Source of the DNA: Candidatus Aminicenantes bacterium
Lineage (GTDB): Bacteria; Acidobacteriota; Aminicenantia; Aminicenantales; JAFGBC01
Direction of reading: 5' to 3'
DNA length: 64,000 nucleotides
Assembly: GCA_963702005.1 (NCBI GenBank)
Contig: OY969696.1
Location: 3,584,001 to 3,648,000, forward strand
The position numbers and the translations under genes are program-made. Positions 1-64,000 of the stretch are shown here, one piece after another (the stretch's first letter is position 1; every line of letters begins with the position of its first letter). The notes below the pieces were generated by a model, which worked only from the letters and a program-made list of their open reading frames with translations, made no database searches and was not told the origin of the DNA.

Positions 1-949
1 CCACCGCGATCTTGGCCGCGTTCGGCCCCTTCCGCCTGGCCAGCCGGTTGTAGAGGACTCGAAGTCCTAGGTCTTTCTTGATCGCCGGATAGACCGCCTC
101 CAGCGCCGCCCATCTCAGCCAGGCGCTCCCCTGTTTGGTGATCCGCCCATGATATGTCCGCTCTCCCGACGCATAGGTCGAAGGAATTACCCCGGCGTAG
201 GAGTGAAGATGGGCCGGACTGGAAAACCGTTGGATATCCGCGATCTCCACCGCGACCAGTACCGCCAGCGTCGTGGCAAAACCCGGGATGCTGTCGATGC
301 GGGAGGCCTCCTCGATCGTTCCATACAAGGCTTGGACCCTTCCATCCGACGCCTTGATATGAGCTTGGGTTTCTTGATGTCCCCGCAGAAGATCGTCCAA
401 GACCATCTTGTCCGGTCCCTCCAAGGGAAGCCGGCTGAGGAACTCGATCCCGCGGCCGCTGAACAGCCCGCCCGTTCGCTTGTCCACCTCCAGCCGGATC
501 TCTTCCTTCTGCTGAGCCAAGAGCGCCCGGATCTTGTTCTTGATTTCCGTCTGGATCCGAACCCAATAGGCCCGGGCTCTCAGCACTCTTTGCGCTTGCC
601 GGTTCGCCTCGCCTCGTTGATAGATTTCCGGAATCAGGTCCGCCCGTAAAAGCTGGGCCAGTGTCCGGGAATCCCGCTTGTCCGTCTTGATCCGGGCATG
701 GGCGATCGCTTTGACCTGAAGCGCATTCGCCATTTTCACCTCGCCGCCCAGTTCCCTGAGAAGATCCGCCATCACATAGGAGGACCGCCCAGCTTCGAGA
801 ACGGCCGTGAACGGATGAAACCCCTTGAGGAAGGTCTCGACATTCCTCCTGAGGTTGAAGACGCGCCCCGTCTTCAGTTCCCGTCCGTCTTCGGCCAGAA
901 CCGTCAGCTGAGAGGCTTGCTTGTGATGGTCGACACCGATAAAATACAT
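1..949 (-). CDS. IS110-family (DEDD/Tnp20) transposase, runs off the left edge; not in the ORF track
   Basis: Manual translation from ATG at 949: MYFIGVDHHKQASQLTVL...AVLEAG...RIKTDKRDSRTLAQLL...YASGERTYHGRITKQGSAWLRWAALEA. Contains the GVD, E and KTDKRD catalytic motifs. GGAGG RBS upstream. Confidence 0.93.
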   Translation of the reverse strand, partial: MYFIGVDHHKQASQLTVLAEDGRELKTGRVFNLRRNVETFLKGFHPFTAVLEAGRSSYVMADLLRELGGEVKMANALQVKAIAHARIKTDKRDSRTLAQLLRADLIPEIYQRGEANRQAQRVLRARAYWVRIQTEIKNKIRALLAQQKEEIRLEVDKRTGGLFSGRGIEFLSRLPLEGPDKMVLDDLLRGHQETQAHIKASDGRVQALYGTIEEASRIDSIPGFATTLAVLVAVEIADIQRFSSPAHLHSYAGVIPSTYASGERTYHGRITKQGSAWLRWAALEAVYPAIKKDLGLRVLYNRLARRKGPNAAKIAV

Positions 950-1052
950 CTGCGCACCTCCTTAAAAGAATTTGAGTCGACGTGTAATCTATCACAGTAT
1001 TACCCGTCAGGGAGGTGCGTTTCGCTATCATGTTACCTCATGGAAGCCATAA
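1..1052 (-). mobile_element. IS110/IS1111-type insertion sequence (left end and transposase, partial)
   Basis: Transposase plus ~100 bp upstream non-coding end. ATGGCTTCCAT (1040-1050, - strand) resembles an IS1111-type subterminal repeat. The boundary is approximate. Confidence 0.7.
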
Positions 1053-1310
1053 GTGCTGCAAGGCTGGGCTTGTTCGGGGTTAACCCTGAGCCCACTCAGC
1101 CCCATTCCTTCAAAAAGGGCTGAGTACAAAAGTGTCGCATCTCATCCCCACCTTTTAGGGCGGGGTGGCGTCGGCGAATGGGTCAATGACCCCGGGGACA
1201 AGTGACCTGTTTCCGGGACAGCCCCCCGGCCTGCTTCCCTGGGGCCGGATATCATTAAATTGGCACGCAACTTGCAAAAAGCTATAATGAAGTCTCCAAG
1301 GAGGAACGAT

Positions 1311-2090
1311 ATGAAAAAGAGCTTCGCCATCATCGCGGCCGTCCTGATACTGGCTCCCTGCCTGGCCTTCTCCAACGCCTTCAGCCTCAGGGCGGGGTAC
1401 TTCTTCCCCCGCGCCCAGCACGGGATCGATTTTAAGGACAGCCTGTGGACGATCGAGTTCGACAACATGAACTTCAAGAAAACCAATTTCACGAACTCGA
1501 TCATGGGAATCTCCTACGAATATTTCCTCAGCCGCGAGCTGAGCCTCGTCTTCAGCGTGGATACCTACAGCAGGGTCAAAGCCGGGTACTACAAGGATTG
1601 GGTCGGCTACCAGCTGACCGAGGGCGATTTCGCCTTCCCCGCAAAGTACTATGAAGGCGATTTCAGTATCTCCCACTCGCTTTCGTTCACCCTGACGCCC
1701 ATCCAGGTGTCGATCAAAATCCTTCCTTTGGGCCGCCGGAGCAAGCTCATCCCCTACTTCGGCGGAGGCGCGGGCGCTTACATCTGGGGCGTCCGGCTTC
1801 GCGGCGACATGGTCGACTTCAGCGATGAATATATCTTTACCGACTCCAAACTGGGCGACGTCAGCGTTTACCCGATCGTGGCGACCCAAGCCGAGGAGCA
1901 GACCCGGTTCAGCTTCGGCTACCATTGGTTCGCCGGCCTCATGGTCCCGGTCGCCAACCGGCTGACCCTCGAAGCCGAGTTCAAGCAGCACCTGGTCAAT
2001 GCGGGAAAGTTCACCGACGCTTTCGAAGGGTTCGACAAGTTCGACCTGAGCGGCTTCCAGGTTACGGTCGGCCTCAACTACTGGTTCTGA
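1311..2090 (+). CDS. Outer membrane beta-barrel protein (OmpA/OmpW-like)
   Basis: AGGAGG RBS before ATG 1311, signal peptide, amphipathic strands, PYFGGGAG motif, C-terminal aromatic YWF. Confidence 0.8.
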   Translation: MKKSFAIIAAVLILAPCLAFSNAFSLRAGYFFPRAQHGIDFKDSLWTIEFDNMNFKKTNFTNSIMGISYEYFLSRELSLVFSVDTYSRVKAGYYKDWVGYQLTEGDFAFPAKYYEGDFSISHSLSFTLTPIQVSIKILPLGRRSKLIPYFGGGAGAYIWGVRLRGDMVDFSDEYIFTDSKLGDVSVYPIVATQAEEQTRFSFGYHWFAGLMVPVANRLTLEAEFKQHLVNAGKFTDAFEGFDKFDLSGFQVTVGLNYWF

Positions 2091-2119
2091 ACGAATCCGC
2101 TGGAATCCATCTCTCTATC

Positions 2120-2151
2120 GAGGCTTCTTTCCCGCGGGGGGAGGAAGCCTC
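2120..2151. terminator. Hairpin between convergent genes
   Basis: GAGGCTTC...GAAGCCTC inverted repeat between the stops of the OMP and nitroreductase genes. Confidence 0.45.
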
Positions 2152-2665
2152 AGTACTTTTCCGAGGAAATGATTTCGGAGAGGCGTTTGCGAGGGCGGGC
2201 GGCGGGGTGCTCGGCCGGATAGCCGAGCGGCATCAGTCCCAGGACGCGGACCTCGGCCGGGACGCCCAGCAGGGCTTTGACCTCTTCCTCGTAAAAGGCG
2301 CCTATCCAGCAGGTCCCCAATCCCTCGGCTTGGGCTTGGAGGACAAGATGCTCCATGGCGATCGCGACGTCGACCGGCCAGGAATTCATGGTGCGCCCCA
2401 TCCGGGTGTAGCTCTTCTCGGGCAGGCCGCAGGCCGCCACGATGACGGGCGCTTCGGCCATGAACGTCTGGTTGACGCAGGCCGCGGCGATCTTGGCCTT
2501 CAGCTCCGGATCGCGGATGAGGATGAACTTCCAGGGCTGGAAGTTCTTGGCCGAAGGCGCCAGGCGGACGGCCTCCAGGACCCGGCCCAGAACATCATCC
2601 GGGAGAGGGGTCGGCTTATACTTGCGGACGCTCCGCCGCGTCCGGATGGCTTCAAGGACTTCCAT
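2150..2665 (-). CDS. Nitroreductase family protein
   Basis: MEVLEAIRTRRSVRKY, APSAKNFQPWKF and GLGTCWIG motifs. Start placed at 2665 after AGGAGA. Confidence 0.92.
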   Translation of the reverse strand: MEVLEAIRTRRSVRKYKPTPLPDDVLGRVLEAVRLAPSAKNFQPWKFILIRDPELKAKIAAACVNQTFMAEAPVIVAACGLPEKSYTRMGRTMNSWPVDVAIAMEHLVLQAQAEGLGTCWIGAFYEEEVKALLGVPAEVRVLGLMPLGYPAEHPAARPRKRLSEIISSEKY

Positions 2666-2694
2666 GGCTTTTCTCCTTTCCCGCGCCGAGAGGC

Positions 2695-3588
2695 TCAGGA
2701 AGGCTTGACGATGAGCAGGGTCTGGCGGACGTCGAAGGGAACCGTGATCTTCCCCCAAACCGTGCTGACGTCGACCTCGCCCCGGAACCGGCAGGGGACG
2801 GCGCTCCCTTGGAGCAGGCCGTAGACCGGCTGGCCGACCTCAAAGAAGCTGATCAGAAACGGCAGTTCGAAGACCTTCTCGCCCCGCGGCTCGATGTTCT
2901 TGTCGCCCGGGATGTCCCCCGTCCCGACCTCGTGCGCACCGAAGCTCGCGCTGAAGCGGATCGCGTCGATAAACAGCTCGTAGCTGTTGTCGTTGCTGAA
3001 CTTGACCTGGAAGGCGACATCGGCCCCGGCCACGGTCAGGTCGTTGATCTTGAGGGGAAGGAGGGCGGCGGCCGGATCGCGGAAGATGGGGAACTCCCCC
3101 CCGAAGACGATCGGGATCTTGTCCTCCCGCCTCCGCTCGTCGGCGAAGACCATGGCGCCCGTGATGTAGCAGTTGGCCTTGTCCGCGGCCTTCAGGCCGG
3201 GAATGACCTGGAATAAGAGCCCGTAGCTGATCTTGAGCGGAAGGGACAGAAGCGTCTCCCCGGCCGCCTCGATCCGGATGGGCTTGTCGAGGGGAACGTC
3301 CAGCCGGAGGTATTCCGTCTGGTCGATGAGGACCCTGTACTCGTACCGCATCAAGTAACACGCCTGGCTGGAGGCGTTCCCGATCCTGAGCTGGAAGGCG
3401 AGCGTCAAGCCTTGAGAACTTAAGCCCCGAATCTGCTTCTCGTAATTCGAGATGGTGAGGTCCTGCTTGAGGGAGTCGGCCGAGGCCGAAAGAGCGGCCA
3501 GGCCGGACAGCGCCGCGCCGACAAGGATGATAAGGAAGGCGAGGCCGCTTCTTCCGATCCGTCTTGAAGAGTTCATCGTCATTCTCAT
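2695..3588 (-). CDS. Secreted protein with two LEA_2/WHy domains
   Basis: Signal peptide and two repeats of the LEA14-type pattern (e.g. VKFSNDNSYELFIDAIRF...IEPRGEKVFELP). Confidence 0.7.
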   Translation of the reverse strand: MRMTMNSSRRIGRSGLAFLIILVGAALSGLAALSASADSLKQDLTISNYEKQIRGLSSQGLTLAFQLRIGNASSQACYLMRYEYRVLIDQTEYLRLDVPLDKPIRIEAAGETLLSLPLKISYGLLFQVIPGLKAADKANCYITGAMVFADERRREDKIPIVFGGEFPIFRDPAAALLPLKINDLTVAGADVAFQVKFSNDNSYELFIDAIRFSASFGAHEVGTGDIPGDKNIEPRGEKVFELPFLISFFEVGQPVYGLLQGSAVPCRFRGEVDVSTVWGKITVPFDVRQTLLIVKPS

Positions 3589-3809
3589 GGGTCCCTAAAG
3601 ATACTCCAATTCCGATCTCAAGTAAATGCGCAGGCTCAACCGACGAGGCTTCTAGTACTCAGGGCTTCGCTGAGTATGGGGCTCGAAGGACGCGGCGGCC
3701 CAGACAAGGCCCTGTGAGGGTACGCTCGACGCCTCGACATGAGAATACCCGCGTTTCTCCGGTTGTATCTGATAGAGAAACCGGATAAGTTAAGAGAGGA
3801 AAGAAAAAA

Positions 3810-4820
3810 ATGACGATGCCGGCGCGAATTTCAGAGCAGATCTTAGTCCTGTTCGGCGCCCTCCTGTGCGCGGCGCCCTCCGTCCCCTCGACTGCTCCGG
3901 ACGGAATCAGCGGCTACCGCGTTCGGTTCGGCATTCTCAAGCCTGCCGCAGGGGGCCGAGAGATGATCATCCTGCGGCAGTTCGGCCGGGACGGCAGCTC
4001 TTTTTTCCTGGGTGTCGACCCGGACAGCCTGGCCACCGAGATCGTTCCCGCCGAGGCGGGCGAGCTCGACGAAGAAGCGCTGAATACGATTCGGGAGACC
4101 ATGGCTTCGGCCCCCTACATTCGGGCTCTGAACGAAGCCGAAGCCCATTCTCAGGCCCTTCAGGACGCGGGCATTACCCACCTTCTGCCGGCCGAGCGGG
4201 GCGTCAGCCTGACGATCGATCTCTGTCCTTCGCGAAAGCCTCTGGACCGGGCTCTGTTTCGTGACATCGCCGCCGCCCTGGCCGGGATCGAAAAACCCGC
4301 GCCGCTGGCGATCTCCGTCTCGGGCGTCTGGATGGAAGACCATCCCGACGACCTGCGCTGGCTCCTCGGCCTGATCCAAGCGGGGGACATCTCCGTGGAC
4401 TGGATCAATCATACTTATCATCACCGCTACGACCCCAAGCGCCCCCTGCGGGACAACTTCCTTCTGGAAAAAGGCACCGACCTCGAAGCGGAAATCCTGC
4501 TGACCGAAAAAAAGATGATCGAAAACAGGCTTGTTCCGTCCGCCTTTTTCCGTTTTCCCGGCCTCGTCTCAGACACGACGCTGTTCAAACGCGTCACGGC
4601 CTTCGGCCTGATCCCGGTCGGAAGCGACGCCTGGCTTGCCAAAGGACAGGCCGCCAGGCCCGGCAGCATCGTGCTTATCCACGGCAACGGCAACGAACCG
4701 CTGGGCGTCAAGGAGTTCCTCGACCTCCTGGCCCGGGAAAAGACGGACATCAAGAAAAGCAACTGGCTTCTGTTCGACCTGCGAGACGGCGTCGCCCGGG
4801 AAGAAAAGATCAAACGATGA
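3810..4820 (+). CDS. Secreted polysaccharide deacetylase-like protein
   Basis: LTIDLCP, NHTYHH, FFRFPGL and IVLIHGNG motifs of NodB-like deacetylases. Confidence 0.75.
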   Translation: MTMPARISEQILVLFGALLCAAPSVPSTAPDGISGYRVRFGILKPAAGGREMIILRQFGRDGSSFFLGVDPDSLATEIVPAEAGELDEEALNTIRETMASAPYIRALNEAEAHSQALQDAGITHLLPAERGVSLTIDLCPSRKPLDRALFRDIAAALAGIEKPAPLAISVSGVWMEDHPDDLRWLLGLIQAGDISVDWINHTYHHRYDPKRPLRDNFLLEKGTDLEAEILLTEKKMIENRLVPSAFFRFPGLVSDTTLFKRVTAFGLIPVGSDAWLAKGQAARPGSIVLIHGNGNEPLGVKEFLDLLAREKTDIKKSNWLLFDLRDGVAREEKIKR

Positions 4821-4881
4821 CGTCGGATACCACGCGCCGTAATTCGGAAAATAGATGTCTGGCACCATTTTTTAATCTATA

Positions 4882-6093
4882 ATGTGTGGCATGAACGCTA
4901 AAATCCGAATCCTCCCCGTCCTCATTCTATTCTCGGCGGCGGCCTGCGCGCTCCTCGCCCCGGCCTGCCGCCCCGCGGAGAAGCCGGCCGCGCCGGCGGA
5001 CGAAGCCGTCTATCGTCAAAAACCCGGCGCGCCCGACGAGACGATTTTATCCATGGACTTCGCCCGGATCTCGAAGCCCGGCGGCCTCGAAGAGTTCAAG
5101 CCCCTCTACCACACCCCGCCCGTCCAGCAGGGCAACACCTCAACCTGCTGGTCATTCGCCACGACCTCGCTCTTCGAGACCGAGCTCAAGCGCCTCTACG
5201 GGCTCGAGGTCAAGCTGTCCGAGATGCACACGGCATACTGGGAGTTCGTCGAGAAGGCGCGCCGCTTCATCCGCGAAAAAGGAAACTCGGCCCTCAGGGA
5301 AGGCTCCGAGCCCAACGCCGTCATCCTGCGGATGAAACAGTACGGCGCGGTACGCGAGTCCGATTATACAGGGCTCGTGGGCGGCGCAACCGCCTACGAC
5401 CACGACAGCCTCCACAAGGAACTCTGGGCTTGTCTTGAAGGATTCAAGGCCAGGAACGACTGGGACGAGGCCAAAGCCCTGGCCTCGGTCCGCGTCATCC
5501 TGGATAAGCACATGGGGCCTCCGCCCGAGACGATCGAGTTCGACGGCCGCCGCCTGACTCCCAAGGAATACCTTGATCAGGTCCTTAAGCTCCCCCTCGA
5601 CGATTACGTCGCCTTCACAAGCTTCAAATACACCCCCTTCTACAAGAAGGGCGAATATCGAGTCCCCGACAACTGGTGGCACAGCCAGGATTACTATAAC
5701 GTTCCGCTCGGCGAATTCTACGGCGCCCTGACCGGCGCCCTGGCCAAGGGCTTCACGGTCGCCCTGGCCGGCGACATCTCCGAGGCCGGCAACTACGGCC
5801 CCGAGGACATCGCCGTCATCCCGAGCTTCGACATCCCGCGGGAATTCATCAACCAGGACGCGCGCGAGTTCCGGTTCGCGAACAAGACCTCGACCGACGA
5901 CCACGTCCTCCATCTCATCGGGATATCCAAGCGGCCCGATGGCGACTGGTTCCTCCTCAAGGATTCCTGGCAGACGGCTTGGCAGGGCCGGTTCAAAGGC
6001 TATTTTTTCTACAGAGACGACTACGTGAAGCTCAAGATGCTGACCTTCCTCGTCCATAAGGACGCCGTCGCCGACCTCCTCGCCAAGTTCTAA
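4882..6093 (+). CDS. C1 family cysteine peptidase (aminopeptidase C-like), probable lipoprotein
   Basis: QGNTSTCWSF catalytic Cys, DDHVLH His and KDSW motifs. Alternative start at 4891. Confidence 0.88.
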   Translation: MCGMNAKIRILPVLILFSAAACALLAPACRPAEKPAAPADEAVYRQKPGAPDETILSMDFARISKPGGLEEFKPLYHTPPVQQGNTSTCWSFATTSLFETELKRLYGLEVKLSEMHTAYWEFVEKARRFIREKGNSALREGSEPNAVILRMKQYGAVRESDYTGLVGGATAYDHDSLHKELWACLEGFKARNDWDEAKALASVRVILDKHMGPPPETIEFDGRRLTPKEYLDQVLKLPLDDYVAFTSFKYTPFYKKGEYRVPDNWWHSQDYYNVPLGEFYGALTGALAKGFTVALAGDISEAGNYGPEDIAVIPSFDIPREFINQDAREFRFANKTSTDDHVLHLIGISKRPDGDWFLLKDSWQTAWQGRFKGYFFYRDDYVKLKMLTFLVHKDAVADLLAKF

Positions 6094-6103
6094 GGAGACG
6101 TTC

Positions 6104-8812
6104 ATGAAACTACGTTTATCCATCCTATCCGCTCTTATCATCCTACTGGCCGTTTTCGCGGCGGCGCCCTCGCTCCGGGCCGAGGACAAGCCGGTCCTCA
6201 CCCCCTGGACCGCGGACGACCTCATCAACCAGGAATCGGTCGGGAATTTCGCGATTTCGCCCGACGGCGCCTGGGCCGTCTGGACGAAGAGCACGACCGA
6301 TAAAGACAAAGACGGACGGATCAGCCGCTTGTTCCTTTCCTCGCTCAAGGAGGAGGCCGAGCCCTTCCAGCTGACCCGGGGCGATTCGAGCGATTTCGCC
6401 CCCCGCTGGTCGCCCTCGGGCAAGTTCATCGGCTTCCTCTCGGCCCGCAAGGTCCCCGGCGATAAAAGCGAGGCCGAAGGGGCCCAGGTCTGGCTCCTCG
6501 ACCGCCGCGGCGGAGAGCCCTGGAAGCTGACCGGCCTCCCGATGGGCGTCAGCTCCTTCGAATGGCTCGACGAGAACCGCCTCCTCCTCGCGGCCCGCGA
6601 GTCCCAGACCCTGCTCGAGCTCGAACAGAAGGAGAAAAAGGACTCCAGCCAGGTCGTCGAGGACCAGGAGCACATGGCGCCCCAGCGGCTGTTCGTCTTC
6701 GACATCAAAGCGCGGAAGGCCGAGCGGATCACATCGAACTCGGACCAGATCACGAACATCGAGCTCTCCCGGGACAAAAAGCTCGTCCTGACCCGGAACG
6801 AGCAGAGCGTCCGCTACGGCGTCGACAAGAAAATCAAGCCCAAGTTCTATCTCGTAGAGCTCGAAACCCGGGCCTCAAGCGAGCTCTTCCCCGAGCGCGG
6901 CTTCAAGCCCTCCTCCTTCGCCTGGGCCTGGGACTCCAAGGGTTTCTACTTCACCCGGACCCAGACGAGCGATTATGAGAACGAGGGCCCCGGCGCCGAA
7001 ATCCTCTACTACTACGACCTCGCCGCCAAGTCCTACGCGGAGGTCCCGATCGACTGGGGCTGGGGGATGTCCTACGGCTTCCTCCCCCGCGAGGACGGGT
7101 TCATCGCCGCGCTCGCCAACGGGGCCCGCCCCAAATGGCGTCGTTACGTCAAGGCCGAAGACTCCTACTCCTACAAGGAGCTCGAAGGCAAGCATTATCC
7201 CAATATCTATGGCTTCGACCTTCAGGAGGAAGGGACGGCGGCCGTCTACAGTTATTCGACGGCCTCCCAGCCCGTCCAGTATTACGTCGCGACGCTGGAG
7301 GGACCCGTCCTCAAGGGCGAGCGTCTCCTCCTCGAGCCCAACGGCGGGTTCAAGGACAAGCCCAAGGCCAAGACCGAGGTCCTCAAGTGGAGCGGCGCGC
7401 TGGGCGAGGAGGTCGAGGGCGTCCTGTACTACCCGCACGACTACATCGAAGGAAAGCGCTATCCCCTCATGCTCTCCATCCACGGCGGCCCGACCGGCTG
7501 GGACTCCGACGCCTTCGACGAGAATTGGGCGAGCTACCCCAATCTGCTGGCCCAGAAGGGCTCGTTCGTCCTTCTCCCCAATTACCACGGCTCGGGCAAC
7601 TACGGCCAAGCCTGGGCTGAATCCATCAAGGGCCGCTACTACGAGCTCGAGCTCGAGGACATCACCAAGGGCATCGACGTCCTCATCCGGAAGGGCATGG
7701 TCGATCCCGACCGGCTCGGGACCATGGGCTGGTCGAACGGCGGCATCCTGACGATCGGGCTCAGCGTCTGGACCGACCGGTTCAAAGTCGCCGGCGTCGG
7801 CGCGGCCGACGTCAACTGGACGAGCGACTACGGCAACTGCGCCTTCGGCGTCAGCTTCGACAACTACTATTTCAAGGGGACGCCCTGGGACGAGATCGAG
7901 CACTACATCCTGAAGTCACCCCTGTTCCATCTCAAGAACATGAAAACCCCGACCATCATCTTCCACGGGTCCGAAGACACCAACGTCCCCTATGAGCAGG
8001 GTTGGGAGTACTACCGAGCCCTCCAGCAGATCGGCCTGGCGCCGGTCCGCTTCATCAGCTTCCCGGGCGAGCCTCACGGCCTGCGCCTCCTGACCCACCA
8101 GAAGCGCAAGGTCGAGGAAGAGCTGGCCTGGTTCGACCGCTACTTCTTCAAGACCGAAGCAGCCCGCAACGAAGCCCTCAAGAAAGGCTCGCCTCTCGAC
8201 CTCCAAATCAAAAAGGCGGGCTTCGCGCACGCCGGCTCGCGCTACGGCGTCACGATCAAAGGCACGCTCGCCCCCGAAACGGTCCTCAGCGAGGGGCTGA
8301 ACGTCGGCCGCTTCGAGGTCACCCGGGCCCAGTGGGCCTCCTTCGACGGAAGCTACCAGGTCGAGCCCGGGACGGATGATTACCCGGCGACCGGGATGAG
8401 CTTCGATCAGGCCCAAAAGTACATTAAATGGCTGAGCGGCCGGACCGGCTTGAAGTACAGGCTTCCCACCGCGGCCGAGGCCGAGAAGCTCGCAGGGAAG
8501 GGCGGCGCCGACAACACCCTGGACTGGTGGGCCGGCTACACCCTCAACCCGGACGATGCCCGCCTCCTCCTCGACAAGGTCAAGACGCTCAAGGGCGCGG
8601 CATCGCTCCTCGTTCCGGTCGATAAATTCGACCCGGCCGGCGACGAGATGATCTTCGGCTTAGGCGGCAACGCGGCCGAGTGGGCCGTCGACGACAAGGG
8701 AAACGGCCAAGCTGTCGGGGCCTGCGCCGTTGCGCCCAAAGATCCTCAGGCCAAAAAGACGCCGCCGCCCTCCGCCTACACGGGCCTCCGCGTCATCAAG
8801 GAGGGCAGATAG
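6104..8812 (+). CDS. S9 family peptidase (propeller + alpha/beta hydrolase) with C-terminal FGE-sulfatase-like domain
   Basis: IHGGP, GWSNGG nucleophile, D and H triad motifs. C-terminal FEVTRAQW/YRLPT/GNAAEW/GLR motifs. Confidence 0.88.
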   Translation: MKLRLSILSALIILLAVFAAAPSLRAEDKPVLTPWTADDLINQESVGNFAISPDGAWAVWTKSTTDKDKDGRISRLFLSSLKEEAEPFQLTRGDSSDFAPRWSPSGKFIGFLSARKVPGDKSEAEGAQVWLLDRRGGEPWKLTGLPMGVSSFEWLDENRLLLAARESQTLLELEQKEKKDSSQVVEDQEHMAPQRLFVFDIKARKAERITSNSDQITNIELSRDKKLVLTRNEQSVRYGVDKKIKPKFYLVELETRASSELFPERGFKPSSFAWAWDSKGFYFTRTQTSDYENEGPGAEILYYYDLAAKSYAEVPIDWGWGMSYGFLPREDGFIAALANGARPKWRRYVKAEDSYSYKELEGKHYPNIYGFDLQEEGTAAVYSYSTASQPVQYYVATLEGPVLKGERLLLEPNGGFKDKPKAKTEVLKWSGALGEEVEGVLYYPHDYIEGKRYPLMLSIHGGPTGWDSDAFDENWASYPNLLAQKGSFVLLPNYHGSGNYGQAWAESIKGRYYELELEDITKGIDVLIRKGMVDPDRLGTMGWSNGGILTIGLSVWTDRFKVAGVGAADVNWTSDYGNCAFGVSFDNYYFKGTPWDEIEHYILKSPLFHLKNMKTPTIIFHGSEDTNVPYEQGWEYYRALQQIGLAPVRFISFPGEPHGLRLLTHQKRKVEEELAWFDRYFFKTEAARNEALKKGSPLDLQIKKAGFAHAGSRYGVTIKGTLAPETVLSEGLNVGRFEVTRAQWASFDGSYQVEPGTDDYPATGMSFDQAQKYIKWLSGRTGLKYRLPTAAEAEKLAGKGGADNTLDWWAGYTLNPDDARLLLDKVKTLKGAASLLVPVDKFDPAGDEMIFGLGGNAAEWAVDDKGNGQAVGACAVAPKDPQAKKTPPPSAYTGLRVIKEGR

Positions 8813-8818
8813 GGATCG

Positions 8819-10264
8819 ATGGCCAAGCTCCGCCCGGCCTTTAGGGACAAGGCCCTCTTCGTCCGGCTGTTCGGCGCCGACGTCTACGCCGTGGGCGGAT
8901 TCGTCCGCGACCTCGTGCGCGGGACGCCGACCGAGGAGGTCGACCTCCTCGTCGTCCGGCGCAGCCTCGGCCAAATCGTGCGCCGGATCTCCCCGCACGG
9001 CCGGGTCGACCTGGTCGGAAAAAGTTTCGGAATCATCAAGTTCACGGTCCAAGGCCGCACCTACGACCTGGCCCTCCCCCGCAAGGACGCCCCGCGCGGG
9101 ACGGGGGTGCGCGGCCACAAGGATATCGCCGCGACCTCGGACCCGGATCTGCCGATCGAAAAGGACCTCGAGCGGCGCGACTTCCGCTGCAACAGCATGG
9201 CCCTCCGCCTTTCGGACGGCGCGCTCGTCGATCCCTTCGGCGGCGTCAAGGACATCCGGGCTAAAATCATCCGCCTCACCAACCCGTCCGCCTTTCCCGA
9301 AGACCCGCTCCGCGTCCTGCGCACGGCCCGTTTCGCCTCGGTCCTCGGCTTCGCCGTCGACCCGGCCATTTATCCGACGGCCAAGGACATCGACCTGGCC
9401 GGGCTGAGCGTCGAGCGCATCAACGAGGAACTCTTCAAGATCCTCCTCAACTCGCCCAAGCCGTCGAAAGGGCTCGAGGAGCTGTTCAGGCTCGGCGTCC
9501 TGCGCCGGCTCTTCCCCGAGCTCTACGGCCTGACCCTGGCCCTCCAGGACTCCGTCTTCCACCCCGAGAAGGACGAGTACGGCCACCACACGGTCTGGCA
9601 GCACACCAAGCTGACCGTGGACCAGGCCAAGACGCTCGGCGACCTCTTCGGATTCGCGGCGCCCAAGAAGCTCGCCCTGCTGCTGGCCGCCCTCTACCAC
9701 GACGCCGGAAAGCCCGGCACGGCCCAGTGGGAATTCAAGCGGGGCCGGATGGTCATCATCAACTACGGCCACGACCTGGCTAGCGAGAAGACGGTCAAGA
9801 AAGCCTTTCAGCGTTTCCGGATTTTCTCCTGGAACGGCTACCCGCTCAGCAAGGTCGTGCCGCTCATCATCAAGGCCCATCACCGGGCCTCGGAGCTCTG
9901 GCAGAGCCGCGAGAGCGTCACCCGCAAGGCCTTCAGCCGTCTGGCCGCGGATGTCGGAGGCGAGATTGAGCTCGTCGTCGCCCTCGACGCGGCCGACCGG
10001 GCCGGCCGGCGCGAGCGGCTGGTTAAGGGCCTGGACCGCGAGGCCCGCTGGCTCCTCCGAAAATTCGAAGAGCTGCGCGTCTCGAAGGAGACGATCAAGC
10101 CCCTGATCATGGGCCGCGACCTCATCAAGCTCAAAGTCGCGCCCGGCCCGGGCATGGGAAAAATACTCAAGCGCCTTTACAAGCTCCAGCTCGACAGCCG
10201 GTTCGAGACGCGGGCCGAAGGGCTCAAGCTCGCCAAGAAGATCGTGGAAGGGAAACGGCTATGA
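8819..10264 (+). CDS. cca: CCA-adding tRNA nucleotidyltransferase with HD domain
   Basis: YAVGGFVRD, DLERRDFRCN, EDPLRVLR, ERINEEL and YHDAGK motifs. Confidence 0.88.
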   Translation: MAKLRPAFRDKALFVRLFGADVYAVGGFVRDLVRGTPTEEVDLLVVRRSLGQIVRRISPHGRVDLVGKSFGIIKFTVQGRTYDLALPRKDAPRGTGVRGHKDIAATSDPDLPIEKDLERRDFRCNSMALRLSDGALVDPFGGVKDIRAKIIRLTNPSAFPEDPLRVLRTARFASVLGFAVDPAIYPTAKDIDLAGLSVERINEELFKILLNSPKPSKGLEELFRLGVLRRLFPELYGLTLALQDSVFHPEKDEYGHHTVWQHTKLTVDQAKTLGDLFGFAAPKKLALLLAALYHDAGKPGTAQWEFKRGRMVIINYGHDLASEKTVKKAFQRFRIFSWNGYPLSKVVPLIIKAHHRASELWQSRESVTRKAFSRLAADVGGEIELVVALDAADRAGRRERLVKGLDREARWLLRKFEELRVSKETIKPLIMGRDLIKLKVAPGPGMGKILKRLYKLQLDSRFETRAEGLKLAKKIVEGKRL

Positions 10265-11244
10265 GAGTCCTCGTCGCCGGCGGCGCCGGATTCATCGGAT
10301 CCCATACCGTGAGGGAGCTCTTGGAGCGCGGCGTCGAGGTCACGATCTTCGACGACTTTTCGACCGGGCGGCGCGAGCTCGTCCCCGGCGGCAAGGCCGT
10401 CGCCGTCGTCAAGGGCGACCTCATGGACAGGGAGGCGGTCCGGGCCGCCTTCCGAAAGCGCCGCTTCGACGCCGTCCTCCACTTCGCCTCCCTGATCCAG
10501 GTCGGGGAAAGCTACAAGGACCCGGCCAAATACTACACCCACAACCTCGACACGAGTCTCAACCTCCTTGACGCCATGCGCGAGTCGGGCGTCGGGAATT
10601 TCATCTTTTCGTCGAGCGCGGCCGTCTACGGCGTCCCCGAAACGATCCCCATTCCCGAGGACCATCCCCTGAAGCCGATCAATCCCTACGGCCGGACCAA
10701 GTTGTTCGTGGAGCGCATCCTCGAGGATTACGGGCGGGCCTACGGGCTCCGTTACGTTTCGCTCCGCTATTTCAACGCGGCCGGCGCGGACCCCGAGGGC
10801 CGGCTTGGCGAGATGCACGACCCGGAGACTCACCTCATCCCCAACATTTTCCTTCATTTATTGGGGAGGGCGCCGGCCCTCGAGGTTTTCGGGACGGACT
10901 TCCCGACGCCGGACGGAACGGCCGTCCGCGACTACATCCACGTCACGGACCTGGCTGTCGCCCACGTCCTCGCCCTCGAAAAGCTCATGGCGGGCGGCAA
11001 GAGCCTCGTCCTCAACCTGGGGACGAACCGGGGTTACTCGGTCCTCGAGGTCGTCCGCAAAGCCGAGGAGGTCACCGGCCGCAAGGTCTCGATCGAGAAG
11101 CGGCCGCGCCGCGAGGGGGATGTCGCGGTCCTGCTGGCATCGAAAGAGAAAGCCGAGCGCCTGCTGGGCTGGACGCTCAGGCTCTCGGACATTGAGACGA
11201 TCATCCGGACCGCCTGGCGCTGGCATCAAAAACAAAGGACCTGA
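10261..11244 (+). CDS. galE: UDP-glucose 4-epimerase
   Basis: GGAGFIGSH, YGRTK, LRYFNAAGA and DGTAVRDYIHV motifs. Confidence 0.95.
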   Translation: MRVLVAGGAGFIGSHTVRELLERGVEVTIFDDFSTGRRELVPGGKAVAVVKGDLMDREAVRAAFRKRRFDAVLHFASLIQVGESYKDPAKYYTHNLDTSLNLLDAMRESGVGNFIFSSSAAVYGVPETIPIPEDHPLKPINPYGRTKLFVERILEDYGRAYGLRYVSLRYFNAAGADPEGRLGEMHDPETHLIPNIFLHLLGRAPALEVFGTDFPTPDGTAVRDYIHVTDLAVAHVLALEKLMAGGKSLVLNLGTNRGYSVLEVVRKAEEVTGRKVSIEKRPRREGDVAVLLASKEKAERLLGWTLRLSDIETIIRTAWRWHQKQRT

Positions 11245-11274
11245 GTCGCTTCTAAGGATAATAAGGAGGTCAGC

Positions 11275-12210
11275 ATGAATCGCGGAATGAGACGCAGGGA
11301 TTTTTTGAAGACCGGTGCGGCGGCCGGGGCGGCCGCGCTCGTCGGCGGCTTCGCCGGGGCCCGCGGGGTGACGGGCCAGCCGAGCGCGCCGCCGGACCTG
11401 GCGGTCGTCAAGGGCGCGGATTATTTCGCCGCGACGCGTAAAGCCATCGATACCCTGGGCGGAATGAAGAAGTTCGTAACGCCCGGGGCCAAGGTCGGGC
11501 TTCTCATCAACGCCCCGCTCTGGTGGCGTCTGCCGGGGAGCCACACGAACGCCGACGTCGTCCTGGCCGCGCTCCTCGCCTGCCAGGAGGCAGGGGCCGG
11601 CTCCATTCAATACCTGACCGACCCCGCGCCCGACTTCTGGACCAAGACACCCCTTTCGGCGAAATACGCCGCCGAGATCGCCTCGGTCAAGAAATGCTCG
11701 AAAAACTTCATCGAAGTCCCCGTTCCCAAAGGGACGGTCCTCAAAAAGGCCAAGGTCGTGAAAGAGCTCCTGGACTGCGACGTTTTCATCGACCTCCCCA
11801 TCATCAAGAACCACGAGGGTGTCTCCATGTCCGGGAACCTCAAGAACATGATGGGGGCCAACACGGGCGACACCAATCAGTTCTTTCACACCGGGTCCGG
11901 AACCAAGGGATCGTACGGCGACATCCCCTTCATCTCCCAGTGCATCGCCGACCTCAACACGCTGCGCCGGCCGGTCCTGTGCATCGCGGACGCGACCGTT
12001 TTCCTGATGACAAACGGCCCCCAGGGACCGGGCGAGCTGCGAAAGGCGGATAAGGTCATCGCCGGGACCGATCGGGTCGCGGCGGACGCCTACGGCGCTG
12101 GCTGCCTAGACCTCAAATCCGCCGACGTCCCGATGATCAGGAAAGCCGCCGAGCTTGGTCTGGGCCGCTTGGACTTGGACAAGCTCGCCGTCAAGGAGAT
12201 CGCGCTCTAA
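11275..12210 (+). CDS. Tat-exported DUF362 domain protein
   Basis: RRDFLK twin-arginine signal; DLPIIKNH, LKNMMG and NGPQGPG motifs. Confidence 0.82.
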   Translation: MNRGMRRRDFLKTGAAAGAAALVGGFAGARGVTGQPSAPPDLAVVKGADYFAATRKAIDTLGGMKKFVTPGAKVGLLINAPLWWRLPGSHTNADVVLAALLACQEAGAGSIQYLTDPAPDFWTKTPLSAKYAAEIASVKKCSKNFIEVPVPKGTVLKKAKVVKELLDCDVFIDLPIIKNHEGVSMSGNLKNMMGANTGDTNQFFHTGSGTKGSYGDIPFISQCIADLNTLRRPVLCIADATVFLMTNGPQGPGELRKADKVIAGTDRVAADAYGAGCLDLKSADVPMIRKAAELGLGRLDLDKLAVKEIAL

Positions 12211-12216
12211 ATCGGG

Positions 12217-12246
12217 TTGACATCCCCCGAACCGCCGGCATATATT
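12217..12246 (+). promoter_or_regulatory. Sigma70-type promoter of beta-propeller gene 1
   Basis: TTGACA (12217-12222), 18-nt spacer, TATATT (12241-12246). Confidence 0.6.
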
Positions 12247-12270
12247 GAGGTCGGCCAAAAGGAAATCACG

Positions 12271-14262
12271 ATGAAAAAGGGGTATCCGTCCGTCCGCAAA
12301 ATCGCGTTTTCGGCTTGTGCCGTCCTGATCGCGCTCGCTCTTCTGAGCCCGAATTTTGCTCCCGGCGGCGGACCGCTCGCGCCGCCCGCGGAATCGAGGA
12401 CGGTCATCGGGCCTTACGGCGGGGACATCCGGGGCTTAGCCGCCAACCCAACCAAGCCCAAAGAAGTTTATGCCGTTTCCTACTACCAAGGCCAAGTCTT
12501 CAAATCCTCTGATTCGGGGGCGTCCTGGAAGAATCTGGCCGCTTTCGATTGCGAGCTCTACGATATCGCCCTGGCTCCCTCCGATCCCAACCGTCTCTAC
12601 GTGCTCGGGCAGGAGGGCGTATCGGTTTCCGAGGACGCGGGCGCGACCTGGACGGCTCGGGCGTTCGGGACCCGCTGCTACAGCAAAGCCTCTTTGGCCG
12701 TCGACCCCAAGGATCCGGACACGATCTATGTCGCGGGCTTTTTCCAGACGGATCCGAACCGCTACTGGATCACCTCCGCGGCATTCTTCATCTCCCGGAA
12801 CGCCGGGAAGACCTGGACGACGACGAAGCTGACGCCTTCGGGCAGCTGGGGTTCGTTATCCTGCTTCGACGTGTCCCGGGATCACCCGGACGTCTTCTAT
12901 GTCGCCGGCGATTGGTGGGATACAAAGTATAAACACCATTATATCGTCTTCCGGAGCGGCAACCGCGGCAAGAGCTGGAAAAACATCTCGCCGCCTTCTC
13001 TCAATAAAATTCCGACCGCGCTGGCGGCTGATCGCGGCGATCCCGGCCGCCTTTTCCTGACCGCCGACAGGTACGTCTTGAGAAGCTCGAACGGCGGAGC
13101 GACCTGGACGTCGACGGATCTTAAAGAACCGCTGTCGGCTGTCGCCATCGATCCCGCCCATCCCTCCCTCGTCTACGCCGGGGGGAGCTCGCTGGGTTTC
13201 CGAAGCCCGGACGGCGGCCTCAATTGGACCCGGTTCACGGGGATCGGGGGAACGGTCAAGGATTTCCTGTTCGGCACCGGCCGGGTCCTGGCGGGGACTT
13301 CGGCGGGCGTCTTCAAGAGCGCCAACAACGGGCAATCCTGGAGCGCCAGCCACCAGAACCTCTGCGCCATGAATGTCGAGACCGTGCCGGTTTCGCCCTC
13401 TTCCCCCCAGGTCGTCTACGCGGCCCTGCCCGGGATCGGGCTGTCCCGGTCGGCAAACGGCGGGAAGTCCTGGGCCAGGCAGGGAACGTCTACGATCTGC
13501 GGCGGTATCGTCGACCTCGCCGTGCGCCCAGACAATCCGGATTGGTTCATCGCCTCCGTCATGGGCTGAGGCAACTCGGGCGTCTACAGGTCTGTAGACG
13601 GCGGTAAAAAAATGACTCGAGTGGCTGTCCTCTTCGCCTACGATCTGGCCTTCAGCGCGACCTCGCCCCAGGTCATTTTCGGGACCGGCTTCTCCAACGG
13701 GATCTCGTTCTTCATGTCCACGGACGGAGGGACCACCTGGGCGACGCGTTCGGTCGGAGTGCCGGGCGAGGGCCACACCCTGGCCCTGGATCCCCGGGAC
13801 GAGAATATCATCTATATCGGCGGACGGCACAGGCTCAATACCTCTACATTAACGTATGAGACGATCGTCTCCAAGAGCCTGAACGCCGGCCAAAAGTGGA
13901 CCCACATCACGGGGAAGGTCGGCGGAACGATCATTCGCGCGCTCGCGATCGATCCCGGGACGCCGAACCGGATCTTGGCCGGCTCCGACGCCGGTATTTA
14001 TCGGAGCGAGGACGGCGGGGCGAATTGGACGCAGGCTCTGTCCGCAGATATCTACTGCATGAAAATCATAGCCTCGACGCCCAAGGCGGCCTACGCCGGG
14101 GGGCCGGCCGGGCTTTACATCAGCCTGGATGCCGGCAAGACCTGGACGGAATCCGTCGAAGGGATGACGGTCAAATACGTCCAGTGTCTTGACGCGGACA
14201 AAGCCCAAAAGACGATTTATGTTGGAACTTACGGAGGGAGTATCCTTAAGATCCGGCGCTGA
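12271..14262 (+). CDS. Secreted Asp-box/BNR beta-propeller protein 1 (663 aa) with in-frame UGA at codon 433, candidate selenoprotein
   Basis: Track ORFs 12217..13569 and 13612..14262 share a frame and are separated by one TGA (13567-13569). Read-through gives ASVMG-U-GNSGVYRSVDGGKK, continuing an Asp-box. A SECIS-like hairpin follows. Confidence 0.8.
13567..13602 (+). promoter_or_regulatory. UGA plus SECIS-like hairpin
   Basis: TGA-N11-CGTCTACAG-GT-CTGTAGACG with perfect 9-nt arms. Contains CAGGTCTG, as in the E. coli fdhF SECIS apical region. Confidence 0.78.
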
Positions 14263-14305
14263 TGATTCAAGGTCCCGGCTAAAGTCCCCGTTTGGCTCCG
14301 GCCCG

Positions 14306-14335
14306 TTGACAATATGCGGCAATCTTTGTTAAAGT
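14306..14335 (+). promoter_or_regulatory. Sigma70-type promoter of beta-propeller gene 2
   Basis: TTGACA (14306-14311) and extended -10 TGnTAAAGT. Confidence 0.55.
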
Positions 14336-14377
14336 TCGTAGCAGTTCACAGGTTCCCATGAAACGGGGGATTCTTCC

Positions 14378-16360
14378 ATGAATAAAAAGATGTTTTTACT
14401 TTGCGGCGTCTGGGCCTGCCTCGGTTTCATCGGACTGGGCGCGGTTTCCGACGACCCGCCTTTCTCTCCGCCCGCGGAATCGAGGACGGTCATCGGCCCT
14501 TACGGCGGGGATATCCGGGGCTTGGACGCCAACCCGGCCAACCCTAAGGAAATCTACGCCGTCTCCTACAACAGGGGGCAGGTCTTCCGTTCCACGAATT
14601 CCGGCGAAACCTGGACAAGCATCGCCGCCTTTGATTACGAGCTCTTCGATGTCGCCGCGGCTCCCTCCAACCCGAACGTCATCTATGCCCTGGGCAAAGA
14701 GAGAATTTTCAAGTCCAGCGACAAAGGGGCGACCTGGAAGGAGTACGAGTTCGGCACGCGGAGGTACGCCACAGGGCATATCATCATCCATGCCAAGGAC
14801 CCAAACGAGGTCTACGTCGCCGGCTACTTCCAGACGGACCCAAATCGAGGGGAGGCCACCTGCCCGGCCTTCCTTAAATCCCAAACCGGCGGGAAAACCT
14901 GGACGGTGACGAAAGTCAGCACGAATTCCCTCTCCGGCTCAATGACCTGCCTCGCCCTGTCCAAGAAGCATCCCGCCGTTTTCTATGCCGGCACGACATG
15001 GCGGAATGCCTTCTATAAATACTATTATGGGTTTTGTCGGAGCGACGACGGCGGCCAGAGCTGGAAGGACATCTCGCCCGCCCTGGACGGCGCCGCGTGT
15101 GATGCGGCGGTCGATCCCGACGATCCCACCCGCGTCTTCCTGGCCGCTAGTACGACCATCTGGCGCAGTGAGAACGGCGGATCGAGCTGGGCGACGACAA
15201 AACTCCAGCCTTTAACGGCTTTGGGCATGAATCCCGCCCTCCCCCAAGTCCTCTATGCCGGAGGCTCCGGGCTGATCTACAGGAGCCTGGACGGAGGGCT
15301 CCACTGGACCCAGCCCCAGGCGTGCGGCGGTTCGGCCCAGGACTTTCTGTTCGGGTCCAGCCGGGTCCTAGCGGCTACTTCAAACGGCATTTTTAGGAGC
15401 GACAACAGCGGATCATCCTGGAAGGCCAGCCATCAGGGCTTGAGCGCCATGAACATCACGACCCTGGCCGCCGCCCCTTCCTCCTCCCAGGTCCTCTACA
15501 CAGCCGTCAGCGGCTGCGGATTGTACAGATCCGGCAACGGAGGAAAAACCTGGTTGAGGACGGGGACGGGGTCGCCCTGCGATAATATTATAAGTCTCGC
15601 CGTGTGCCCGGAAAATCCCGATTGGCTCTTCGCGACCGCCTCCGGTTGAAGCAATTATGGCGTCTACAGTTCTGTAGACGGCGGAAAGAAGATGCAGCGT
15701 CTGTCGAGTATTCTCGTCTATGCCCTGACCATCAGCCCAAAATCATCTCAAGTCATTTACGGACTGGGCTATGGGATTAAATTCTATAAGAGCTCGGACG
15801 GAGGGAAGTCCTGGGTAACCCGCGTTCTCGGAAACCAGACGTACCAAAACGCCTTGGCTCTTGATCCCGAGAATGAAAACATCATCTATATTGGCGGTTT
15901 CCACTGGACAGCATCCCTTGCGGCGCGACGAAAGGGGCGCGACCGATCCGGGTGGACGGCGGTTGTCTTTAAGAGCACGAATGGCGGACAGGCCTGGAGC
16001 GGAATCACCGGGAAGATCAAAGGGACCCGGCTTTATGCGCTCGCGGTCGATCCCAAGACGCCGTCCCGGGTTTTCGCCGGAACCGATCTCGGCCTCTACA
16101 GAAGCGAAAACTCCGGCGCGAGTTGGACCGAAGTCCTCAAGGCCGATATCAATAGCGTGAAGGTCATTTCCTCCAATCCGAAAGCCGTCTACGCCGGCGG
16201 CCCTTCGGGCCTTTATCTCAGCCTGGACAGCGGCAAGACCTGGACGAAATCCGTCGAAGGGATGACGTCCAAATACGTCCAGTGTCTTGACGCGGACAAG
16301 GCCCAGAAGACGATTTACGTTGGAACTTACGGAGGGAGTATCCTCAAGATCCGGCGCTGA
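14378..16360 (+). CDS. Secreted Asp-box/BNR beta-propeller protein 2 (660 aa) with in-frame UGA at codon 424, candidate selenoprotein
   Basis: Track ORFs 14378..15649 and 15692..16360 share a frame and are separated by one TGA (15647-15649). Read-through gives ATASG-U-SNYGVYSSVDGGKK. Paralog of the upstream gene. Confidence 0.8.
15647..15682 (+). promoter_or_regulatory. UGA plus SECIS-like hairpin
   Basis: TGA-N11-CGTCTACAG-TT-CTGTAGACG, with the same stem and spacing as in the paralog. Confidence 0.75.
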
Positions 16361-16441
16361 CGATTTCCCGTCTTCCTATTGTCGAAACGGAACAAGGATG
16401 GCATAATACCCCTCCGGTTCATTTTGCCGAGAGAGAAAGGC

Positions 16442-18256
16442 ATGCGAAAGAACTATCTCCGTATCTTCCTGCCGATGATCCTTCTTGTTCTGGCCTTCCT
16501 CGGGAGCTGTTCTCATAAGAAAGGCGCCGTAAAGACCGAGCCCAATTGGAAGCCGACTCAAGCCCAAAAAGCCGAGGACGCGGCCAAAAAACAAGCCCAG
16601 CCCGGCGCGCCCGCCGTCGAGCCTCGAACCCAGGCTCCGGCGATCGCGACGCCGCCCCCCGTCGCCGAGGAACCCGCTCCCCAAGCCAAGGAGTCCGAGG
16701 AGCCCGAGAAGGACGCCTCCGCGCTCCTCGAAGACGCCCTGAGCACCTTCCAGGACGCCCAGGCGGCTTGGGAGAGGGGCGAGTCCGACCAGGCCCTATC
16801 CCTCCTCGACGAAACTTACGGCCTCATTCTCAAGGCCAAGGTCCCGGCCGATTCTCCGCTCGTCCAGGACAAGAACGACCTCAGGCGGCTGGTCGCTCAA
16901 AAAATCCAGCAAATTTACGCCTCCAAGCCGGCCTCGGTCGGCGACAACCACCGGACGATTCCGCTCGACGAAAACAAGTACGTCCTTCAGGAGATTCAAT
17001 CCTTCCAGACACGGGAGCGGAAGCCGTTCGAGGACGCCTTTCGGGTGAGCGGCCTCTTCCGGCCCATGATCCTCGAGGAGCTCCGCAAGGAGGGCATGCC
17101 CGAGGAGCTCTCCTGGCTGCCCATGATCGAAAGCTGGTTCAAGATCCGGGCCCTGTCGCGGGCCCGGGCCCTCGGGCTGTGGCAGTTCATCCACTCGACC
17201 GGATACCGGTTCGGCCTCAAGCAGGACCGCTGGGTCGACGAGCGGATGGACCCGCTCAAAGCGACCCGGGCCGCCGTCAAGTACCTCGGCGAGCTCCATT
17301 CCTATTTCGGCGACTGGACGACGGCCCTGGCCGCCTATAACTGCGGCGAGATCCGCGTCCAAAGCGTCATCCGGGCCCAGCGGATCGACTACCTCGACAA
17401 CTTCTGGGACCTCTACCTCCAGCTGCCGCTCGAGACGGCCCGCTTCGTGCCGCGGTTGATCGCTTGCCTCCTCATCATCAACGACCCCGCCAAGTACGGG
17501 TTCAACCTTCCGCCGCCCGATCCGGCCCTCCGCTACGATACGGTCACCATCCGCCAGGCCGTCAAGCTCTCCTCCCTCGCCCAGGACCTGGGGCTCGAGC
17601 CGTCCACCCTCGCCTTCTACAATCCCGAGCTCCGCTTCGACGGTACGCCCGAGTACGATTACGACATCAAGGTCCCGCCCGGATACGGCGAAAAGGTCTC
17701 GGCCGCCGTCCGAGCGCTCCCCCGCTGGATCCCGCCCGAGGCGACCTTTTTCGTCCACTACGTCCGGAGCGGCGATACGGTGGGCTCGATCGCCCGAAAA
17801 TACCGGACGACGGTCGCGGCCATCGCCCGTCTCAACAACATGCGGCGGGTGGGCATGATCTGGCCCGGCCAACGCCTCAAGATTCCGGGCAGGGGCGTAC
17901 CGATCGAGGCCCCATCCGAAAGCGCCCCGGCGGCCAAACCCGGCGAGAAAACGACCTACGTTGTCCGAAGCGGGGACGCCCTCGACCAGCTGGCCCTCGT
18001 CTTCGCGACCACGGCCGGGCAAATCAAGGCCGACAACAGCCTCCAGGGCGACAGCCTGGCCGCCGGGCAGGCGCTCCTGATCGTCAATAACCGGAGCAAA
18101 GGGCCCCTCCGCCACACGGTCGTCGGAGGAGAAACCCTTTTCTCCATCTCGAAGCTCTACGGAATGGACCTCGACGAGTTTTTAAGCATCAACAAACTCA
18201 GCCCGGATTCCATCATCTACGCCGGCCAAGAACTCTGGGTCACGCCGACGAAGTAG
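16442..18256 (+). CDS. mltD: Membrane-bound lytic murein transglycosylase with LysM repeats (MltD-like lipoprotein)
   Basis: Lipobox LGSC; PMIES, GLWQF and ALAAYNCGE motifs; three LysM repeats. Confidence 0.85.
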   Translation: MRKNYLRIFLPMILLVLAFLGSCSHKKGAVKTEPNWKPTQAQKAEDAAKKQAQPGAPAVEPRTQAPAIATPPPVAEEPAPQAKESEEPEKDASALLEDALSTFQDAQAAWERGESDQALSLLDETYGLILKAKVPADSPLVQDKNDLRRLVAQKIQQIYASKPASVGDNHRTIPLDENKYVLQEIQSFQTRERKPFEDAFRVSGLFRPMILEELRKEGMPEELSWLPMIESWFKIRALSRARALGLWQFIHSTGYRFGLKQDRWVDERMDPLKATRAAVKYLGELHSYFGDWTTALAAYNCGEIRVQSVIRAQRIDYLDNFWDLYLQLPLETARFVPRLIACLLIINDPAKYGFNLPPPDPALRYDTVTIRQAVKLSSLAQDLGLEPSTLAFYNPELRFDGTPEYDYDIKVPPGYGEKVSAAVRALPRWIPPEATFFVHYVRSGDTVGSIARKYRTTVAAIARLNNMRRVGMIWPGQRLKIPGRGVPIEAPSESAPAAKPGEKTTYVVRSGDALDQLALVFATTAGQIKADNSLQGDSLAAGQALLIVNNRSKGPLRHTVVGGETLFSISKLYGMDLDEFLSINKLSPDSIIYAGQELWVTPTK

Positions 18257-18265
18257 GCGCCCCTC

Positions 18266-19783
18266 GTGGACGTTTATCTCATCAACGTCCGCTCCCCTCG
18301 GGCCGAGGCCGAGCAAACCTCGGCGGTCATGTTCCAGAAGGTCCTGGGCCGGCGCCTTTCGCCCTCCGAGCCTTTGGGTCTGGCCGTACTAGCGGCCTGC
18401 ACGCCGGCGGGGATTCATCTTCGCGCCGTGGACGAGAACGTCGCCGACGTGGACCTGGAAGCCAGGCCCGACCTAGTCGGCCTTTCCTTCCATACGCCCT
18501 GCGCGCCCCGAGCCTATGAGCTGGCGGCTCACTTCCGGTCGCGTTCGATCCCCGTCGTCATGGGCGGCCCCCATGTCTCGCTGCTCCCCGACGAAGCGCG
18601 GCTCCATGCCGACCACATCGTCACCGGCGAAGCCGAACGGGCTTGGCCGGCGTTCCTGAACGATTTTCGATCCGGACGGGCGAAGCCGTCCTATGCCGGA
18701 AGCCCGTGTCCCGGTGAATCCATGCCGTTGGCCCGCTGGGACATTTATCCGCGGGACGCCTACCTCGCCCGCACGCTCCAAGCCAGCCGCGGCTGTCCCA
18801 ACAACTGCGACTTCTGCGCCAACATCAGGTTGAGCGACCGCCGGCTCCGCCTCCGCCCTCCGGACAATGTCATCCGCGAGATGTCGACGCGGCTGGAAAG
18901 TCCAGGCCGCAGGATTTTCTTCATCGTCGACAACGATCTCTTCGCCGACACCGACTGGAGTATGGCTCTGGTCGATCGGATCAAGGACCTCGGGGTCGAC
19001 TGGTGGGGATTCGCCTCGGTCAAGGCGGGCTCCCATCCGGAGCTGCTCAAGCGCATGGCCCAAAGCGGCTGCCGCTATCTCATCGTGGGCTTCGAGTCCC
19101 TGAGCGAGGACAGCCTCAAGGCCGTCCACAAGCCCGGCAACCTTCCCGACCTCTACACCCGTACAGTCCGGACCATCCAAGACCGGGGGATCGCGGTCCA
19201 TGCCTCGTTCGTCCTCGGCCTGGACGGGGACGGGCCCGATATTTTCGAACGGACGGCCCGCTTCGCGGAAAGCCAGGGCATCCTCATCGCCAACATCAAC
19301 GTCGCGACGCCCTACCCGGGGACGGAACTCCACCGGCGGCTGGACCGGCAGGGCCGCCTCCTCCATCGCAACTGGGAACTCTATGACCGGACCCACGTCT
19401 GCTTCAAGCCGGCCAAGATGTCGGTCGAGGAGCTGGCCGAAGGCTACCGGGCGCTCTCGATCGCCATCAACGGCCGGTCTCCATCCTGGAGGCGGCTCCG
19501 CTCCTTCCTGGCCTCCGCGCCGGCCGATCCGCCGATCCGTTCTATGACGGCATCGGGCGGGCCGAAGCTCAAAACGCTCCGCCGCGTCCCGCGCTTCCTC
19601 CGCCGCACGAGTCCGGCCGATTGGGCCTTCTATATCCGGCTGCTGACCGCTCGGCGCCTCGGACCGCCGTCAAGACGCCTCTTCTACGCCACGGCCGGAT
19701 ATTTGATGAAGAGGGATTTCGTCCGGTATCTCAAAGGACGAACTGAGCCCGGCGGGTCAAGACCGAATACCCCGCAGGGCTAA
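18266..19783 (+). CDS. B12-binding radical SAM protein
   Basis: VVMGGPH, GEAE, SRGCPNNCDFC and TPYPGT motifs. Confidence 0.88.
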   Translation: MDVYLINVRSPRAEAEQTSAVMFQKVLGRRLSPSEPLGLAVLAACTPAGIHLRAVDENVADVDLEARPDLVGLSFHTPCAPRAYELAAHFRSRSIPVVMGGPHVSLLPDEARLHADHIVTGEAERAWPAFLNDFRSGRAKPSYAGSPCPGESMPLARWDIYPRDAYLARTLQASRGCPNNCDFCANIRLSDRRLRLRPPDNVIREMSTRLESPGRRIFFIVDNDLFADTDWSMALVDRIKDLGVDWWGFASVKAGSHPELLKRMAQSGCRYLIVGFESLSEDSLKAVHKPGNLPDLYTRTVRTIQDRGIAVHASFVLGLDGDGPDIFERTARFAESQGILIANINVATPYPGTELHRRLDRQGRLLHRNWELYDRTHVCFKPAKMSVEELAEGYRALSIAINGRSPSWRRLRSFLASAPADPPIRSMTASGGPKLKTLRRVPRFLRRTSPADWAFYIRLLTARRLGPPSRRLFYATAGYLMKRDFVRYLKGRTEPGGSRPNTPQG

Positions 19784-21870
19784 AGACATCCACCCTCAGG
19801 CCGTCGCAGCCTGCCGGTCGACCACCGCCTTCGAAAGCCATCCGGACTTCGTCCCCGGGCGCAAGATCGGGCAAGGCTTGCAGTTTCTGGACGAGCGGGA
19901 TCTTTCCCCTCCCCGACCACAGCCAGCGAAGTGAGTAGCCGGACAACTTATGGGCGGGGGCGGTGCCTCGGGTTTTGACGACCACGAGCGCCCCGCCTCC
20001 GGCTTCTTCGATCCTCATCTCCTCGATCGGGCTGGATTCCGCACGGAGGACCTCGAAAGAAGGCTTCCGGTTGCCGAAGAGGTCCACGACGCCGTGAACC
20101 CGCTGCTTAAGGATGCCGAGGCCTTTATCGCCGATGTGGGTTCGGTAGTCGTTATAGCAGAAGAAAATGAAGCCTCCCACCCAGGGATAATCGCGGAAAA
20201 CGCCGTTGTGTTCGCGGAGGATCCTGATCCGCGGCTCGTCGCCCTCGGGCCGGTCCTCGGTGCAGGCGCAGAAGCCGTACTCGCTGATTACGACCGGCTT
20301 CTCGGGAAACGCGCGGTGGATGGCCTCGAGACTTCGTCTCATGTCGGCGGCCGTCCCCCCGTACCACGTTTCGTAGTACTCGTTCCACTCGATGAAATCC
20401 ATATCGCCGGCGACGTCCCGTTCCGGCGTATAGTGGAGGGAATTCGAAGCATAGGAACAAAGACGGTCGGGATCGAGCCGCTTGGCCTCGTGGAGCATCG
20501 CGCGGACGAATTCTTGGGCGGCCGGATTCTGCCCGCCGACTTCGTTGCAGAGCCCCCAGGAGAATACGGAGGGGATGGTTCCGGTCCTGCCCGATCATCT
20601 CCCGGAGCTGCTCGAGCCCGTTCTCCATGATCGCGGCCGAGGGCTTTCCCTCCATGCCTTTGAAAGTGTCGGACCCCCAGGTCGGAACCTCGACCTGGAT
20701 CAGGATCCCCTTCCGGTCGCATTCGTCGAGGACGCGCCGGTCCTGCTGCCAGTGGACGCGGGTGAAGACGCAGTTCAGCTCCTTGAGGTCGCCATGATCG
20801 TGGGCGATCCAGGAGGAGGGCTCGGCCATGCCGTAAGCCGGGTGGCTCCCGGCCATCCGCTCGACGCCGGCCAGCCGGACCGGCTCGCCGTTAAGGAGGA
20901 ATTCCGTGCCGCGGACTTGGATCCGGCGGATGCCGAAGGTCGAGGATAGCCGGTCGCCACCTTTCCCTTTCGAGGTGATCCAGGCCTCGAGGACATAGAG
21001 GTGGGGATGGTCGAAATGCCAGAGCCTGGGCCGGTCGAGGACCGCCTCTGGAAGGCCAACCTCCCGGACGGCTCCGGCCGGGACGGACTCTCCGCGGGCG
21101 GATGGGTTTTCCAGGACGGTCCGCCCCGAAGACTCCTCGAGGACGCGGACGCCGATCTCGACCTTGGAGTTCTTCGGCGAGGCGTTCCGGATGACGGCCG
21201 TGATCCTTAGGGAGGCCGTGTTCCTTTCGAGGTCGGGTTGAGCCTCGACCCATAGGTTCTCCAAATAAACCGCGGGCGTCAGGATGAGGCTGACCGGCCT
21301 GGTGATGCCGCCGTCCGGGGTCCAGTCGTAGGAGTTGCTCCGGGGCAGCAGGCCCGGCGAGAAAGCGTTGTCGACGCGGACGGCGATCGTGTTCGGCTTG
21401 CCGAGTTCGAGCAGGGACGTGATGTCAAGAGCGAAGGCCGTGTATCCCTTGCCGATGTGCTCCCCGGCTTTCCTGCCGTTGACCCAGACCTGGGCCGTGT
21501 GGAAGACGGCTTCGAATTCGATCCGGACGACCAAGCCGGCCCAAGACGGAGGCGCGTCAAATTCCTTGCGGTACCAGGCCCTTCCCAGATAGTCGGCCGT
21601 CCGCTCCGAGATCTGCCAGGTGTGCGGGACTTCGACATCCTCCCATCCCTTGCCGGGAACGCCCGCTCCATGCCAGCCCCACTTCTCCCCCTGATCCTCG
21701 CGATCAATCCGGAAATGCCATGTCCCCGACAAAGAGATGGTCCGGCGGAGGCCGCTTCCATCTTGCCCGCTCTGCAATCCCGACGAACAGGAAGCGCTCA
21801 GCACGGCCGTTCCGGCCGCGGCGGCCTTTACGCTTCCCTCCAGAAATTCCCGGCGCGTCCAACGTCCCAT
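19731..21870 (-). pseudogene. Tat-exported GH2 glycosidase (beta-glucuronidase/galactosidase-like), frameshifted
   Basis: RREFL Tat signal and GH2 motifs. One extra base in the G4 run at 20571-20574 breaks DRNHP-SVFSWGLCNE. The C-terminal half with ISEYG is in another frame. May be an assembly error. Confidence 0.8.
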
Positions 21871-22001
21871 GGCGACTCTTCTTGAGGGACAGTATGTCCG
21901 CTACGGTCTCAAAAATCAATCTGGCTTAGAGAAAAATCAATATGCCGCTTGACGCGCTTTTATCCGAACCCGCGGTGTGAGATAATACAAGCATGAAGCG
22001 A

Positions 22002-22172
22002 ATGCCCAAGGCCGTGAAAATATTTAAAAGCTTTAAGGAACAGGAGGCTTGGGACATCCAGTATTATATCAACCTGAGTCCCGAAGAGCGTCAGCGTATC
22101 GCCCGAGAGCTCCGCGAAAGATTTTATGGGACAAATCCTTCGCGAATCCGGGAGGTTCACGACGCCAAATGA
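22002..22172 (+). CDS. Small protein (56 aa), putative partner/antitoxin of the downstream nucleotidyltransferase; not in the ORF track
   Basis: MPKAVKIFKSFKEQEAWDIQYYINLSPEERQRIARELRERFYG...; its stop overlaps the next ATG (ATGA). Confidence 0.65.
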   Translation: MPKAVKIFKSFKEQEAWDIQYYINLSPEERQRIARELRERFYGTNPSRIREVHDAK

Positions 22173-22666
22173 CCCTAACCTATTTTTCGCAGGATATCCA
22201 GGACCTCCTCTCTCTCCTCTTCAAGCACAAGGTCCGTTATCTCATCGTCGGGGCGGAAGCTGTGATCTATCACGGCTTCGCCAGGCTCACCGGCGATATC
22301 GACATCTTTTTCGAATCCTCTCCGAAAAATTGCCGGACCATGTTTTCCGCTCTCCGGGAATTTTGGGCCGGTCCGGTGCCGGGGATAGGATCTCCCGCCG
22401 AGCTCGCGACCAAGGGGACGATCATCCAATTCGGCTATCCGCCGAACCGCATCGACTTGATCAATACGATTTCCGGTGTCGATTTTCCCGAAGCCTGGAA
22501 GGACAGGTCTTCCCAGAGCTTACTCGTCCGGAAGCAACACGTCACCGTGCACTACATCGGCCTCTCCGCCCTGATCAAGAACAAGGAAGCCTGTGGGCGG
22601 CCCAAGGACCTGGAGGATCTTAAGTATCTCCGGGAAGCGGCAAAAAAGGCCGGCCACAAAACGTAA
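22169..22666 (+). CDS. Nucleotidyltransferase (DUF6036/AbiEii-like)
   Basis: YLIVGAEAVIYHGFARLTGDIDI N-terminus and NKEACGRPKDLEDL C-terminus. Confidence 0.75.
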   Translation: MTLTYFSQDIQDLLSLLFKHKVRYLIVGAEAVIYHGFARLTGDIDIFFESSPKNCRTMFSALREFWAGPVPGIGSPAELATKGTIIQFGYPPNRIDLINTISGVDFPEAWKDRSSQSLLVRKQHVTVHYIGLSALIKNKEACGRPKDLEDLKYLREAAKKAGHKT

Positions 22667-22692
22667 AAAAAGCCCGCCGCATCGGCGAAGAG

Positions 22693-22900
22693 GTCTTTGT
22701 CTGGCCCTTGCCGTCCGTCTTCGTCTTCAGCAGGCTGTCGAAATAATAGGTATAGCTCGAGGTCGCGCCCGAGGGATGGTGAACGGTCGTGAGTCGTTTG
22801 AGATTGTCGTACTCGTAGCTCGTGGAGTTGAGGTTCGCGTCCAAGACCTGGATGAGCTTCCCCTTGTCGTAGTCGAACTGGGACACCTTGCCCTCGGCAT
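22693..22900 (-). pseudogene. Rhs/YD-repeat fragment
   Basis: AEGKVSQFDYDKGKLIQVLDANLNSTSYEYD...; near-identical copies at ~24040-24245 and ~26885-27040. Confidence 0.8.
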
Positions 22901-22987
22901 TAACTGGATATGATTTTCAATTTTGCACTTTCAACCTGACGATGGTAATATATTAAGGGATTTTAAAAATCCTGGAGAGGCAATCCC

Positions 22988-23212
22988 ATGAAAGACCTCA
23001 AGATAGTGGTGGAAAAGCATCCTGATGGGTATGTAGCCTATCCCCTTGGCCTAAAGGGCGTAATCATCGGACAGGGCGAAACCTACGAATCTGCGCTGGC
23101 TGACGTGAAGTCCGCGATCCAGTTCCATCTAGAGAGCTTTGGCCCTGAGGCGCTGGAGATAGATCCCTCGATTCTGGAAGTCTTCATTGCGGAGACCCAA
23201 GTAAGGGGATGA
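22988..23212 (+). CDS. hicB: HicB-like antitoxin
   Basis: DGYVAYPLGLKGVIIGQGETYESALADVKSAI partial RNase H fold; overlaps hicA. Confidence 0.8.
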   Translation: MKDLKIVVEKHPDGYVAYPLGLKGVIIGQGETYESALADVKSAIQFHLESFGPEALEIDPSILEVFIAETQVRG

Positions 23213-23448
23213 TGCCCAAATTTCCTATTGATGCGCCAATCCGAAGAGTCTTAAGAGCCCTGGAACGTCTGGGTTTTAAAATTGTGCGGCAAGGCAACCA
23301 TGTCTCGATGCTTCGCCAGAACCCTGACGGCACCACAACACCCCTGACGATTCCCGGCCACTCAATAATCAAGAAATCGACCTTGCGCACTATCCTGACT
23401 CAATCTGGGATTTCAAAAGAAGCCTTCATGGAAGCGTATAAGGAGTGA
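23209..23448 (+). CDS. hicA: HicA-like mRNA interferase toxin
   Basis: ALERLGFKIVRQGNHVSM...TIPGH...TLRTILTQSGIS. Confidence 0.85.
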   Translation: MMPKFPIDAPIRRVLRALERLGFKIVRQGNHVSMLRQNPDGTTTPLTIPGHSIIKKSTLRTILTQSGISKEAFMEAYKE

Positions 23449-23475
23449 TGTAAGAGACATCAAGAAGGATGACAG

Positions 23476-23646
23476 GGCCATCCTGGACCGGATCCTTCAT
23501 CACGCGACCACGATCAACATCAAGGGCAATTCCTACCGTAGAAAACTAACATGGGAGGGGGGAAATTTCAAAGCCCGAAGAGGGGGGGATTATTCCACTC
23601 CCGTTGACATCTCAGGGGGTGGTACACTTTTGGACGCCCATTGACA
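23476..23646 (+). mobile_element. IS21-family remnant: istB 3' fragment and two terminal inverted-repeat-like ends
   Basis: Translates to AILDRILHHATTINIKGNSYR (IstB C-terminus). Ends are ...CCCGTTGACA (23609) and GGTACACTTTTGGACGCCCATTGACA (23646). Confidence 0.75.
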
Positions 23647-24355
23647 GTCGTCGTAGCTCAAGTTCTCGCTTGCGCTATTGGGATAGACAACCTGCGGCTT
23701 CTGCCCGGTCAGAAGATAATAATAGGTCAAGGGATTATCTCCGGACCGCGTGATCGTCCTGACCTAGCCGTCGTCGTAATAGGCGAAGGCCACGCTGGGA
23801 TCGGAGTTGACCTGATAAGTCTGGAGTTGATCTCCTGCCGTATATCCATAGGCAATCGTCCCCCGCGGGTTCACGATCGAGCTCAGCCGGCAGGAAGAAT
23901 CATAATTAAAGGTCGTCGTCTCGCTCACAACCTGGTCCTGGACGTTACCCAGATTCTCGCCGGAGAATGTATAAATTACTTTCTGCCCGTTCGGATACTG
24001 TTTCTCCTTGAGCCTCTTCAGCTTGTCATAGATAAAGGTCGTCGTCTGGCCTTTTCCGTCCGTCTTCGTCTTCAGCAGGCCGTCGAAATAATAGGTATAG
24101 CTCGAGGTCGCGCCCGAGGGATGATGGACGGTTACCAGACTATGAAGGTTGTCGTATTCGTAGGTCGTGGAGTTGAGGTTCGCGTCCAGCACCTAGATGA
24201 GCTTCCCTTTGTCGTAGAGGAACTGGGACACCTTGCCCTCGGCATCCACTACCCGGACCAACTGATCGAACTCGTCATAGTAGTACTTGGTCGACCGGCC
24301 GTTCGGATCTTCCTGGATCGTATAGACGAGCTTCTTCCCGCCCGTTTCCAATAAA
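23647..24355 (-). pseudogene. Degraded Rhs core fragment
   Basis: YD repeats homologous to 26500-27040. Premature TAG at 24193-24195 and 23764-23766. Truncated at the IS21 end. Confidence 0.82.
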
Positions 24356-24411
24356 TATTGGAATATCTTCAAAAAACCGGCCAAGCAGAGCTATAGGTTA
24401 TGATATTCCTG

Positions 24412-25161
24412 CTAATCCTGGACTCCTGCCTTTTCGAACTTGGCACCTACGAAATAATGGCCTTGATCAAATAGCAGCCATGCGTCAAAAGTGTCATGAT
24501 CATTATCGGGAGATGCACTATCGCATTCATATGCCACTTTGAATCCGTTCTGCCAAGCCCTACAATTCCATGGGACGCCAAGGATATCCTGCACCTTCAG
24601 CCATTCTATCCTATCCTCTAAAGCGAGAACTTGCTTTCGAGAAACACGCTTCGACCACCCCCGTTTTTTCCTGATCACGCCTCTCCAGGTTTGGTTATCG
24701 CCAAATATAAAATCCATCACGCGCTGATGCTTGAAGTTGGTGTCGACCAGCGCCGAGAAGTTCCAGGTCTGCCATATCGGATCATCAACCATGAAACTCA
24801 CCATCAATAGATCACCGTTTTTTGCGATGGAGGTTGGGCTTTCCTTGATTATAGCGATTCGATATGGCCATCCTTGGCATTCACCTTCTTTTTCCGCAAT
24901 GGTCGCTTTAACGCTGGGGCTTAGTAAACCTAGTAGCCCAATTTCAAACTCCAAGAAAGCTCCGGACAACGTATCATGATAAGCACCCATGATCGTGTCC
25001 ACCCATTGGGTTTCAATATATACCCAACCAGGAGGAAGCATCTTGCTTTCTTTCCGCACTATTTCTGGCCTCATATCTATTCCTAGGGCAAACTCCCATC
25101 CCACGATAACAGCTAATAACATTACCGACAACAATATAAGCACTAGCGTTTTCATTTGCAT
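24412..25161 (-). CDS. Putative Rhs immunity protein (exported)
   Basis: Overlaps the stop of the Rhs toxin module, has an N-terminal hydrophobic signal, and is lower in GC than the flanks. Confidence 0.6.
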   Translation of the reverse strand: MQMKTLVLILLSVMLLAVIVGWEFALGIDMRPEIVRKESKMLPPGWVYIETQWVDTIMGAYHDTLSGAFLEFEIGLLGLLSPSVKATIAEKEGECQGWPYRIAIIKESPTSIAKNGDLLMVSFMVDDPIWQTWNFSALVDTNFKHQRVMDFIFGDNQTWRGVIRKKRGWSKRVSRKQVLALEDRIEWLKVQDILGVPWNCRAWQNGFKVAYECDSASPDNDHDTFDAWLLFDQGHYFVGAKFEKAGVQD

Positions 25162-27041
25162 GGTACCGTTTGCGCGCGTTCTCTTATCTTCTCTTCTGAA
25201 TCGCCGGGGCCATATCTCGTGTCCGGGCCTCCTGGTCTACAGGTATGAAGCATCTCATGGGCGATGATACGCATTGGACAAGGATCTTGACCTGGAGGAG
25301 GGAAGTTGCTCGGACAGAGAACGATGCTATCAGATCGTGGCGCGTATCCCAAAAGACCTCCGATTTTACCACACGGCCATGAATTGCATGTAATCCTCGG
25401 ACCCCCTTCCTTGCATCTCTTTTCCACGCATTGCCTCGTGAAAGCATCGGTAATCTTAGATGATATATTGCATAGGTTTGCGTATTCCGTGAATACCCAA
25501 TGTGGGCATTTTTTCCCGCAATTTGGTAGCTGAGTCTGTTGCGCCTGAAAGCCATCCGAATCCACATAATTTACTGGGTTTAATAATCCATAGCTATACC
25601 GATTGAGCCCATTCAGAAGTTCCATAGAATCCTTACTCAAAAACCTCCCTAATCCCGGATTCATATACCTCGCCCTGTAGAAATAGAGCCCCTCCTCCGC
25701 GAATTCCCGCCCCGTATACGCGTAACTATTGGCAACGGTCGTGCTTGAAGCGCGCAATTCCCCCCACGCACCGTATGAATAGCTGTTTTGAACGGTCCCC
25801 GTCGCGTCCGTCATCTCTCGGATACTCCCCAATCCATCCCCAAAATAATAGCTCTTCGCCCCGCTCCTGTCCAGATACACGGGATCGTCGATCCCGATTC
25901 CATGAAGATAATTGGTGACCGTTCCCCCCGATGTCTCTTTTATCATATCTTCTGCTTGGTACAAATACCCCGTTTCCACTCCGCCCACCGTCTTCTTTAT
26001 CCTCTCCCCCTGATAATCATAGGCATAGGAGGCGCTCACGGACCCTCCGCTGATCCCGGTCATCCTGTCGTCGTAGTCCCACGTATAGTTAGTCGAGCCT
26101 TTGGTTAATAAATTGCCGTTATTATCCCAAGTGTAAGAATTTGTTCCGTCCGAGGCTAAGAGCTGCGAATTTCGGCTCTGCGAATTCTGATAATAGGTGT
26201 AGTTGGTGACAATCGGACCCTGGCCGGCCGGCGTCACCGTCTGTTGCACGCGGTTCCCAATATCGTCGTAGCTCCACTGGTGCATGTCGCCGTTCCCATA
26301 GTCCACCCGCGTCAATTGATAGAGGTTGTCGAAATAATACTTCTCCTGCTGAGCCAGCTGATCCGTCATGCTGGTCCTATAGCCCTTCATGGAATAGGAG
26401 CCCGTCGCCTGGTTGTAGTCGTAGCCATAGGAATAAGACGAGAGCACGTTCGAATCCGGCTTCCTATTGATGATGCCCGTCAGCCTCCCCTGATCATCAT
26501 AACTGAGGTTTACACTGGAATTATTCGGATAGACAACCTGCGACTTCTGGCCGGTCAGAAGATAATAATAGGTCAAAGGATTATCGCCCGACCGCGTGAT
26601 CGTCTTGACCGAACCGTCGTCGTAATAGGCGAAGGCCACGCTGGGGTCGGAGTTGACCTGATAAGTCTGGAGTTGATCTCCTGCCGTATATCCATAGGCA
26701 ATCGTCCCCCGCGGATTCGAGAGCGAACTTAACCTATAGGATGAATCGTAGCTGAAATTCGTCGTCTCGCTCACGATCTGGTCCTGGACGCTTCCCAGGT
26801 TCTCGCCGGAAAAGGCATAAATGATCTTCTGCCCGCTCGGATACTGCTTCTCCTTGAGCCTCGTCAGCTTGTCATAGACAAAGGTCGTCGTCTGGCCCTT
26901 CCCGTCCGTCTTCGTCTTCAGCAGGCTGTCGAAATAATAGGTATAGCTCGAGGTCGCGCCCGAGGGATGATGGACGGTCGTAAGTCTTTTGAGCTTGTCG
27001 TACTCGTAGCTCGTGGAGTTGAGGTTCGCGTCCAGAACCTG
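25152..27041 (-). CDS. Orphan Rhs core + C-terminal HExxH metallopeptidase toxin (no clear native start)
   Basis: YD repeats, YTGRE..YFYRARY..GRFLSKD core, NPVNYVDSDGF boundary, Cys-rich CT with AHEMLH. The frame is open from ~27041. Confidence 0.82.
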   Translation of the reverse strand, partial: QVLDANLNSTSYEYDKLKRLTTVHHPSGATSSYTYYFDSLLKTKTDGKGQTTTFVYDKLTRLKEKQYPSGQKIIYAFSGENLGSVQDQIVSETTNFSYDSSYRLSSLSNPRGTIAYGYTAGDQLQTYQVNSDPSVAFAYYDDGSVKTITRSGDNPLTYYYLLTGQKSQVVYPNNSSVNLSYDDQGRLTGIINRKPDSNVLSSYSYGYDYNQATGSYSMKGYRTSMTDQLAQQEKYYFDNLYQLTRVDYGNGDMHQWSYDDIGNRVQQTVTPAGQGPIVTNYTYYQNSQSRNSQLLASDGTNSYTWDNNGNLLTKGSTNYTWDYDDRMTGISGGSVSASYAYDYQGERIKKTVGGVETGYLYQAEDMIKETSGGTVTNYLHGIGIDDPVYLDRSGAKSYYFGDGLGSIREMTDATGTVQNSYSYGAWGELRASSTTVANSYAYTGREFAEEGLYFYRARYMNPGLGRFLSKDSMELLNGLNRYSYGLLNPVNYVDSDGFQAQQTQLPNCGKKCPHWVFTEYANLCNISSKITDAFTRQCVEKRCKEGGPRITCNSWPCGKIGGLLGYAPRSDSIVLCPSNFPPPGQDPCPMRIIAHEMLHTCRPGGPDTRYGPGDSEEKIRERAQTVPCK

Positions 27042-27043
27042 TT

Positions 27044-27892
27044 TTAGCTTTTCATTGATAAGTTCGAAATGAGCGATCTTGTTCTCAGTTTCTTTCTTTT
27101 TAATTCAAGATAGTGATTCTTAATGAGTTCATAATATTTCGAGTCACTATTTTCCTTTAAATATCTCTCATAACTTCTCATTGCCTCATCAATATGTTCA
27201 TCTAGAGGAGAATTGTTTAAACCATATAAATAAACTTGTAAATAGTCGTTAACTTTTTCTTCGGCGGCATTTCTTATATATTGACAATTAATATTTCCTA
27301 ATTTATTTAAATACTGATCATACCTTATAATTTTTATTCTCAATTGGTCCCAAGGAATGATAAGTCCACCATCTTCTTCATAGCCTTCTTTAATATCTTC
27401 TGACTCTATTTTAAAATATTCAAGAATTATCTCAGGTAAAGAATCCTTGAATTTCTTACACATATAAATCGGATTAAAATATAAGAACACATCTCCCTCT
27501 CCGTATCCGATACCTAGCCCGTTATCATCTAAATAAATAGCAAATTCTCTAATCGAATTATCAGCATTATTAGAGAAACTAACCCTCAGGTTTTGAAAGA
27601 TTCCTTGTTCTTCAATTTTCCTACCAAGCTCCTTGTCTTCTCTAAATCCTTCATTTAATACAGATAAAGCTTTTTGCCAATAATTCATATACTTTTCCAA
27701 ATTACCGCACAAATCTTTATATTCTTTCTTTTCAGAAAATATTTTAATATATTTTAATGTTTCCTCTTTTATGTTTACTTGCGCAGCCTTTGATAAAAAC
27801 GATCCCTCGTCCTGATACGCACTTGATATCAAGAAAATAACCAAGGGTGTCAATGAAACAGTCTGCAACATATGTTTGATATTGTTTTGCAT
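27044..27892 (-). CDS. Putative Rhs immunity protein (exported, very AT-rich)
   Basis: Overlaps the toxin stop, has a signal-like N-terminus, and has strongly AT-rich composition. Confidence 0.6.
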   Translation of the reverse strand: MQNNIKHMLQTVSLTPLVIFLISSAYQDEGSFLSKAAQVNIKEETLKYIKIFSEKKEYKDLCGNLEKYMNYWQKALSVLNEGFREDKELGRKIEEQGIFQNLRVSFSNNADNSIREFAIYLDDNGLGIGYGEGDVFLYFNPIYMCKKFKDSLPEIILEYFKIESEDIKEGYEEDGGLIIPWDQLRIKIIRYDQYLNKLGNINCQYIRNAAEEKVNDYLQVYLYGLNNSPLDEHIDEAMRSYERYLKENSDSKYYELIKNHYLELKRKKLRTRSLISNLSMKS

Positions 27893-28593
27893 AGTTCGCA
27901 AGGATCGTAATAATCTTCCCAACCTGATCCGCCGCATACTCCTCCTTTATCATTTGGGTCGGTGTCAACATGATAGTGTTGTAGTATTCTATGTTTACAT
28001 ACTCTTTTAAATCCGCACTTTTTTGCAGCAGCTAAAACCTTACACGACCAAACGTGATCCATGCCGTGTCTCGTTCCGGAAATATCGGCTGCGTCTCCAG
28101 TCCAGTGTGCCGATGTTGGATCTCCCCAAAACCTCCTTCCCTCGGTAACCGTGAAATCAAAACCTCCTATTTTCTGTTGTAAACAGTCCAACCTGGATTC
28201 CACATCTGGGTTTGCTGGCCATACAGTTCTCGGATCCCACGGAGGAGTTTTATAATGCCAGAGCCCCGATGGATCATTACATAGAACTGGATTGTTAGGC
28301 ACATAAGAATAAAAACTTCCGCCTTTTCTAGGCCTGAATAAATCTCTGCTCACAAACCTCCCCAGCCCCGGATCCAAATACCTCGCCCTGTAGAAATACC
28401 TCCCCTCCTCCGCGAATTCCCGTCCCGTATATCCATAACTATTGCCGACAGTCACACTTGAAGCACGGAGCTCTCCCCATGCGCCGTAGCTGTATGAATT
28501 CTGCCCGGTTCCCCTCGCGTCCGCCAATTCCCTGATACTCCCCAATCCGTCACCAAAATAATAGCTTTTTGCTCCGCTCCTGTCCAGCATCAC
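27850..28593 (-). CDS. Orphan Rhs C-terminal module with M15/LAS-type Zn peptidase toxin
   Basis: Rhs core end, DPSGL boundary, CT with SAHWTGDAAD (HxxxxxxD) and HYH. Confidence 0.78.
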   Translation of the reverse strand: MMLDRSGAKSYYFGDGLGSIRELADARGTGQNSYSYGAWGELRASSVTVGNSYGYTGREFAEEGRYFYRARYLDPGLGRFVSRDLFRPRKGGSFYSYVPNNPVLCNDPSGLWHYKTPPWDPRTVWPANPDVESRLDCLQQKIGGFDFTVTEGRRFWGDPTSAHWTGDAADISGTRHGMDHVWSCKVLAAAKKCGFKRVCKHRILQHYHVDTDPNDKGGVCGGSGWEDYYDPCELCKTISNICCRLFH

Positions 28594-28743
28594 GTGATCG
28601 TGTTAGACAAACCGCCGCCGTAGTTGCCGATCATCTATCGTCATCGCAGCGTTTTCTTCTGGAATTGGCGGGGCATTTCCTTTATCATTGCCTATGGCCC
28701 GAGGGGGTCCCGGACGCCCCTTAGGGCGACGGGAGATAGGATC

Positions 28744-29946
28744 ATGAACAGACCGACAAACAGAAAAGGACGCATCGGGATCTTGACCGGGGGCGGCGAC
28801 GTGCCCGGCCTCAACCCCGCCATCCGGGCCGTAACGATCCGGGCCATCCACGAGGGCTACGACGTCGTCGGCATTCGGCGCGGCTGGGGCGGCCTGGTCG
28901 AGATGTCCCGCGACAAGGACCAGGACGGCGAGCACTACCAGCACCTGAGCGAGGAGATCGTCAACAGGACCGGCCGGACGGGCGGGACCTTTATCCACAC
29001 GTCCCGGACGCGGCCCAGCCATATCCCGGACGTCAACCTCCCCGCTCATCTCCGCGACCGCTATAAGGCCAAGGTCAACGACTTGACCGACGAGGTGCTC
29101 AAGAACCTCGACTATCTCGGAATCGACACCCTGATCCCGATCGGCGGCGACGACACCCTGAGCTACGGCGTCCATCTCCATAACAAAGGTGTCAAAGTCA
29201 TCGGCATCCCCAAGACCATGGACAACGATGTTCCGGGGACCGACTACTGCATCGGGTTCTCGACCTGCCTCACCCGGACGATCTCGATGACCCACGCCCT
29301 GCGCACGACGGCCGGTTCCCACGAGCGCTTCCTGGTCATCGAGATCTTCGGCCGCTACGCCGGATTCACGGCGCTGCTGCCGACCATGGCCGGCGCGGCC
29401 AACCGCTGTCTGATCCCCGAATCGCCCTTCAACGTCGAGAGGCTCTGCGAGCTCATGACCGAGGACCGCCAGGAGAACCCGAGCCTGTACTCGGTCGTCC
29501 TCGTATCGGAGGGCGCCGTCATGGAGGGCGGCGGCATGGTCTTCGAGGACGATGAGAAGGACCAGTACGGCCACCGCAAACTGGGAGGGATCGGCGACCG
29601 CATCTCGCACTTCCTCAAAGATTGTTCCCCCCGATTCAACAACGGCCGCCGGATCAACGTCATCAGCCAGCGTCTGAGCTATATCGTCCGCTGCGGCGAT
29701 CCGGACGCCGTCGATTCGATCGTCCCGATGGCCTTCGGAAACCTCGCCCTGGACCTGATCCTGGACGGCCGGCCGGGCCGCATGGTCTGCTTGAGGAACG
29801 GCCAGTACGACGACGTTCCTATCGAGGTCGTAACCAGCACCAAGAAGGTCGTCGACGTCGACAAGTACTACGATCGGGAGCGGCTCAGGCCCCTCTACAA
29901 GAGCTTCAGCCACAAGCCGTTCTTCATCATGACCAGCGATTTTTAA
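28744..29946 (+). CDS. pfkA: 6-phosphofructokinase (PfkA family, PPi-type signature)
   Basis: TGGGDVPGLN, GGDDT, PKTMDND and EIFGRYAG motifs. Confidence 0.9.
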   Translation: MNRPTNRKGRIGILTGGGDVPGLNPAIRAVTIRAIHEGYDVVGIRRGWGGLVEMSRDKDQDGEHYQHLSEEIVNRTGRTGGTFIHTSRTRPSHIPDVNLPAHLRDRYKAKVNDLTDEVLKNLDYLGIDTLIPIGGDDTLSYGVHLHNKGVKVIGIPKTMDNDVPGTDYCIGFSTCLTRTISMTHALRTTAGSHERFLVIEIFGRYAGFTALLPTMAGAANRCLIPESPFNVERLCELMTEDRQENPSLYSVVLVSEGAVMEGGGMVFEDDEKDQYGHRKLGGIGDRISHFLKDCSPRFNNGRRINVISQRLSYIVRCGDPDAVDSIVPMAFGNLALDLILDGRPGRMVCLRNGQYDDVPIEVVTSTKKVVDVDKYYDRERLRPLYKSFSHKPFFIMTSDF

Positions 29947-31723
29947 CGGCCTCGCCGGAGGCGGCCGGGTCGGGCCCGGCCGATCGCAGGGCCGCCAAGA
30001 TCCCGTGTCGCTTCCAGCGGACGAGGATCCAGACCCCGCTCGCCGCCGTCGCCGCAAAGATAGGAAAGAACAACTCCCATCGTCTACCCAGCAGCGTCGT
30101 CAGGGACGCGACTAACCCCAAGCAGAATACGACTCCCAGAACGCCGTCGGCCAGATCCTTGAGGTTTGCCCGGGCGATCGACGCCCGCTCCGCCGTGGGA
30201 ATCCCCCGCGCGACGGGCCCCCAGAGACCGGGCGGCCGGCAAGTCCGGTAGAATTCCCCAAGCGTGGCCGGCGACTCGGCGGGGGTCAGGAGGTCCAGCC
30301 CGACGATGACCAGCCAGCCCAGGCCGAACAGGATCAGGAACCCCTGCCAGTAAGGATGGCGGGCGGGATCGGAGAAGCCGAGCGGGAACCAGACCAGATA
30401 GGACAGGGGCAGCCCGAGGAGGATGGCAGCCCCCTCCCCGTAGAGGTTGTGCCGCCACCAAAAGAAACGCAGCCAGCTCGTCGGGAGGACGAAGGCGATC
30501 GCGACCGAATTGAGGAACAGGAACCAAGCCATCATCCGGGTCACGAAGAAGTAGCCGACGACGGCGCTGACGAGGATGAAGCCGATCGAGGCCAGCCGCC
30601 CGACGAGGACGTAGTGCCGTTCCGAGGCGGCGCGCCTGACGAACGGACGGTAGATGTCGTTGACCAGGAAAGCGCTCTGGCAGTTCATGTGAGTGCTGAC
30701 CGTCGACATGAACGCCGCCAGTTCGGCCGCGACGAGGAGCCCGGTCAGGCCGGGGACCGAATAGCGCGAGATGAGAATCCCCCAAACGTTTTCGGGGTTG
30801 GTCCCGACGGCGGGTAAAACGGCCGCTCCGATGAGCCCCAGGAACAAGAAGGGGACGACCCGGACGACGAGGGTCAGGACGGCGTTGAGCATCTGGCCGG
30901 CTTGGGCGTGGGATTCGTTCCGGGCGGCCATGAATTTCTGGGCGGCGTAGGCCTCGGCCCCGGCCGGCGACGACGCGAAAAACAGGCCTTGGACGAGCAG
31001 GAAGACGAAGGTCATTCCGGCGATCTCTCCGGCCGGGGGAAGCGGCTGGAGGAAGGCAGGGCCTTGTCGGGCGACCACCTCCCGATAGACATGGCCCAAG
31101 CCGCCGACCCTGTGGAGGATGACCGGGACGAGAATGAGGTTGGCGGCCAGGAAGATCCCGAGCTGGGGGATGTCCGTGTAGACGACGCCGTAGAGGCCGG
31201 CGACCGTTCCATAGACGAGGAGGACGCCCAGGGCGAACAGGAACAGCCAGGCCTCCGGCCAATGGAAGATCGGGGCGGTGGCTTTGCTCAGCCAGCGAAG
31301 GGCATAGGCGTTCAGGAGGATGGACCAGCCCAGGCTGATGTAGACCGCGTAAAATCCCCGGAACAGCCTGGCCCGGCGGCCTCCGAAGCGCCGCTCCATG
31401 AACTCGGCCGAGGTCGTAACGCGGAGGCGCCGCCAGAACTTAGCCCAGAGGACGGCGACGAGCGGCATCCAGACGGCGAAGGACAGCCACCACCACCAGT
31501 TGCCGACGAGTCCGTTCCGGTAGACGAGCATGGTGAAGACGGGCGCCGAGGCCGCCCCGGTATGGGTCGCCGAGATGGCGATCCCGACGACCCACCAGGG
31601 CAGGGTCCGCCCGGCGATGAAAAAGCTCTCGGTCGTCCGGCCGGCCCTGCGGAAAAACCAGGCCCCGATCGCGAGCATCGATACGGCATAGAGGATGACG
31701 ACGGTCCAGTCGAGGAAGCGCAT
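29927..31723 (-). CDS. Sodium:solute symporter
   Basis: FFIAGRTLPWW, AAFMSTVSTH and VNDIY motifs; many TM helices. Confidence 0.88.
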   Translation of the reverse strand: MRFLDWTVVILYAVSMLAIGAWFFRRAGRTTESFFIAGRTLPWWVVGIAISATHTGAASAPVFTMLVYRNGLVGNWWWWLSFAVWMPLVAVLWAKFWRRLRVTTSAEFMERRFGGRRARLFRGFYAVYISLGWSILLNAYALRWLSKATAPIFHWPEAWLFLFALGVLLVYGTVAGLYGVVYTDIPQLGIFLAANLILVPVILHRVGGLGHVYREVVARQGPAFLQPLPPAGEIAGMTFVFLLVQGLFFASSPAGAEAYAAQKFMAARNESHAQAGQMLNAVLTLVVRVVPFLFLGLIGAAVLPAVGTNPENVWGILISRYSVPGLTGLLVAAELAAFMSTVSTHMNCQSAFLVNDIYRPFVRRAASERHYVLVGRLASIGFILVSAVVGYFFVTRMMAWFLFLNSVAIAFVLPTSWLRFFWWRHNLYGEGAAILLGLPLSYLVWFPLGFSDPARHPYWQGFLILFGLGWLVIVGLDLLTPAESPATLGEFYRTCRPPGLWGPVARGIPTAERASIARANLKDLADGVLGVVFCLGLVASLTTLLGRRWELFFPIFAATAASGVWILVRWKRHGILAALRSAGPDPAASGEAVKNRWS

Positions 31724-31855
31724 GGCGGCGGACAGTTATTAAACCACATCCCGCCCCTTCGTTTCCACCGGGGGGACGAAAGAGATCGCCGGCGGCGTTC
31801 CCCCGATCGTCGAGAGGCTTGACGAAGGCAAAGGTCTTGGATAATATGGACAGCC

Positions 31856-32734
31856 ATGGTTATCATCCTCAAAACCGTCCTCGGCTTTCTGACCTCTCTC
31901 TTCGCGTTCTACTACCTCAGCGACGTATTCCGGAAAAGGAACACGTTTTCGTCGACGCCCTGGCCACGCCTGGCCGGGACGGGATTCATCACCAACCTCC
32001 TGGACACGCTGGGTATCGGCAGTTTCGCCCAACAGACGGCGCTCTTCAAGTTCTTTAAGATGGTCGACGACAGGATCATCCCCGGCACCATGAACGTCGG
32101 CAACACGCTCGCCACTGTCACCCAGGCTTTCATCTTCATGTCCGTCGTCAGCGTCCAGCCCTTGACCCTCGCCTCCATGTCCATCGCCGCACCGGTCGGG
32201 GCCGTTCTCGGCGCGGGACGGGTCGCCAAGATGTCCCGCCGGAAAATCCAGCTCGGCATGGGATGCGGGCTGCTGGCGATCGCCCTGATCATTCTGGCCG
32301 GACTCCTCAACTGGTTTCCACTGGGCGGGATCGCGACCGGCCTGACGGATTGGAAGCTGGCTGTGGCCGTGGTCATGAGCTTCGTCTTCGGCGCCCTTCA
32401 GACGATCGGCGTCGGTTTTTACGCGCCCTGCATGGCTACGGTCTATGCCCTGGGCATGCATCCCAAGACGGCCTTCCCGATCATGATGACGGCCACGGCC
32501 ATGCTCATGGCCGCGGGGAGCGCCCGGTTCGTCAAGGAAGACGCCTATGACCGCAAGGCCGCTATCGCCCTGACCGTGTTCGGGATCCTCGGCGTCTTCA
32601 TCGCGGCCTTCATCGTCAAGTCCCTGCCGTTGACCGTCATGAAATGGGTTGTGTTGGGCGTCGTCCTTTATACGTCGGTCTGGATGTTCATTTCGGCCGC
32701 CTCGAACCGTCCTGCGGCTGACCGGCGGCCGTAA
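31856..32734 (+). CDS. TSUP (TauE/SafE) family transporter
   Basis: DTLGIGSFA, IPGTMNVG and AFPIMM motifs; polytopic membrane protein. Confidence 0.75.
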   Translation: MVIILKTVLGFLTSLFAFYYLSDVFRKRNTFSSTPWPRLAGTGFITNLLDTLGIGSFAQQTALFKFFKMVDDRIIPGTMNVGNTLATVTQAFIFMSVVSVQPLTLASMSIAAPVGAVLGAGRVAKMSRRKIQLGMGCGLLAIALIILAGLLNWFPLGGIATGLTDWKLAVAVVMSFVFGALQTIGVGFYAPCMATVYALGMHPKTAFPIMMTATAMLMAAGSARFVKEDAYDRKAAIALTVFGILGVFIAAFIVKSLPLTVMKWVVLGVVLYTSVWMFISAASNRPAADRRP

Positions 32735-32746
32735 TCCCGAAAGACC

Positions 32747-34360
32747 ATGGAAAGTCCGCGGCGTGCGGGCCGTCGCTCTTTATCCGTGGGCGACCTCCGG
32801 ATGGGCGCTCGCTTTCTGAGGCGGCTTCCGGCGGTCCTGCGGCGGCCGTGGCGGCTTCCTCAGGCCCGGCAGGTTCTCCGCGAACGGTTTGAGAATCGGA
32901 CCTCCCGCTTCCTGGCCGCGGCCAAACGCCTGATTTACAAAAATCCATCCAGCCCCTACCGCGCCCTCCTGGCCTCCGCGCGCTGCTCATTCGAGGACCT
33001 GGAGCGGCTGGTCGGACGGGAGGGAATCGAAGGGGCGCTGAGGGCTCTCTATCGGTCGGGCGTTTATCTGACCGTGGAGGAATTCAAGGGCCGCCGGCCG
33101 GTCGTCCGCGGGACGGCCGCCCTCAACGTCGATCCTCAAGCTCTCCGCAACCCGCTGGGCCGAAGCCATCTCGCCCTGAAGAGCGGCGGAAGCCGCAGCC
33201 GGGGAACCCCCGTCCATTTTGACCTGGATTTCATCAACGACTGCGCTTTAGACACCGGGCTCGCCCTCGACGGCCGGGGCGGTCTGGATTGGCAAAAAGC
33301 CACCTGGGAAGTCCCGGGGGGAGGGGCGCTCTTTTCGCTCCTCGAGTTCAGCCAGTTCGGAGCGCGGCCGGTCCGCTGGTTCTCCCAGCTCGACCCCGAA
33401 CGGGACGGTCTTCCGGCCCGCTATCGCTGGAGCGGCCGCGCTTTCCGCTGGGGATCCCTGCTGGCCGGCGTATCCCTGCCCGGGCCCCAATATGTTTCCT
33501 TGGAGGACGCCGAGCCCATCGCCCGCTGGATGGCCGAGACGGTCGCGGAGGGAGGGACGCCCTACCTCCTGACCTACCCCAGCTCCGCGCTCCGCGTCTG
33601 CCAATCGGCCGCCCGCGCCGGCCTCGACCTTTCCGGAGCCCGGATGACGATCGCCGGCGAGCCTTGCACTCGGGCGCGCCTGGAGGCTATTCGTCGGACG
33701 GGAGCCGACGTCCTTCCCAAATACGCGGCTATGGAAACGGGGCCGATCGGCTACGGCTGCCTTGACCCGCGGGCGCCGGACGACATCCATCTTCTGTCCG
33801 ACCTTCTCGCCGTCATCCGGGTCGAAGACGAAGCCGCGTCCGGACCTCTCCTTCCCGGCTCGATCCTCTTCACGTCCTTGATGCCCACGGCGCCCTTCGT
33901 CCTCTTCAACGTATCGATGGGCGACCAGGCCCGGCTCGAAGAGAGGAGCTGCGGATGCCCGCTCGAACGGCTGGGATGGACGGTCCATCTCGATACGATC
34001 CGGAGCTCCGAAAAATTGACCTGCGGCGGGATGAACTTCATGGATTCCTCGATTATCAGGGTCCTCGACGAGGTCATGCCCGCCCGATTCGGCGGCGGGC
34101 CAACGGACTACCAAATCCTGGAAGAAGAAGACGAGAACGGCGAGCCGGTCCTGAGACTCCTTATCAGGCCCGGCCTCGGCCCCGTGGACGAAGCGGAAGT
34201 GGCCAGGACGTTCCTGGCGGAGATCGGCCGGGGCGGCGGCGCCGAGGCCGTCATGGGGCTGGCCTGGCGGGACGGAAAAATCCTTCGACTGGAACGACGG
34301 GACCCTCTCCGGACGCCTTCGGGCAAGATCCTCCACCTGCACGTCAAACACTCCCCATGA
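32747..34360 (+). CDS. PaaK/phenylacetate-CoA ligase-like adenylate-forming protein
   Basis: KSGGSRS P-loop, TYPSS, YAAME, MGD...CGC and TPSGK motifs. Confidence 0.65.
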   Translation: MESPRRAGRRSLSVGDLRMGARFLRRLPAVLRRPWRLPQARQVLRERFENRTSRFLAAAKRLIYKNPSSPYRALLASARCSFEDLERLVGREGIEGALRALYRSGVYLTVEEFKGRRPVVRGTAALNVDPQALRNPLGRSHLALKSGGSRSRGTPVHFDLDFINDCALDTGLALDGRGGLDWQKATWEVPGGGALFSLLEFSQFGARPVRWFSQLDPERDGLPARYRWSGRAFRWGSLLAGVSLPGPQYVSLEDAEPIARWMAETVAEGGTPYLLTYPSSALRVCQSAARAGLDLSGARMTIAGEPCTRARLEAIRRTGADVLPKYAAMETGPIGYGCLDPRAPDDIHLLSDLLAVIRVEDEAASGPLLPGSILFTSLMPTAPFVLFNVSMGDQARLEERSCGCPLERLGWTVHLDTIRSSEKLTCGGMNFMDSSIIRVLDEVMPARFGGGPTDYQILEEEDENGEPVLRLLIRPGLGPVDEAEVARTFLAEIGRGGGAEAVMGLAWRDGKILRLERRDPLRTPSGKILHLHVKHSP

Positions 34361-35778
34361 AAATCCTCCTGGCCGATCCTCCCCTCAAAGAAAGCTATTT
34401 CCACGCGAATTTTCCCAACCTGGGAATCCTCTACTTGATCGGAAGCCTCCGGCGCACACTCGGAGAGTCATGCCAGGTCGGGTATCTGGACGCCCACCGC
34501 GGCCTTAAGGACCATCTGGACGCGGTCGCCACCTTCCGGCCCGATCTCTACGGACTTTCCTTCGCGTTCTTCACGAGGCGGCTGGCCTATGCGACCATCC
34601 ATGAGGTCAAGGCCCGCTTCCCGCGACTGCCGGTCGTCTGCGGAGGCCCCATGCCTTCCGCCGCGCCCGCCGAGGTTCTCGAGAACTCGGAGGCCGATAT
34701 CTGCGTAAGGGGCGAGGGGGAGACGGCCATCGCCGAATTGGCGCAGGCGTTTCGCGATGGGCCGGCGTCTCTCGACGGCATCCCCGGGATCGTCCTCAAG
34801 GACGGCCGGGGCGGGCTCATCGAAACGGCGAAGCGGCCGCCCCTTCCCGACATCGATGCCATTCCCTTTCCGGCCTGGGATGCGGTCGATCTATCCAAGT
34901 ACAAGGGCTGGCACATCCGCAAATCCGATCCCCAAGCCCACATCCTGGTCAGCCGGGGTTGTCCTTTCAACTGCGTCTACTGCTCAAACCCGGTCTGGAA
35001 ATACGCCAAGCCCTGGCTCCGCTTGCGAAGCCCCGCCGACATCGCCGCCGAAGTCCGGCTCCTCCACGGGATGGGCGTCCGCGAGATCTACCTCTCGGCG
35101 GATGAGTTCAACACGAGCGAGGCCTGGACCCTGGCCGTCTGCGAAGCGATCGAAGGCCTCGGCCTCAAGGACCTGTTCTTCAACTGCAACATCCGGCCCG
35201 ATCCCATGACGCCGGCCCTCGCCCGGGCCTTCCGGAGGATCAACCTCTGGGTCGTTCATCTGGGCATCGAAACCGGGAACCAAGCGACCTTGGACGGCGT
35301 GGGAAAGAAGGTCCGGCTGGACGAGATCGTCGACGCTTGCCGGATTTTAAAAGCGGAGGGCGTCAAGGTCTTCGCTTTCGTCATGCTCTACCACGCCTGG
35401 GAGGAGGACGGCGTTCTGCGCTGGGAAACGGCGGCGGACGTCGACCGGACCTTGGCCTTCTGCAGGAAACTCCTCAAGCGCAGGCTCGTGGATTACATGT
35501 CATGGCAGGTCGCGACGCCGATGCCGGGCGCGCGTCTTTGGGACCTCGCCCTCAAGCACGACCTGTTGCCCGAGCGCGAGACAAGGGGTTTTTTCGAGCA
35601 AAGCTTGCGGCTGCCCGGTTTGCGCGGACGCGATGTCCGGAAATCTCTGCGCAAGGGCCTTTGGCTGAAGAGCTATTACACGCTCCGGAACGGGAACGTC
35701 AATCTCAGGCACCTTCCCGCCGCCTGGGCCAACCTCCGGGTCATGCTCGGCCTCGGCCCGCCCCGCGGAGCCCACTGA
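34357..35778 (+). CDS. B12-binding radical SAM protein
   Basis: ATGA overlap start at 34357; NLGILYL, VCGGP, GEGE and SRGCPFNCVYC motifs. Confidence 0.88.
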   Translation: MKILLADPPLKESYFHANFPNLGILYLIGSLRRTLGESCQVGYLDAHRGLKDHLDAVATFRPDLYGLSFAFFTRRLAYATIHEVKARFPRLPVVCGGPMPSAAPAEVLENSEADICVRGEGETAIAELAQAFRDGPASLDGIPGIVLKDGRGGLIETAKRPPLPDIDAIPFPAWDAVDLSKYKGWHIRKSDPQAHILVSRGCPFNCVYCSNPVWKYAKPWLRLRSPADIAAEVRLLHGMGVREIYLSADEFNTSEAWTLAVCEAIEGLGLKDLFFNCNIRPDPMTPALARAFRRINLWVVHLGIETGNQATLDGVGKKVRLDEIVDACRILKAEGVKVFAFVMLYHAWEEDGVLRWETAADVDRTLAFCRKLLKRRLVDYMSWQVATPMPGARLWDLALKHDLLPERETRGFFEQSLRLPGLRGRDVRKSLRKGLWLKSYYTLRNGNVNLRHLPAAWANLRVMLGLGPPRGAH

Positions 35779-35808
35779 TTCCGGTTTCGTCGTCCGCGGT
35801 GGTCGGGC

Positions 35809-36402
35809 TCAGAATTCCCGGCCGAGCCGGAAGGCCCGCGCCAGATTCTGTTCCCGGTAGGTATCGACCTTGGGCAGCATGCCGCCCAGGATTTCCATCC
35901 TCGCCTCGGCGACGCCGATCCCGAGAAGTCGGTCGTTAAGCATGATACAGCGCATGGCCTCGGCGATGCCGATCTCCTCGAGGTGCTCGATCGTGTGCCC
36001 GGCCGGGCAGATGACGAGCGCCTTGCGAATCCGAATCCGCGTCCCACGGTTTTCGTCGGTATCGTAGAAATAAGCGTATCCGTATGTCCAGACCCGGTCG
36101 AACCAGCCTTTGAGCTTGGCCGGGCAATCGCTCCACCAGACGGGGTAAATGAAGGCCAGGGCGTCGGCCCGGGCGATCTTCTCCTGTTCGGTCCGAACGT
36201 CGTCGGGGATAAGAAGGTCCGGGTCCCGGCCGACTTCACGTTCATACTGGGCGGCGTCCATTTCGGACAGGAAATCCCCGGCGTAAAGATCGGCGACCTC
36301 GAAGGTGTGCCCGGCCTCGTCCAGGCCCCTGGTGAACGCATCCAGGACGTCCCGGCAGAAAGATCTCCGGGCCGGGTGGGCGTAGAGGATATAGACATGC
36401 AC
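35809..36402 (-). CDS. NAD(P)H dehydrogenase (quinone), flavodoxin-2 family
   Basis: YAHP and FIYPVWWSDCPAKLKGWFDRVW motifs. Confidence 0.88.
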   Translation of the reverse strand: MHVYILYAHPARRSFCRDVLDAFTRGLDEAGHTFEVADLYAGDFLSEMDAAQYEREVGRDPDLLIPDDVRTEQEKIARADALAFIYPVWWSDCPAKLKGWFDRVWTYGYAYFYDTDENRGTRIRIRKALVICPAGHTIEHLEEIGIAEAMRCIMLNDRLLGIGVAEARMEILGGMLPKVDTYREQNLARAFRLGREF

Positions 36403-36404
36403 GA

Positions 36405-39359
36405 TCAGGCGCCCTTCCTTTCCCGGAGCCTCAAGGTCACGATGGAGAAGGCCGGGACGGGGACGGGAGAGCTCATGTCAAGGACGGGAGCCCCCTCGAT
36501 CGCGTCCTCGGCGATCCCGACGGCCTGGAGCGAACAGGCCGATGGGGTAAAGAGAGCGCTCGCCAGCCGGACCTCGGCGGCGCGGCCCGCGATTTCCCGC
36601 AGCCTGACGATCCAGCCGTCGCCGTCCTCGGCCTTCTTGAAGGCTTGGATGACGATGTTGGGCTGATCGACGCTAAGGAGGCTCGCGGTTCCGGCCGGAA
36701 GCGTTCCACCGCTCCCTTCCCTGAGCCAAACGGCATCGAGGGGGAAGTGGGTCTCCCATCCAAACCGGGTCGATGCGACCGGGTCGCGGCCGCCGGCTCG
36801 GCCGGTCAGGCTGTAGCGGAAGGCGATCCGACCGCCCTGGGCGGCTTTGAAGTTGGTCATCCAGTAGTTGTTTATCGCATAGGAGAAAAGGCGGGCGTTC
36901 GCGATGTCGAGCGTTTTGAGCCACTTCCCGGTGTTGATGTCGCAGAATTGGACAAGGGGCGCCTCGACCGGAGACCAAACGATGGAACGGTCCTTCCCGG
37001 CGACCTCGACCCAGTTCTGAACCGTATGCCAGTCGCGCGTCGTGCCCGGAAGTTGCTCGGTCTCGGGAGACATCCAGCCGTCGGCGATCTCGAACGTGAA
37101 CCGGGCTTGGGGCAGGGCGAAGGGGAAGGCGAAGTAGACGGCCTCGGGCTCGAAGGTCTCTTCTTTGTCCAGAGTGTCCACGATGTCGATCCGGTCCAGG
37201 CCGTTGTAGAGGACGACTTCTTGATCGAGGCTCCGGCAGCGAAGAGGGGTCGAGCGGGCGGCCAGGCTCCAGGCGACCGGACCCCGGAGGCGCGGTTCGA
37301 TCCGGGCCGAGGTCGGACTCGCCCGGTTGAAGGCGGCCCTGACCTCCATGTTGTCGACGGCCGGCCGCCCGCCGCGGGGATTTTCGTAGACATATTGGTT
37401 CAAGGTGTATCCGCTCGTTCCGTCGACGATTTCCGCGTTGGTTGTTTTGTCGACTAGGCTCGAGATCCCTCCCGCGGCCGGGTCGAGGCTGAGACGCCAG
37501 CGGCCGCTCTCGATGGAGTTGTCCTTGATCGCGACCGGCGGCTCCGTTCCCGCCGGGGGCGGCTCTTGGGCCGGAATGAAGCTGTACACGGAATAGCCCA
37601 AGGCCGGCACGTCGCGGGCGATGAAGAGAATCGAGTTGCCGTCCACGGCCTGAAAGGCCGTTTCCGCCCCGGACCTCGCCTCGACCAGCCTGAACCGGCC
37701 TTCGCTCTTGGCGAGCGCTTCGGGAAGCGCGACCTTGACGAGGCCGGTCCGCTCCCAGGAGAGGGCGTTGAAAACGGCCAGGCTGCGCGGAGCCGGGGCC
37801 GCGATTTTCGGCGCCAGGGCGGCGAGCGCGCCGTTCAAGAGGCGGCGCGACTTCTCGCGGGCGCCGTAGGCAAAGGCCGATTTGAACGTCCACTGGCTCC
37901 GGGCCAGCTCGGAATACGGGTCGTCGATGCTGTTCCAGGCTCCCCAAGTATGCTCGTCGAAGAGCAAGGATTCGTTGCCGCCCTCGCGGATCTCCACGGC
38001 CGGATAAGCATAAGCCGGATCGAGGCGGGCGGCCAGGGCGGACCAGGCTTCGCCGGCCGCGAGCTCGTCGTGGGCGACTCGATTGAGGCCCGTCTCGAAC
38101 GCCGTCGAGGCGGCGCCGTCCGTCCAATAATCGGGCCAGCCGAGCTTGTAGGCGGGGATCCGATCCCGGTACTTGGACTCGAGGGCGCCGAAGAATTCGC
38201 TCATGGTCGCCAGCCTCAGCCGGGGCCAGGCCCAGCGGCCGTTCCAGTCCTTGACGGTGTCGGAGAGCCCGCGCCCGGGCGGACAGTTGTCGGTGACCCA
38301 GGCGCTGATGTTGAAAGCGATCAAGTCATAGGGATAATCGCCCCGGGCCTCGAGCCGGGCCAGATAATCGCGGACTTTGGGGACGGCCGCGTCCGACCCT
38401 TCATGAAGGCGCAACTCGTAGTTGGCGAATAGATAGTGTTCTCCGTTCCAGTGCAGGATGCGGCTCCCGTCCTGGGACTCCCAGTAGAACGGGTTGGGCC
38501 GCCGCAGCGGGGCCCGGGAGCGGGTCTCGTTGATGCCGGTCGTAAAATATTTGACGCCCGCTTTGGACAGGACTTGGGGCGCGGCCCAGCTGAAACCGGT
38601 CACGTCGTCGTTCATGGCCGAGACGACCGGAACGCCGTAGCGGCGGCCCAGCTCGCGGGCGAGATAGACCGAGCGGATGAGCCCCTCGTGGCTGAAGCAG
38701 TCCGACATGTTCAGGTACCAGGCCGAGAGCTCGACCCGGCCGGCCTTGACGAGGTCCATGAGCTCGCGGAGCCGGGATTCGGGATAGAACTTGAGGAGCT
38801 GCTCGAGGCTCCAGGTGACCTCCACGTTCCACTTGAACTTGGCGCCGTCCGGATAGGCATCGGTCTCCCGGCAATATTTGATGACCGAATCGAGGTAGTC
38901 GGCGTGGTTGCGGGCGACGCGCGTCTGGAGCTCGGTGTAGCCGATGTCGGAGTGGGAATGATGGAAAAGATAGATCGTCCACTTGCGGGCGGGGCCGAGG
39001 CGGAGTTTCAGGGATCGCTCCTCCCCGCCGCAGCGGAGCCGGAACTCGGCCGTCGCCGCCGAAAATTGTTCGGGGAGATAGAACGCGTAGCGATCCGAGC
39101 CTTGTTTGACGGCCGCGATCGGGAAGCGGGCGGTCTCGGCCCCGGCCCGGACCGTGATCTCGGCTGGCGCCGCGTCGCCGCCGTTCTCGATGACGGCTTC
39201 GTAGCGCTGCTTGAGGCGGGCCCCGTCCTGGACGAAGAAGACGGTGGGCGCGACCTCGAATTTCACGATCCTGGGCGCGGGCGCCGGACCGGGGCCGGCC
39301 GCGACCTGTCCGACCAGGGCCAAAACCGAAAGAAGGGTTGCGATTCGCTTCGTTTTCAT
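36405..39359 (-). CDS. Secreted GH38 alpha-mannosidase-like glycosidase
   Basis: HSHSDIGYT, NDDVTG and DEHTWG motifs; C-terminal KKAEDGDGWIVRLRE. Confidence 0.82.
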   Translation of the reverse strand: MKTKRIATLLSVLALVGQVAAGPGPAPAPRIVKFEVAPTVFFVQDGARLKQRYEAVIENGGDAAPAEITVRAGAETARFPIAAVKQGSDRYAFYLPEQFSAATAEFRLRCGGEERSLKLRLGPARKWTIYLFHHSHSDIGYTELQTRVARNHADYLDSVIKYCRETDAYPDGAKFKWNVEVTWSLEQLLKFYPESRLRELMDLVKAGRVELSAWYLNMSDCFSHEGLIRSVYLARELGRRYGVPVVSAMNDDVTGFSWAAPQVLSKAGVKYFTTGINETRSRAPLRRPNPFYWESQDGSRILHWNGEHYLFANYELRLHEGSDAAVPKVRDYLARLEARGDYPYDLIAFNISAWVTDNCPPGRGLSDTVKDWNGRWAWPRLRLATMSEFFGALESKYRDRIPAYKLGWPDYWTDGAASTAFETGLNRVAHDELAAGEAWSALAARLDPAYAYPAVEIREGGNESLLFDEHTWGAWNSIDDPYSELARSQWTFKSAFAYGAREKSRRLLNGALAALAPKIAAPAPRSLAVFNALSWERTGLVKVALPEALAKSEGRFRLVEARSGAETAFQAVDGNSILFIARDVPALGYSVYSFIPAQEPPPAGTEPPVAIKDNSIESGRWRLSLDPAAGGISSLVDKTTNAEIVDGTSGYTLNQYVYENPRGGRPAVDNMEVRAAFNRASPTSARIEPRLRGPVAWSLAARSTPLRCRSLDQEVVLYNGLDRIDIVDTLDKEETFEPEAVYFAFPFALPQARFTFEIADGWMSPETEQLPGTTRDWHTVQNWVEVAGKDRSIVWSPVEAPLVQFCDINTGKWLKTLDIANARLFSYAINNYWMTNFKAAQGGRIAFRYSLTGRAGGRDPVASTRFGWETHFPLDAVWLREGSGGTLPAGTASLLSVDQPNIVIQAFKKAEDGDGWIVRLREIAGRAAEVRLASALFTPSACSLQAVGIAEDAIEGAPVLDMSSPVPVPAFSIVTLRLRERKGA

Positions 39360-39424
39360 GCGCTTGCTCCTCCGGAACGGTCTCCCCCCTTAGTTAACAT
39401 ACCGCTCCCGCCATGTAAAGCTTC

Positions 39425-40449
39425 TCAGGCCTTCTGCATGTCGCACAGAAAGCCGGGGATGACGGCCAGGGAGCCGCCCGCCAGCGCGGCTTTGATCGGA
39501 CAGACCCAGCAGTGCCCGATCCGGGGGCATAAAAAGCAGGGCCCCCGGGGCGTTTCGGACCGGTCCATGGAAAACCGGGCGTAATGGGAGGCCGTCCGGC
39601 GCGCGGCCGCTTCGGTCCATCGCGACGGGAGCCGGACCGACCCGAATGAATAGCGCCGTAAAGCGGCCGTATCGCCGCGGTCCCGAATATAATCCGCGAA
39701 CAGGACGCAGCCCCAAACTCGTCCCTCGGGATCCACCGCCATCCGGTCTTTCCCGGCGCTGCAATAGCGAAGGCGGCGGGGCGCGGCCTCGCGAAAGTTC
39801 ATGACCGGGCTTCGGTCGATCGTACCGTATCGGTCGAGGACGCGGAACCTCAATCGCTTCAATTCGCGCCGCAGCCGGCCGATGTCCGCGGCCGCCCACG
39901 GCTCCAATACCGACAGGCTGTAGCGGACCCGAGGAACGCCCCGCTCCAGGAGCTCGATCAGGGTCTCGGCCAGGGACCCGACCCCGGAGGGCGTGAAAAC
40001 GCTGTTGGTTTCGAGCCGGATCCGGGGCCGGGATGCGATCCGGTCGATCAGGGCGAGAATGCCCTCCCGGCTGCCCGCCCGCCTCTGGATGTTCTGCCGG
40101 GTCCCGTCATAGCTTAAGGTGACCGCGAACCGCTCCGCCTCGAAAAAGCCGAGGACAGCCTCGTCAACCAGGCTGCCGTTGGTGGTGATCGAGAAGCGCG
40201 GACGCCGTCCCCTTCCCCGACAGGCCGCCCGAACGCGGGCGACCGTCTCGCGGATCAGGTCGAACTCGAGAAGCGGCTCTCCCCCGTAAAAGGCGAGGAC
40301 GAAATCCCGGTTCAGGCGCGGCAAAAAAAAACGACGGCCCGGCGGGCGACCGCATCCGTCATCCGGGTCGGCCGACGCGTCTTATAGCAGTAGCGGCAGC
40401 GGAAATTACAGTCGTCGGTGACGACGAGCGCCAGCAACCCTAAGCCCAT
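39425..40449 (-). pseudogene. Radical SAM/SPASM protein, frameshifted at a T9 run
   Basis: ATG 40449 gives MGLGLLALVVTDDCNFRCRYC. After T9 (40323-40331) the frame continues FYGGEPLL, ITTNG and SPASM cysteines (CSAG...GC...CFLC..C..CP). T10 restores the frame. Confidence 0.82.
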
Positions 40450-40453
40450 GCGG

Positions 40454-40657
40454 CTAACGGATGATCATCGTCCCGCCCGGACAGTTGCGTCCCTGCCTGG
40501 GCTGGGGCACGCCGCGGAACGTCCGCTCCAAATAAAGGAGCGCGCCCTTCGCCTTCGTCTTCGATGTCCCGGACGGGAGCTTCTCGGCCGCCGCCTTGAG
40601 GATGCGCAGGCACTTACGCACGTTAGGAGTGACCCTGATGACACGACTTTCTGCCAT
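40454..40657 (-). CDS. Small basic peptide (67 aa), candidate RiPP precursor
   Basis: AAGGAGA RBS; lies between the sensor gene and the rSAM gene (4 nt gap); C-terminal GRNCPGGTMIIR. Confidence 0.7.
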   Translation of the reverse strand: MAESRVIRVTPNVRKCLRILKAAAEKLPSGTSKTKAKGALLYLERTFRGVPQPRQGRNCPGGTMIIR

Positions 40658-40661
40658 TTCT

Positions 40662-42443
40662 CTATTCTCCTTTGCTGAAGATTAAATCGCGGGATTTCAT
40701 TTGCTCGAAATTCGGATTGATGTCCAGGTAGCGTTTATGAATGAAGCGCATCGCATCCGTCCGTTTGTCTTTGATAAACTTCCTGAGGATCTCTTCGGCT
40801 TTGGCCGTCTCGCCGATGCCGGCGAACATGGACGCGAACCAGACGGCGTTTTCATGAATGGGGTTACTGAGGGCCGAGTCCAGCCGCTCGATTTCCGCGA
40901 CGATCCGCCGGACGGCCGCGACATCATTCCGCCGAGCCGCGATCATTCCCATCAGAAGGAGGGCGTCGACCTCGTTGTCCTGGTTCGCGAAGCGGCGGAT
41001 GACGGCTTCGCTCCGGGCGAGCTCGCCTTGGTAGAAAAGGATTTCGGCGCGGCGAAATTCGACCAGAAGGGGGTCCGGGGTCCGCTGGATGATGTCGCAG
41101 ACCCTGAGAGCCTTGTCGAATTCCCTGCGGAGCATCAGCAACTCGGCATAATTGACGTTGAAGGGCGAACTCGGGTTGGACAGGAATCCCCTCTCCTTGT
41201 AAAGAAGAGCCCGGTCGAGATCCGCCTCGCGTCCCTCGCGGCCGAATTTGAGGAACCAGCAATAGCCCGCCATGGAATTCAGCGGGCCGTCGTTGGGAAA
41301 TTGGGCCAGTCCGCGCTGGGCAAGGGCGAAATAGGTTTTAACGCTATCGGTCCCTTGGATGAGGTCGCGGATGAGGAGGGCCTCGATCCGGAGCTTAAAA
41401 TATTCGGGCAGCTTGGGGTAGAGAGCTTCGGCCTGTCTGATCAATCCCTCCGCCTTATCCAGCCAGCGAAGGTCCATATCGATGCCGAGGTTGAGGAAGT
41501 TGACATAGCATTGGGCCAGACCGAGCAGAGCCGGCGCGAATCGCGGGTATTTGTTGACGACCCTGTTGAAAAGCCTCAGCGCCAGCTCATTGGACTCCTT
41601 GTTGTCGAGGCGGCTGTAGTAGGAAGCCTGGTGGTAGAGCGTCCAGGGATCCTGCCGCTCTCCGGAAATCCGGCTCAGGAGGAAATAGCCGGTCAGGTAG
41701 AGTTCGAGGGTGTCGGGCCCCGAGGGTTCGTCCGCGGCCGCGCTCCCGATTGAAGCGGAAATTTTCAAGGTCTCGAAAACCCGCCTGCAGACGTCGCTCA
41801 GGCAGGCGGTCAGCCCCTCGACCGGCTGGTCGTAGTCCTTTGTCCAAACGACTTTCTTGTTCTTCAGCCGCTGGAGGGAAACGGTCAGCCGCGAGCGGCC
41901 GTTCTCCCTCTTCAGAGCGCCTTCCAGCAGATAGTCCGGTAGATCGGTCGGCCCCAGGACGATCTGGGAGCGGGGATCTCCGGAGCTCTCCGACGGCAGA
42001 GGGGTGATCCGAATCAGCCCGGATGAGGAGAGCCTCCTCTGGATTTCCGCCCGAAATCCCTCCCCCAGAAAAAAATCCTGTTCGGAGGACCCGGGGTCGA
42101 CGGCGGCCAGGACCGCGATCGCCGGAGTGCGCGAAGTCGTCGAGAAAATCCGAGTTTTCATGAGAATAAGCACGGGCGTCAGGACGAGGAGGGCCGCGGC
42201 GGTCGGAAGCATGAATCGGCGGAATCCCGGCCTTTCCGCCTCCGTGAGAGACACGATCCGTTTCTTGGCGAGCCACTCGTCGAGCTCGGATCGATAGGCG
42301 AAAACCGGGGACCGGCGGGACTCAGCGTCGATCCTCCGGACGGGAAGTCCGCACTCCGCCTCCCACCTCGCGCACGTCTTCCGGTCGCACTTTAAATAAC
42401 GGGCGATTTCTTTCCAGGAACGCAGAATTCCGTCTTCCGGCAT
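40662..42443 (-). CDS. Membrane-anchored regulator: N-terminal HTH, TM helix, TolB-like and TPR domains
   Basis: LRSWKEIARYL...RWE...GLPVRR...VFAYRSELDEWL HTH, hydrophobic helix, PAIAVL...DYLLEG, helical repeats. Confidence 0.75.
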   Translation of the reverse strand: MPEDGILRSWKEIARYLKCDRKTCARWEAECGLPVRRIDAESRRSPVFAYRSELDEWLAKKRIVSLTEAERPGFRRFMLPTAAALLVLTPVLILMKTRIFSTTSRTPAIAVLAAVDPGSSEQDFFLGEGFRAEIQRRLSSSGLIRITPLPSESSGDPRSQIVLGPTDLPDYLLEGALKRENGRSRLTVSLQRLKNKKVVWTKDYDQPVEGLTACLSDVCRRVFETLKISASIGSAAADEPSGPDTLELYLTGYFLLSRISGERQDPWTLYHQASYYSRLDNKESNELALRLFNRVVNKYPRFAPALLGLAQCYVNFLNLGIDMDLRWLDKAEGLIRQAEALYPKLPEYFKLRIEALLIRDLIQGTDSVKTYFALAQRGLAQFPNDGPLNSMAGYCWFLKFGREGREADLDRALLYKERGFLSNPSSPFNVNYAELLMLRREFDKALRVCDIIQRTPDPLLVEFRRAEILFYQGELARSEAVIRRFANQDNEVDALLLMGMIAARRNDVAAVRRIVAEIERLDSALSNPIHENAVWFASMFAGIGETAKAEEILRKFIKDKRTDAMRFIHKRYLDINPNFEQMKSRDLIFSKGE

Positions 42444-42556
42444 GAGGCTCTACGTCGTTTAAGATAAACCTGAGTAAAATTATATCCCTCTGGGAAGTGA
42501 AGTCAATATGGGAAGGATATCCCGGCCCTTGGGGATTGGGCCGTGTTCCGAAATGG

Positions 42557-42623
42557 AAAAATCGGGAGCGGGAAGGGAACTGTCGGCGTCGGCCGCAGCT
42601 CCCCTCCCCTTCCCTGCTCTCCC
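42557..42623 (-). terminator. Long GC hairpin followed by U-tract
   Basis: GGGAGAGCAGGGAAGGG...CCCTTCCCGCTCCC-GATTTTT on the - strand. Confidence 0.5.
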
Positions 42624-42750
42624 CCAAAACTCCCCGTCCTCGGCGTCCTACGAGGGTGCCAACAACAGCGAGCCGTCTGCCGCGACGAGACTCGTCACGC
42701 TACAACTGAAAGATGAATCAGGACCCCTCGAGAATCAATACCTTGGCGGG

Positions 42751-42780
42751 CTTCTCCGCATTATTCCCCATTATTACCCA
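42751..42780. repeat. Three tandem imperfect 10-bp repeats
   Basis: CTTCTCCGCA TTATTCCCCA TTATTACCCA. Confidence 0.55.
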
Positions 42781-42799
42781 TCCTCTCATTCGTCGAAAA

Positions 42800-44875
42800 T
42801 CAGGCCTCCCGGCCCTCGACGACGGACAGGAACGACTCGATCCTGAGCCGGATCTGCTGACTGTCCGAAGGGGAATAATCGGTCTCGATCATAAGATAGG
42901 GAAGGCCGCGTTTGTCCTCCACGTGGCGACGGACGGCCCGTGCCTCAACGCTGTAAGTATGGCAAGCGCTCCAGACGAGGTCGATGACACCCTGGGGATG
43001 GAACCGCTCGATGAGCTCGTCAAGGAGCTCGAACCGGCCCGTGTTAGGCGTCATGCATGAGCAGGGCAGATGAAAATATTTCCGGGCGATCGCTTCGAGC
43101 GGATCGCCCTCGAGGCTGATATCCTCGACCAGCGGCTTGAGGCCCGTGCAATTTTCCTGAGCGACCACGACCGCTCCGGCTTCCTCGACGATGTCGATGA
43201 CTTTTTCGGCGCCGTGGGGCATCGGAACTCCCGTCATCAGGATGCGCGTCTTGCGGGAGGGAACGGCCTTGGCCCGGGCCTGCTCGATGACCGCCCGATA
43301 GGCCGCCAGGTCCTGGGGGATCCCGGAAATGAGGTTCTTGGCGTCCAGAATCTCGCGCCCGCTGAGCCCTCGTCCCCCGAATTCGGCGATCGTCCTGCGC
43401 AGGCGCCGCTCCTTGTTCATGAGCCGGATCGCCCGGCGGAGGCCCGTCCGGGTGATCCTAGCCCCCGTCAGTCTCTCGAGACGCTTCTTGAGGAGCCTGA
43501 CCTCGGACAGCCAGTGGGCGAAGGCTTCTTCCTGATCGGGCTTTTGGGTCAGCTCGAGCACGTGCATCGGCTTTGTCCGGCCCATAAGCTCATACATCTT
43601 CTTCTTGCCGTCGCAGGTCGTTTCGGCCACGATGAGGTCGGCCATCTCAAAAATCGGGTTGGCTTCCTCGAGCATGAAGCCGTAGGAGGACTTGATGAGG
43701 GGGCAGAGGTTGACCGGGAGTTCCCGCTCTCCGGCCAGGGCCATCTCGTGGCTTCCGCCGCAGGCGCAGACGGGAACGGCTCCCGCCGCCAAGATAAGCT
43801 CGCGGGGCGTGTATTCGCAGAAAATGCAGACGATCTTCTTCCCGGACGCCTTTGCCTTCCGGGCGTGATCGATGGCGATCGTGACCATGCGGTCGAACCT
43901 CTTGAGGGCCGGCACGGAGTGGAGATGAGCGGCCGCGCCCGAGGAGCCGGATTCGACCGGCCGCGTTGAGGACGCGGGAGCGGCTTCGGACGTTCCGCAT
44001 CGTGCCGGCTCGCCGTCCCGTCCGGCCGAGGGTCCGATCGGACCACTTTCCAACTTAGCCTTAGGGAGACGGCCCGATGCCAGGACCGTCCTCTTTCCGA
44101 TTTTCCGGGCCGCAAGCAGGGCCGCGCCCAGAGCGCCCGTCAGTCTGGGATCCTTAGGAACCCATAAGCGTTCCCTGAGCTCCCGGCCCAAAGCGATGAC
44201 CATGGCCCTGTTCAAGGCCACCCCTCCGGTGAAAACGACGGGCGCTTCGAATCTTCTCCGCTCGGTCAACCCGGCCACCCTCCTGGCGATGGCCCGGTGA
44301 ACGCCGGCGGCGATCTCCGGCCTCCCCACCCTTTTAGCTAGAAGGCCGATGACCTCGCTCTCGGCGAATACGACGCAGGTCGAGCTGATCTCGAGTTCGC
44401 GGCGGGCCCCGGCGGCGAGCTCGGCCATCCCGTCGATGTCCGTCCTCAGGATGCCGGCCACGACTTCGAGGAAGCGGCCCGTGCCCGCCGCGCAGCGGTC
44501 GTTCATGGCAAAATCCTTGACCGAGCCTTCGGCGGACAGATAGATGGACTTGCTGTCCTGGCCGCCGATATCGATTACGGTCCGCGCCCGCGGAAACAGG
44601 GCCAGCGCGCCCACGGCATGACAGGTGATCTCGGTCACGACATCGCCGCCGAGCTCGGCCGTGTAGCGCCCGTAGCCGGTCAGGATGGTGGCGGCGACAT
44701 GAGAGGGCCGCAGCCCGGCCTCGTTCAGAACGGCCTTGAAGATCCGTTCGGCGTCGGAGCGATGATCGCCGGTCGCGTCTGCGACATGCGCGGCTACCAC
44801 GACGCGGCGGCCGGTGTCGAAGAGGATCGCTTTGACGGCCCGGCTTCCCAGGTCGATACCGGCGGTGATTTTCAT
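42800..44875 (-). CDS. Fused ATP-dependent activase (HgdC/DCCP-R type) and double-cubane cluster / 2-hydroxyacyl-CoA dehydratase-family reductase
   Basis: N-terminal GIDLGS, TGYG, TEITCH, DIGGQDSK, CAAGTG and ISSTC motifs. C-terminal NLCPLIKSSYG, ETTCDGKKK, ENCTG, PCSCMTPN and CHTY motifs. Confidence 0.85.
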   Translation of the reverse strand: MKITAGIDLGSRAVKAILFDTGRRVVVAAHVADATGDHRSDAERIFKAVLNEAGLRPSHVAATILTGYGRYTAELGGDVVTEITCHAVGALALFPRARTVIDIGGQDSKSIYLSAEGSVKDFAMNDRCAAGTGRFLEVVAGILRTDIDGMAELAAGARRELEISSTCVVFAESEVIGLLAKRVGRPEIAAGVHRAIARRVAGLTERRRFEAPVVFTGGVALNRAMVIALGRELRERLWVPKDPRLTGALGAALLAARKIGKRTVLASGRLPKAKLESGPIGPSAGRDGEPARCGTSEAAPASSTRPVESGSSGAAAHLHSVPALKRFDRMVTIAIDHARKAKASGKKIVCIFCEYTPRELILAAGAVPVCACGGSHEMALAGERELPVNLCPLIKSSYGFMLEEANPIFEMADLIVAETTCDGKKKMYELMGRTKPMHVLELTQKPDQEEAFAHWLSEVRLLKKRLERLTGARITRTGLRRAIRLMNKERRLRRTIAEFGGRGLSGREILDAKNLISGIPQDLAAYRAVIEQARAKAVPSRKTRILMTGVPMPHGAEKVIDIVEEAGAVVVAQENCTGLKPLVEDISLEGDPLEAIARKYFHLPCSCMTPNTGRFELLDELIERFHPQGVIDLVWSACHTYSVEARAVRRHVEDKRGLPYLMIETDYSPSDSQQIRLRIESFLSVVEGREA

Positions 44876-44880
44876 CCAAC

Positions 44881-44922
44881 GCTCCTTTCAGTGGGAATCT
44901 GGCCGCTCCCCCTGAAAGGAGC
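44881..44922 (-). promoter_or_regulatory. SD-sequestering hairpin
   Basis: GCTCCTTTCAG pairs perfectly (11 bp) with CTGAAAGGAGC, which contains the SD of the downstream gene. Confidence 0.75.
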
Positions 44923-44935
44923 CGGGCGGGGCTTT

Positions 44936-45031
44936 TCAGACGAGAGCGGAATTCGGGCTCTGACCGGGAAGGGATCGAACCGATCCCCTAAATCCCGCTC
45001 AGGACGAGTTGAGGATGAGCCATGGTCTCAT
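44936..45031 (-). other. Leader ORF MRPWLILNSS-(UGA)-AGFRGSVRSLPGQSPNSALV with SECIS-like hairpin
   Basis: SD TGAAAGGAG 9 nt before ATG 45031. TGA at 45001-44999 is followed by a GGGATCG-GTT-CGATCCC stem at +12..+28. Confidence 0.6.
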
Positions 45032-45237
45032 CGTCCCGCTCTCCTTTCAAGAGATGCCCCGGAGTAGGCTCCGGATCAGATCCGTCGGTGAGAGAATAAA
45101 TACCATCGGGGGACTCTAAAGTCAAGGCGGCAACCTAGCTACAGCGGCGAAGGCTCACGACGGAATTGACTTCATACCTCCGTTTTAATATTCTCGTTGA
45201 GAACGAACATGGAAGGACGGCTCGCATGGAGGGAGTC

Positions 45238-46161
45238 ATGAAGAAATTCGAAAGAACGGCTGTCGTCGGACTCATTATCGTCATTGGACTGGCGTCGACC
45301 TTGGCGGCGGCCGATAAGGCCGCGATCCTCGATCAGAAGTTCGAGGCGGGCTTGAAGGCCGTCGCCGACGGCTTGGACGGAGTCATGGGCTATGCCATCA
45401 AGGATATCAAAACGGGGAAAGCCTATCTTCTCAACGAGAAGGAGGTCTTCCCCCAGGCGAGCTCCATCAAGATCGCGATCCTGCTCGAGGTCTTCAAGCG
45501 GGCCGAGGAGGGAACGCTTAAGCTCGACGAGAGGATCGACCTCACCCCGGACAAGAAGGTCGCCGGGAGCGGCGTCCTCTACTATCTCGGCTTCCCGTCG
45601 CTCAGCCTTTCCATCAAGGACATCTGCGTCCTGATGATCGTCCTCTCCGACAACACGGCCACGAACCTCCTGATCGACCGGGTCGGGATGGAATCCGTCA
45701 ACAAGCGGATGGACGCGCTCGGCCTTCCCGCCACCCGGCTACGGCGCCGGATGATGGACCTCAAGGCCGCCGCGGAAGGCCGCGAGAACGTCTCGACGCC
45801 CCGGGAGATGATGACTTTACTCGAGAAAATCTGGAGCGGCGCCGTTCTTAAAGAACCCCTGCGGACGGGGATGCTCGATATCCTGTCTATCGAGAAGGAG
45901 AGCCCCCTGCGCGCCGGCGTCGCGGCCGTCGCAGAGGACATCGCCGTAGCCGAGAAGCCGGGCGAGCTCGAAGCCGTCCGTTGCGACTCCGGGATCGTCT
46001 TCCTCAAAGACCGGCCTTACATCATCTCGGTCATGACGACCTATCTCAAGCGGGACGGCGACGGCAACCCGGCCATCGCGGCCGTCTCGCGCCTGGCCTT
46101 CGAGCATTTCCTGAGGCTCAAGCGCTCGAGCGACCTGGGCCGGGTCGTTTCGATGAAGTAA
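45238..46161 (+). CDS. Serine hydrolase, class A beta-lactamase-like
   Basis: ASSIK (SxxK), SDN and KPG motifs; signal peptide. Confidence 0.85.
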   Translation: MKKFERTAVVGLIIVIGLASTLAAADKAAILDQKFEAGLKAVADGLDGVMGYAIKDIKTGKAYLLNEKEVFPQASSIKIAILLEVFKRAEEGTLKLDERIDLTPDKKVAGSGVLYYLGFPSLSLSIKDICVLMIVLSDNTATNLLIDRVGMESVNKRMDALGLPATRLRRRMMDLKAAAEGRENVSTPREMMTLLEKIWSGAVLKEPLRTGMLDILSIEKESPLRAGVAAVAEDIAVAEKPGELEAVRCDSGIVFLKDRPYIISVMTTYLKRDGDGNPAIAAVSRLAFEHFLRLKRSSDLGRVVSMK

Positions 46162-46183
46162 GGGCTGGCGGCTCCGTCGCCGA

Positions 46184-47308
46184 TCAGAACGGCCCTTCGA
46201 CTCCCAGGCCGGGCCGGTCGTTGAGGAAGATGCGGCCCTTCTCGGTCCGGACGCCCTTGAAAGGATCGTTGCTGATAAGCACGTTCCCGTCGAGGTCCAG
46301 GTCGTCGAACAGGGGGGCGACGGCCGCCGCGGCCGATATCCCGATCGAGGTCTCGACCATGCAGCCCAGCATAATCTTGAGACCGAGGGCGCGGGCCATG
46401 GCCGCGATCCGGACCGCCTCCTGGATCCCGCCGCACTTCATGAGCTTGACGTTGATCCCGTGGAAGGCCCCGGCGATTCGGGGCAGGTCGGCCGTCATCA
46501 TCAGGCTCTCGTCGGCGAAGATCGGGATCGGACTCCGCTCCTTGATCCAGGCGATATCGTCGAGCTGGGCGGCCGGCATCGGCTGTTCCATGAGCTCGAC
46601 CCCGAGCCCGGACATCCAGCGGATCATCTCGAGCGCCTGCTCCTTGTTCTTCCAGCCCTCATTGGCGTCCACGCGGAGGGGTTTGTCGGTGACGGCCCGG
46701 ATCCCCTCGATGATCGCCCGGTCGTTGTCGGTCCCGACCTTGATCTTGTAGACCGAGAAATCGGCCGCTTCCTTGACCTTCGCCTGCATGACCGGGACCT
46801 CGTCGATCCCGATCGTGAAGGTCGTGACGAGGTCCTTGCCTTTGTCGAGCCCCAGAAAACGGTAGAGAGGCAGGCCGAGCTTCTTCCCGATCCAGTCGAG
46901 CATGGCCATGTCCAGGGCGGCCTTGGCGGCGTGCTCGCCCGGGGCGAGCGCGTCGATTTCATTCCAGAGGTCGTGGAACGTCCAGAGGTCTTTTTGAAGG
47001 ATGGGCTTGGCTTTCTCGATGAAGGCCAGCCCGCTCTCGGCGCTTTCGTTGTAGCGGGCGATCGGCGCCGATTCGCCCAGGCCGAAGACGCCGTCCTTTT
47101 CGAGCCGGACGAGGACGTTGCGGCGCGTGGTCCAGGTCCCCCGCGACAAGGTCCAAGCGTGTTTGAGTTGAACCTCATAGACCTTGGCGTCGATTCGGCA
47201 ACTCCCGACGACGCCCGCTGGAAAGGGAGCCGCGGCGCCCCGCCGGCCCGGCATCAGGGACCCGGCCATGGTCAGGCCGGCCAGCTCCAGGAATTCTTTT
47301 CGTTTCAT
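46184..47308 (-). CDS. L-Ala-D/L-Glu dipeptide epimerase with Tat-like signal
   Basis: KIKVG, DANEGW, EQP, ADES, KLMKCGG and DLDG motifs; N-terminal KRKEFL. Confidence 0.88.
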   Translation of the reverse strand: MKRKEFLELAGLTMAGSLMPGRRGAAAPFPAGVVGSCRIDAKVYEVQLKHAWTLSRGTWTTRRNVLVRLEKDGVFGLGESAPIARYNESAESGLAFIEKAKPILQKDLWTFHDLWNEIDALAPGEHAAKAALDMAMLDWIGKKLGLPLYRFLGLDKGKDLVTTFTIGIDEVPVMQAKVKEAADFSVYKIKVGTDNDRAIIEGIRAVTDKPLRVDANEGWKNKEQALEMIRWMSGLGVELMEQPMPAAQLDDIAWIKERSPIPIFADESLMMTADLPRIAGAFHGINVKLMKCGGIQEAVRIAAMARALGLKIMLGCMVETSIGISAAAAVAPLFDDLDLDGNVLISNDPFKGVRTEKGRIFLNDRPGLGVEGPF

Positions 47309-47494
47309 GATGACCTCCCCGAGAATCGTAATGACCGTCCGAGAAATAATGCCAGTTTATTATGTCGAAAATCCCGGCGTTTGTCATCCTGATGTTCGCA
47401 ATAGAAATCCCGGCAAAGAAAACGCCGGTTTTGAGGAGAGCCGGTGGGTGTCCGCGCGAAGGCATGATATAATAGCCGCCCGGAGGTAGCCATC

Positions 47495-48400
47495 ATGATA
47501 AAAAGTATTACCGGCATCATTCTCGTTTCATTCGTTGCGCTCGGATCGGGATTCGGCGAGACGCCCCAAGCCGGCGTCGTCGTCAAGGGGGTTGAAAACA
47601 TGTATTCCAAGCCCGACGACGCCTCGGACGTCGTCAGCCAGGCCCTGCTCGGTGTCACCGTCAAGATCCTCGCTTCCGAAAAGAGCATTAAGGCCGAGGA
47701 TTGGTACAAGGTTGAAACGCCCGACACCTACCAGGGCTGGATGGCCGGTTCCGGGCTTCGGATCTATAAAGAGGGAGAGCCCGCCTACGCCTCCCGGGGC
47801 AAGGTCTTCGAGGTCACGAGCCTGCTGGCCCTGGTCTACGAAACGCCCGACGTGACCGAAAAGAAACCCCTCGTCAAGGCCCCCATCTCGGCCTGTCTCG
47901 AAGCGGGCGCGCCCGAAGAGCGCTGGTGCGAAGTGACGCTCCCCTGCGGCGCCAAGGGGCACATCCAGGTCGGAGACGGCGTTCTGCGCGAAGCGGGCTT
48001 CAAGCGGCCGCGCCTTGCCCCGGAAGAGACGGCCGCCCTCGCCCAGCGCTTCCTGGGCCTCCCCTATCAATGGGGGGGCAATTCGCCGCTCGGGATCGAT
48101 TGCTCCGGTTTCGCCCAGCTCCTCTACCGCCTGAGCGGGGTCGAAATCCTCCGCGACGCCGACATCCAGCGCGACAAGAGCGGCCTGGTCGAAGTCGCCA
48201 AGGGCAAAGAGGAGACGACCGACCTCGTCTTCTTCGGCAGTGCGCCCGACAAGATCGGCCATGTCGGGATGATGATCAGCCGGACCCAGTTCATCCACGC
48301 CACGACCCACGACAAGCCCGTCGTCCAGATTTCGACTTTGGCCGATTCCTACTGGCAGTCGATCTACCAGGGCGCCCGGAGGCCAAAGAAGAATTCATGA
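47495..48400 (+). CDS. SH3-NlpC/P60 (YkfC-like) gamma-D-glutamyl peptidase
   Basis: PYQWGG, DCSG, RDADIQ, GHVG and FIHA motifs; two SH3b-like regions. Confidence 0.88.
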   Translation: MIKSITGIILVSFVALGSGFGETPQAGVVVKGVENMYSKPDDASDVVSQALLGVTVKILASEKSIKAEDWYKVETPDTYQGWMAGSGLRIYKEGEPAYASRGKVFEVTSLLALVYETPDVTEKKPLVKAPISACLEAGAPEERWCEVTLPCGAKGHIQVGDGVLREAGFKRPRLAPEETAALAQRFLGLPYQWGGNSPLGIDCSGFAQLLYRLSGVEILRDADIQRDKSGLVEVAKGKEETTDLVFFGSAPDKIGHVGMMISRTQFIHATTHDKPVVQISTLADSYWQSIYQGARRPKKNS

Positions 48401-48687
48401 CCGATCCCACCGCAAAAGCCCCGAACCCGGTTCTCCAGAAAGCGGCCGATTTCCTGATCGGCTTCGGTCTCATCATCAAAGGCTGCGACAAGCTGGAGCA
48501 TTTCGACCGCTCCCCCCTGCTGGTCGGATTCCTGTTCCTGGCCGCGGCGGCGGCGACATTTGTCCTTAATGCCATCTTCGTCCATATCATTTGGATGAAC
48601 ACAACGGCGGCCGCATTGGCCGTCGGCGGGATCATCATCTTTCTGACTGGTAAAGACGCCGCAGGGCAGCGCGATTCCAAAAGATAG
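48397..48687 (+). CDS. Small membrane protein
   Basis: ATGA overlap start and three hydrophobic segments. Confidence 0.5.
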   Translation: MTDPTAKAPNPVLQKAADFLIGFGLIIKGCDKLEHFDRSPLLVGFLFLAAAAATFVLNAIFVHIIWMNTTAAALAVGGIIIFLTGKDAAGQRDSKR

Positions 48688-48834
48688 CTACGTGCCTTCG
48701 AGCCATCCTGCCCCGAGCCCTTCCGAGGAAGACGGGAGTCTCGGGTGATCTTGATCGGAACGGGGAGCGAGGACCGCTTTCAAAACCCTTCTATCACATC
48801 ATCTTAGAAGAGATTTACGGTGGGATCCCGGTGA

Positions 48835-48863
48835 TTGACAGGCACCGGGCCTTTCGCTATAAA
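48835..48863 (+). promoter_or_regulatory. Sigma70 promoter of the CBS gene
   Basis: TTGACA, 17-nt spacer, TATAAA. Confidence 0.7.
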
Positions 48864-48955
48864 TAAGGGTGTGCGCACCGTCCGTCCCGGACGGGGCAGA
48901 ATTGACCCGGACGGGACGGACGGTGCGGCACAGGTTTGGGAAGGAGAGTCTCACC

Positions 48956-49393
48956 ATGATGACCGTCAAGGAAATACTCGACGCCAAAGGGAGCGCTGTC
49001 TGGACGATCGCGCCGAACGCCAAAGTCATCGACGCCCTCAAGCTCATGGACGACAAGGGCATCGGCGCCCTGGTCGTCGTCGAGAGAAACCGCGTTATCG
49101 GCGTCATCTCCGAGCGCGATTACGCCCGTAAGGTCGTCCTCGAGGGCAAGACCTCCAAGGACACCCCGGTCAAGGACATCATGACCTCGCCCGTCTACGG
49201 CGTCCGCCTGGAGACTACGGCCGAGGAATGCATGGCCCTGATGACGGGTAAGCACATCCGCCACCTCCCCGTCTGCGAAAACGAAAAGCTCCTCGGCGTC
49301 GTCTCGATCGGCGACGTCGTCAAGTCCATCATGACCGAGCAGAAGGTCACGATCGAGAATCTCCAGAATTACATCATGGGCAAGTACGTCTGA
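48956..49393 (+). CDS. CBS domain pair protein
   Basis: GVISERDYARK, HIRHLPV and GVVSIGDVVK motifs; AAGGAGA RBS. Confidence 0.9.
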   Translation: MMTVKEILDAKGSAVWTIAPNAKVIDALKLMDDKGIGALVVVERNRVIGVISERDYARKVVLEGKTSKDTPVKDIMTSPVYGVRLETTAEECMALMTGKHIRHLPVCENEKLLGVVSIGDVVKSIMTEQKVTIENLQNYIMGKYV

Positions 49394-49546
49394 GCCGCTT
49401 CCGGCCGCCCCGATAAAACGCCGCCCGTCCGGCCGGAGATATTCCCGCTCCCAATCCGCAATCCCTGGATCGCGGACTCCTCGACAAGCGCGAAGCCGAG
49501 GCCGGCTTCCCGAAAACGAAGGCTTAGTCCTCGCTCAAGAAATCTA

Positions 49547-49600
49547 TTGACAAAGGGGAAGTTTCGCTTATTATTAAACTGTGAAAACTGATAGAGTTTT
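49547..49600 (+). promoter_or_regulatory. Promoter and palindromic TetR operator
   Basis: TTGACA (49547-49552), TATTAT (49569-49574), and an AAAACT-N5-AGTTTT palindrome (49584-49600). Confidence 0.6.
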
Positions 49601-50267
49601 TCCAGTTTCCAGAAAAACCGAACCCCCGGACGGCTCGCTCAAGGCCCGGATCGTCGAGGCGGCCCGGGACCTTTTCATAAAATTCGGGTTCGTCCGGGTC
49701 AGGGCCGACGACATCGCCGCCAAGCTGGGGATCTCCAAAGCGACCCTCTACAAGGAGTTCGCCAGCAAGGAGGAGATCCTTCGGGCTGTCGTCGGCCGGA
49801 CTGTCGCCACGATGGCCGCCGCCATCGAGGCCGTCGTCCGCGATGAGTCCCGGGACTTTATTGAGAAGACGATCGGACTGATGGGCTTCGTGAAATCCGC
49901 CATCACCCTGATGGGGGGACCGCTCGGACAGGATATCGAAAAGTACGCACCCGAAATCTGGAAAGAGATCGACGAGTTCCGACGGAAGATGATCCTGGCC
50001 AACTTCAAGATCCTGATCGAGGCCGGTGTCCGGGAGGGCGTTCTCCGCGAGGACACCGACCGGGATATCGTCGTCCTGCTCTGGGTCACCCTGGTCCAGA
50101 GCCTGCTGAGGCCCGAAATGGTCCTCCGGCTCCCCACCTCGGCCGACACCGTTTTCGAGATCATGATTAAAATCATCTTCGAAGGCCTGCTCACGGACAA
50201 AGGCCGTCGGACATACGCCGCTAAAAAAGGGACGCTCGTCGCCCCGAAGAAGGAGATCCTGCCATGA
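49581..50267 (+). CDS. TetR/AcrR family regulator
   Basis: IAAKLGISKATLYKEFASKEEI HTH. Confidence 0.9.
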   Translation: MKTDRVFPVSRKTEPPDGSLKARIVEAARDLFIKFGFVRVRADDIAAKLGISKATLYKEFASKEEILRAVVGRTVATMAAAIEAVVRDESRDFIEKTIGLMGFVKSAITLMGGPLGQDIEKYAPEIWKEIDEFRRKMILANFKILIEAGVREGVLREDTDRDIVVLLWVTLVQSLLRPEMVLRLPTSADTVFEIMIKIIFEGLLTDKGRRTYAAKKGTLVAPKKEILP

Positions 50268-51289
50268 CACGAATCCCCCGCCGCCTTTCCATCCCCCTCT
50301 CGATCGGGCTCATCGGCTCGGCCCTCGCCCTGGCGACCGCCTGCCGCAGGAGCGGCGACCCGAACGTCATCAGCGCGACCGGGACGATCGAGGCCGTCGA
50401 GGTCCGGATCGCCTCCAAGCTCCTCGGCGAAGTCAAGGACATCCTCGTCGATGAGGGCGCCCGGGTCAAACGCGGCGACGTCCTGGCCGTGGTCGATCAG
50501 ACCAGCCTCGACTTCCAGCTCAAGCAGGCCGAATCGGCGGTCGACCTCGCCCAGGCCCAGACCGACCTCATCCGCAAGGGCTCCCGCGCCGAGGACATCC
50601 GGCAGGCCGAGGAGGCCCTCAAGCAGGCCGAGACCGGCCTCGAGGTCGCCCGCAAAGACGCCGAAAGGGCTCGAGACCTCGCCCTCAAAGGAAGCGCCAC
50701 GGCCAAACAGAAGGACGATGCCGAGGCCCGCTTGGCCGTCGCCGAGGCCCAGCGCAGCCAGGCAGCCGAGCTCCTGAAAAAAGTCCGGACGATCACCCGG
50801 CCCGAGGACATACGCTCGGCCGAGGCCCGCCTCAGCCAGGTCCGCGCCGCCGCAGACCTCCTCCGCAGGACCATCGTCGACTGCACGGTCACGGCTCCCG
50901 CCGACGGCGTCATCACCCAGCGCTTGGCCCAACCGGGCGAATTTGTCATACCCGGGGCCGGGCTCCTCATCCTGAGCCGGCTCGACACGGTCTATGTCAT
51001 GATCTACGTGACCGAGAAAGAGCTGGGAAGGGTGCGGCTCGGCGACGCCGCCGAAATCCGGATCGATTCCTTCCCGGACCGGCCCTTCCCCGGCAAAGTC
51101 ACCTACATTTCGCCCGAGGCCGAGTTCACTCCTAAAAATATCCAAACTAAGGAGGATCGGGTCAAGCTCGTGTTCGGGGTCAAGGTCGAGATTCCCAATC
51201 CCGACGGCCTCCTCAAGCCGGGGCTCCCGGCCGACGCCGTCATCCGGGTCCGACCCGACCTCCCTCCCGCCCCGGGAGGCGCCCGATGA
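50264..51289 (+). CDS. HlyD family membrane fusion protein (YbhG-like)
   Basis: Lipoyl halves, coiled coil, AEFTPKNIQT and LKPG motifs. Confidence 0.88.
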   Translation: MTRIPRRLSIPLSIGLIGSALALATACRRSGDPNVISATGTIEAVEVRIASKLLGEVKDILVDEGARVKRGDVLAVVDQTSLDFQLKQAESAVDLAQAQTDLIRKGSRAEDIRQAEEALKQAETGLEVARKDAERARDLALKGSATAKQKDDAEARLAVAEAQRSQAAELLKKVRTITRPEDIRSAEARLSQVRAAADLLRRTIVDCTVTAPADGVITQRLAQPGEFVIPGAGLLILSRLDTVYVMIYVTEKELGRVRLGDAAEIRIDSFPDRPFPGKVTYISPEAEFTPKNIQTKEDRVKLVFGVKVEIPNPDGLLKPGLPADAVIRVRPDLPPAPGGAR

Positions 51290-52245
51290 CGGAGACCGGC
51301 CCCGCGATCGAGACGCGCGGTCTGACCCGGCTCTTCGGATCCGTCCGGGCCGTGGACGGCCTCGACCTTCGCGTCGAGCGGGGCGAGATGTTCAGCCTGG
51401 TCGGCCCCGACGGCGCGGGCAAGACGACGGCCATCCGGATGCTGTGCGGGATCCTCAAGCCCAGCGCCGGGAACGCCACCGTCCTGGGCTATGACCTGTC
51501 CCGGGAGGCGGAGATCCTGAAGAGCCGCATCGGCTACCTCTCCCAACGTTTCAGCCTCTACGGGGATCTGACGGTCGACGAGAACATCGAGTTCTTCGCC
51601 GAGATCCATGGTGTCCGGGATTACCGTGAGCGCCGCGAGGAGTTGCTCGAGTTCACCCGGCTCACCCCTTTCCGGGTTCGCCTGGCCGAGCGCCTCTCGG
51701 GCGGGATGAGACAAAAGCTGGCCCTGGCCTGCACGCTCATTCATACGCCATCCCTCCTCCTTCTCGACGAGCCGACGACGGGGGTCGATCCCGTCTCGCG
51801 GCGGGAATTCTGGAAGATTCTGTCGAGCCTGCTCAAGACCGGGATGACCATCCTCCTGACCACCCCTTACCTGGACGAAGCCGAACGGTCATCCCGGGTC
51901 GGTCTCATGAGCGAAGGGAGGATTCGAGCCGCCGGAACGCCCCGGGAGATCCAAGGCCTCATGAAAGGGACCATCATCGAAGTCGTGAGCTCCGACGTCC
52001 GGAAGGCTTTCCATGCCCTCCAGCCCCTCAAAGGGCCCAACGAAGTCCAGATGTTCGGGGACCGGCTCAACATCGTCGTCGATGACGCGGCTCGCGAGGC
52101 GCCGGCCCTGACGGCCGCCCTTAAGCGGCAGGGCGTGGAGGTCCTCCACTGGCAGGAAGTCCCGCCCTCCCTGGAAAATGTTTTTATCATGCTGACTCAA
52201 TCGCCATCGACGGAGGCCCGCCATGATCAAGTTCGGACGTCCTAA
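51286..52245 (+). CDS. ABC transporter ATP-binding subunit
   Basis: GPDGAGKT, LSGGM and LLDEPTTGVD motifs. Confidence 0.92.
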   Translation: MTETGPAIETRGLTRLFGSVRAVDGLDLRVERGEMFSLVGPDGAGKTTAIRMLCGILKPSAGNATVLGYDLSREAEILKSRIGYLSQRFSLYGDLTVDENIEFFAEIHGVRDYRERREELLEFTRLTPFRVRLAERLSGGMRQKLALACTLIHTPSLLLLDEPTTGVDPVSRREFWKILSSLLKTGMTILLTTPYLDEAERSSRVGLMSEGRIRAAGTPREIQGLMKGTIIEVVSSDVRKAFHALQPLKGPNEVQMFGDRLNIVVDDAAREAPALTAALKRQGVEVLHWQEVPPSLENVFIMLTQSPSTEARHDQVRTS

Positions 52246-53611
52246 AAAAACAGCTTGGGCGCTGATTGTCCTCGGGTTTATCGCGGCCGCCGCGGCGCCG
52301 GTAAGCGCCGCGCCCACCGACGCCGAGAGGACCCTGACGCTGGATGAATGCATCGGCTTAGCCCTCGAGAATTCCAAGGCCCTCCATGCCTCTTCCCTCA
52401 GGGTCGAATCGGCCGAGGCCAAGGTCAAGGAAATCAACGCGGCCCGCCTCCCCTCTTTACGGCTCGGCGCGAGCTACACCCGGTTGAGCGAGATCCCGCC
52501 GTTCGAGATCACGCTCCCCGCTTTTCTATTTCCGAAGCCGATGAAGTTCGAAGTCTCGCCCGTCTTTCTCGACAACTACAACCTCAGGCTCTCCTTCGTC
52601 CAACCGCTGTTCACGGGGTTCAGGCTCAAGAGCGGCGAGGAGGCCGCCCGCTGGGGCGCCCGGGCCAGCGAGGAGGATTACGGGCGCGACCGGACCGAGC
52701 TTGTCTTCGCCGTCAAGAGCGCCTACTGGAATCTGTTCAAGGCCCGGGCGGTGGCCGGCATCGTCGCCGAGAACGTGGACCAGATCCGGCGACACCTCCA
52801 GGACGTCGAGAACCTCCTCGGGAACGGGCTCCTGACCCGGAACGAAGTCCTTCGGGTCAAGGTCCAGCTCTCCCAGGTCGAGATGCTGCGCGTTGAAACG
52901 GACGACGCCGTCGAGCTTGCCTCGCTCTGGCTCAAGAACGTCATCGGGCTTCCCCTCGAGGAGGAGATCACGATCCCGGCCGAAGCGGGGGAGACCGGGC
53001 TTTCGACGCCGACGCCCGCCGGTCCGACAACTTGCGACGAATGGGTCGCCAGGGCCCTCGAAAACCGGCCCGAGCTCAAGGCCATGGATTATCGGGTCCG
53101 GGCCGCCGAATCGGGCCTGGCCGTCGCCCGCTCTTCCTGGTATCCCCAAGTCTTCTTCGCCGGGAACTACACCTTCGCGCGTCCCAACCCGCGGATTCTC
53201 CCCTCGAAGGACCGTTTCTACGATACCTGGGACTTCTCCATCTCCGTCTCCATGGATCTCTGGAATTGGGGCGTGACCTCCTACCAAACCGCCCAGGCCA
53301 AAGCCCAGATCGCCCAGGCTCAGGACGGCCTGAGTCAGGTCCGCGACGGCGTCATCATCGAGGTCCGGAGCGGTTGGCTGGCCCTCGAGACGGCCGGACG
53401 TAAAACTGCGGTCGCCGCCGAGGCCATCCTCCAGGCCGATGAGAACCTCCGCGTGACCCTGGACCGCTTCAAAGACGGCGTCGCCCTGAACGCGGATGTC
53501 CTGGACGCCAAGGTCGCCCTCCTCCAGGCCAAGACGGCCCAGGCTCAGGCCCAAGCCGACCGGGCCGTCGCCCTGGCCCGGCTGGCCAAGGCGGCCGGCG
53601 AGGCGCGCTGA
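52223..53611 (+). CDS. TolC family outer membrane efflux protein
   Basis: Signal peptide and two OEP repeats. Confidence 0.88.
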   Translation: MIKFGRPKKTAWALIVLGFIAAAAAPVSAAPTDAERTLTLDECIGLALENSKALHASSLRVESAEAKVKEINAARLPSLRLGASYTRLSEIPPFEITLPAFLFPKPMKFEVSPVFLDNYNLRLSFVQPLFTGFRLKSGEEAARWGARASEEDYGRDRTELVFAVKSAYWNLFKARAVAGIVAENVDQIRRHLQDVENLLGNGLLTRNEVLRVKVQLSQVEMLRVETDDAVELASLWLKNVIGLPLEEEITIPAEAGETGLSTPTPAGPTTCDEWVARALENRPELKAMDYRVRAAESGLAVARSSWYPQVFFAGNYTFARPNPRILPSKDRFYDTWDFSISVSMDLWNWGVTSYQTAQAKAQIAQAQDGLSQVRDGVIIEVRSGWLALETAGRKTAVAAEAILQADENLRVTLDRFKDGVALNADVLDAKVALLQAKTAQAQAQADRAVALARLAKAAGEAR

Positions 53612-53630
53612 CGGGATAGAAACGAAAACC

Positions 53631-54578
53631 ATGGCCGAGCCGACCATCGACGTCAGGGAGTTAACCAAAACCTTCGGTTCTTTCACGGCCGTGGACCGGG
53701 TCAGCTTCACGGTCGGCCGCGGCGAGATCTTCGGATTTCTGGGCGCTAACGGCGCCGGGAAGTCGACGACGATCCGGATGCTCTGCGGCCTGCTCAGCCC
53801 GACCTCGGGGACGGCCCGGGTCGGCGGCCACGACATCCGGACCGAGCCCGAGGACGTCAAGCGCCGGATCGGCTACATGTCCCAGAAGTTCTCCCTCTAC
53901 GACGACCTGACCGTGGAGGAGAATATCGTATTCTTCGGCGGCGTCTACGGCCTGACCAGGGACAGGATCCGCCAGCGGATGGCCTGGTTCCTCGACCTGG
54001 CCGGCCTGCGCGGCCTGGAGAGAAGCTTGGCCCGCGAGCTCTCGGCCGGCTGGAAGCAGCGTCTGGCCCTCGGCTGCGCCATCCTTCACGAGCCGGAGAT
54101 CGTCTTCCTCGACGAGCCGACCGGCGGAGTGGATCCCATCATGAGGCGGCGTTTCTGGGAGCTTATCAACAGCCTCTCGGAGGGGGGCGTAACCGTTTTC
54201 GTCACGACCCACTACCTCGACGAGGCCGAGTACTGCAACACGATCCGCCTCATCCACGACGGACGGATCATCGCCGGCGGGAGTCCGCGCGAGCTCAAGA
54301 CAACCGTTTTCGGCCAGTCCATCTTCGCGGTCGAGGCCGACAACGTCATCGAGGCTCTGGAAGCGCTCCAGGCCGATCCGGGCGTGCTGGAAACGTCGGT
54401 CTTCGGCGTTTCCCTCCACGTCAGCCTCAAGGAGGCCCGGGAGGGCGAGGCGCGGCTGCGCCGGATACTGGCCGGCCGGGGCCTTCGAGTCCGCCGGATC
54501 GCCCGGATCACGCCCTCGCTCGAGGATGTCTTCATCCATAAAGTCGAGGAAGAGCGCAAGAAAGGGGCGCGGCCATGA
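53631..54578 (+). CDS. ABC transporter ATP-binding subunit
   Basis: GANGAGKS, LSAGW and FLDEPTGGVD motifs. Confidence 0.92.
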   Translation: MAEPTIDVRELTKTFGSFTAVDRVSFTVGRGEIFGFLGANGAGKSTTIRMLCGLLSPTSGTARVGGHDIRTEPEDVKRRIGYMSQKFSLYDDLTVEENIVFFGGVYGLTRDRIRQRMAWFLDLAGLRGLERSLARELSAGWKQRLALGCAILHEPEIVFLDEPTGGVDPIMRRRFWELINSLSEGGVTVFVTTHYLDEAEYCNTIRLIHDGRIIAGGSPRELKTTVFGQSIFAVEADNVIEALEALQADPGVLETSVFGVSLHVSLKEAREGEARLRRILAGRGLRVRRIARITPSLEDVFIHKVEEERKKGARP

Positions 54579-55714
54579 GCATGATCCGGGACCGGATCCG
54601 GCCCGTCGTCAGGAAGGAGCTGCGGCAGATCCGGCGCGACCCGCGGACGCTCGTCCTCCTCCTGGCCATGCCCATCTTTCTCCTCATCATGTACGGCTAC
54701 GCCCTCAACTTCGACGTCAAGCACATCAAACTCGCCCTCTGCGACCAGGACCGGAGCCGGTCGAGCCGCGAATTCGCCGGGATCTTTCTCCACACGGAAT
54801 ATTTCGACCTGGTCAAGACGATCCCCGACCCGGCCTTGATCGACGCCCTCATCGACCGCGGCCTAGCCAAGGCCGGACTGGTCATCCCGCACGGATTCGG
54901 GGCGGACATCGCGGCCGGCCGCTCGCCGGCCGTCCAGGTTCTTCTGGACGGCTCCGACCCGACCAGCGGCGCCACGGCCGTCGGCTATATCAACACGATC
55001 GCCCTGACCTATTCCATCAAGCTCGTCACGGTCCGCCTCGATCGTTTCGGGATCTCCGGGACGCAGCCGCCCCTCGACCTCCGGCCCCGAGTTTGGTACA
55101 ACCCCGAGCTGCGGAGCGTCCGCTTCCTGATCTCGGGGCTGATCGCCTTCATCCTGATGACGGTCGTCGTCGTCTCGACGGCCTTCTCCGTCGTCCGTGA
55201 GAAGGAGCGGGGGACGATGGAGCAGATCCTCGTCTCGCCCCTGCGTCCTCTGGACCTCATCGCCGGGAAGACCATTCCCTACATCTTCATCTCGCTTGTC
55301 TCGAGCCACGCCGTTTTATTGGTGGCCGCCCTCCTGTTCGAAGTGACGATCAAGGGGAGCTACTTATGGCTCCTGGCCGTCATGCTCCTGTTCCTGGTCG
55401 GAGGCCTGGGGCTGGGGATCCTGATTTCGACGGTGGCCCGGACTCAGCAGGTCGCCTTCATGATGGCCATTTTGATGACACTTCTCCCGACCTTCATCCT
55501 GTCCGGGTTCGTCTTCCCGATCCGGAACATGCCGGCGGCCGTCCAGGTCGTGACCTACTTCGTCCCGGCCCGCTACTTCCTGAGCGCCCTGCGGGCCGTC
55601 CTCCTCAAGGGGGCCGGGCTCAAAGCCTTCTGGGACCAGCTCCTCTTCCTGTTCGGGTTCGCGGCCCTGATGATCGGAGCCAGCGCGGTGCGGCTCCGCA
55701 GGGGGGAGGGATAA
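54575..55714 (+). CDS. ABC-2 permease (YbhS-like)
   Basis: KELRQIRRD, WYNP, REKERGTMEQ and LSGFVFP motifs. Confidence 0.9.
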   Translation: MSMIRDRIRPVVRKELRQIRRDPRTLVLLLAMPIFLLIMYGYALNFDVKHIKLALCDQDRSRSSREFAGIFLHTEYFDLVKTIPDPALIDALIDRGLAKAGLVIPHGFGADIAAGRSPAVQVLLDGSDPTSGATAVGYINTIALTYSIKLVTVRLDRFGISGTQPPLDLRPRVWYNPELRSVRFLISGLIAFILMTVVVVSTAFSVVREKERGTMEQILVSPLRPLDLIAGKTIPYIFISLVSSHAVLLVAALLFEVTIKGSYLWLLAVMLLFLVGGLGLGILISTVARTQQVAFMMAILMTLLPTFILSGFVFPIRNMPAAVQVVTYFVPARYFLSALRAVLLKGAGLKAFWDQLLFLFGFAALMIGASAVRLRRGEG

Positions 55715-55723
55715 AGGGATCCC

Positions 55724-56851
55724 ATGACGGTCGGATCCATCATTCGCAAGGAGTTCGCCCAGGCCCGGAGGGACCGCCGGATGGTCTTCATCATGTTCGC
55801 GGCGCCCGTCTTCCAGCTGCTTCTGTTCGGATACGCAGCCAACCTCGACGTCCGCGACATCCCGATCGCCGTCTGCGACCTCGACCGGAGCCCGGCCAGC
55901 CGCGAGATCCTGGCCTCGTTCACGAACTCGGGCTATTTCACGGTCTCGGCCCGGGCCGAACGGCTCGAGGAGATCGACGGGCTCATCGACAACGGCCGGG
56001 CCGCCCTGGCGATGATCTTCCGGCGCGGGTTCGGATCCGATGTCCGGGCCGGCCGGCCGGCCTCCATCCAGTTGATCGTCGACGGAACCGAAAGCCGGTC
56101 GGCCCTGATCGGCCTCAACTACGCCGCCATGATTACGGGCCGGGCCAGCCAGCGCCTCCTCCTCGAAACGATCGGCCGCCGCCTCCCGGCCGGGGCTTTC
56201 GAGCCGGGCCTGGTCGAGCCCGCCTTCCGCGTTTGGTACAACCCCGAGCTCCGCAGCCGCTCCTTCATGGTCCCCGGCGTCCTGGCCCTGATCCTCCTGA
56301 TGATGACGATGATGTTGACGTCAATGGCGATCGTCCGCGAGAAGGAGACGGGGACCCTCGAGCAGCTCATCGTGACCCCGATCCGGCCCTGGGAGCTCAT
56401 CCTGGGCAAGCTTCTGCCCTTCGTCCTGGTCGGCCTCGCCGACGTCACCCTCATCTTGGGCGTGGCTAGATTCTGGTTCCGGGTGCCGCTCCGGGGGAGC
56501 GTCCCGCTCCTCTACGGACTCAGCCTCATCTTCATGCTGAGCACGCTCGGCCTGGGACTTCTCATCTCGACCGTCTCCCGCAACCAGCAACAGGCCATGA
56601 TGACTTCAGCCTTCACCATGATGCCCATGTTCCTTCTGTCCGGGTTCGCTTTCCCGATCGAGAACATGCCCCAGATCATCCAGGCCGTGACCTACCTCAT
56701 TCCACTCCGCTACTACTTCGTCGTCATCCGGGGCATTTTTCTCAAGGGCGTCGGGCTGGCCGCCCTCTGGGATGAGGCCCTGGCCATGCTCGGACTGGGA
56801 GCGGCGCTTTTGGCGCTGAGTGTAGTCCGCTTCCGGAAGAAGATCGAGTGA
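55724..56851 (+). CDS. ABC-2 permease (YbhR-like)
   Basis: WYNP, REKETGTLEQ and LSGFAFPIENMP motifs. Confidence 0.9.
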   Translation: MTVGSIIRKEFAQARRDRRMVFIMFAAPVFQLLLFGYAANLDVRDIPIAVCDLDRSPASREILASFTNSGYFTVSARAERLEEIDGLIDNGRAALAMIFRRGFGSDVRAGRPASIQLIVDGTESRSALIGLNYAAMITGRASQRLLLETIGRRLPAGAFEPGLVEPAFRVWYNPELRSRSFMVPGVLALILLMMTMMLTSMAIVREKETGTLEQLIVTPIRPWELILGKLLPFVLVGLADVTLILGVARFWFRVPLRGSVPLLYGLSLIFMLSTLGLGLLISTVSRNQQQAMMTSAFTMMPMFLLSGFAFPIENMPQIIQAVTYLIPLRYYFVVIRGIFLKGVGLAALWDEALAMLGLGAALLALSVVRFRKKIE

Positions 56852-56858
56852 GCGCCGG

Positions 56859-58310
56859 CTAATAAGCGAATTTACTGAAATAGCTCCAGCGGGGATAGTC
56901 GCCGGCATAGAACCAGATCGTGTTGACAACGGCCAGCGAGCCGGAAGAGAAGGCCCTGATCAAGGGCTCGAGAACAAACGCCTCCTTCTCGAACGTGAAG
57001 CTCTGAGCCTTGAGCGCGACGGCTCCAGTCAGGGCATTGATGGAATAAAAACAGTACTGCTGCTCATATCGGTTGGAGTCGCCATCTTTCCGGCCGTTTG
57101 CGCCGTTTTTCCTGTCGTAGATGGAATGAGCCCGAGAGGTATACAGAGTCCCGCCCCTGGCCGCCAGAGGAGACCAAATATCATCCGGATACTCAATTTC
57201 GGCGTCCGGGTCGTAGACGAGCTTATGGGTCAAAACCGGCACGGATATTTTTTGGCTATTGAGAAGAGTCCCCGCCCCGCCGATCCTATTCAGGCTGAAG
57301 CTGTAGCTAAACATATCCAGTTTCCGCTTGGCTTCGGGCACGTACTTCTGCTTCTTTAGGAAGAGGATTTGGTCGGCCGCCGTATCCGGATAGGGTGTCA
57401 GCCACATATCGCCGTAGGGCTCCCAGCCGGGCGTCATGTCGGACGCAATTCCGTGGGCAACGGCCTTGTGAGCCGCATCCGAGCCCACCGTATAAACGAA
57501 GGCTTTTTTCCCATAAATATCCTCCTCCCCTCCGGGGCTCTTCATGAGGACCGCGGCGACGGGGACGAGCCAGCACAGCCCGTTCCAGGCCGGAGCATAG
57601 CCTTGGGCATCCAGATAATCACCGCCCTGGGGAAGCTGCAGCAGGACGGGCGTTCCGACAAGGTCACCCTGCTGGCTGCCGATCTCCAGGAAATAAACCA
57701 GGGATTTTCTTTGGCCTTGATTGTAGTTATAGGACAAGGTGGAAACGACGGCGACGGAATTCCCCCGGCTTAAAGCGAAAATATTTTCGCTGCCGATATA
57801 GCGGCCGGCGGGACTTTTGACCTTGAGGAGTTCCTTCCAGTCCCCCACGACCTTTCCCTGGGAATCGAACTTTGCCATCCAGACACTGGCCGTCTCCGAC
57901 TTGGGATTGGAAATGTAGACTTCGAAAAGGACGAAGACGTAGCCGAAGGGGGTACCGGCGTCGACGCCGGCCAGGCCACCCTCGAACCAGACGCAGGCCG
58001 CCTCATAAGGTCTCCCCTTCCCGGTGGCGATGGTCTGAGGAGGAGAAACGGCGCCGGTATTGGACATCTTGAAACTGACCAAGCTGTAATTATAGGTGCC
58101 CTTGCCCTGGTTCCCGGCAAAGGCGACGGCCGAAGTCTGGGACACCGGCACCCAGTCAAAGACGCCTTTGAAAACGCCAAATCCCCCGGTGCTGAGCTTC
58201 TTCAGGGGATAGGCAGGGACGCCGTCCGGACCGGCAGACGCCGCCGCTCCGGCTAAGAGAATTCCCGCACAAACAAGCCATAGACCGACCCCTTTCCATC
58301 GTCCGTTCAT
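56859..58310 (-). CDS. Secreted hypothetical beta-rich protein
   Basis: 483-aa ORF with signal peptide and GGAGG RBS; no recognised motif. Confidence 0.65.
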   Translation of the reverse strand: MNGRWKGVGLWLVCAGILLAGAAASAGPDGVPAYPLKKLSTGGFGVFKGVFDWVPVSQTSAVAFAGNQGKGTYNYSLVSFKMSNTGAVSPPQTIATGKGRPYEAACVWFEGGLAGVDAGTPFGYVFVLFEVYISNPKSETASVWMAKFDSQGKVVGDWKELLKVKSPAGRYIGSENIFALSRGNSVAVVSTLSYNYNQGQRKSLVYFLEIGSQQGDLVGTPVLLQLPQGGDYLDAQGYAPAWNGLCWLVPVAAVLMKSPGGEEDIYGKKAFVYTVGSDAAHKAVAHGIASDMTPGWEPYGDMWLTPYPDTAADQILFLKKQKYVPEAKRKLDMFSYSFSLNRIGGAGTLLNSQKISVPVLTHKLVYDPDAEIEYPDDIWSPLAARGGTLYTSRAHSIYDRKNGANGRKDGDSNRYEQQYCFYSINALTGAVALKAQSFTFEKEAFVLEPLIRAFSSGSLAVVNTIWFYAGDYPRWSYFSKFAY

Positions 58311-58319
58311 GCCCGCCTC

Positions 58320-58790
58320 CTATTTTTTCCGATTTTTCTTAGCGCGTCCAAAATCGATATCGTCCGGGAGCTCATTGACGTCCGTCGCCGCGTCGTAGGG
58401 GAAGTGGGCCTTGAGCTTGTCCCCGGCCGACTTGATCGCGGCGACCAGGCCCTCCGTGAATTCCCTTTTCCTGAAGCTCCCGGAGAGGACCGCGGCCAGC
58501 CCGTCCCAAAACTCCTGGCCGACCTTGGCGTGAATGCCCTCGTCGCCCAAGACGGCGAACGTCCGGCGCGAAGGCACGATGAAGAACAGAATGCCGTTCC
58601 GGGCCTTGGTCTTGGTCATCCCCATCCGGACGAAGGCTTTCTCGGCGACTTTTCGGACCGATCCCCAGAAAAAGGGCGCGACCGAAACCCGGATTTCCCC
58701 CGACGTTTCGTGTTCGGCTTCCCGGATCGCTTCGCGAACCCCATCGACGTCGATGAGCTTTCTAAGTCTACGCCGTGTCATGCCTATCAT
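58320..58790 (-). CDS. TPM domain protein
   Basis: AEHETSGEIRV, GDEGIH and NELPD motifs. Confidence 0.85.
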   Translation of the reverse strand: MIGMTRRRLRKLIDVDGVREAIREAEHETSGEIRVSVAPFFWGSVRKVAEKAFVRMGMTKTKARNGILFFIVPSRRTFAVLGDEGIHAKVGQEFWDGLAAVLSGSFRKREFTEGLVAAIKSAGDKLKAHFPYDAATDVNELPDDIDFGRAKKNRKK

Positions 58791-58802
58791 CGCCGCCCTC
58801 CC

Positions 58803-59543
58803 CTACCAGGAGCCCGAGGCCCCGCCGCCGCCCGATCGGCCTCCCCCGCCGCGGAATCCCCCTCCTCCGCCGCCCCCGCCCCGGCCCCCGGACAGGATGG
58901 AAAAGAGGAGCCAGAGGGCCAAGGAGGGATTGGTGATGAACAGGATGAGAAACCCGATGACGGCCAGGATGATGAAGATTTTATTGACGGAAGACAGCGG
59001 CTTGGACTTGACGCCCTCGCCGCCCGCTTCGGCGGATTGCCCCTGGGGCCCGGCGATGGCGTCGAGAACGCCCGTCACGGCCTCGGTCACGGCCCGGTCA
59101 TTGTCGCCGGCCTGGATGCCCGGGACAAGGATATCGTTGATGATCCGTCCCGCGATGATGTCGGGGACGACCCCTTCCAGGCCGTAGCCGACTTCGATTC
59201 GCGCCCTCCGGTCCTCGGCCATGATGAACAGGACGAGGCCGTCGTCGAGGCCGCGCCGTCCCACCTGCCAGGCCTTGAAGACGCGGACCGCCCAGTCCTC
59301 GATCGGGACGCCGCCCGTCGTCCGACCGATGTAGACTAGGATTTGATGGCCGGTCGAACGCTCGAAGGATTCGAGCCGCGCGTCGAGGTCGGCCCGCGTC
59401 GCGGCGGAAATGAACCCGGCCTCATCCGTCACCCAGCGGTCGGGCGAGGGCGGGAGGGGCGTTTCCTGGGCGGCAGACCCGGCCAAGGGGACGAGGACGA
59501 GAACCGCCCCGGCCAGGATCGAAAAGACGCGCCGCGGACGCAC
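58803..59543 (-). CDS. TPM domain membrane protein (YgcG-like)
   Basis: VTDEAG and RIEVGYGLEG motifs; Gly-rich tail GGGGASGSW. Confidence 0.9.
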   Translation of the reverse strand: MRPRRVFSILAGAVLVLVPLAGSAAQETPLPPSPDRWVTDEAGFISAATRADLDARLESFERSTGHQILVYIGRTTGGVPIEDWAVRVFKAWQVGRRGLDDGLVLFIMAEDRRARIEVGYGLEGVVPDIIAGRIINDILVPGIQAGDNDRAVTEAVTGVLDAIAGPQGQSAEAGGEGVKSKPLSSVNKIFIILAVIGFLILFITNPSLALWLLFSILSGGRGGGGGGGGFRGGGGRSGGGGASGSW

Positions 59544-59570
59544 AGATAAGACTCGGCTAAATCAGTCTGA

Positions 59571-60179
59571 TCAGAACTTAACCTTGGGAGCCGTCTCTGC
59601 GCCCGCCTGGGCCTGGAAGAAGGCCTTTTCCTTGAATTTTTCGCCGAAGAATCCGGCAATCAAGACGGTGGGAAATTTGTTACGCTTCGTATTGAAGGCC
59701 TGGGCCGTCTCGTTGAAGCGCTGGCGCTCGACGGCGATCCGGTTCTCGGTCCCCTCGAGCTGGACCTGGAGGTCCCGGAAGTTTTGGGTCGCCTTGAGCT
59801 CGGGATACTTCTCGACGACGACCAGTAGCCTCGACAGGGCCGAACCCAAGCCGTCCTGGGCCGCCTGGAACTTGGCGAAGGCCTCGGGATTATTGACGAT
59901 GCTCTCGTCCAACTTGACCTGGCCGACCTTGGCCCGGGCTTCGGTTACGGCCGTGAAAGTGTCCTTCTCGAAGGCGGCGGCGCCCTTGACGGTCTCGACC
60001 AGGTTGGGTACGAGGTCGGCCCGCCTCTGGTAGACGTTTTCAACCTGGGCCCACTGGGAGCGGACGCCCTGGTCCAGCGTCACCAGCGAGTTATAGGTCC
60101 CGGCGACGCTGAAGCCGATGATGATGAGGAGCAGCACCAGGACGCCCAAACAACCGAGGAGAGTTTTGCTCTTTGCCAT
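59571..60179 (-). CDS. lemA: LemA family protein
   Basis: YQRRADLVPNLV, YPELKA and LEGTENRIAVER motifs. Confidence 0.93.
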   Translation of the reverse strand: MAKSKTLLGCLGVLVLLLIIIGFSVAGTYNSLVTLDQGVRSQWAQVENVYQRRADLVPNLVETVKGAAAFEKDTFTAVTEARAKVGQVKLDESIVNNPEAFAKFQAAQDGLGSALSRLLVVVEKYPELKATQNFRDLQVQLEGTENRIAVERQRFNETAQAFNTKRNKFPTVLIAGFFGEKFKEKAFFQAQAGAETAPKVKF

Positions 60180-60311
60180 GGTCTGTGTTTCCTTTCCTCC
60201 TGAAGTTCTCGACCCGAAGTCGAATTCATTGTATCGGGAACCCGCCCCGAATTCAAGGCGGCGTTCCCGCCGGGCCGCCTTTGTTGTTATACGCGAAAAA
60301 CCGGGATTTGT

Positions 60312-61451
60312 TTATTTCCAGATGATCCTGTACCTCTTGACGAGAGGGATGTCCTCGTCGCCTTCGTTGGCCCATGTGTATATACTGTCGTTCTTAATGA
60401 CTTCAACCCGTTCCCGTTCATCCAGCGGGAATCTGGAGATATAGCGCCCCTCCGGATCGAAGACATCAAAATAGGTTCCGCCCTTGCCGTCCTTTTCATA
60501 GGTCTTAACATATATTTTGCCGACGTCATCGCTCACAATCCGGGAAGCGACGGGATATTGCCCCGGGAATTCATATTGAACTTGAATCCCGCCCGACCGG
60601 GACCGCTCTTCCTTCAAGATTTTTTCTTTATCCGCGTCCGTAATCTTGACGGATGGATGGTCCTTGAGGATTCGTTTGACCGTGACGCCCTTTGCGTTCA
60701 CGACATGGATATCGTAGGCCGAGGTATGGAGCCATATGAATTCGTCGTTTTTCGACACGGCGAAAATGCAGGTGGGAGCGAACGGATTCATCATCCCACG
60801 CTTTCCGATCGCCTGAGCGGAATGATAATTGGCGATCGGTTTGAAGGACGCGTCGAGCTTTATCAATTCCTCAAGCCCCTTAGGATCCCGGCTCATCTTA
60901 AGCAGATAAATATCCCCCTTGGAATCCATAATAAAATATCCCATCGGAAGACGACCCGCGTCTACAGTCTTCAGGACCGTTCCCTCGGGCGTCAGATAGG
61001 TCAAGCGGCGGCTCAGGACGTCGTAGACGACGAGGTCTCCATTCGGCCTGATCCAGATCTGGCCCGGCCCGCTGTATTCCCCCGGCCCCTGCCCGCTCTT
61101 ACCGAAGGCTCGCAGGAACCTCCCCTTAGGATCGAAGACTCTGATTATTATTGATTTAGGGTCTATGGTGTAAATATTTCCGTCCTCATCGACGGCCAGA
61201 GAGTTCAGCCAAGAGAACCAATAATTTTCTTTGTCCTGATTTCGTCCGATGACAAGCTCTTCCACGATGGAAGCGGTTGAACGATATCCCGGAGGCGGGA
61301 CGGGAAGGTTGGGATTTCGGACAACAGTCACCCCGTCTTCGGTCTTGACGCTTATGGCCTGAGGCCGCAGGATAGCGGGCTCCAACAGGACCTCGACTAA
61401 GACGATCGCTGAGATCCCAATTCGGCAGCAAGCCAGGAATCGTCTATTCAT
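60312..61451 (-). CDS. Secreted 6-bladed (NHL-like) beta-propeller
   Basis: GKSGQGPGEY, VDEDGNIY and DVFDPEGRY motifs. Confidence 0.8.
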   Translation of the reverse strand: MNRRFLACCRIGISAIVLVEVLLEPAILRPQAISVKTEDGVTVVRNPNLPVPPPGYRSTASIVEELVIGRNQDKENYWFSWLNSLAVDEDGNIYTIDPKSIIIRVFDPKGRFLRAFGKSGQGPGEYSGPGQIWIRPNGDLVVYDVLSRRLTYLTPEGTVLKTVDAGRLPMGYFIMDSKGDIYLLKMSRDPKGLEELIKLDASFKPIANYHSAQAIGKRGMMNPFAPTCIFAVSKNDEFIWLHTSAYDIHVVNAKGVTVKRILKDHPSVKITDADKEKILKEERSRSGGIQVQYEFPGQYPVASRIVSDDVGKIYVKTYEKDGKGGTYFDVFDPEGRYISRFPLDERERVEVIKNDSIYTWANEGDEDIPLVKRYRIIWK

Positions 61452-61622
61452 GGATTACCCTCCAATTTCCTTGCCATCGTCCCCTTGCCTTTAACACAGG
61501 GATATCAATTACTTAGTCCCATTTTGAAGATAATGTCAAGACGAACCTGAATTCATGTAAAATATCCCCATGAATCGGCCGCAACGGCCAAAATCGGCGC
61601 GCTCTTCGAAGGGAGTCTCATT

Positions 61623-64000
61623 ATGAACATGTTGAAATCCTTATTTTCTGCTTTTCTAATCTTTATCGCGGCCGCGGCCGGCCCGGCCGCCGCCGGCCCC
61701 GCGTCTTCTGAAAGTCTGGAGAGGATATCGCTTGACGGAGCCTGGGAATTCAAGAATATCAAGGACGCCGCCTGGCGCCCGGCCGTCGTCCCCGGCTGCG
61801 TCCACACCGACCTCCTGGCGGCGGGCCTCATCCCCGATCCTTTCATCGGGGACAATGAAAATAAAGTCCAGTGGGTCGACAAGGAGGACTGGGAATACCG
61901 GAGGACGTTCGAGGTCTCGCCCACCCTTCTCGCCCGCGGCCATATCGAGCTCGTCGCCCGCGGCCTGGACACCTACGCCCATATTTATCTCAACGGCCAC
62001 CTGCTCGCCGAGACGAACAACCAGTTCCGCCTCTGGCGTTTCGACGTCAAGCCCTTACTCGCCGCCGGCGAGAATGAGATTCGGATCGTCTTCGATTCGC
62101 CGCTGAGGCGTGAAAACGAGCTCAAGGGCCGCCTTCCCTACCGGCTCCCGGGCGAGGCGCCCCACTCCCGGAAATCGCCCTATCATTTCGGCTGGGACTG
62201 GGGGCCGCGGCTGACGACGAGCGGGGTGTGGCGGCCGATCGGGCTCGAAGCCTGGGACGGCGCGAGGATCGAGGACGTCCAGGTCCTTCAGGAACCCAAG
62301 CCGAAAGGCGTCGTCGACCTCCGCATCCGCGTTCAGGTCCTTTCCGACCTGGCCCAGGATCTCGCCCTCAAGGCGGTTCTGTCCGGGCCTCAAGCGCTCG
62401 ACAAGAGTCTCAAGATCCGCGTTCCGCAGGGGGAGTCGTGGCACGAGGTCCTGCTCAGCCTCAAGAAGCCGGCCCTGTGGTGGCCGAACGGAATGGGCGG
62501 ACAGCCCCTCTATACGGCGGCGGCCGCGCTCAGCCGCAGCACGGCTCTCCTCGACGCCGGCTCGCGCCGGATCGGAATCCGGACCCTGACTCTGGAACAA
62601 AAGCCCGACGAGTGGGGAACGAGTTTCTATTTCGCCGTGAACGGCGTCCCCCTCTTCGCCAAGGGCGGAAACTGGATCCCGGCCGATAGCTTCGCCGGCC
62701 GCGTCACGCCCGATAAATACCGCCGGCTGCTCGGCTCCTGCCGCGAGGCCAATATGAACATGGTCCGGGTTTGGGGCGGCGGCTACTACGAGAATCCCGA
62801 GTTCTACGACCTGTGCGACGAGCTGGGCCTCCTCGTCTGGCAGGACTTCATGTTCGCTTGCGCCCTCTTCCCGGGCGACCAGGCCTTCCTCGACAACGTC
62901 AAGCTCGAAGCCGAGGACGTCGTCCGCGCCCTCCGCCATCACCCCTCGATCGCGCTCTGGTGCGGGAACAACGAGTGCGAGGAGGGCTGGTTTTTTTGGG
63001 GTTGGAAGGAAACGCTCCCGGCCAAGGTCTTCGAGGATTATCAAAAAATATTCGACGGCATCCTCCCCAAGGCCGTGGCCGATTTTGACCCGGGACGGCC
63101 CTACTGGCCCAGCTCGCCCCACTCGACCCAAACCGGAGATCCCCGCTCGGAGCGCTCCGGCGACATGCACGTCTGGACGGTCTGGCACGGGATGGAGCCG
63201 TTCTCGGGATACACCAAGAAAGGCCACCGCTTTATGAGCGAGTTCGGTTTCCAGAGCTTCCCCCTGCTCGAGACGGTCAAAGCCTACGCCGCTCCCGAGG
63301 ATTGGAACCTGACCTCGCCGATCATGGAGCTCCACCAGAAGCACCCGACCGGGAACAAGCTCATCCTCTACTACATGCTCGACCACTACCGGCTCCCCAA
63401 GGACTTTCCCTCCCTCCTCTGGCTGAGCCAAGTCCTCCAGGCCGAGGGGATGAAGACGGCCGTCGAATACTGGCGGAGCGTAATGCCCCGGACCATGGGC
63501 GCCCTCTACTGGCAGCTCGACGACTGCTGGCCGGTCGCCTCCTGGTCGGGAATGGATTATTTCGGGCGTTGGAAGGCTCTCCATTTCTATGCCAAGAGGT
63601 TCTACGCGCCGCTCATCGTCGTGCCCCGGGTCCGTGAGGGCCGGCTCGAAGTCAGCGCCGTCTCCGACCTCGACGCCGAGACCGACGCCGAGTTCGTTTG
63701 GCAGGCCGGGACTTACGAGGGCCGCGTCCTCGTCTCGGGGAGCGAGCCCGTCCGCGTCAAGCCCCGGGCGAGCGCCGTCGTTTGGGCGCGACCGGTCGCG
63801 GAGCTCAAGGGAGGCCTCGCCGACGAAGAGGTCTATTTCGCCTGCGAAATCGTCCGGAAGGGAGAACGGCTCAACGCCAACGCGTTCCACTTCTCGGAGC
63901 TCAAGCGGGTCCGCCTCCCCAAGCCCCAGATCCGTTTCGAAGTCCGGGCCGAAGGCTCCTCCATCAAGATTGACCTCGATAGCTCTGTCTTCGCCAAGGA
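61623..64000 (+). CDS. GH2 beta-mannosidase, runs off the right edge; not in the ORF track
   Basis: Manual translation: signal peptide, VPGCVHTDL, FGWDWGP, KGGNWIP, RVWGGG, WQDFMF, WCGNNE and SEFGFQS motifs. Confidence 0.92.
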   Translation, partial: MNMLKSLFSAFLIFIAAAAGPAAAGPASSESLERISLDGAWEFKNIKDAAWRPAVVPGCVHTDLLAAGLIPDPFIGDNENKVQWVDKEDWEYRRTFEVSPTLLARGHIELVARGLDTYAHIYLNGHLLAETNNQFRLWRFDVKPLLAAGENEIRIVFDSPLRRENELKGRLPYRLPGEAPHSRKSPYHFGWDWGPRLTTSGVWRPIGLEAWDGARIEDVQVLQEPKPKGVVDLRIRVQVLSDLAQDLALKAVLSGPQALDKSLKIRVPQGESWHEVLLSLKKPALWWPNGMGGQPLYTAAAALSRSTALLDAGSRRIGIRTLTLEQKPDEWGTSFYFAVNGVPLFAKGGNWIPADSFAGRVTPDKYRRLLGSCREANMNMVRVWGGGYYENPEFYDLCDELGLLVWQDFMFACALFPGDQAFLDNVKLEAEDVVRALRHHPSIALWCGNNECEEGWFFWGWKETLPAKVFEDYQKIFDGILPKAVADFDPGRPYWPSSPHSTQTGDPRSERSGDMHVWTVWHGMEPFSGYTKKGHRFMSEFGFQSFPLLETVKAYAAPEDWNLTSPIMELHQKHPTGNKLILYYMLDHYRLPKDFPSLLWLSQVLQAEGMKTAVEYWRSVMPRTMGALYWQLDDCWPVASWSGMDYFGRWKALHFYAKRFYAPLIVVPRVREGRLEVSAVSDLDAETDAEFVWQAGTYEGRVLVSGSEPVRVKPRASAVVWARPVAELKGGLADEEVYFACEIVRKGERLNANAFHFSELKRVRLPKPQIRFEVRAEGSSIKIDLDSSVFAK

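What the first reader, a model, noticed from the sequence alone, without database searches (positions are those of the whole stretch)
12271..16360. Two tandem secreted beta-propeller paralogs share an in-frame UGA plus SECIS-like hairpin: candidate exported selenoprotein family
Seen: each gene is broken by exactly one TGA (13567-13569; 15647-15649) at the same aligned residue (ASVMG-U-GNSGVYRSVDGG; ATASG-U-SNYGVYSSVDGG). The frame continues straight into an Asp-box and about 230 more residues. Eleven nt after each TGA is the stem CGTCTACAG-(GT/TT)-CTGTAGACG, identical except for one loop base, although the neighbouring codons have diverged. It uses TCT/GTA codons atypical for this GC-rich DNA. 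Known: the E. coli fdhF SECIS has its upper stem 11 nt after UGA with apical CAGGUCUG, an 8-mer found verbatim in paralog 1 (13587-13594). Inference: both genes encode ~660-aa Sec-containing, signal-peptide-bearing BNR propellers. I do not know this fold as an established selenoprotein family, and standard annotation would split each into two genes.
Basis: partly seen in the sequence, partly recalled or inferred. Interest (0 to 1): 0.93.

Follow-up and report, generated by a model that had tools for sequence, protein, structure and literature searches.

The report
New exported beta-propeller selenoprotein family
The two neighbouring genes are intact members of a secreted double-propeller protein family that most likely uses selenocysteine, and this bacterium carries fourteen such copies, several of them beside its selenocysteine machinery.

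Summary
Both window genes have one in-frame TGA (13567-69, 15647-49) at the same aligned residue. Eleven nt later comes the hairpin CGTCTACAG-G/T-TCTGTAGACG.

The genome (Candidatus Aminicenantes by relatives' record titles, 4.31 Mb) has selA, selD, selB and tRNA-Sec(UCA) in one cluster.

It holds 14 paralogs with exactly one internal stop, always TGA, always at this column, always followed by this hairpin. One paralog has Cys there and five have other residues and no hairpin.

The hairpin shows compensatory changes. It uses the rare codons AGG-TCT-GTA only after a TGA (10 of 10 against 0 of 78). It meets published bacterial SECIS criteria in 22 of 23 cases. Its apex equals the E. coli fdhF apex.

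TGA plus hairpin recur in seven other genomes, all with selA (class background 45 of 201). dN/dS is equal on both sides of the TGA.

The fold is a GH74-like tandem propeller (pLDDT 90.5).

Five copies abut selA. One sits in an operon with TlpA-type thioredoxins and a NapH-like ferredoxin.

The family is not among 119 families catalogued in 2026.

Verdict: very likely a real, undescribed selenoprotein family. Its chemistry is unknown; I infer a Cys-Sec redox pair.

The parts
12271..14262 (+). Gene 1: read-through ORF of 663 aa plus terminal TGA. N-terminal signal-like segment, then a tandem BNR/Asp-box beta-propeller.
   Evidence: Translation. Pfam Sortilin-Vps10, PSII_BNR and BNR. AlphaFold2 model with pLDDT 90.5. 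GH74-like fold.
13498..13500 (+). TGC, Cys410. Candidate partner of the Sec, 23 residues upstream, immediately before the strand that opens the same blade.
   Evidence: Sequence. Alignment A1 column about 538 has Cys in 8 of 12 Sec paralogs and 0 of 6 non-Sec paralogs. Proximity is inferred, not measured.
13567..13569 (+). In-frame TGA of gene 1, read as Sec433.
13581..13600 (+). SECIS hairpin of gene 1: 8-bp stem, GGUC loop, encodes (G)VYRSVD.
   Evidence: Apex identical to E. coli fdhF.
14378..16360 (+). Gene 2: read-through ORF of 660 aa plus terminal TGA. Paralog of gene 1, 55% identical.
15578..15580 (+). TGC, Cys401 of gene 2, at the same spacing from the Sec (23 residues).
15647..15649 (+). 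In-frame TGA of gene 2, read as Sec424.
15661..15680 (+). SECIS hairpin of gene 2: 8-bp stem, GUUC loop.

Best explanation
Both genes are intact selenoprotein genes.

Decoding: the ribosome reads the single internal UGA as selenocysteine. The mRNA hairpin placed 11 nt downstream (8-bp stem, apical GGUC or GUUC, the same apex as in E. coli fdhF) recruits SelB carrying Sec-tRNA(Sec). The organism encodes selA, selD, selB and tRNA-Sec.

Product: a roughly 660-aa exported protein folded as two tandem seven-bladed BNR/Asp-box propellers, like GH74 xyloglucanases. It lacks a conserved GH74 catalytic Asp pair.

Position of the Sec: it sits in the loop after the second strand of the second blade of the C-terminal propeller.

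Family: the genes belong to a family expanded to 14 Sec copies in this Aminicenantes genome. Given the shared hairpin, Sec appears ancestral and was repeatedly replaced by Cys or other residues.

Inferred, not shown: Sec forms a redox pair (selenenylsulfide) with a Cys 23 residues upstream on the neighbouring strand. Co-encoded envelope TlpA-type thioredoxins, fed by a NapH-like membrane ferredoxin, would recycle it. The substrate is unknown.
For: In-frame TGA:
- Of 21 paralog regions examined, 14 have exactly one internal stop. It is TGA in 14 of 14 and lies at one aligned column. Their terminal stops are TGA 6, TAA 5, TAG 3.
- The one clearly decayed copy (1976719-1978579) has mixed stops: TAG, TAA, TGA, TAA.

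Hairpin:
- All 14 copies carry it 12 or 15 nt after the TGA.
- In 23 aligned elements, 97.8% of cells pair. Two pairs show compensatory change: GC to AU in 5 sequences and AU to UA in 2, the latter changing the protein to VFRSED. No shuffle of 500 reached the observed covariation score.
- The codon triple AGG-TCT-GT(A/G) occurs in 10 of 10 Asp-box motifs that follow a TGA and in 0 of 78 other Asp-box motifs of the same 18 genes.
- 22 of 23 elements meet the four bSECIS criteria (PMC13188914, section 5, read).
- The apex matches fdhF.

Machinery:
- selA, selD, selB and tRNA-SeC(UCA) are present.
- selA was found in all 8 distinct genomes with TGA forms: G000, G001, G040, G117, G149 (which I take to be the same genome as G208, from identical selA coordinates and E-value), G209, G210 and G211. 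The background is 45 of 201 sampled genomes of the class.

Cys homologs:
- One own paralog and 6 of 49 full-length database representatives have Cys at the column.
- Sec/Cys sister pairs have 100% SH-aLRT support.

Downstream part is translated:
- dN/dS is 0.31, 0.43 and 0.22 after the TGA, against 0.35, 0.40 and 0.24 before it, in three ortholog pairs.
- The TGA lies inside a blade of a confidently modelled closed propeller.

Linkage:
- Five copies lie directly upstream of selA and two lie downstream.
- In G117 the TGA gene lies about 5 kb from selA.

Redox context:
- The operon runs BNR-Sec, outer-membrane barrel, TlpA-like (WCVPC), Fer4_5 protein, TlpA-like lipoprotein. The barrel and/or TlpA genes recur next to the Sec gene in G001, G040, G211 (bin34) and L053; the Fer4_5 protein was seen next to a Sec gene only in G001.
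Against: - No experiment shows selenium in the protein, and no RNA run was found.
- In this assembly selB is split by a one-base frame change after about codon 36. It is in one frame from position 1 in G117, G149, G040 and G001, so this may be an assembly error or a real defect.
- Two of the 14 copies also show a frame change in their N-terminal halves.
- Gene 2 and one other copy have GUUC or AGUUCC loops. The second G is critical in E. coli (recalled).
- Most family members have neither Sec nor Cys at the column: 43 of 49 representatives and 5 own paralogs. The residue is therefore not needed for the fold.
- The TlpA and Fer4_5 neighbours also accompany non-Sec, non-Cys homologs in G003 and G011. 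This weakens the idea that they serve the Sec.
- The partner Cys is missing in 4 of 12 Sec paralogs.
- Rfam has no match.
- No second selenoprotein family was found in this genome for comparing SECIS elements.
Confidence: 0.88

Rival explanations
1. Selenium-independent read-through. The hairpin stimulates suppression of UGA by a near-cognate tRNA (Trp, Cys or Arg), so the full-length protein is made without selenocysteine.
For: The computations show that the region downstream of the TGA is translated and that the hairpin is under selection. They do not show which residue is inserted. selB is frame-shifted in this assembly.
Against: - The apex is the SelB-binding apex of fdhF, at nearly the same distance from the UGA.
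- selA is present in 8 of 8 genomes with the TGA form, against 45 of 201 in the class.
- The genes cluster with selA, selD, selB and selC.
- Replacement by Cys in sister proteins is the usual mark of Sec.
Confidence: 0.07
2. TGA is a true stop. Each locus gives a roughly 430-aa N-terminal protein and a separately started C-terminal protein of roughly 220 aa (a split gene or pseudogene).
For: In the two window genes an ATG lies 14 codons after the TGA (ORFs 13612..14262 and 15692..16360). Public gene calls contain such fragments: 7 N-terminal and 2 C-terminal among the best 150 representatives.
Against: - 14 of 14 internal stops are TGA at one column.
- Other paralogs show no Met just after the TGA in the stretches printed.
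- The break falls inside a blade of a closed propeller.
- Purifying selection is equal on both sides.
- The TGA and hairpin are conserved across families of the class and in MAGs labelled Zixibacteriota and Eubacteriales.
Confidence: 0.03
3. The palindrome is a by-product of the conserved Asp-box peptide VYRSVDGG, or is a dispersed DNA repeat, and has no role in decoding.
For: The hairpin encodes a conserved structural motif of the fold. It is the only stretch that paralog contigs share at the DNA level (33-nt pieces at 15657-15689).
Against: - None of the 78 other Asp-box motifs uses these codons. This includes LYRSVNAG at the same column of a non-Sec paralog, encoded CTC TAT CGC AGC GTG AAC.
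- The compensatory changes alter the peptide in order to keep pairing.
- In every BNR gene examined the palindrome follows the TGA in frame at 12 or 15 nt; 4 of the 13 pattern matches lay outside any BNR homolog.
Confidence: 0.02

Closest known systems
E. coli fdhF (formate dehydrogenase H) UGA-SECIS unit, the reference bacterial Sec-decoding element
   Same: An in-frame UGA, 11 nt, then a stem-loop inside the coding sequence. The apical 8-mer CAGGUCUG is identical. The element is read by SelB with tRNA-Sec (established knowledge).
   Different: The stem here is a perfect 8-bp palindrome, with no bulged U visible in the sequence. The apex starts 17 or 20 nt after the UGA rather than 16. The host protein is unrelated: an exported propeller, not a molybdopterin enzyme.
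GH74 xyloglucanases (for example PDB 5fkt, 2cn3, 6mgj)
   Same: Tandem seven-bladed Asp-box propeller fold. Foldseek E 7e-28, TM 0.69. Profile E 2e-40.
   Different: Identity is only 16-18%. No Asp is conserved where GH74 has YAR(A)D-IGG in the first blade, or in the corresponding blade of the second propeller (my reading of A1; the register is inferred). A Sec/Cys column is not a GH74 feature that I know of (recalled).
Predicted exported or envelope selenoproteins listed in the 2026 catalogue (for example TonB-dependent receptor of FCYXU type, GSU2204/MtrB-like barrel, UshA-like, DsbA/DsbG-like, SaoB/SaoX)
   Same: Computationally predicted bacterial selenoproteins that work outside the cytoplasm. 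Several do not have a thioredoxin fold (PMC13188914, Table 1, read).
   Different: None of them is a BNR/Asp-box, Sortilin-Vps10 or GH74-like propeller. None of the listed domain ids matched here. I know of no report of 14 paralogs of one family in one genome (recalled).
NCBIfam NF045728 'F510_1955 family glycosylhydrolase'
   Same: Both window proteins score above its cut-off: 201 and 219 bits against 175.
   Different: The model has 246 positions and is matched in 5 stretches along proteins of about 660 aa. The score therefore sums repeated blades and does not show equivalence. The name says nothing about selenium.

Membership tests
Bacterial selenoprotein (SelB/SECIS-decoded UGA) | In-frame UGA with the reading frame continuing on both sides | tested here: met
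   There are 452 and 435 sense codons in frame before the TGA (counted from the previous stop, so they include codons upstream of the chosen ATG) and 230 and 236 after it.
Bacterial selenoprotein (SelB/SECIS-decoded UGA) | bSECIS: 4-16 bp stem, 3-9 nt loop with G in its first two places, 16-37 nt from the UGA, MFE at or below -7.5 kcal/mol (criteria from PMC13188914, section 5) | tested here: met
   22 of 23 elements pass, including both window elements (stem 8 bp, loop GGUC or GUUC, spacing 19 nt, -9.6 kcal/mol). The one failure is L059 at -6.7 kcal/mol.
Bacterial selenoprotein (SelB/SECIS-decoded UGA) | selA, selB, selC and selD in the genome | tested here: met
   selA 561.7 bits, selD 364.6 bits, selB 255.3 bits (288.1 with its neighbours in the frame), tRNA-Sec 73.8 bits with anticodon UCA. 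Caveat: selB shows a one-base frame change after about codon 36 in this assembly.
Bacterial selenoprotein (SelB/SECIS-decoded UGA) | Homologs with Cys at the Sec column | tested here: met
   One own paralog (GQCGYSG) and 6 of 49 full-length representatives have Cys. The other 43 have other residues or a gap.
Bacterial selenoprotein (SelB/SECIS-decoded UGA) | UGA-containing orthologs in other Sec-using organisms | tested here: met
   G001, G040, G117, G149 (taken as the same genome as G208), G209 (Zixibacteriota MAG), G210 and G211. All have selA.
Bacterial selenoprotein (SelB/SECIS-decoded UGA) | Selenium physically present at the UGA position | not testable with these tools
   Needs 75Se labelling or mass spectrometry.
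Glycoside hydrolase family 74 | Tandem seven-bladed beta-propeller fold | tested here: met
   Model pLDDT 90.5. The top 20 PDB matches are GH74 enzymes, TM up to 0.69.
Glycoside hydrolase family 74 | Two catalytic Asp residues, one in each propeller | tested here: inconclusive
   No conserved Asp in the corresponding loops of A1. However, the HMMER alignments to GH74 were shifted by whole repeats and no superposition was possible, so the equivalence is inferred.
Sortilin/Vps10 domain (PF15902) | Ten-bladed propeller followed by the 10CC module | tested here: not met
   The Pfam score is above the cut-off, but the best stretch covers profile positions 2-112 (gene 1) or 2-118 (gene 2) of 446. 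SorLA Vps10 domain structures align at TM 0.21-0.23. The model shows two propellers.
NCBIfam NF045728 (F510_1955 family glycosylhydrolase, equivalog) | Full-length match to the 246-position model | tested here: inconclusive
   Above the cut-off only as the sum of 5 repeated partial stretches.

The most novel reading that the evidence does not exclude
This is a previously unrecognised envelope selenoenzyme system.

- A GH74-like double propeller carries a Cys-x22-Sec selenenylsulfide switch on the face of its second propeller.
- Dedicated TlpA-type thioredoxins and a NapH-like membrane ferredoxin keep the switch reduced.
- The propeller acts on an extracellular substrate, either reducing it or capturing it.
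- The family is amplified to 14 copies and has become a principal client of the Sec machinery in this Aminicenantes lineage. That would explain why the copies flank selA-selD-selB-selC.
Probability: 0.3. Interest if true: 0.85.

Novelty: new member of a known kind. Interest (0 to 1): 0.72.

Why it matters
Nearly all known bacterial selenoproteins are small thiol oxidoreductases or metal-cofactor enzymes. According to a 2026 review, most have thioredoxin-like folds (PMC13188914, section 7).

This family would be different in four ways:
- It is a large exported carbohydrate-hydrolase-like propeller with a single Sec.
- It has 14 copies in one genome.
- It is physically linked to the Sec genes.
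- It would widen the known structural range of selenium biochemistry.

It would also add a candidate envelope redox system in an uncultured, widespread sediment and wetland phylum.

There is a practical side. Public gene calls split these genes: 7 N-terminal and 2 C-terminal fragments appear among the 150 best representatives. Annotation pipelines and selenoprotein catalogues are therefore missing them.

The near-invariant, fdhF-like SECIS also makes the family easy to test in E. coli-type reporter systems.

Tried and rejected
Rfam: no match in the whole window at gathering thresholds. Only four chance-level hits, none a SECIS family, in 13500-15800 at E up to 10.

The search for related loci with alignment A1 failed because no stretch was conserved enough. 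I scanned genome contigs with a DNA pattern of the hairpin instead.

Other selenoproteins in this genome:
- A scan for G[GT]TC-loop hairpins after in-frame TGAs returned 21 hits. They were the 14 BNR TGA sites minus one with a widened loop, one out-of-frame duplicate, and 7 others. The 7 others translate to non-coding-looking sequence or are an ordinary stop.
- A codon-usage screen of all read-through TGAs gave 539 candidates. This was too noisy and I dropped it.
- Family searches found no in-frame stop in SelD, Prx/AhpC-TSA (9 matches) or FlpD, and no FdhA above its cut-off.
- The GrdA search matched nothing, but its control rang in no genome, so it says nothing.
- I therefore cannot say whether the BNR family is the only selenoprotein family here.

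GH74 catalytic residues: the profile-to-PDB alignments were shifted by whole repeats and the model's coordinates are not exposed. I could not superpose the model on GH74 or measure the Cys410-Sec433 distance.

Expression: no RNA holder is listed for the stretch.

Laying contigs of four DNA runs: contigs of three runs (X1, X2, X3) cover 13567-13569, and none of the listed differences falls there. The list shown ends at 14986 and 80 further rows are not shown. I therefore cannot judge the second TGA, and the first is not fully judged either.

Print searches:
- 'selenoprotein' + 'BNR' + 'selenocysteine': 0 papers.
- 'Aminicenantes' + 'selenocysteine': 1 paper, which looks unrelated from its listing and abstract start.
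- 'selenocysteine' + 'propeller' + 'in-frame UGA' + 'bacterial': 0 papers.
- Term look-ups for BNR, sortilin, propeller, glycosyl, Ycf48 and (in PMC13188914 only) Asp-box found nothing in PMC13188914, PMC12013277 or PMC13326102.
- I read Table 1 of PMC13188914 in full.
- Supplementary tables (for example the BSepDB family list and deep-Sep Table S2) were closed and may hold entries I could not see.


Full report
OBSERVATION

Gene 1 (12271-14262) and gene 2 (14378-16360) each contain one in-frame TGA, at 13567-13569 and 15647-15649. Read through, they give proteins of 663 and 660 residues with the contexts ASVMG-U-GNSGVYRSVDGG and ATASG-U-SNYGVYSSVDGG.

Eleven bases after each TGA lies a 20-base palindrome: CGTCTACAGGTCTGTAGACG at 13581-13600 and CGTCTACAGTTCTGTAGACG at 15661-15680. 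The window holds only these two sites at up to two mismatches, against none in 100 shuffles. Each folds as an 8-bp stem with a 4-base loop.

I checked the comparison with E. coli fdhF on the K-12 record. TGA codon 140 is followed by 11 bases, then GGTTGCAGGTCTGCACC. CAGGTCTG begins 16 bases after the TGA. In gene 1 it begins 17 bases after. Ordinary ORF calling splits each gene in two.

ORGANISM AND SEC MACHINERY

The window is G000:C1:3584001-3648000 of a single 4.31-Mb contig, 60.4% G+C. Record titles of close relatives name Candidatus Aminicenantes.

One cluster holds all the Sec genes:
- selA, 765451-766824, 561.7 bits
- selD, 767020-767940, 364.6 bits
- selB, 768099-769995, over the cut-off
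- tRNA-SeC with anticodon UCA, 770011-770106

.

One caveat: in this assembly the first 32 or so residues of selB, which include the P-loop, lie in a different frame from the rest. The change occurs around 768187-768194, next to a GAAGAAGAAG...GGGGG stretch. In G117, G149, G040 and G001 the selB match starts at position 1 in one frame. I cannot tell an assembly error from a real lesion.

THE FAMILY IN THIS GENOME

A tblastn search with the two proteins found about 21 full-length paralog regions.

- Fourteen have exactly one internal stop. It is TGA in 14 of 14 and always at the same aligned column (G-U-G/S...VYRSVDGG). Their terminal stops are TGA 6, TAA 5 and TAG 3.
- One paralog has Cys at the column (GQCGYSG).
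- Five have other residues.
- One region (1976719-1978579) carries several stops of mixed kind and looks decayed.
- Two of the fourteen (the copies with TGA at 3456209 and 756866) have their N-terminal halves in another frame.

All fourteen carry the hairpin 12 or 15 bases after the TGA, counted to the GTC or ATC codon.

IS THE HAIRPIN AN RNA SIGNAL OR ONLY THE FOOTPRINT OF THE ASP-BOX PEPTIDE?

Four tests say it is an RNA signal.

1. Covariation. I aligned 23 elements: 13 own, 6 from G001 and G040, and 4 from other public genomes. The own copy at 756866 was left out because no fetched locus covered it. In the alignment 97.8% of cells pair. The outer G-C pair is A-U in 5 sequences. An inner A-U pair is U-A in 2 sequences, which changes the peptide to VFRSED. 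No shuffle of 500 reached the observed covariation score, and slid registers pair at 16-53%.

2. Codon choice. In the 18 aligned paralog genes, 88 Asp-box motifs matched my pattern. All 10 that follow a TGA use AGG-TCT-GT(A/G). None of the other 78 does. This includes LYRSVNAG at the same column of a non-Sec paralog. These codons are rare here: AGG 13.5%, TCT 6.2%, GTA 5.0%.

3. Consensus. 22 of 23 elements satisfy the four published criteria for bacterial SECIS elements: stem 7-8 bp, loop GGUC, GUUC or AGUUCC, 18-22 nt from the UGA, and -7.9 to -9.6 kcal/mol. The exception folds at -6.7 (criteria read in PMC13188914, section 5).

4. Paralog contigs. In public metagenome contigs, pieces from paralogs align to gene 2 only over the 33 bases of the hairpin.

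Rfam has no model that matches.

IS THE PART AFTER THE TGA TRANSLATED?

In three ortholog pairs between G000 and G001, dN/dS after the TGA is 0.31, 0.43 and 0.22. Before the TGA it is 0.35, 0.40 and 0.24. The other paralogs show no Met just after the TGA in the stretches printed. The TGA falls between two strands of one blade of a closed propeller.

OTHER GENOMES

- Among 40 relatives, G001 (same genus) has 5 matches with one TGA, and G040 (another family of the order) has one. Orthologs keep both the TGA and the hairpin.
- In an even sample of 201 genomes of the class, 4 have a match at E of 1e-40 or better: G000, G040, G117 and G149. Every match outside G000 has one TGA.
- A scan of 185,579 species genomes for the exact hairpin core 13-16 bases after TGA gave 13 loci. 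Nine lie in homologs with the TGA at the column: four loci of one Aminicenantes MAG, two further Aminicenantes MAGs, one 'uncultured bacterium' MAG, one MAG labelled Zixibacteriota and one MAG labelled Eubacteriales. The other four have no homolog.
- selA is present in all 8 distinct genomes with the TGA form. G208 and G149 gave identical selA coordinates and E-value, so I count them as one genome. In the class sample selA occurs in 45 of 201 genomes. These genomes are related to each other, so this is not a formal statistic.
- In G117 the TGA gene (C5:52048-53931) lies about 5 kb from selA-selB (58660-61168).
- In G000, five copies (756150-764679) directly precede selA and two follow the tRNA (772368-774833 and 780281-782771).

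CYS HOMOLOGS AND HISTORY

A full HMMER scan of 1.84 billion representatives gave 54,648 hits at E of 0.001 or better, which shows how large the BNR superfamily is.

Among the best 150:
- 49 are full-length single-stretch relatives. Six have Cys at the column, in contexts such as GGCG..DVYRS. The other 43 have other residues or a gap.
- 7 are N-terminal fragments that end exactly before the column (...LAGG, ...SVVG).
- 2 are C-terminal fragments.

.

I built a quick maximum-likelihood tree of 58 rows (18 Sec, 7 Cys, 33 other). The rows were the 18 aligned own paralogs, 34 of the 49 representatives, and 6 read-through orthologs. On this tree Sec forms are interspersed with the others. At least 8 changes are forced by well-supported branches. 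There are Sec/Cys sister groups at 100% SH-aLRT; the window pair is sister to the own Cys paralog plus P0003.

Because the hairpin is nearly identical in all Sec forms, I infer one origin of the Sec codon and its SECIS, followed by repeated loss to Cys or to other residues. The tree is unrooted and quick, so this stays an inference.

FOLD

Pfam gives Sortilin-Vps10 (partial), PSII_BNR and BNR. NCBIfam gives NF045728, 'F510_1955 family glycosylhydrolase', over its cut-off, but as five partial stretches to a 246-position model.

AlphaFold2 with the 18-paralog alignment gives pLDDT 90.5 and pTM 0.87. Foldseek places GH74 xyloglucanases first (E 7e-28, TM 0.69, 16-18% identity) and sortilin-type propellers far behind (TM about 0.2).

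I count thirteen Asp-boxes in gene 1 (my reading), which fits two seven-bladed propellers. Sec433 follows strand 426-432 and precedes strand 437-441, in the blade of the ninth Asp-box.

The GH74 motif YAR(A)D-IGG-AYRW holds the residue that differs between the two 2cn2/2cn3 chains (D against A). I recall it as the catalytic Asp. It occupies the same kind of loop one blade earlier. I see no conserved Asp at the corresponding places of alignment A1. The register comes from repeat-shifted HMMER alignments and not from a superposition, so this point is inconclusive.

WHAT THE SEC MAY DO

This section is inference.

A Cys lies 23 residues before the Sec in both window genes (Cys410 at 13498-13500 and Cys401 at 15578-15580). 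It is present in 8 of 12 aligned Sec paralogs, 0 of 6 non-Sec paralogs, and 8 of 9 Sec loci from the pattern scan.

In the model this Cys immediately precedes strand 411-418, which is antiparallel to strand 426-432, the strand that ends at the Sec. The two residues should therefore be neighbours, which would allow a selenenylsulfide. I could not measure the distance.

The Sec copy at 782771-780281 heads an operon with:
- an OmpW-like barrel,
- a TlpA-like thioredoxin (WCVPC),
- a Fer4_5 (NapH-type) membrane ferredoxin,
- a TlpA-like lipoprotein (WCGPC).

A TlpA-DUF6029 fusion lies nearby. The barrel and/or TlpA genes recur beside the Sec gene in G001, G040, G211 (bin34) and L053; the Fer4_5 gene was seen beside a Sec gene only in G001. 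The TlpA and Fer4_5 genes also recur beside homologs with neither Sec nor Cys in G003 and G011.

I therefore propose an envelope redox module in which the propeller's Cys-Sec pair is the business end. I put this at about 30-35% only. The two window genes themselves have uninformative neighbours: an epimerase, a TAT-signal DUF362 protein and a LysM lytic transglycosylase.

COMPARISON WITH WHAT IS KNOWN

The decoding unit is canonical and close to that of fdhF. The protein family is not in the 2026 catalogue of 119 prokaryotic selenoprotein families and subfamilies (PMC13188914, Table 1, read in full).

The words BNR, sortilin, propeller, glycosyl and Ycf48 do not occur in that review or in the main texts of the deep-Sep and BSepDB papers; Asp-box was looked up only in the review and is also absent. 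Three full-text searches found nothing relevant. No NCBIfam selenoprotein model matches.

The review (section 9) describes selenoprotein operons such as SAO with six selenoprotein genes. In that section and in my searches I found no report of a single family with 14 Sec paralogs in one genome, or of such genes flanking the sel genes.

VERDICT

This is very likely (about 0.88) a genuine selenoprotein family that has not been described. It is decoded in the ordinary bacterial way, and it is unusual in its fold, its export, its copy number and its linkage to the Sec genes. Selenium insertion and the chemistry of the site remain to be shown.

Noticed in passing
G000:C1:768099-769995 (L001:1413-3312), outside the window: In this assembly selB is in two frames. 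The first 32 or so residues, which include GHIDHGKS, are in one frame. The rest, starting MTIELGF, is in another. The switch lies next to GAAGAAGAAG...GGGGG. In four relatives the selB match starts at position 1 in one frame.
   Followed up: partly
G000:C1:3455038-3456934 and 756150-758163, outside the window: Two of the 14 TGA-containing paralogs have N-terminal and C-terminal halves in different frames. This is either a frame change or an assembly indel. The ortholog of the first is in one piece in G001 (L030).
   Followed up: partly
G000:C1:1976572-1978579, outside the window: One paralog copy carries several stops of mixed kind (TAG, TAA, TGA, TAA) and looks like a decayed pseudogene. It is a useful contrast to the single-TGA copies.
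   Followed up: no
G000:C1:772368-774833 and 780281-782771 (L070:2368-4833 and 10281-12771): Two Sec paralogs carry an extra C-terminal extension of about 160 aa (alignment columns about 846-1018) that the other copies lack. Its fold and family were not examined.
   Followed up: no
G000:C1:774988-777033 (L070:4988-7033): A 681-aa protein fuses an N-terminal TlpA/AhpC-TSA thioredoxin domain (WCVPC) to a large C-terminal part that matches DUF6029 only at its end (residues 646-676). It is conserved next to the Sec gene in G001 and L053.
   Followed up: partly
window 15657-15689: Contigs of other paralogs from public wetland metagenomes align to gene 2 only across these 33 bases (the hairpin). One loose end shows a paralog's ...GGAGGCTGAGGGGCGG junction.
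   Followed up: no
window 16100-16360 versus 14000-14262: The last 36 or so residues of the two window proteins are almost identical (SVEGMT.KYVQCLDADKAQKTIYVGTYGGSILKIRR), although the proteins are 55% identical overall. This suggests recent gene conversion at the 3' ends.
   Followed up: no
window 11275-12210: The gene just upstream encodes a DUF362 protein with a twin-arginine (TAT) signal. I established no link to the selenoprotein genes.
   Followed up: no

Follow-up and report, generated by a model that had tools for sequence, protein, structure and literature searches.

Bacteria sense amino acids by leader peptides and many metals and metabolites by riboswitches. In the tnaC and ermC leaders, the ligands are tryptophan or antibiotics, which act in the exit tunnel. 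The SECIS elements of E. coli, at which UGA is decoded as selenocysteine (Sec), follow an 11-nucleotide (nt) rule. E. coli also has a SECIS-like element in its sel operon, which we take to be located at the regulated start of the sel genes and to lack a decoded UGA mini-ORF. The study 10.1101/834739 adds cysteine-responsive short ORFs of mycobacteria as a further leader of the tRNA-charge type, and PMC4513850 states that E. coli needs sufficient selenium to recode a UGA-SECIS efficiently. Our full-text literature searches, made outside subscription journals, found no published case of selenium sensing by a bacterial leader in which a UGA is decoded with the help of a SECIS.

Here we describe a candidate for such a leader. 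It was found in a stretch of 64,000 nt (the window) from the genome of a Candidatus Aminicenantes bacterium (contig OY969696.1; genome G000 below), at positions 44876-45125 on the minus strand, upstream of a gene for a double-cubane reductase. The original prediction for this locus was that Sec insertion at a leader UGA makes expression selenium responsive, and it mentioned a link between double-cubane proteins and selenium. That link is in print: 10.1101/2022.07.06.499078 (Haft and Gwadz) places 955 of 970 strong NF040772 double-cubane proteins in genomes with SelD, and leaves this unexplained. Our main reading, to which we give a probability of about 0.55, is that the locus has a cis-acting Sec-decoding leader that couples translation of the operon to the supply of Sec-tRNA and is probably ON with selenium.

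Layout of the leader and its operon

On the minus strand, from the promoter to the first gene, the features are as follows.

45097-45125, minus strand: promoter-like TTGACT-17-TATTTA, in which a TG lies two bases upstream of the -10 element, read from the sequence
45059-45074, minus strand: 5' hairpin CCGGAG-CCUA-CUCCGG, close to where the leader RNA is predicted to begin, from the sequence and the minimum free energy (MFE) fold
45036-45044, minus strand: Shine-Dalgarno (SD) sequence GGAG of the mini-ORF (45044-41), overlapping box GAGAGCGG, read from the sequence
44936-45031, minus strand: mini-ORF, with ATG at 45031-29, 10 codons, UGA at 45001-44999, 20 codons, and stop TGA at 44938-44936
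44960-45002, minus strand: extended lower stem of this lineage, CUGA/UCAG plus CGGGA/UCCCG, with the UGA within the helix, from local folds of G000 and L169
44971-44987, minus strand: SECIS-like apical hairpin GGGAUCG-GUU-CGAUCCC, beginning 11 nt past the UGA
44942-44949, minus strand: box CCGCUCUC just 5' of the mini-ORF stop, with a core, CGCUCGUC, that is nearly invariant in all copies, from alignments
44881-44922, minus strand: SD-sequestering hairpin, with anti-SD arm GCUCCUUUCAG (44922-12), loop, and SD arm CUGAAAGGAGC (44891-81)
42800-44875, minus strand: putative regulated gene, a 691-aa fusion of an activase ATPase and a double-cubane-cluster reductase, from domain matches

The promoter, SD, ATG at 45031, ten codons, TGA, hairpin, stops, and 11-bp stem all lay where the original prediction had placed them. 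The promoter hexamers are TTGACT (45125-45120) and TATTTA (45102-45097), 17 nt apart on the minus strand. A consensus promoter scan did not list this minus-strand promoter; the scan demands a T at position 6 of the -10 element, and that final T is absent. Both hexamers are identical in L169, the closest relative, which also retains the 5' hairpin with one loop change. At the equivalent place, relatives have a strong promoter, TTGACA-17/18-TAGAAT (11/12 in L129).

The box that overlaps the mini-ORF SD, GAGAGCGG, is complementary to CCGCUCUC at 44949-44942, and this pairing appears in MFE folds. Relatives have GAG(C/U)G boxes upstream of the mini-ORF start, and in the f3-type copies box CCGCUCUC pairs with a UGA-proximal GAGCGG; the mini-ORF SD of this type is poorly spaced (GAGG 2 nt before the ATG). 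In G000, the putative peptide is MRPWLILNSS-U-AGFRGSVRSLPGQSPNSALV. The UGA is followed by the 11-nt spacer (44998-88), GGGATCG (44987-81), the GTT loop (44980-78), and CGATCCC (44977-71), and a lower stem is formed by CGGGA (44997-93) with TCCCG (44969-65). Further downstream, an 11-bp helix of GCTCCTTTCAG (44922-12) and CTGAAAGGAGC (44891-81) covers the SD of the gene that starts at ATG 44875. An alternative pairing of the UGA-proximal GAGCGGG with CCCGGCTC of the anti-SD arm had also been proposed. It is present in G000 and L169, but it needs a bulge and is specific to this lineage.

A third TGA lies in frame at 44890-88. That the leader is in frame with the main gene, as had been pointed out, holds for G000 but is a coincidence: G018 is out of frame, and at six loci a methyltransferase gene comes first. 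We therefore rejected the leader as an in-frame N-terminal extension of the main gene, given the three TGAs in the window and the different frame in G018.

The leader RNA folds better than shuffled versions of itself (z = -3.83; 1/200 shuffles as good). A loose scan of the whole genome, which is GC rich, returned 858 sites with a TGA and a hairpin in 4.3 Mb. A single locus is therefore not beyond chance, and the case rests on conservation. ARAGORN ruled out that the hairpin is part of a tRNA or tmRNA. Searches of 43500-46500 with Rfam covariance models (E up to 10) gave four weak matches, none of which overlapped 44876-45125. No terminator-like sites were found in 44700-45400; L129 has one weak terminator-like site, and its T-rich tail is not kept in other copies.

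The protein encoded downstream of the leader has the Pfam domains BcrAD_BadFG (residues 6-255) and HGD-D (residues 353-683). It matches NF040772 double_cubane at 405.5 bits (cut-off, 350) and also TIGR00241, and the closest matches among solved structures are 7yyl_C and 6eno_A, together with activators. The upstream neighbor in the window is a divergent beta-lactamase-family gene; flanking genes vary by locus. The leader stands directly before the fusion gene in G000, L169, G018, G597, and G519. In six other operons (L170-L172, L174, G515, and G596), it precedes a gene for a 262-residue class I methyltransferase, which is followed by two HGD-D/double-cubane-like genes and then by the activase/double-cubane fusion. 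About 17 codons of the methyltransferase start remain in G597 and L173, which points to deletion of the intervening genes. We make no claim that this methyltransferase is a selenium or arsenic methylase, because its ArsM-like matches were weak and below threshold and its best solved relatives are N-methyltransferases.

Conservation of the leader and its likeness to SECIS elements

The fusion gene occurs sporadically: of 40 relatives, G018 alone has a full-length orthologue. All 246 genomes of the order were then covered, and 13 had a match at E ≤ 1e-100, 8 of them in the fused form. The leader is present in six of these eight genomes, which belong to three families (G000, G018, G597, G519, G515, and G596), and absent from the other two, G542 and G570, both of one genus. 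In G542 the promoter and operon are the same but the leader is missing; a divergent gene is there instead, which from its likeness by eye we take to be ArgR-like. A pattern scan of metagenome contigs matched seven, and all seven have the leader in the same context.

Other searches defined how far the element extends. It is single copy in G000 by nhmmer. A covariance model built from 11 copies and run over 151 genomes of the order gave real matches only in the six genomes already named; a 27.9-bit match in G003 was rejected because it lies inside a membrane-protein reading frame. The exact hairpin pattern was searched for in 10 genomes. The occurrence in G515 is real, and those in G542 and G521 were taken as chance, being located elsewhere with loops that do not begin with G. 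When two mismatches were allowed, 235/246 genomes of the order matched, which is noise, and this search was discarded. The strict pattern was found only in G000 among 401 genomes sampled from the phylum, a sample that did not contain G018. Distant homologues from other phyla had no such leader. A profile scan with the protein alignment had yielded 80 loci, mostly distant homologues. Over 128 loci that included these 80, nhmmer matched only the two loci of G000 itself and L019, and a generic scan for ATG, TGA, and hairpin over 90 loci (the same 80 plus L129-L138) returned only L129, L130, and one site in L053, which is on the opposite strand and is likely chance. By nhmmer, no leader was found upstream of the unfused paralogues in G024, G521, G453, and G605; for those in G518 and G040, the upstream stretches end at contig ends, after 574 and 303 nt.

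We compared 11 distinct copies. Conservation of the leader ORF, UGA, and hairpin spacing in relatives had been named as a check on the prediction, and all three are conserved across the three families. Every copy has an in-frame ATG 6 to 10 codons 5' of the TGA; the other two frames have one in 2/11 and 1/11 copies. The first stop is TGA in 11/11. The second in-frame stop, 18 or 20 codons past the UGA, is TGA in two copies, TAG in seven, and TAA in two, for a total mini-ORF length of 25 to 31 codons. The 11-nt spacer and the 7-bp stem are likewise found in 11/11, and although the triloop varies (GUU; GUC and GGU and GGA, three each; GGC), its first base is G in every copy.

No part of the leader is better conserved across the three families than the apical hairpin. 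All 77 of its 77 cells are paired, and two of its seven pairs show compensatory change, one between A-U (six copies) and G-C (five copies) and the other between U-A (ten copies) and C-G (one copy). The single U-A to C-G change comes from the divergent G596 copy, GGGACCG-GGC-CGGTCCC. When three helices were taken together, 90.1% of cells were paired, versus 40 to 56% in slid controls. Seven pairs were changed on both sides versus 2.8 ± 1.2 in shuffles, and none of 500 shuffles reached seven; this shuffle control can be inflated by the relatedness of the sequences.

Covariation had also been proposed as a check on the anti-SD/SD helix, and it was found there. In most copies, the SD of the first operon gene is buried by CCUCUCCU/AGGAGAGG, with the same SD columns. 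G596 buries its SD with GCUUCUCCU/AGGAGAAGC through compensatory changes, and G000 and L169 use a different 11-bp arm, in which an A-to-G change in L169 gives a U-G pair. An inner GC hairpin, with C-G to U-A changes, is found in most copies as well. The structure around the UGA differs between types. The UGA is within the extended stem in G000 and L169; in the f3 type, to which G596 belongs, it pairs face to face with the region of the mini-ORF stop; and it is in a loop in G519 and G515. The apical hairpin and its distance from the UGA are the only features of this structure common to all leader copies, and a SelB signal would need just these. The element is thus real, conserved, and structured.

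The Sec machinery had been named as a further check, and selA, selB, and tRNA-Sec are all in the genome. In G000, selA (561.7 bits) and tRNA-Sec (73.8 bits) are in one cluster with selB (255.3 bits, or 288.1 bits with neighboring stretches; cut-off, 242.25). Among the relatives tested, selA was found in 5/5 and tRNA-Sec at 73 bits or above in 4/5; tRNA-Sec scored 50.2 bits in G597, which is a fragmented assembly.

The leader hairpin could be compared with the Sec signals of the same organism. Two thioredoxin-like selenoproteins of G000, with a Thioredoxin_7 domain and TPR repeats, have a TGA as the U codon of a UxxC motif, and their mRNAs have the TGA, 11 nt, a 7-bp stem, and a GUC or GGU loop. 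A BNR/Asp-box propeller family has at least 14 genes in G000, two of them in the window, with the signal TGA, 11 nt, and an 8-bp stem, CGUCUACA-GGUC-UGUAGACG. The leader had been said to share its spacing with the two propeller genes in the window, and this is correct: the spacing is 11 nt at both 13567 and 15647. The shared spacing, stem length, and loop type mean that the leader hairpin resembles the organism's own Sec signals. PMC1794560 also marks a G in the apical loop of bacterial SECIS elements as conserved.

Proposed mechanism and alternatives

We propose that ribosomes would initiate on the mini-ORF in the 5' leader and meet the UGA after 6 to 10 codons. The hairpin 11 nt past the UGA has the geometry and loop of the organism's own SECIS elements, so SelB carrying Sec-tRNA(Sec) may be able to insert Sec there in competition with RF2; both SelB binding and Sec insertion at the leader are inferred. 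Ribosomes that read through would go 18 to 20 codons further and halt close to the anti-SD strand. The distance from the stop to this strand is 2 to 6 nt in f3/f4 copies and 13 nt in the lineage of G000 and L169. A ribosome halted there could open the helix over the SD of the first operon gene, so that the operon would be translated when selenium suffices. Ribosomes released at the UGA would leave the SD buried. The leader would then be a selenium gauge, in which the share of ribosomes that decode the UGA as Sec sets translation of the double-cubane reductase operon; we regard this as an even bet.

Folding with ribosome constraints fits this mechanism in part. In free RNA, the SD was predicted to be buried in all eight of the eight leaders folded (probability of being unpaired, 0.003 to 0.23). 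With a ribosome footprint at the mini-ORF stop, predicted SD exposure rose to 0.21 to 0.66 in 6/8 leaders. In G000 and L169, the SD stayed buried with a ribosome at either stop (0.02 to 0.03 in G000 and about 0.003 in L169). Constraint folding had been suggested as a check on the prediction, and in the G000-type leader neither ribosome position freed the SD. With the footprint at the UGA, exposure was 0.13 to 0.78 in some f3-type leaders and 0.005 in G519. Given the exposure in those f3-type leaders, our preference for ON with selenium over the reverse is a slight one.

The best-surviving alternative, which we consider unlikely, is an ordinary translational leader. The mini-ORF would simply end at the UGA after 6 to 10 codons, the hairpin and helices would be structural and sequester the SD, and the leader would respond not to selenium but to a metabolite, a protein, temperature, or the general rate of translation or level of RF2 activity. 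In its favor, codon-level signs of translation past the UGA are absent. Substitutions in the mini-ORF showed no third-position bias (after the UGA, variable columns were 3/10, 4/10, and 4/10 by codon position), and nearly all copies have the other two frames open past the UGA as well. Therefore, the sequence alone does not demonstrate translation beyond the UGA. A ribosome at the UGA already alters the predicted fold in some copies, and sites with a TGA and a hairpin are frequent by chance in this genome. Against it, TGA is the first stop in 11/11 copies, whereas all three stop codons serve as the second, and the exact 11-nt spacing, 7-bp stem, and G-first loop match the genome's own SECIS. 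Conservation across the three families is also highest in the hairpin, and an Rfam riboswitch match is absent.

A second alternative keeps SelB but dispenses with read-through. The hairpin would be a SECIS-like decoy or operator, and SelB, with or without Sec-tRNA, would alter folding or stall the ribosome at the UGA, much as SelB is reported to autoregulate the sel genes of E. coli. The SECIS-type features of the hairpin speak for this, and the E. coli precedent is mentioned in PMC8124441. We consider it improbable, however, because about 95 nt separate the hairpin from the start codon under control, which makes direct occlusion unlikely, and because no sel gene is among the genes regulated. 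Conservation of the ATG in frame with the UGA also suggests that ribosomes belong to the device.

Alternatively, the mini-ORF might be a small selenoprotein gene, whose product of 25 to 31 residues would have its own role with the double-cubane enzymes (e.g., selenium or metal delivery). The ATG-UGA-stop frame is kept in 11/11 copies, the peptide tail R-R-x-L-V/A is similar in most, and G519 and G515 have C-x-U. However, the lack of third-position bias argues against selection on a peptide, the residues adjoining U are not conserved (NSS-U, NL-U, CR-U, and RL-U), and those peptide residues that are conserved coincide with conserved RNA helices. We consider this highly improbable. Finally, the 7-3-7 inverted repeat is a perfect DNA palindrome, preserved by both compensatory changes, and might be a DNA site downstream of the promoter, either a roadblock or the operator of a dimeric transcription factor. 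This seems hardly probable at all, because no conserved regulator gene was found beside the leader loci, the fixed TGA distance, in-frame ATG, and SD-burying helix are not accounted for, and the flanking pair 96-114 is G-U in 2/10 sequences (G000 and L169), as fits an RNA pairing but not a DNA one.

The selenium-responsive reading of the original prediction is thus partly supported. Of the refuting conditions named with it, all that could be computed were checked, and none was borne out by conservation, covariation, the Sec genes, or the Rfam searches, but the SD of the G000-type leader is not freed in constraint folding, the alternative pairing is confined to one lineage, and the shared frame with the main gene is coincidental. 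If a Sec-decoding leader is nevertheless at work here, the cell would have a selenium-responsive switch that acts in cis and whose kind we did not find in print. Such a leader would also provide direct evidence, of a genetic kind, that the NF040772 double-cubane enzymes either require selenium or act on its compounds, and a double-cubane operon gated by Sec decoding makes the link between NF040772 and SelD genomes testable with simple reporters. If it works as proposed, the leader might also serve as a compact and transplantable sensor of selenium or Sec-tRNA.

Comparison with known leader systems

The candidate leader shares with bacterial SECIS elements of the E. coli fdhF type a UGA, 11 nt, a short apical hairpin, a loop with G (and mostly U too), and a genome with selA, selB, and tRNA-Sec. 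However, a SECIS of the fdhF type is at the codon for an enzyme active site, whereas the leader's element is in an ORF of 25 to 31 codons without signs of peptide selection and is upstream of a buried ribosome-binding site. The autoregulatory element of the E. coli sel operon is also a SECIS-type hairpin in a 5' leader that is used for regulation rather than selenoenzyme synthesis. The leader described here differs from it in having a conserved ATG-UGA frame, a hairpin about 95 nt from the start, and a double-cubane operon as its target.

In tnaC, which has a UGA stop, and in ermC, which works by SD unmasking, downstream expression depends on what becomes of the ribosome when it reaches the end of a leader ORF, and the SD is masked by an upstream complementary strand, as proposed here. 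The conserved part of the candidate leader is an RNA hairpin after the UGA and not the peptide. The trpL, hisL, and pheL attenuators likewise have a short leader ORF in which decoding of special codons reports on one aminoacyl-tRNA and sets the downstream operon. They use runs of sense codons, whereas the candidate leader would use a UGA recoded via SelB and a SECIS, and its output looks translational, through SD sequestration, with no terminator-like sites at the locus. The leader is best read as bringing together a leader ORF and a SECIS element, each of them a known device.

Genes with an in-frame TGA and a hairpin

Two genes in the window encode BNR/Asp-box (Sortilin-Vps10-like) propellers interrupted by an in-frame TGA:

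12211-14262, plus strand, propeller gene 1, in-frame TGA at 13567
~14340-16360, plus strand, propeller gene 2, in-frame TGA at 15647

Eleven nucleotides after the TGA, both have the hairpin CGUCUACA-GGUC/GUUC-UGUAGACG, which itself encodes the Asp-box-like sequence GVYRSVDGG. A genome-wide scan of the source genome (G000) for a TGA followed by a hairpin found at least 14 propeller paralogues with both elements. The paralogues look like a large candidate selenoprotein family.

Two further genes with a TGA lie outside the window in the same genome:

G000:C1 ~1013350-1015059 (locus L176 350-2059), plus strand in L176, secreted Thioredoxin_7+TPR protein 1
G000:C1 ~2162569-2164092 (locus L177 370-1893), minus strand in L177, secreted Thioredoxin_7+TPR protein 2

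In both, a UxxC motif begins with the TGA, and the SECIS has 7 bp with a GUC or GGU triloop.

Neighbors of the leader and distance to the sel genes

The gene flanking the leader (the UGA-containing mini-ORF with its SECIS-like hairpin and SD-burying helix) in the window is divergent, and it has its own promoter-like sequence:

45238-46161, plus strand, class A beta-lactamase-family gene (PF13354)
45166-45194, plus strand, its promoter-like TTGACT-17-TATTCT

This neighbor is also present in L169, the metagenome contig with the closest relative of the window leader. On another metagenome contig, L172, the leader is immediately preceded by a different gene of the same orientation:

L172 5447-7555, minus strand, P-type ATPase (E1-E2 ATPase and HAD domains)

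The P-type ATPase is not conserved at other leader loci. The window also contains a tRNA gene, unusually long for tRNA-Val:

39827-39915, minus strand, tRNA-Val(GAC), 89 nt (ARAGORN)

In G018, a genome of the same order, a single contig (C31) carries the leader (35879-36026), tRNA-Sec (48296-48388, ~12 kb from the leader) and selA (55107-56483, ~19 kb from it). The leader and sel cluster of G000 are 2.9 Mb apart.

Operon variants in relatives

The G542 locus (L181 ~2640-2960) shares the promoter and methyltransferase/double-cubane operon of leader-bearing loci, and the leader is absent. In its place is a divergent gene whose N terminus we take, judging by eye, to resemble the ArgR/AhrC DNA-binding domain. 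A protein regulator may have replaced the RNA leader here.

In G596, a genome only 60% complete, the activase/double-cubane fusion (L133; C1:32003-33766) contains a single in-frame TGA and aligns poorly over its N-terminal part. The TGA may be explained by a sequencing error, by decay or by use as a Sec codon.

In the G597 lineage (L129 ~1409-1500, and L173), ~17 codons from the methyltransferase start (MKPTGMKLEDVQGVYSG) are left between leader and fusion, and the TGA ending this stub overlaps the GTG start of the fused gene. The stub is probably a deletion remnant, now a coupled second mini-ORF.
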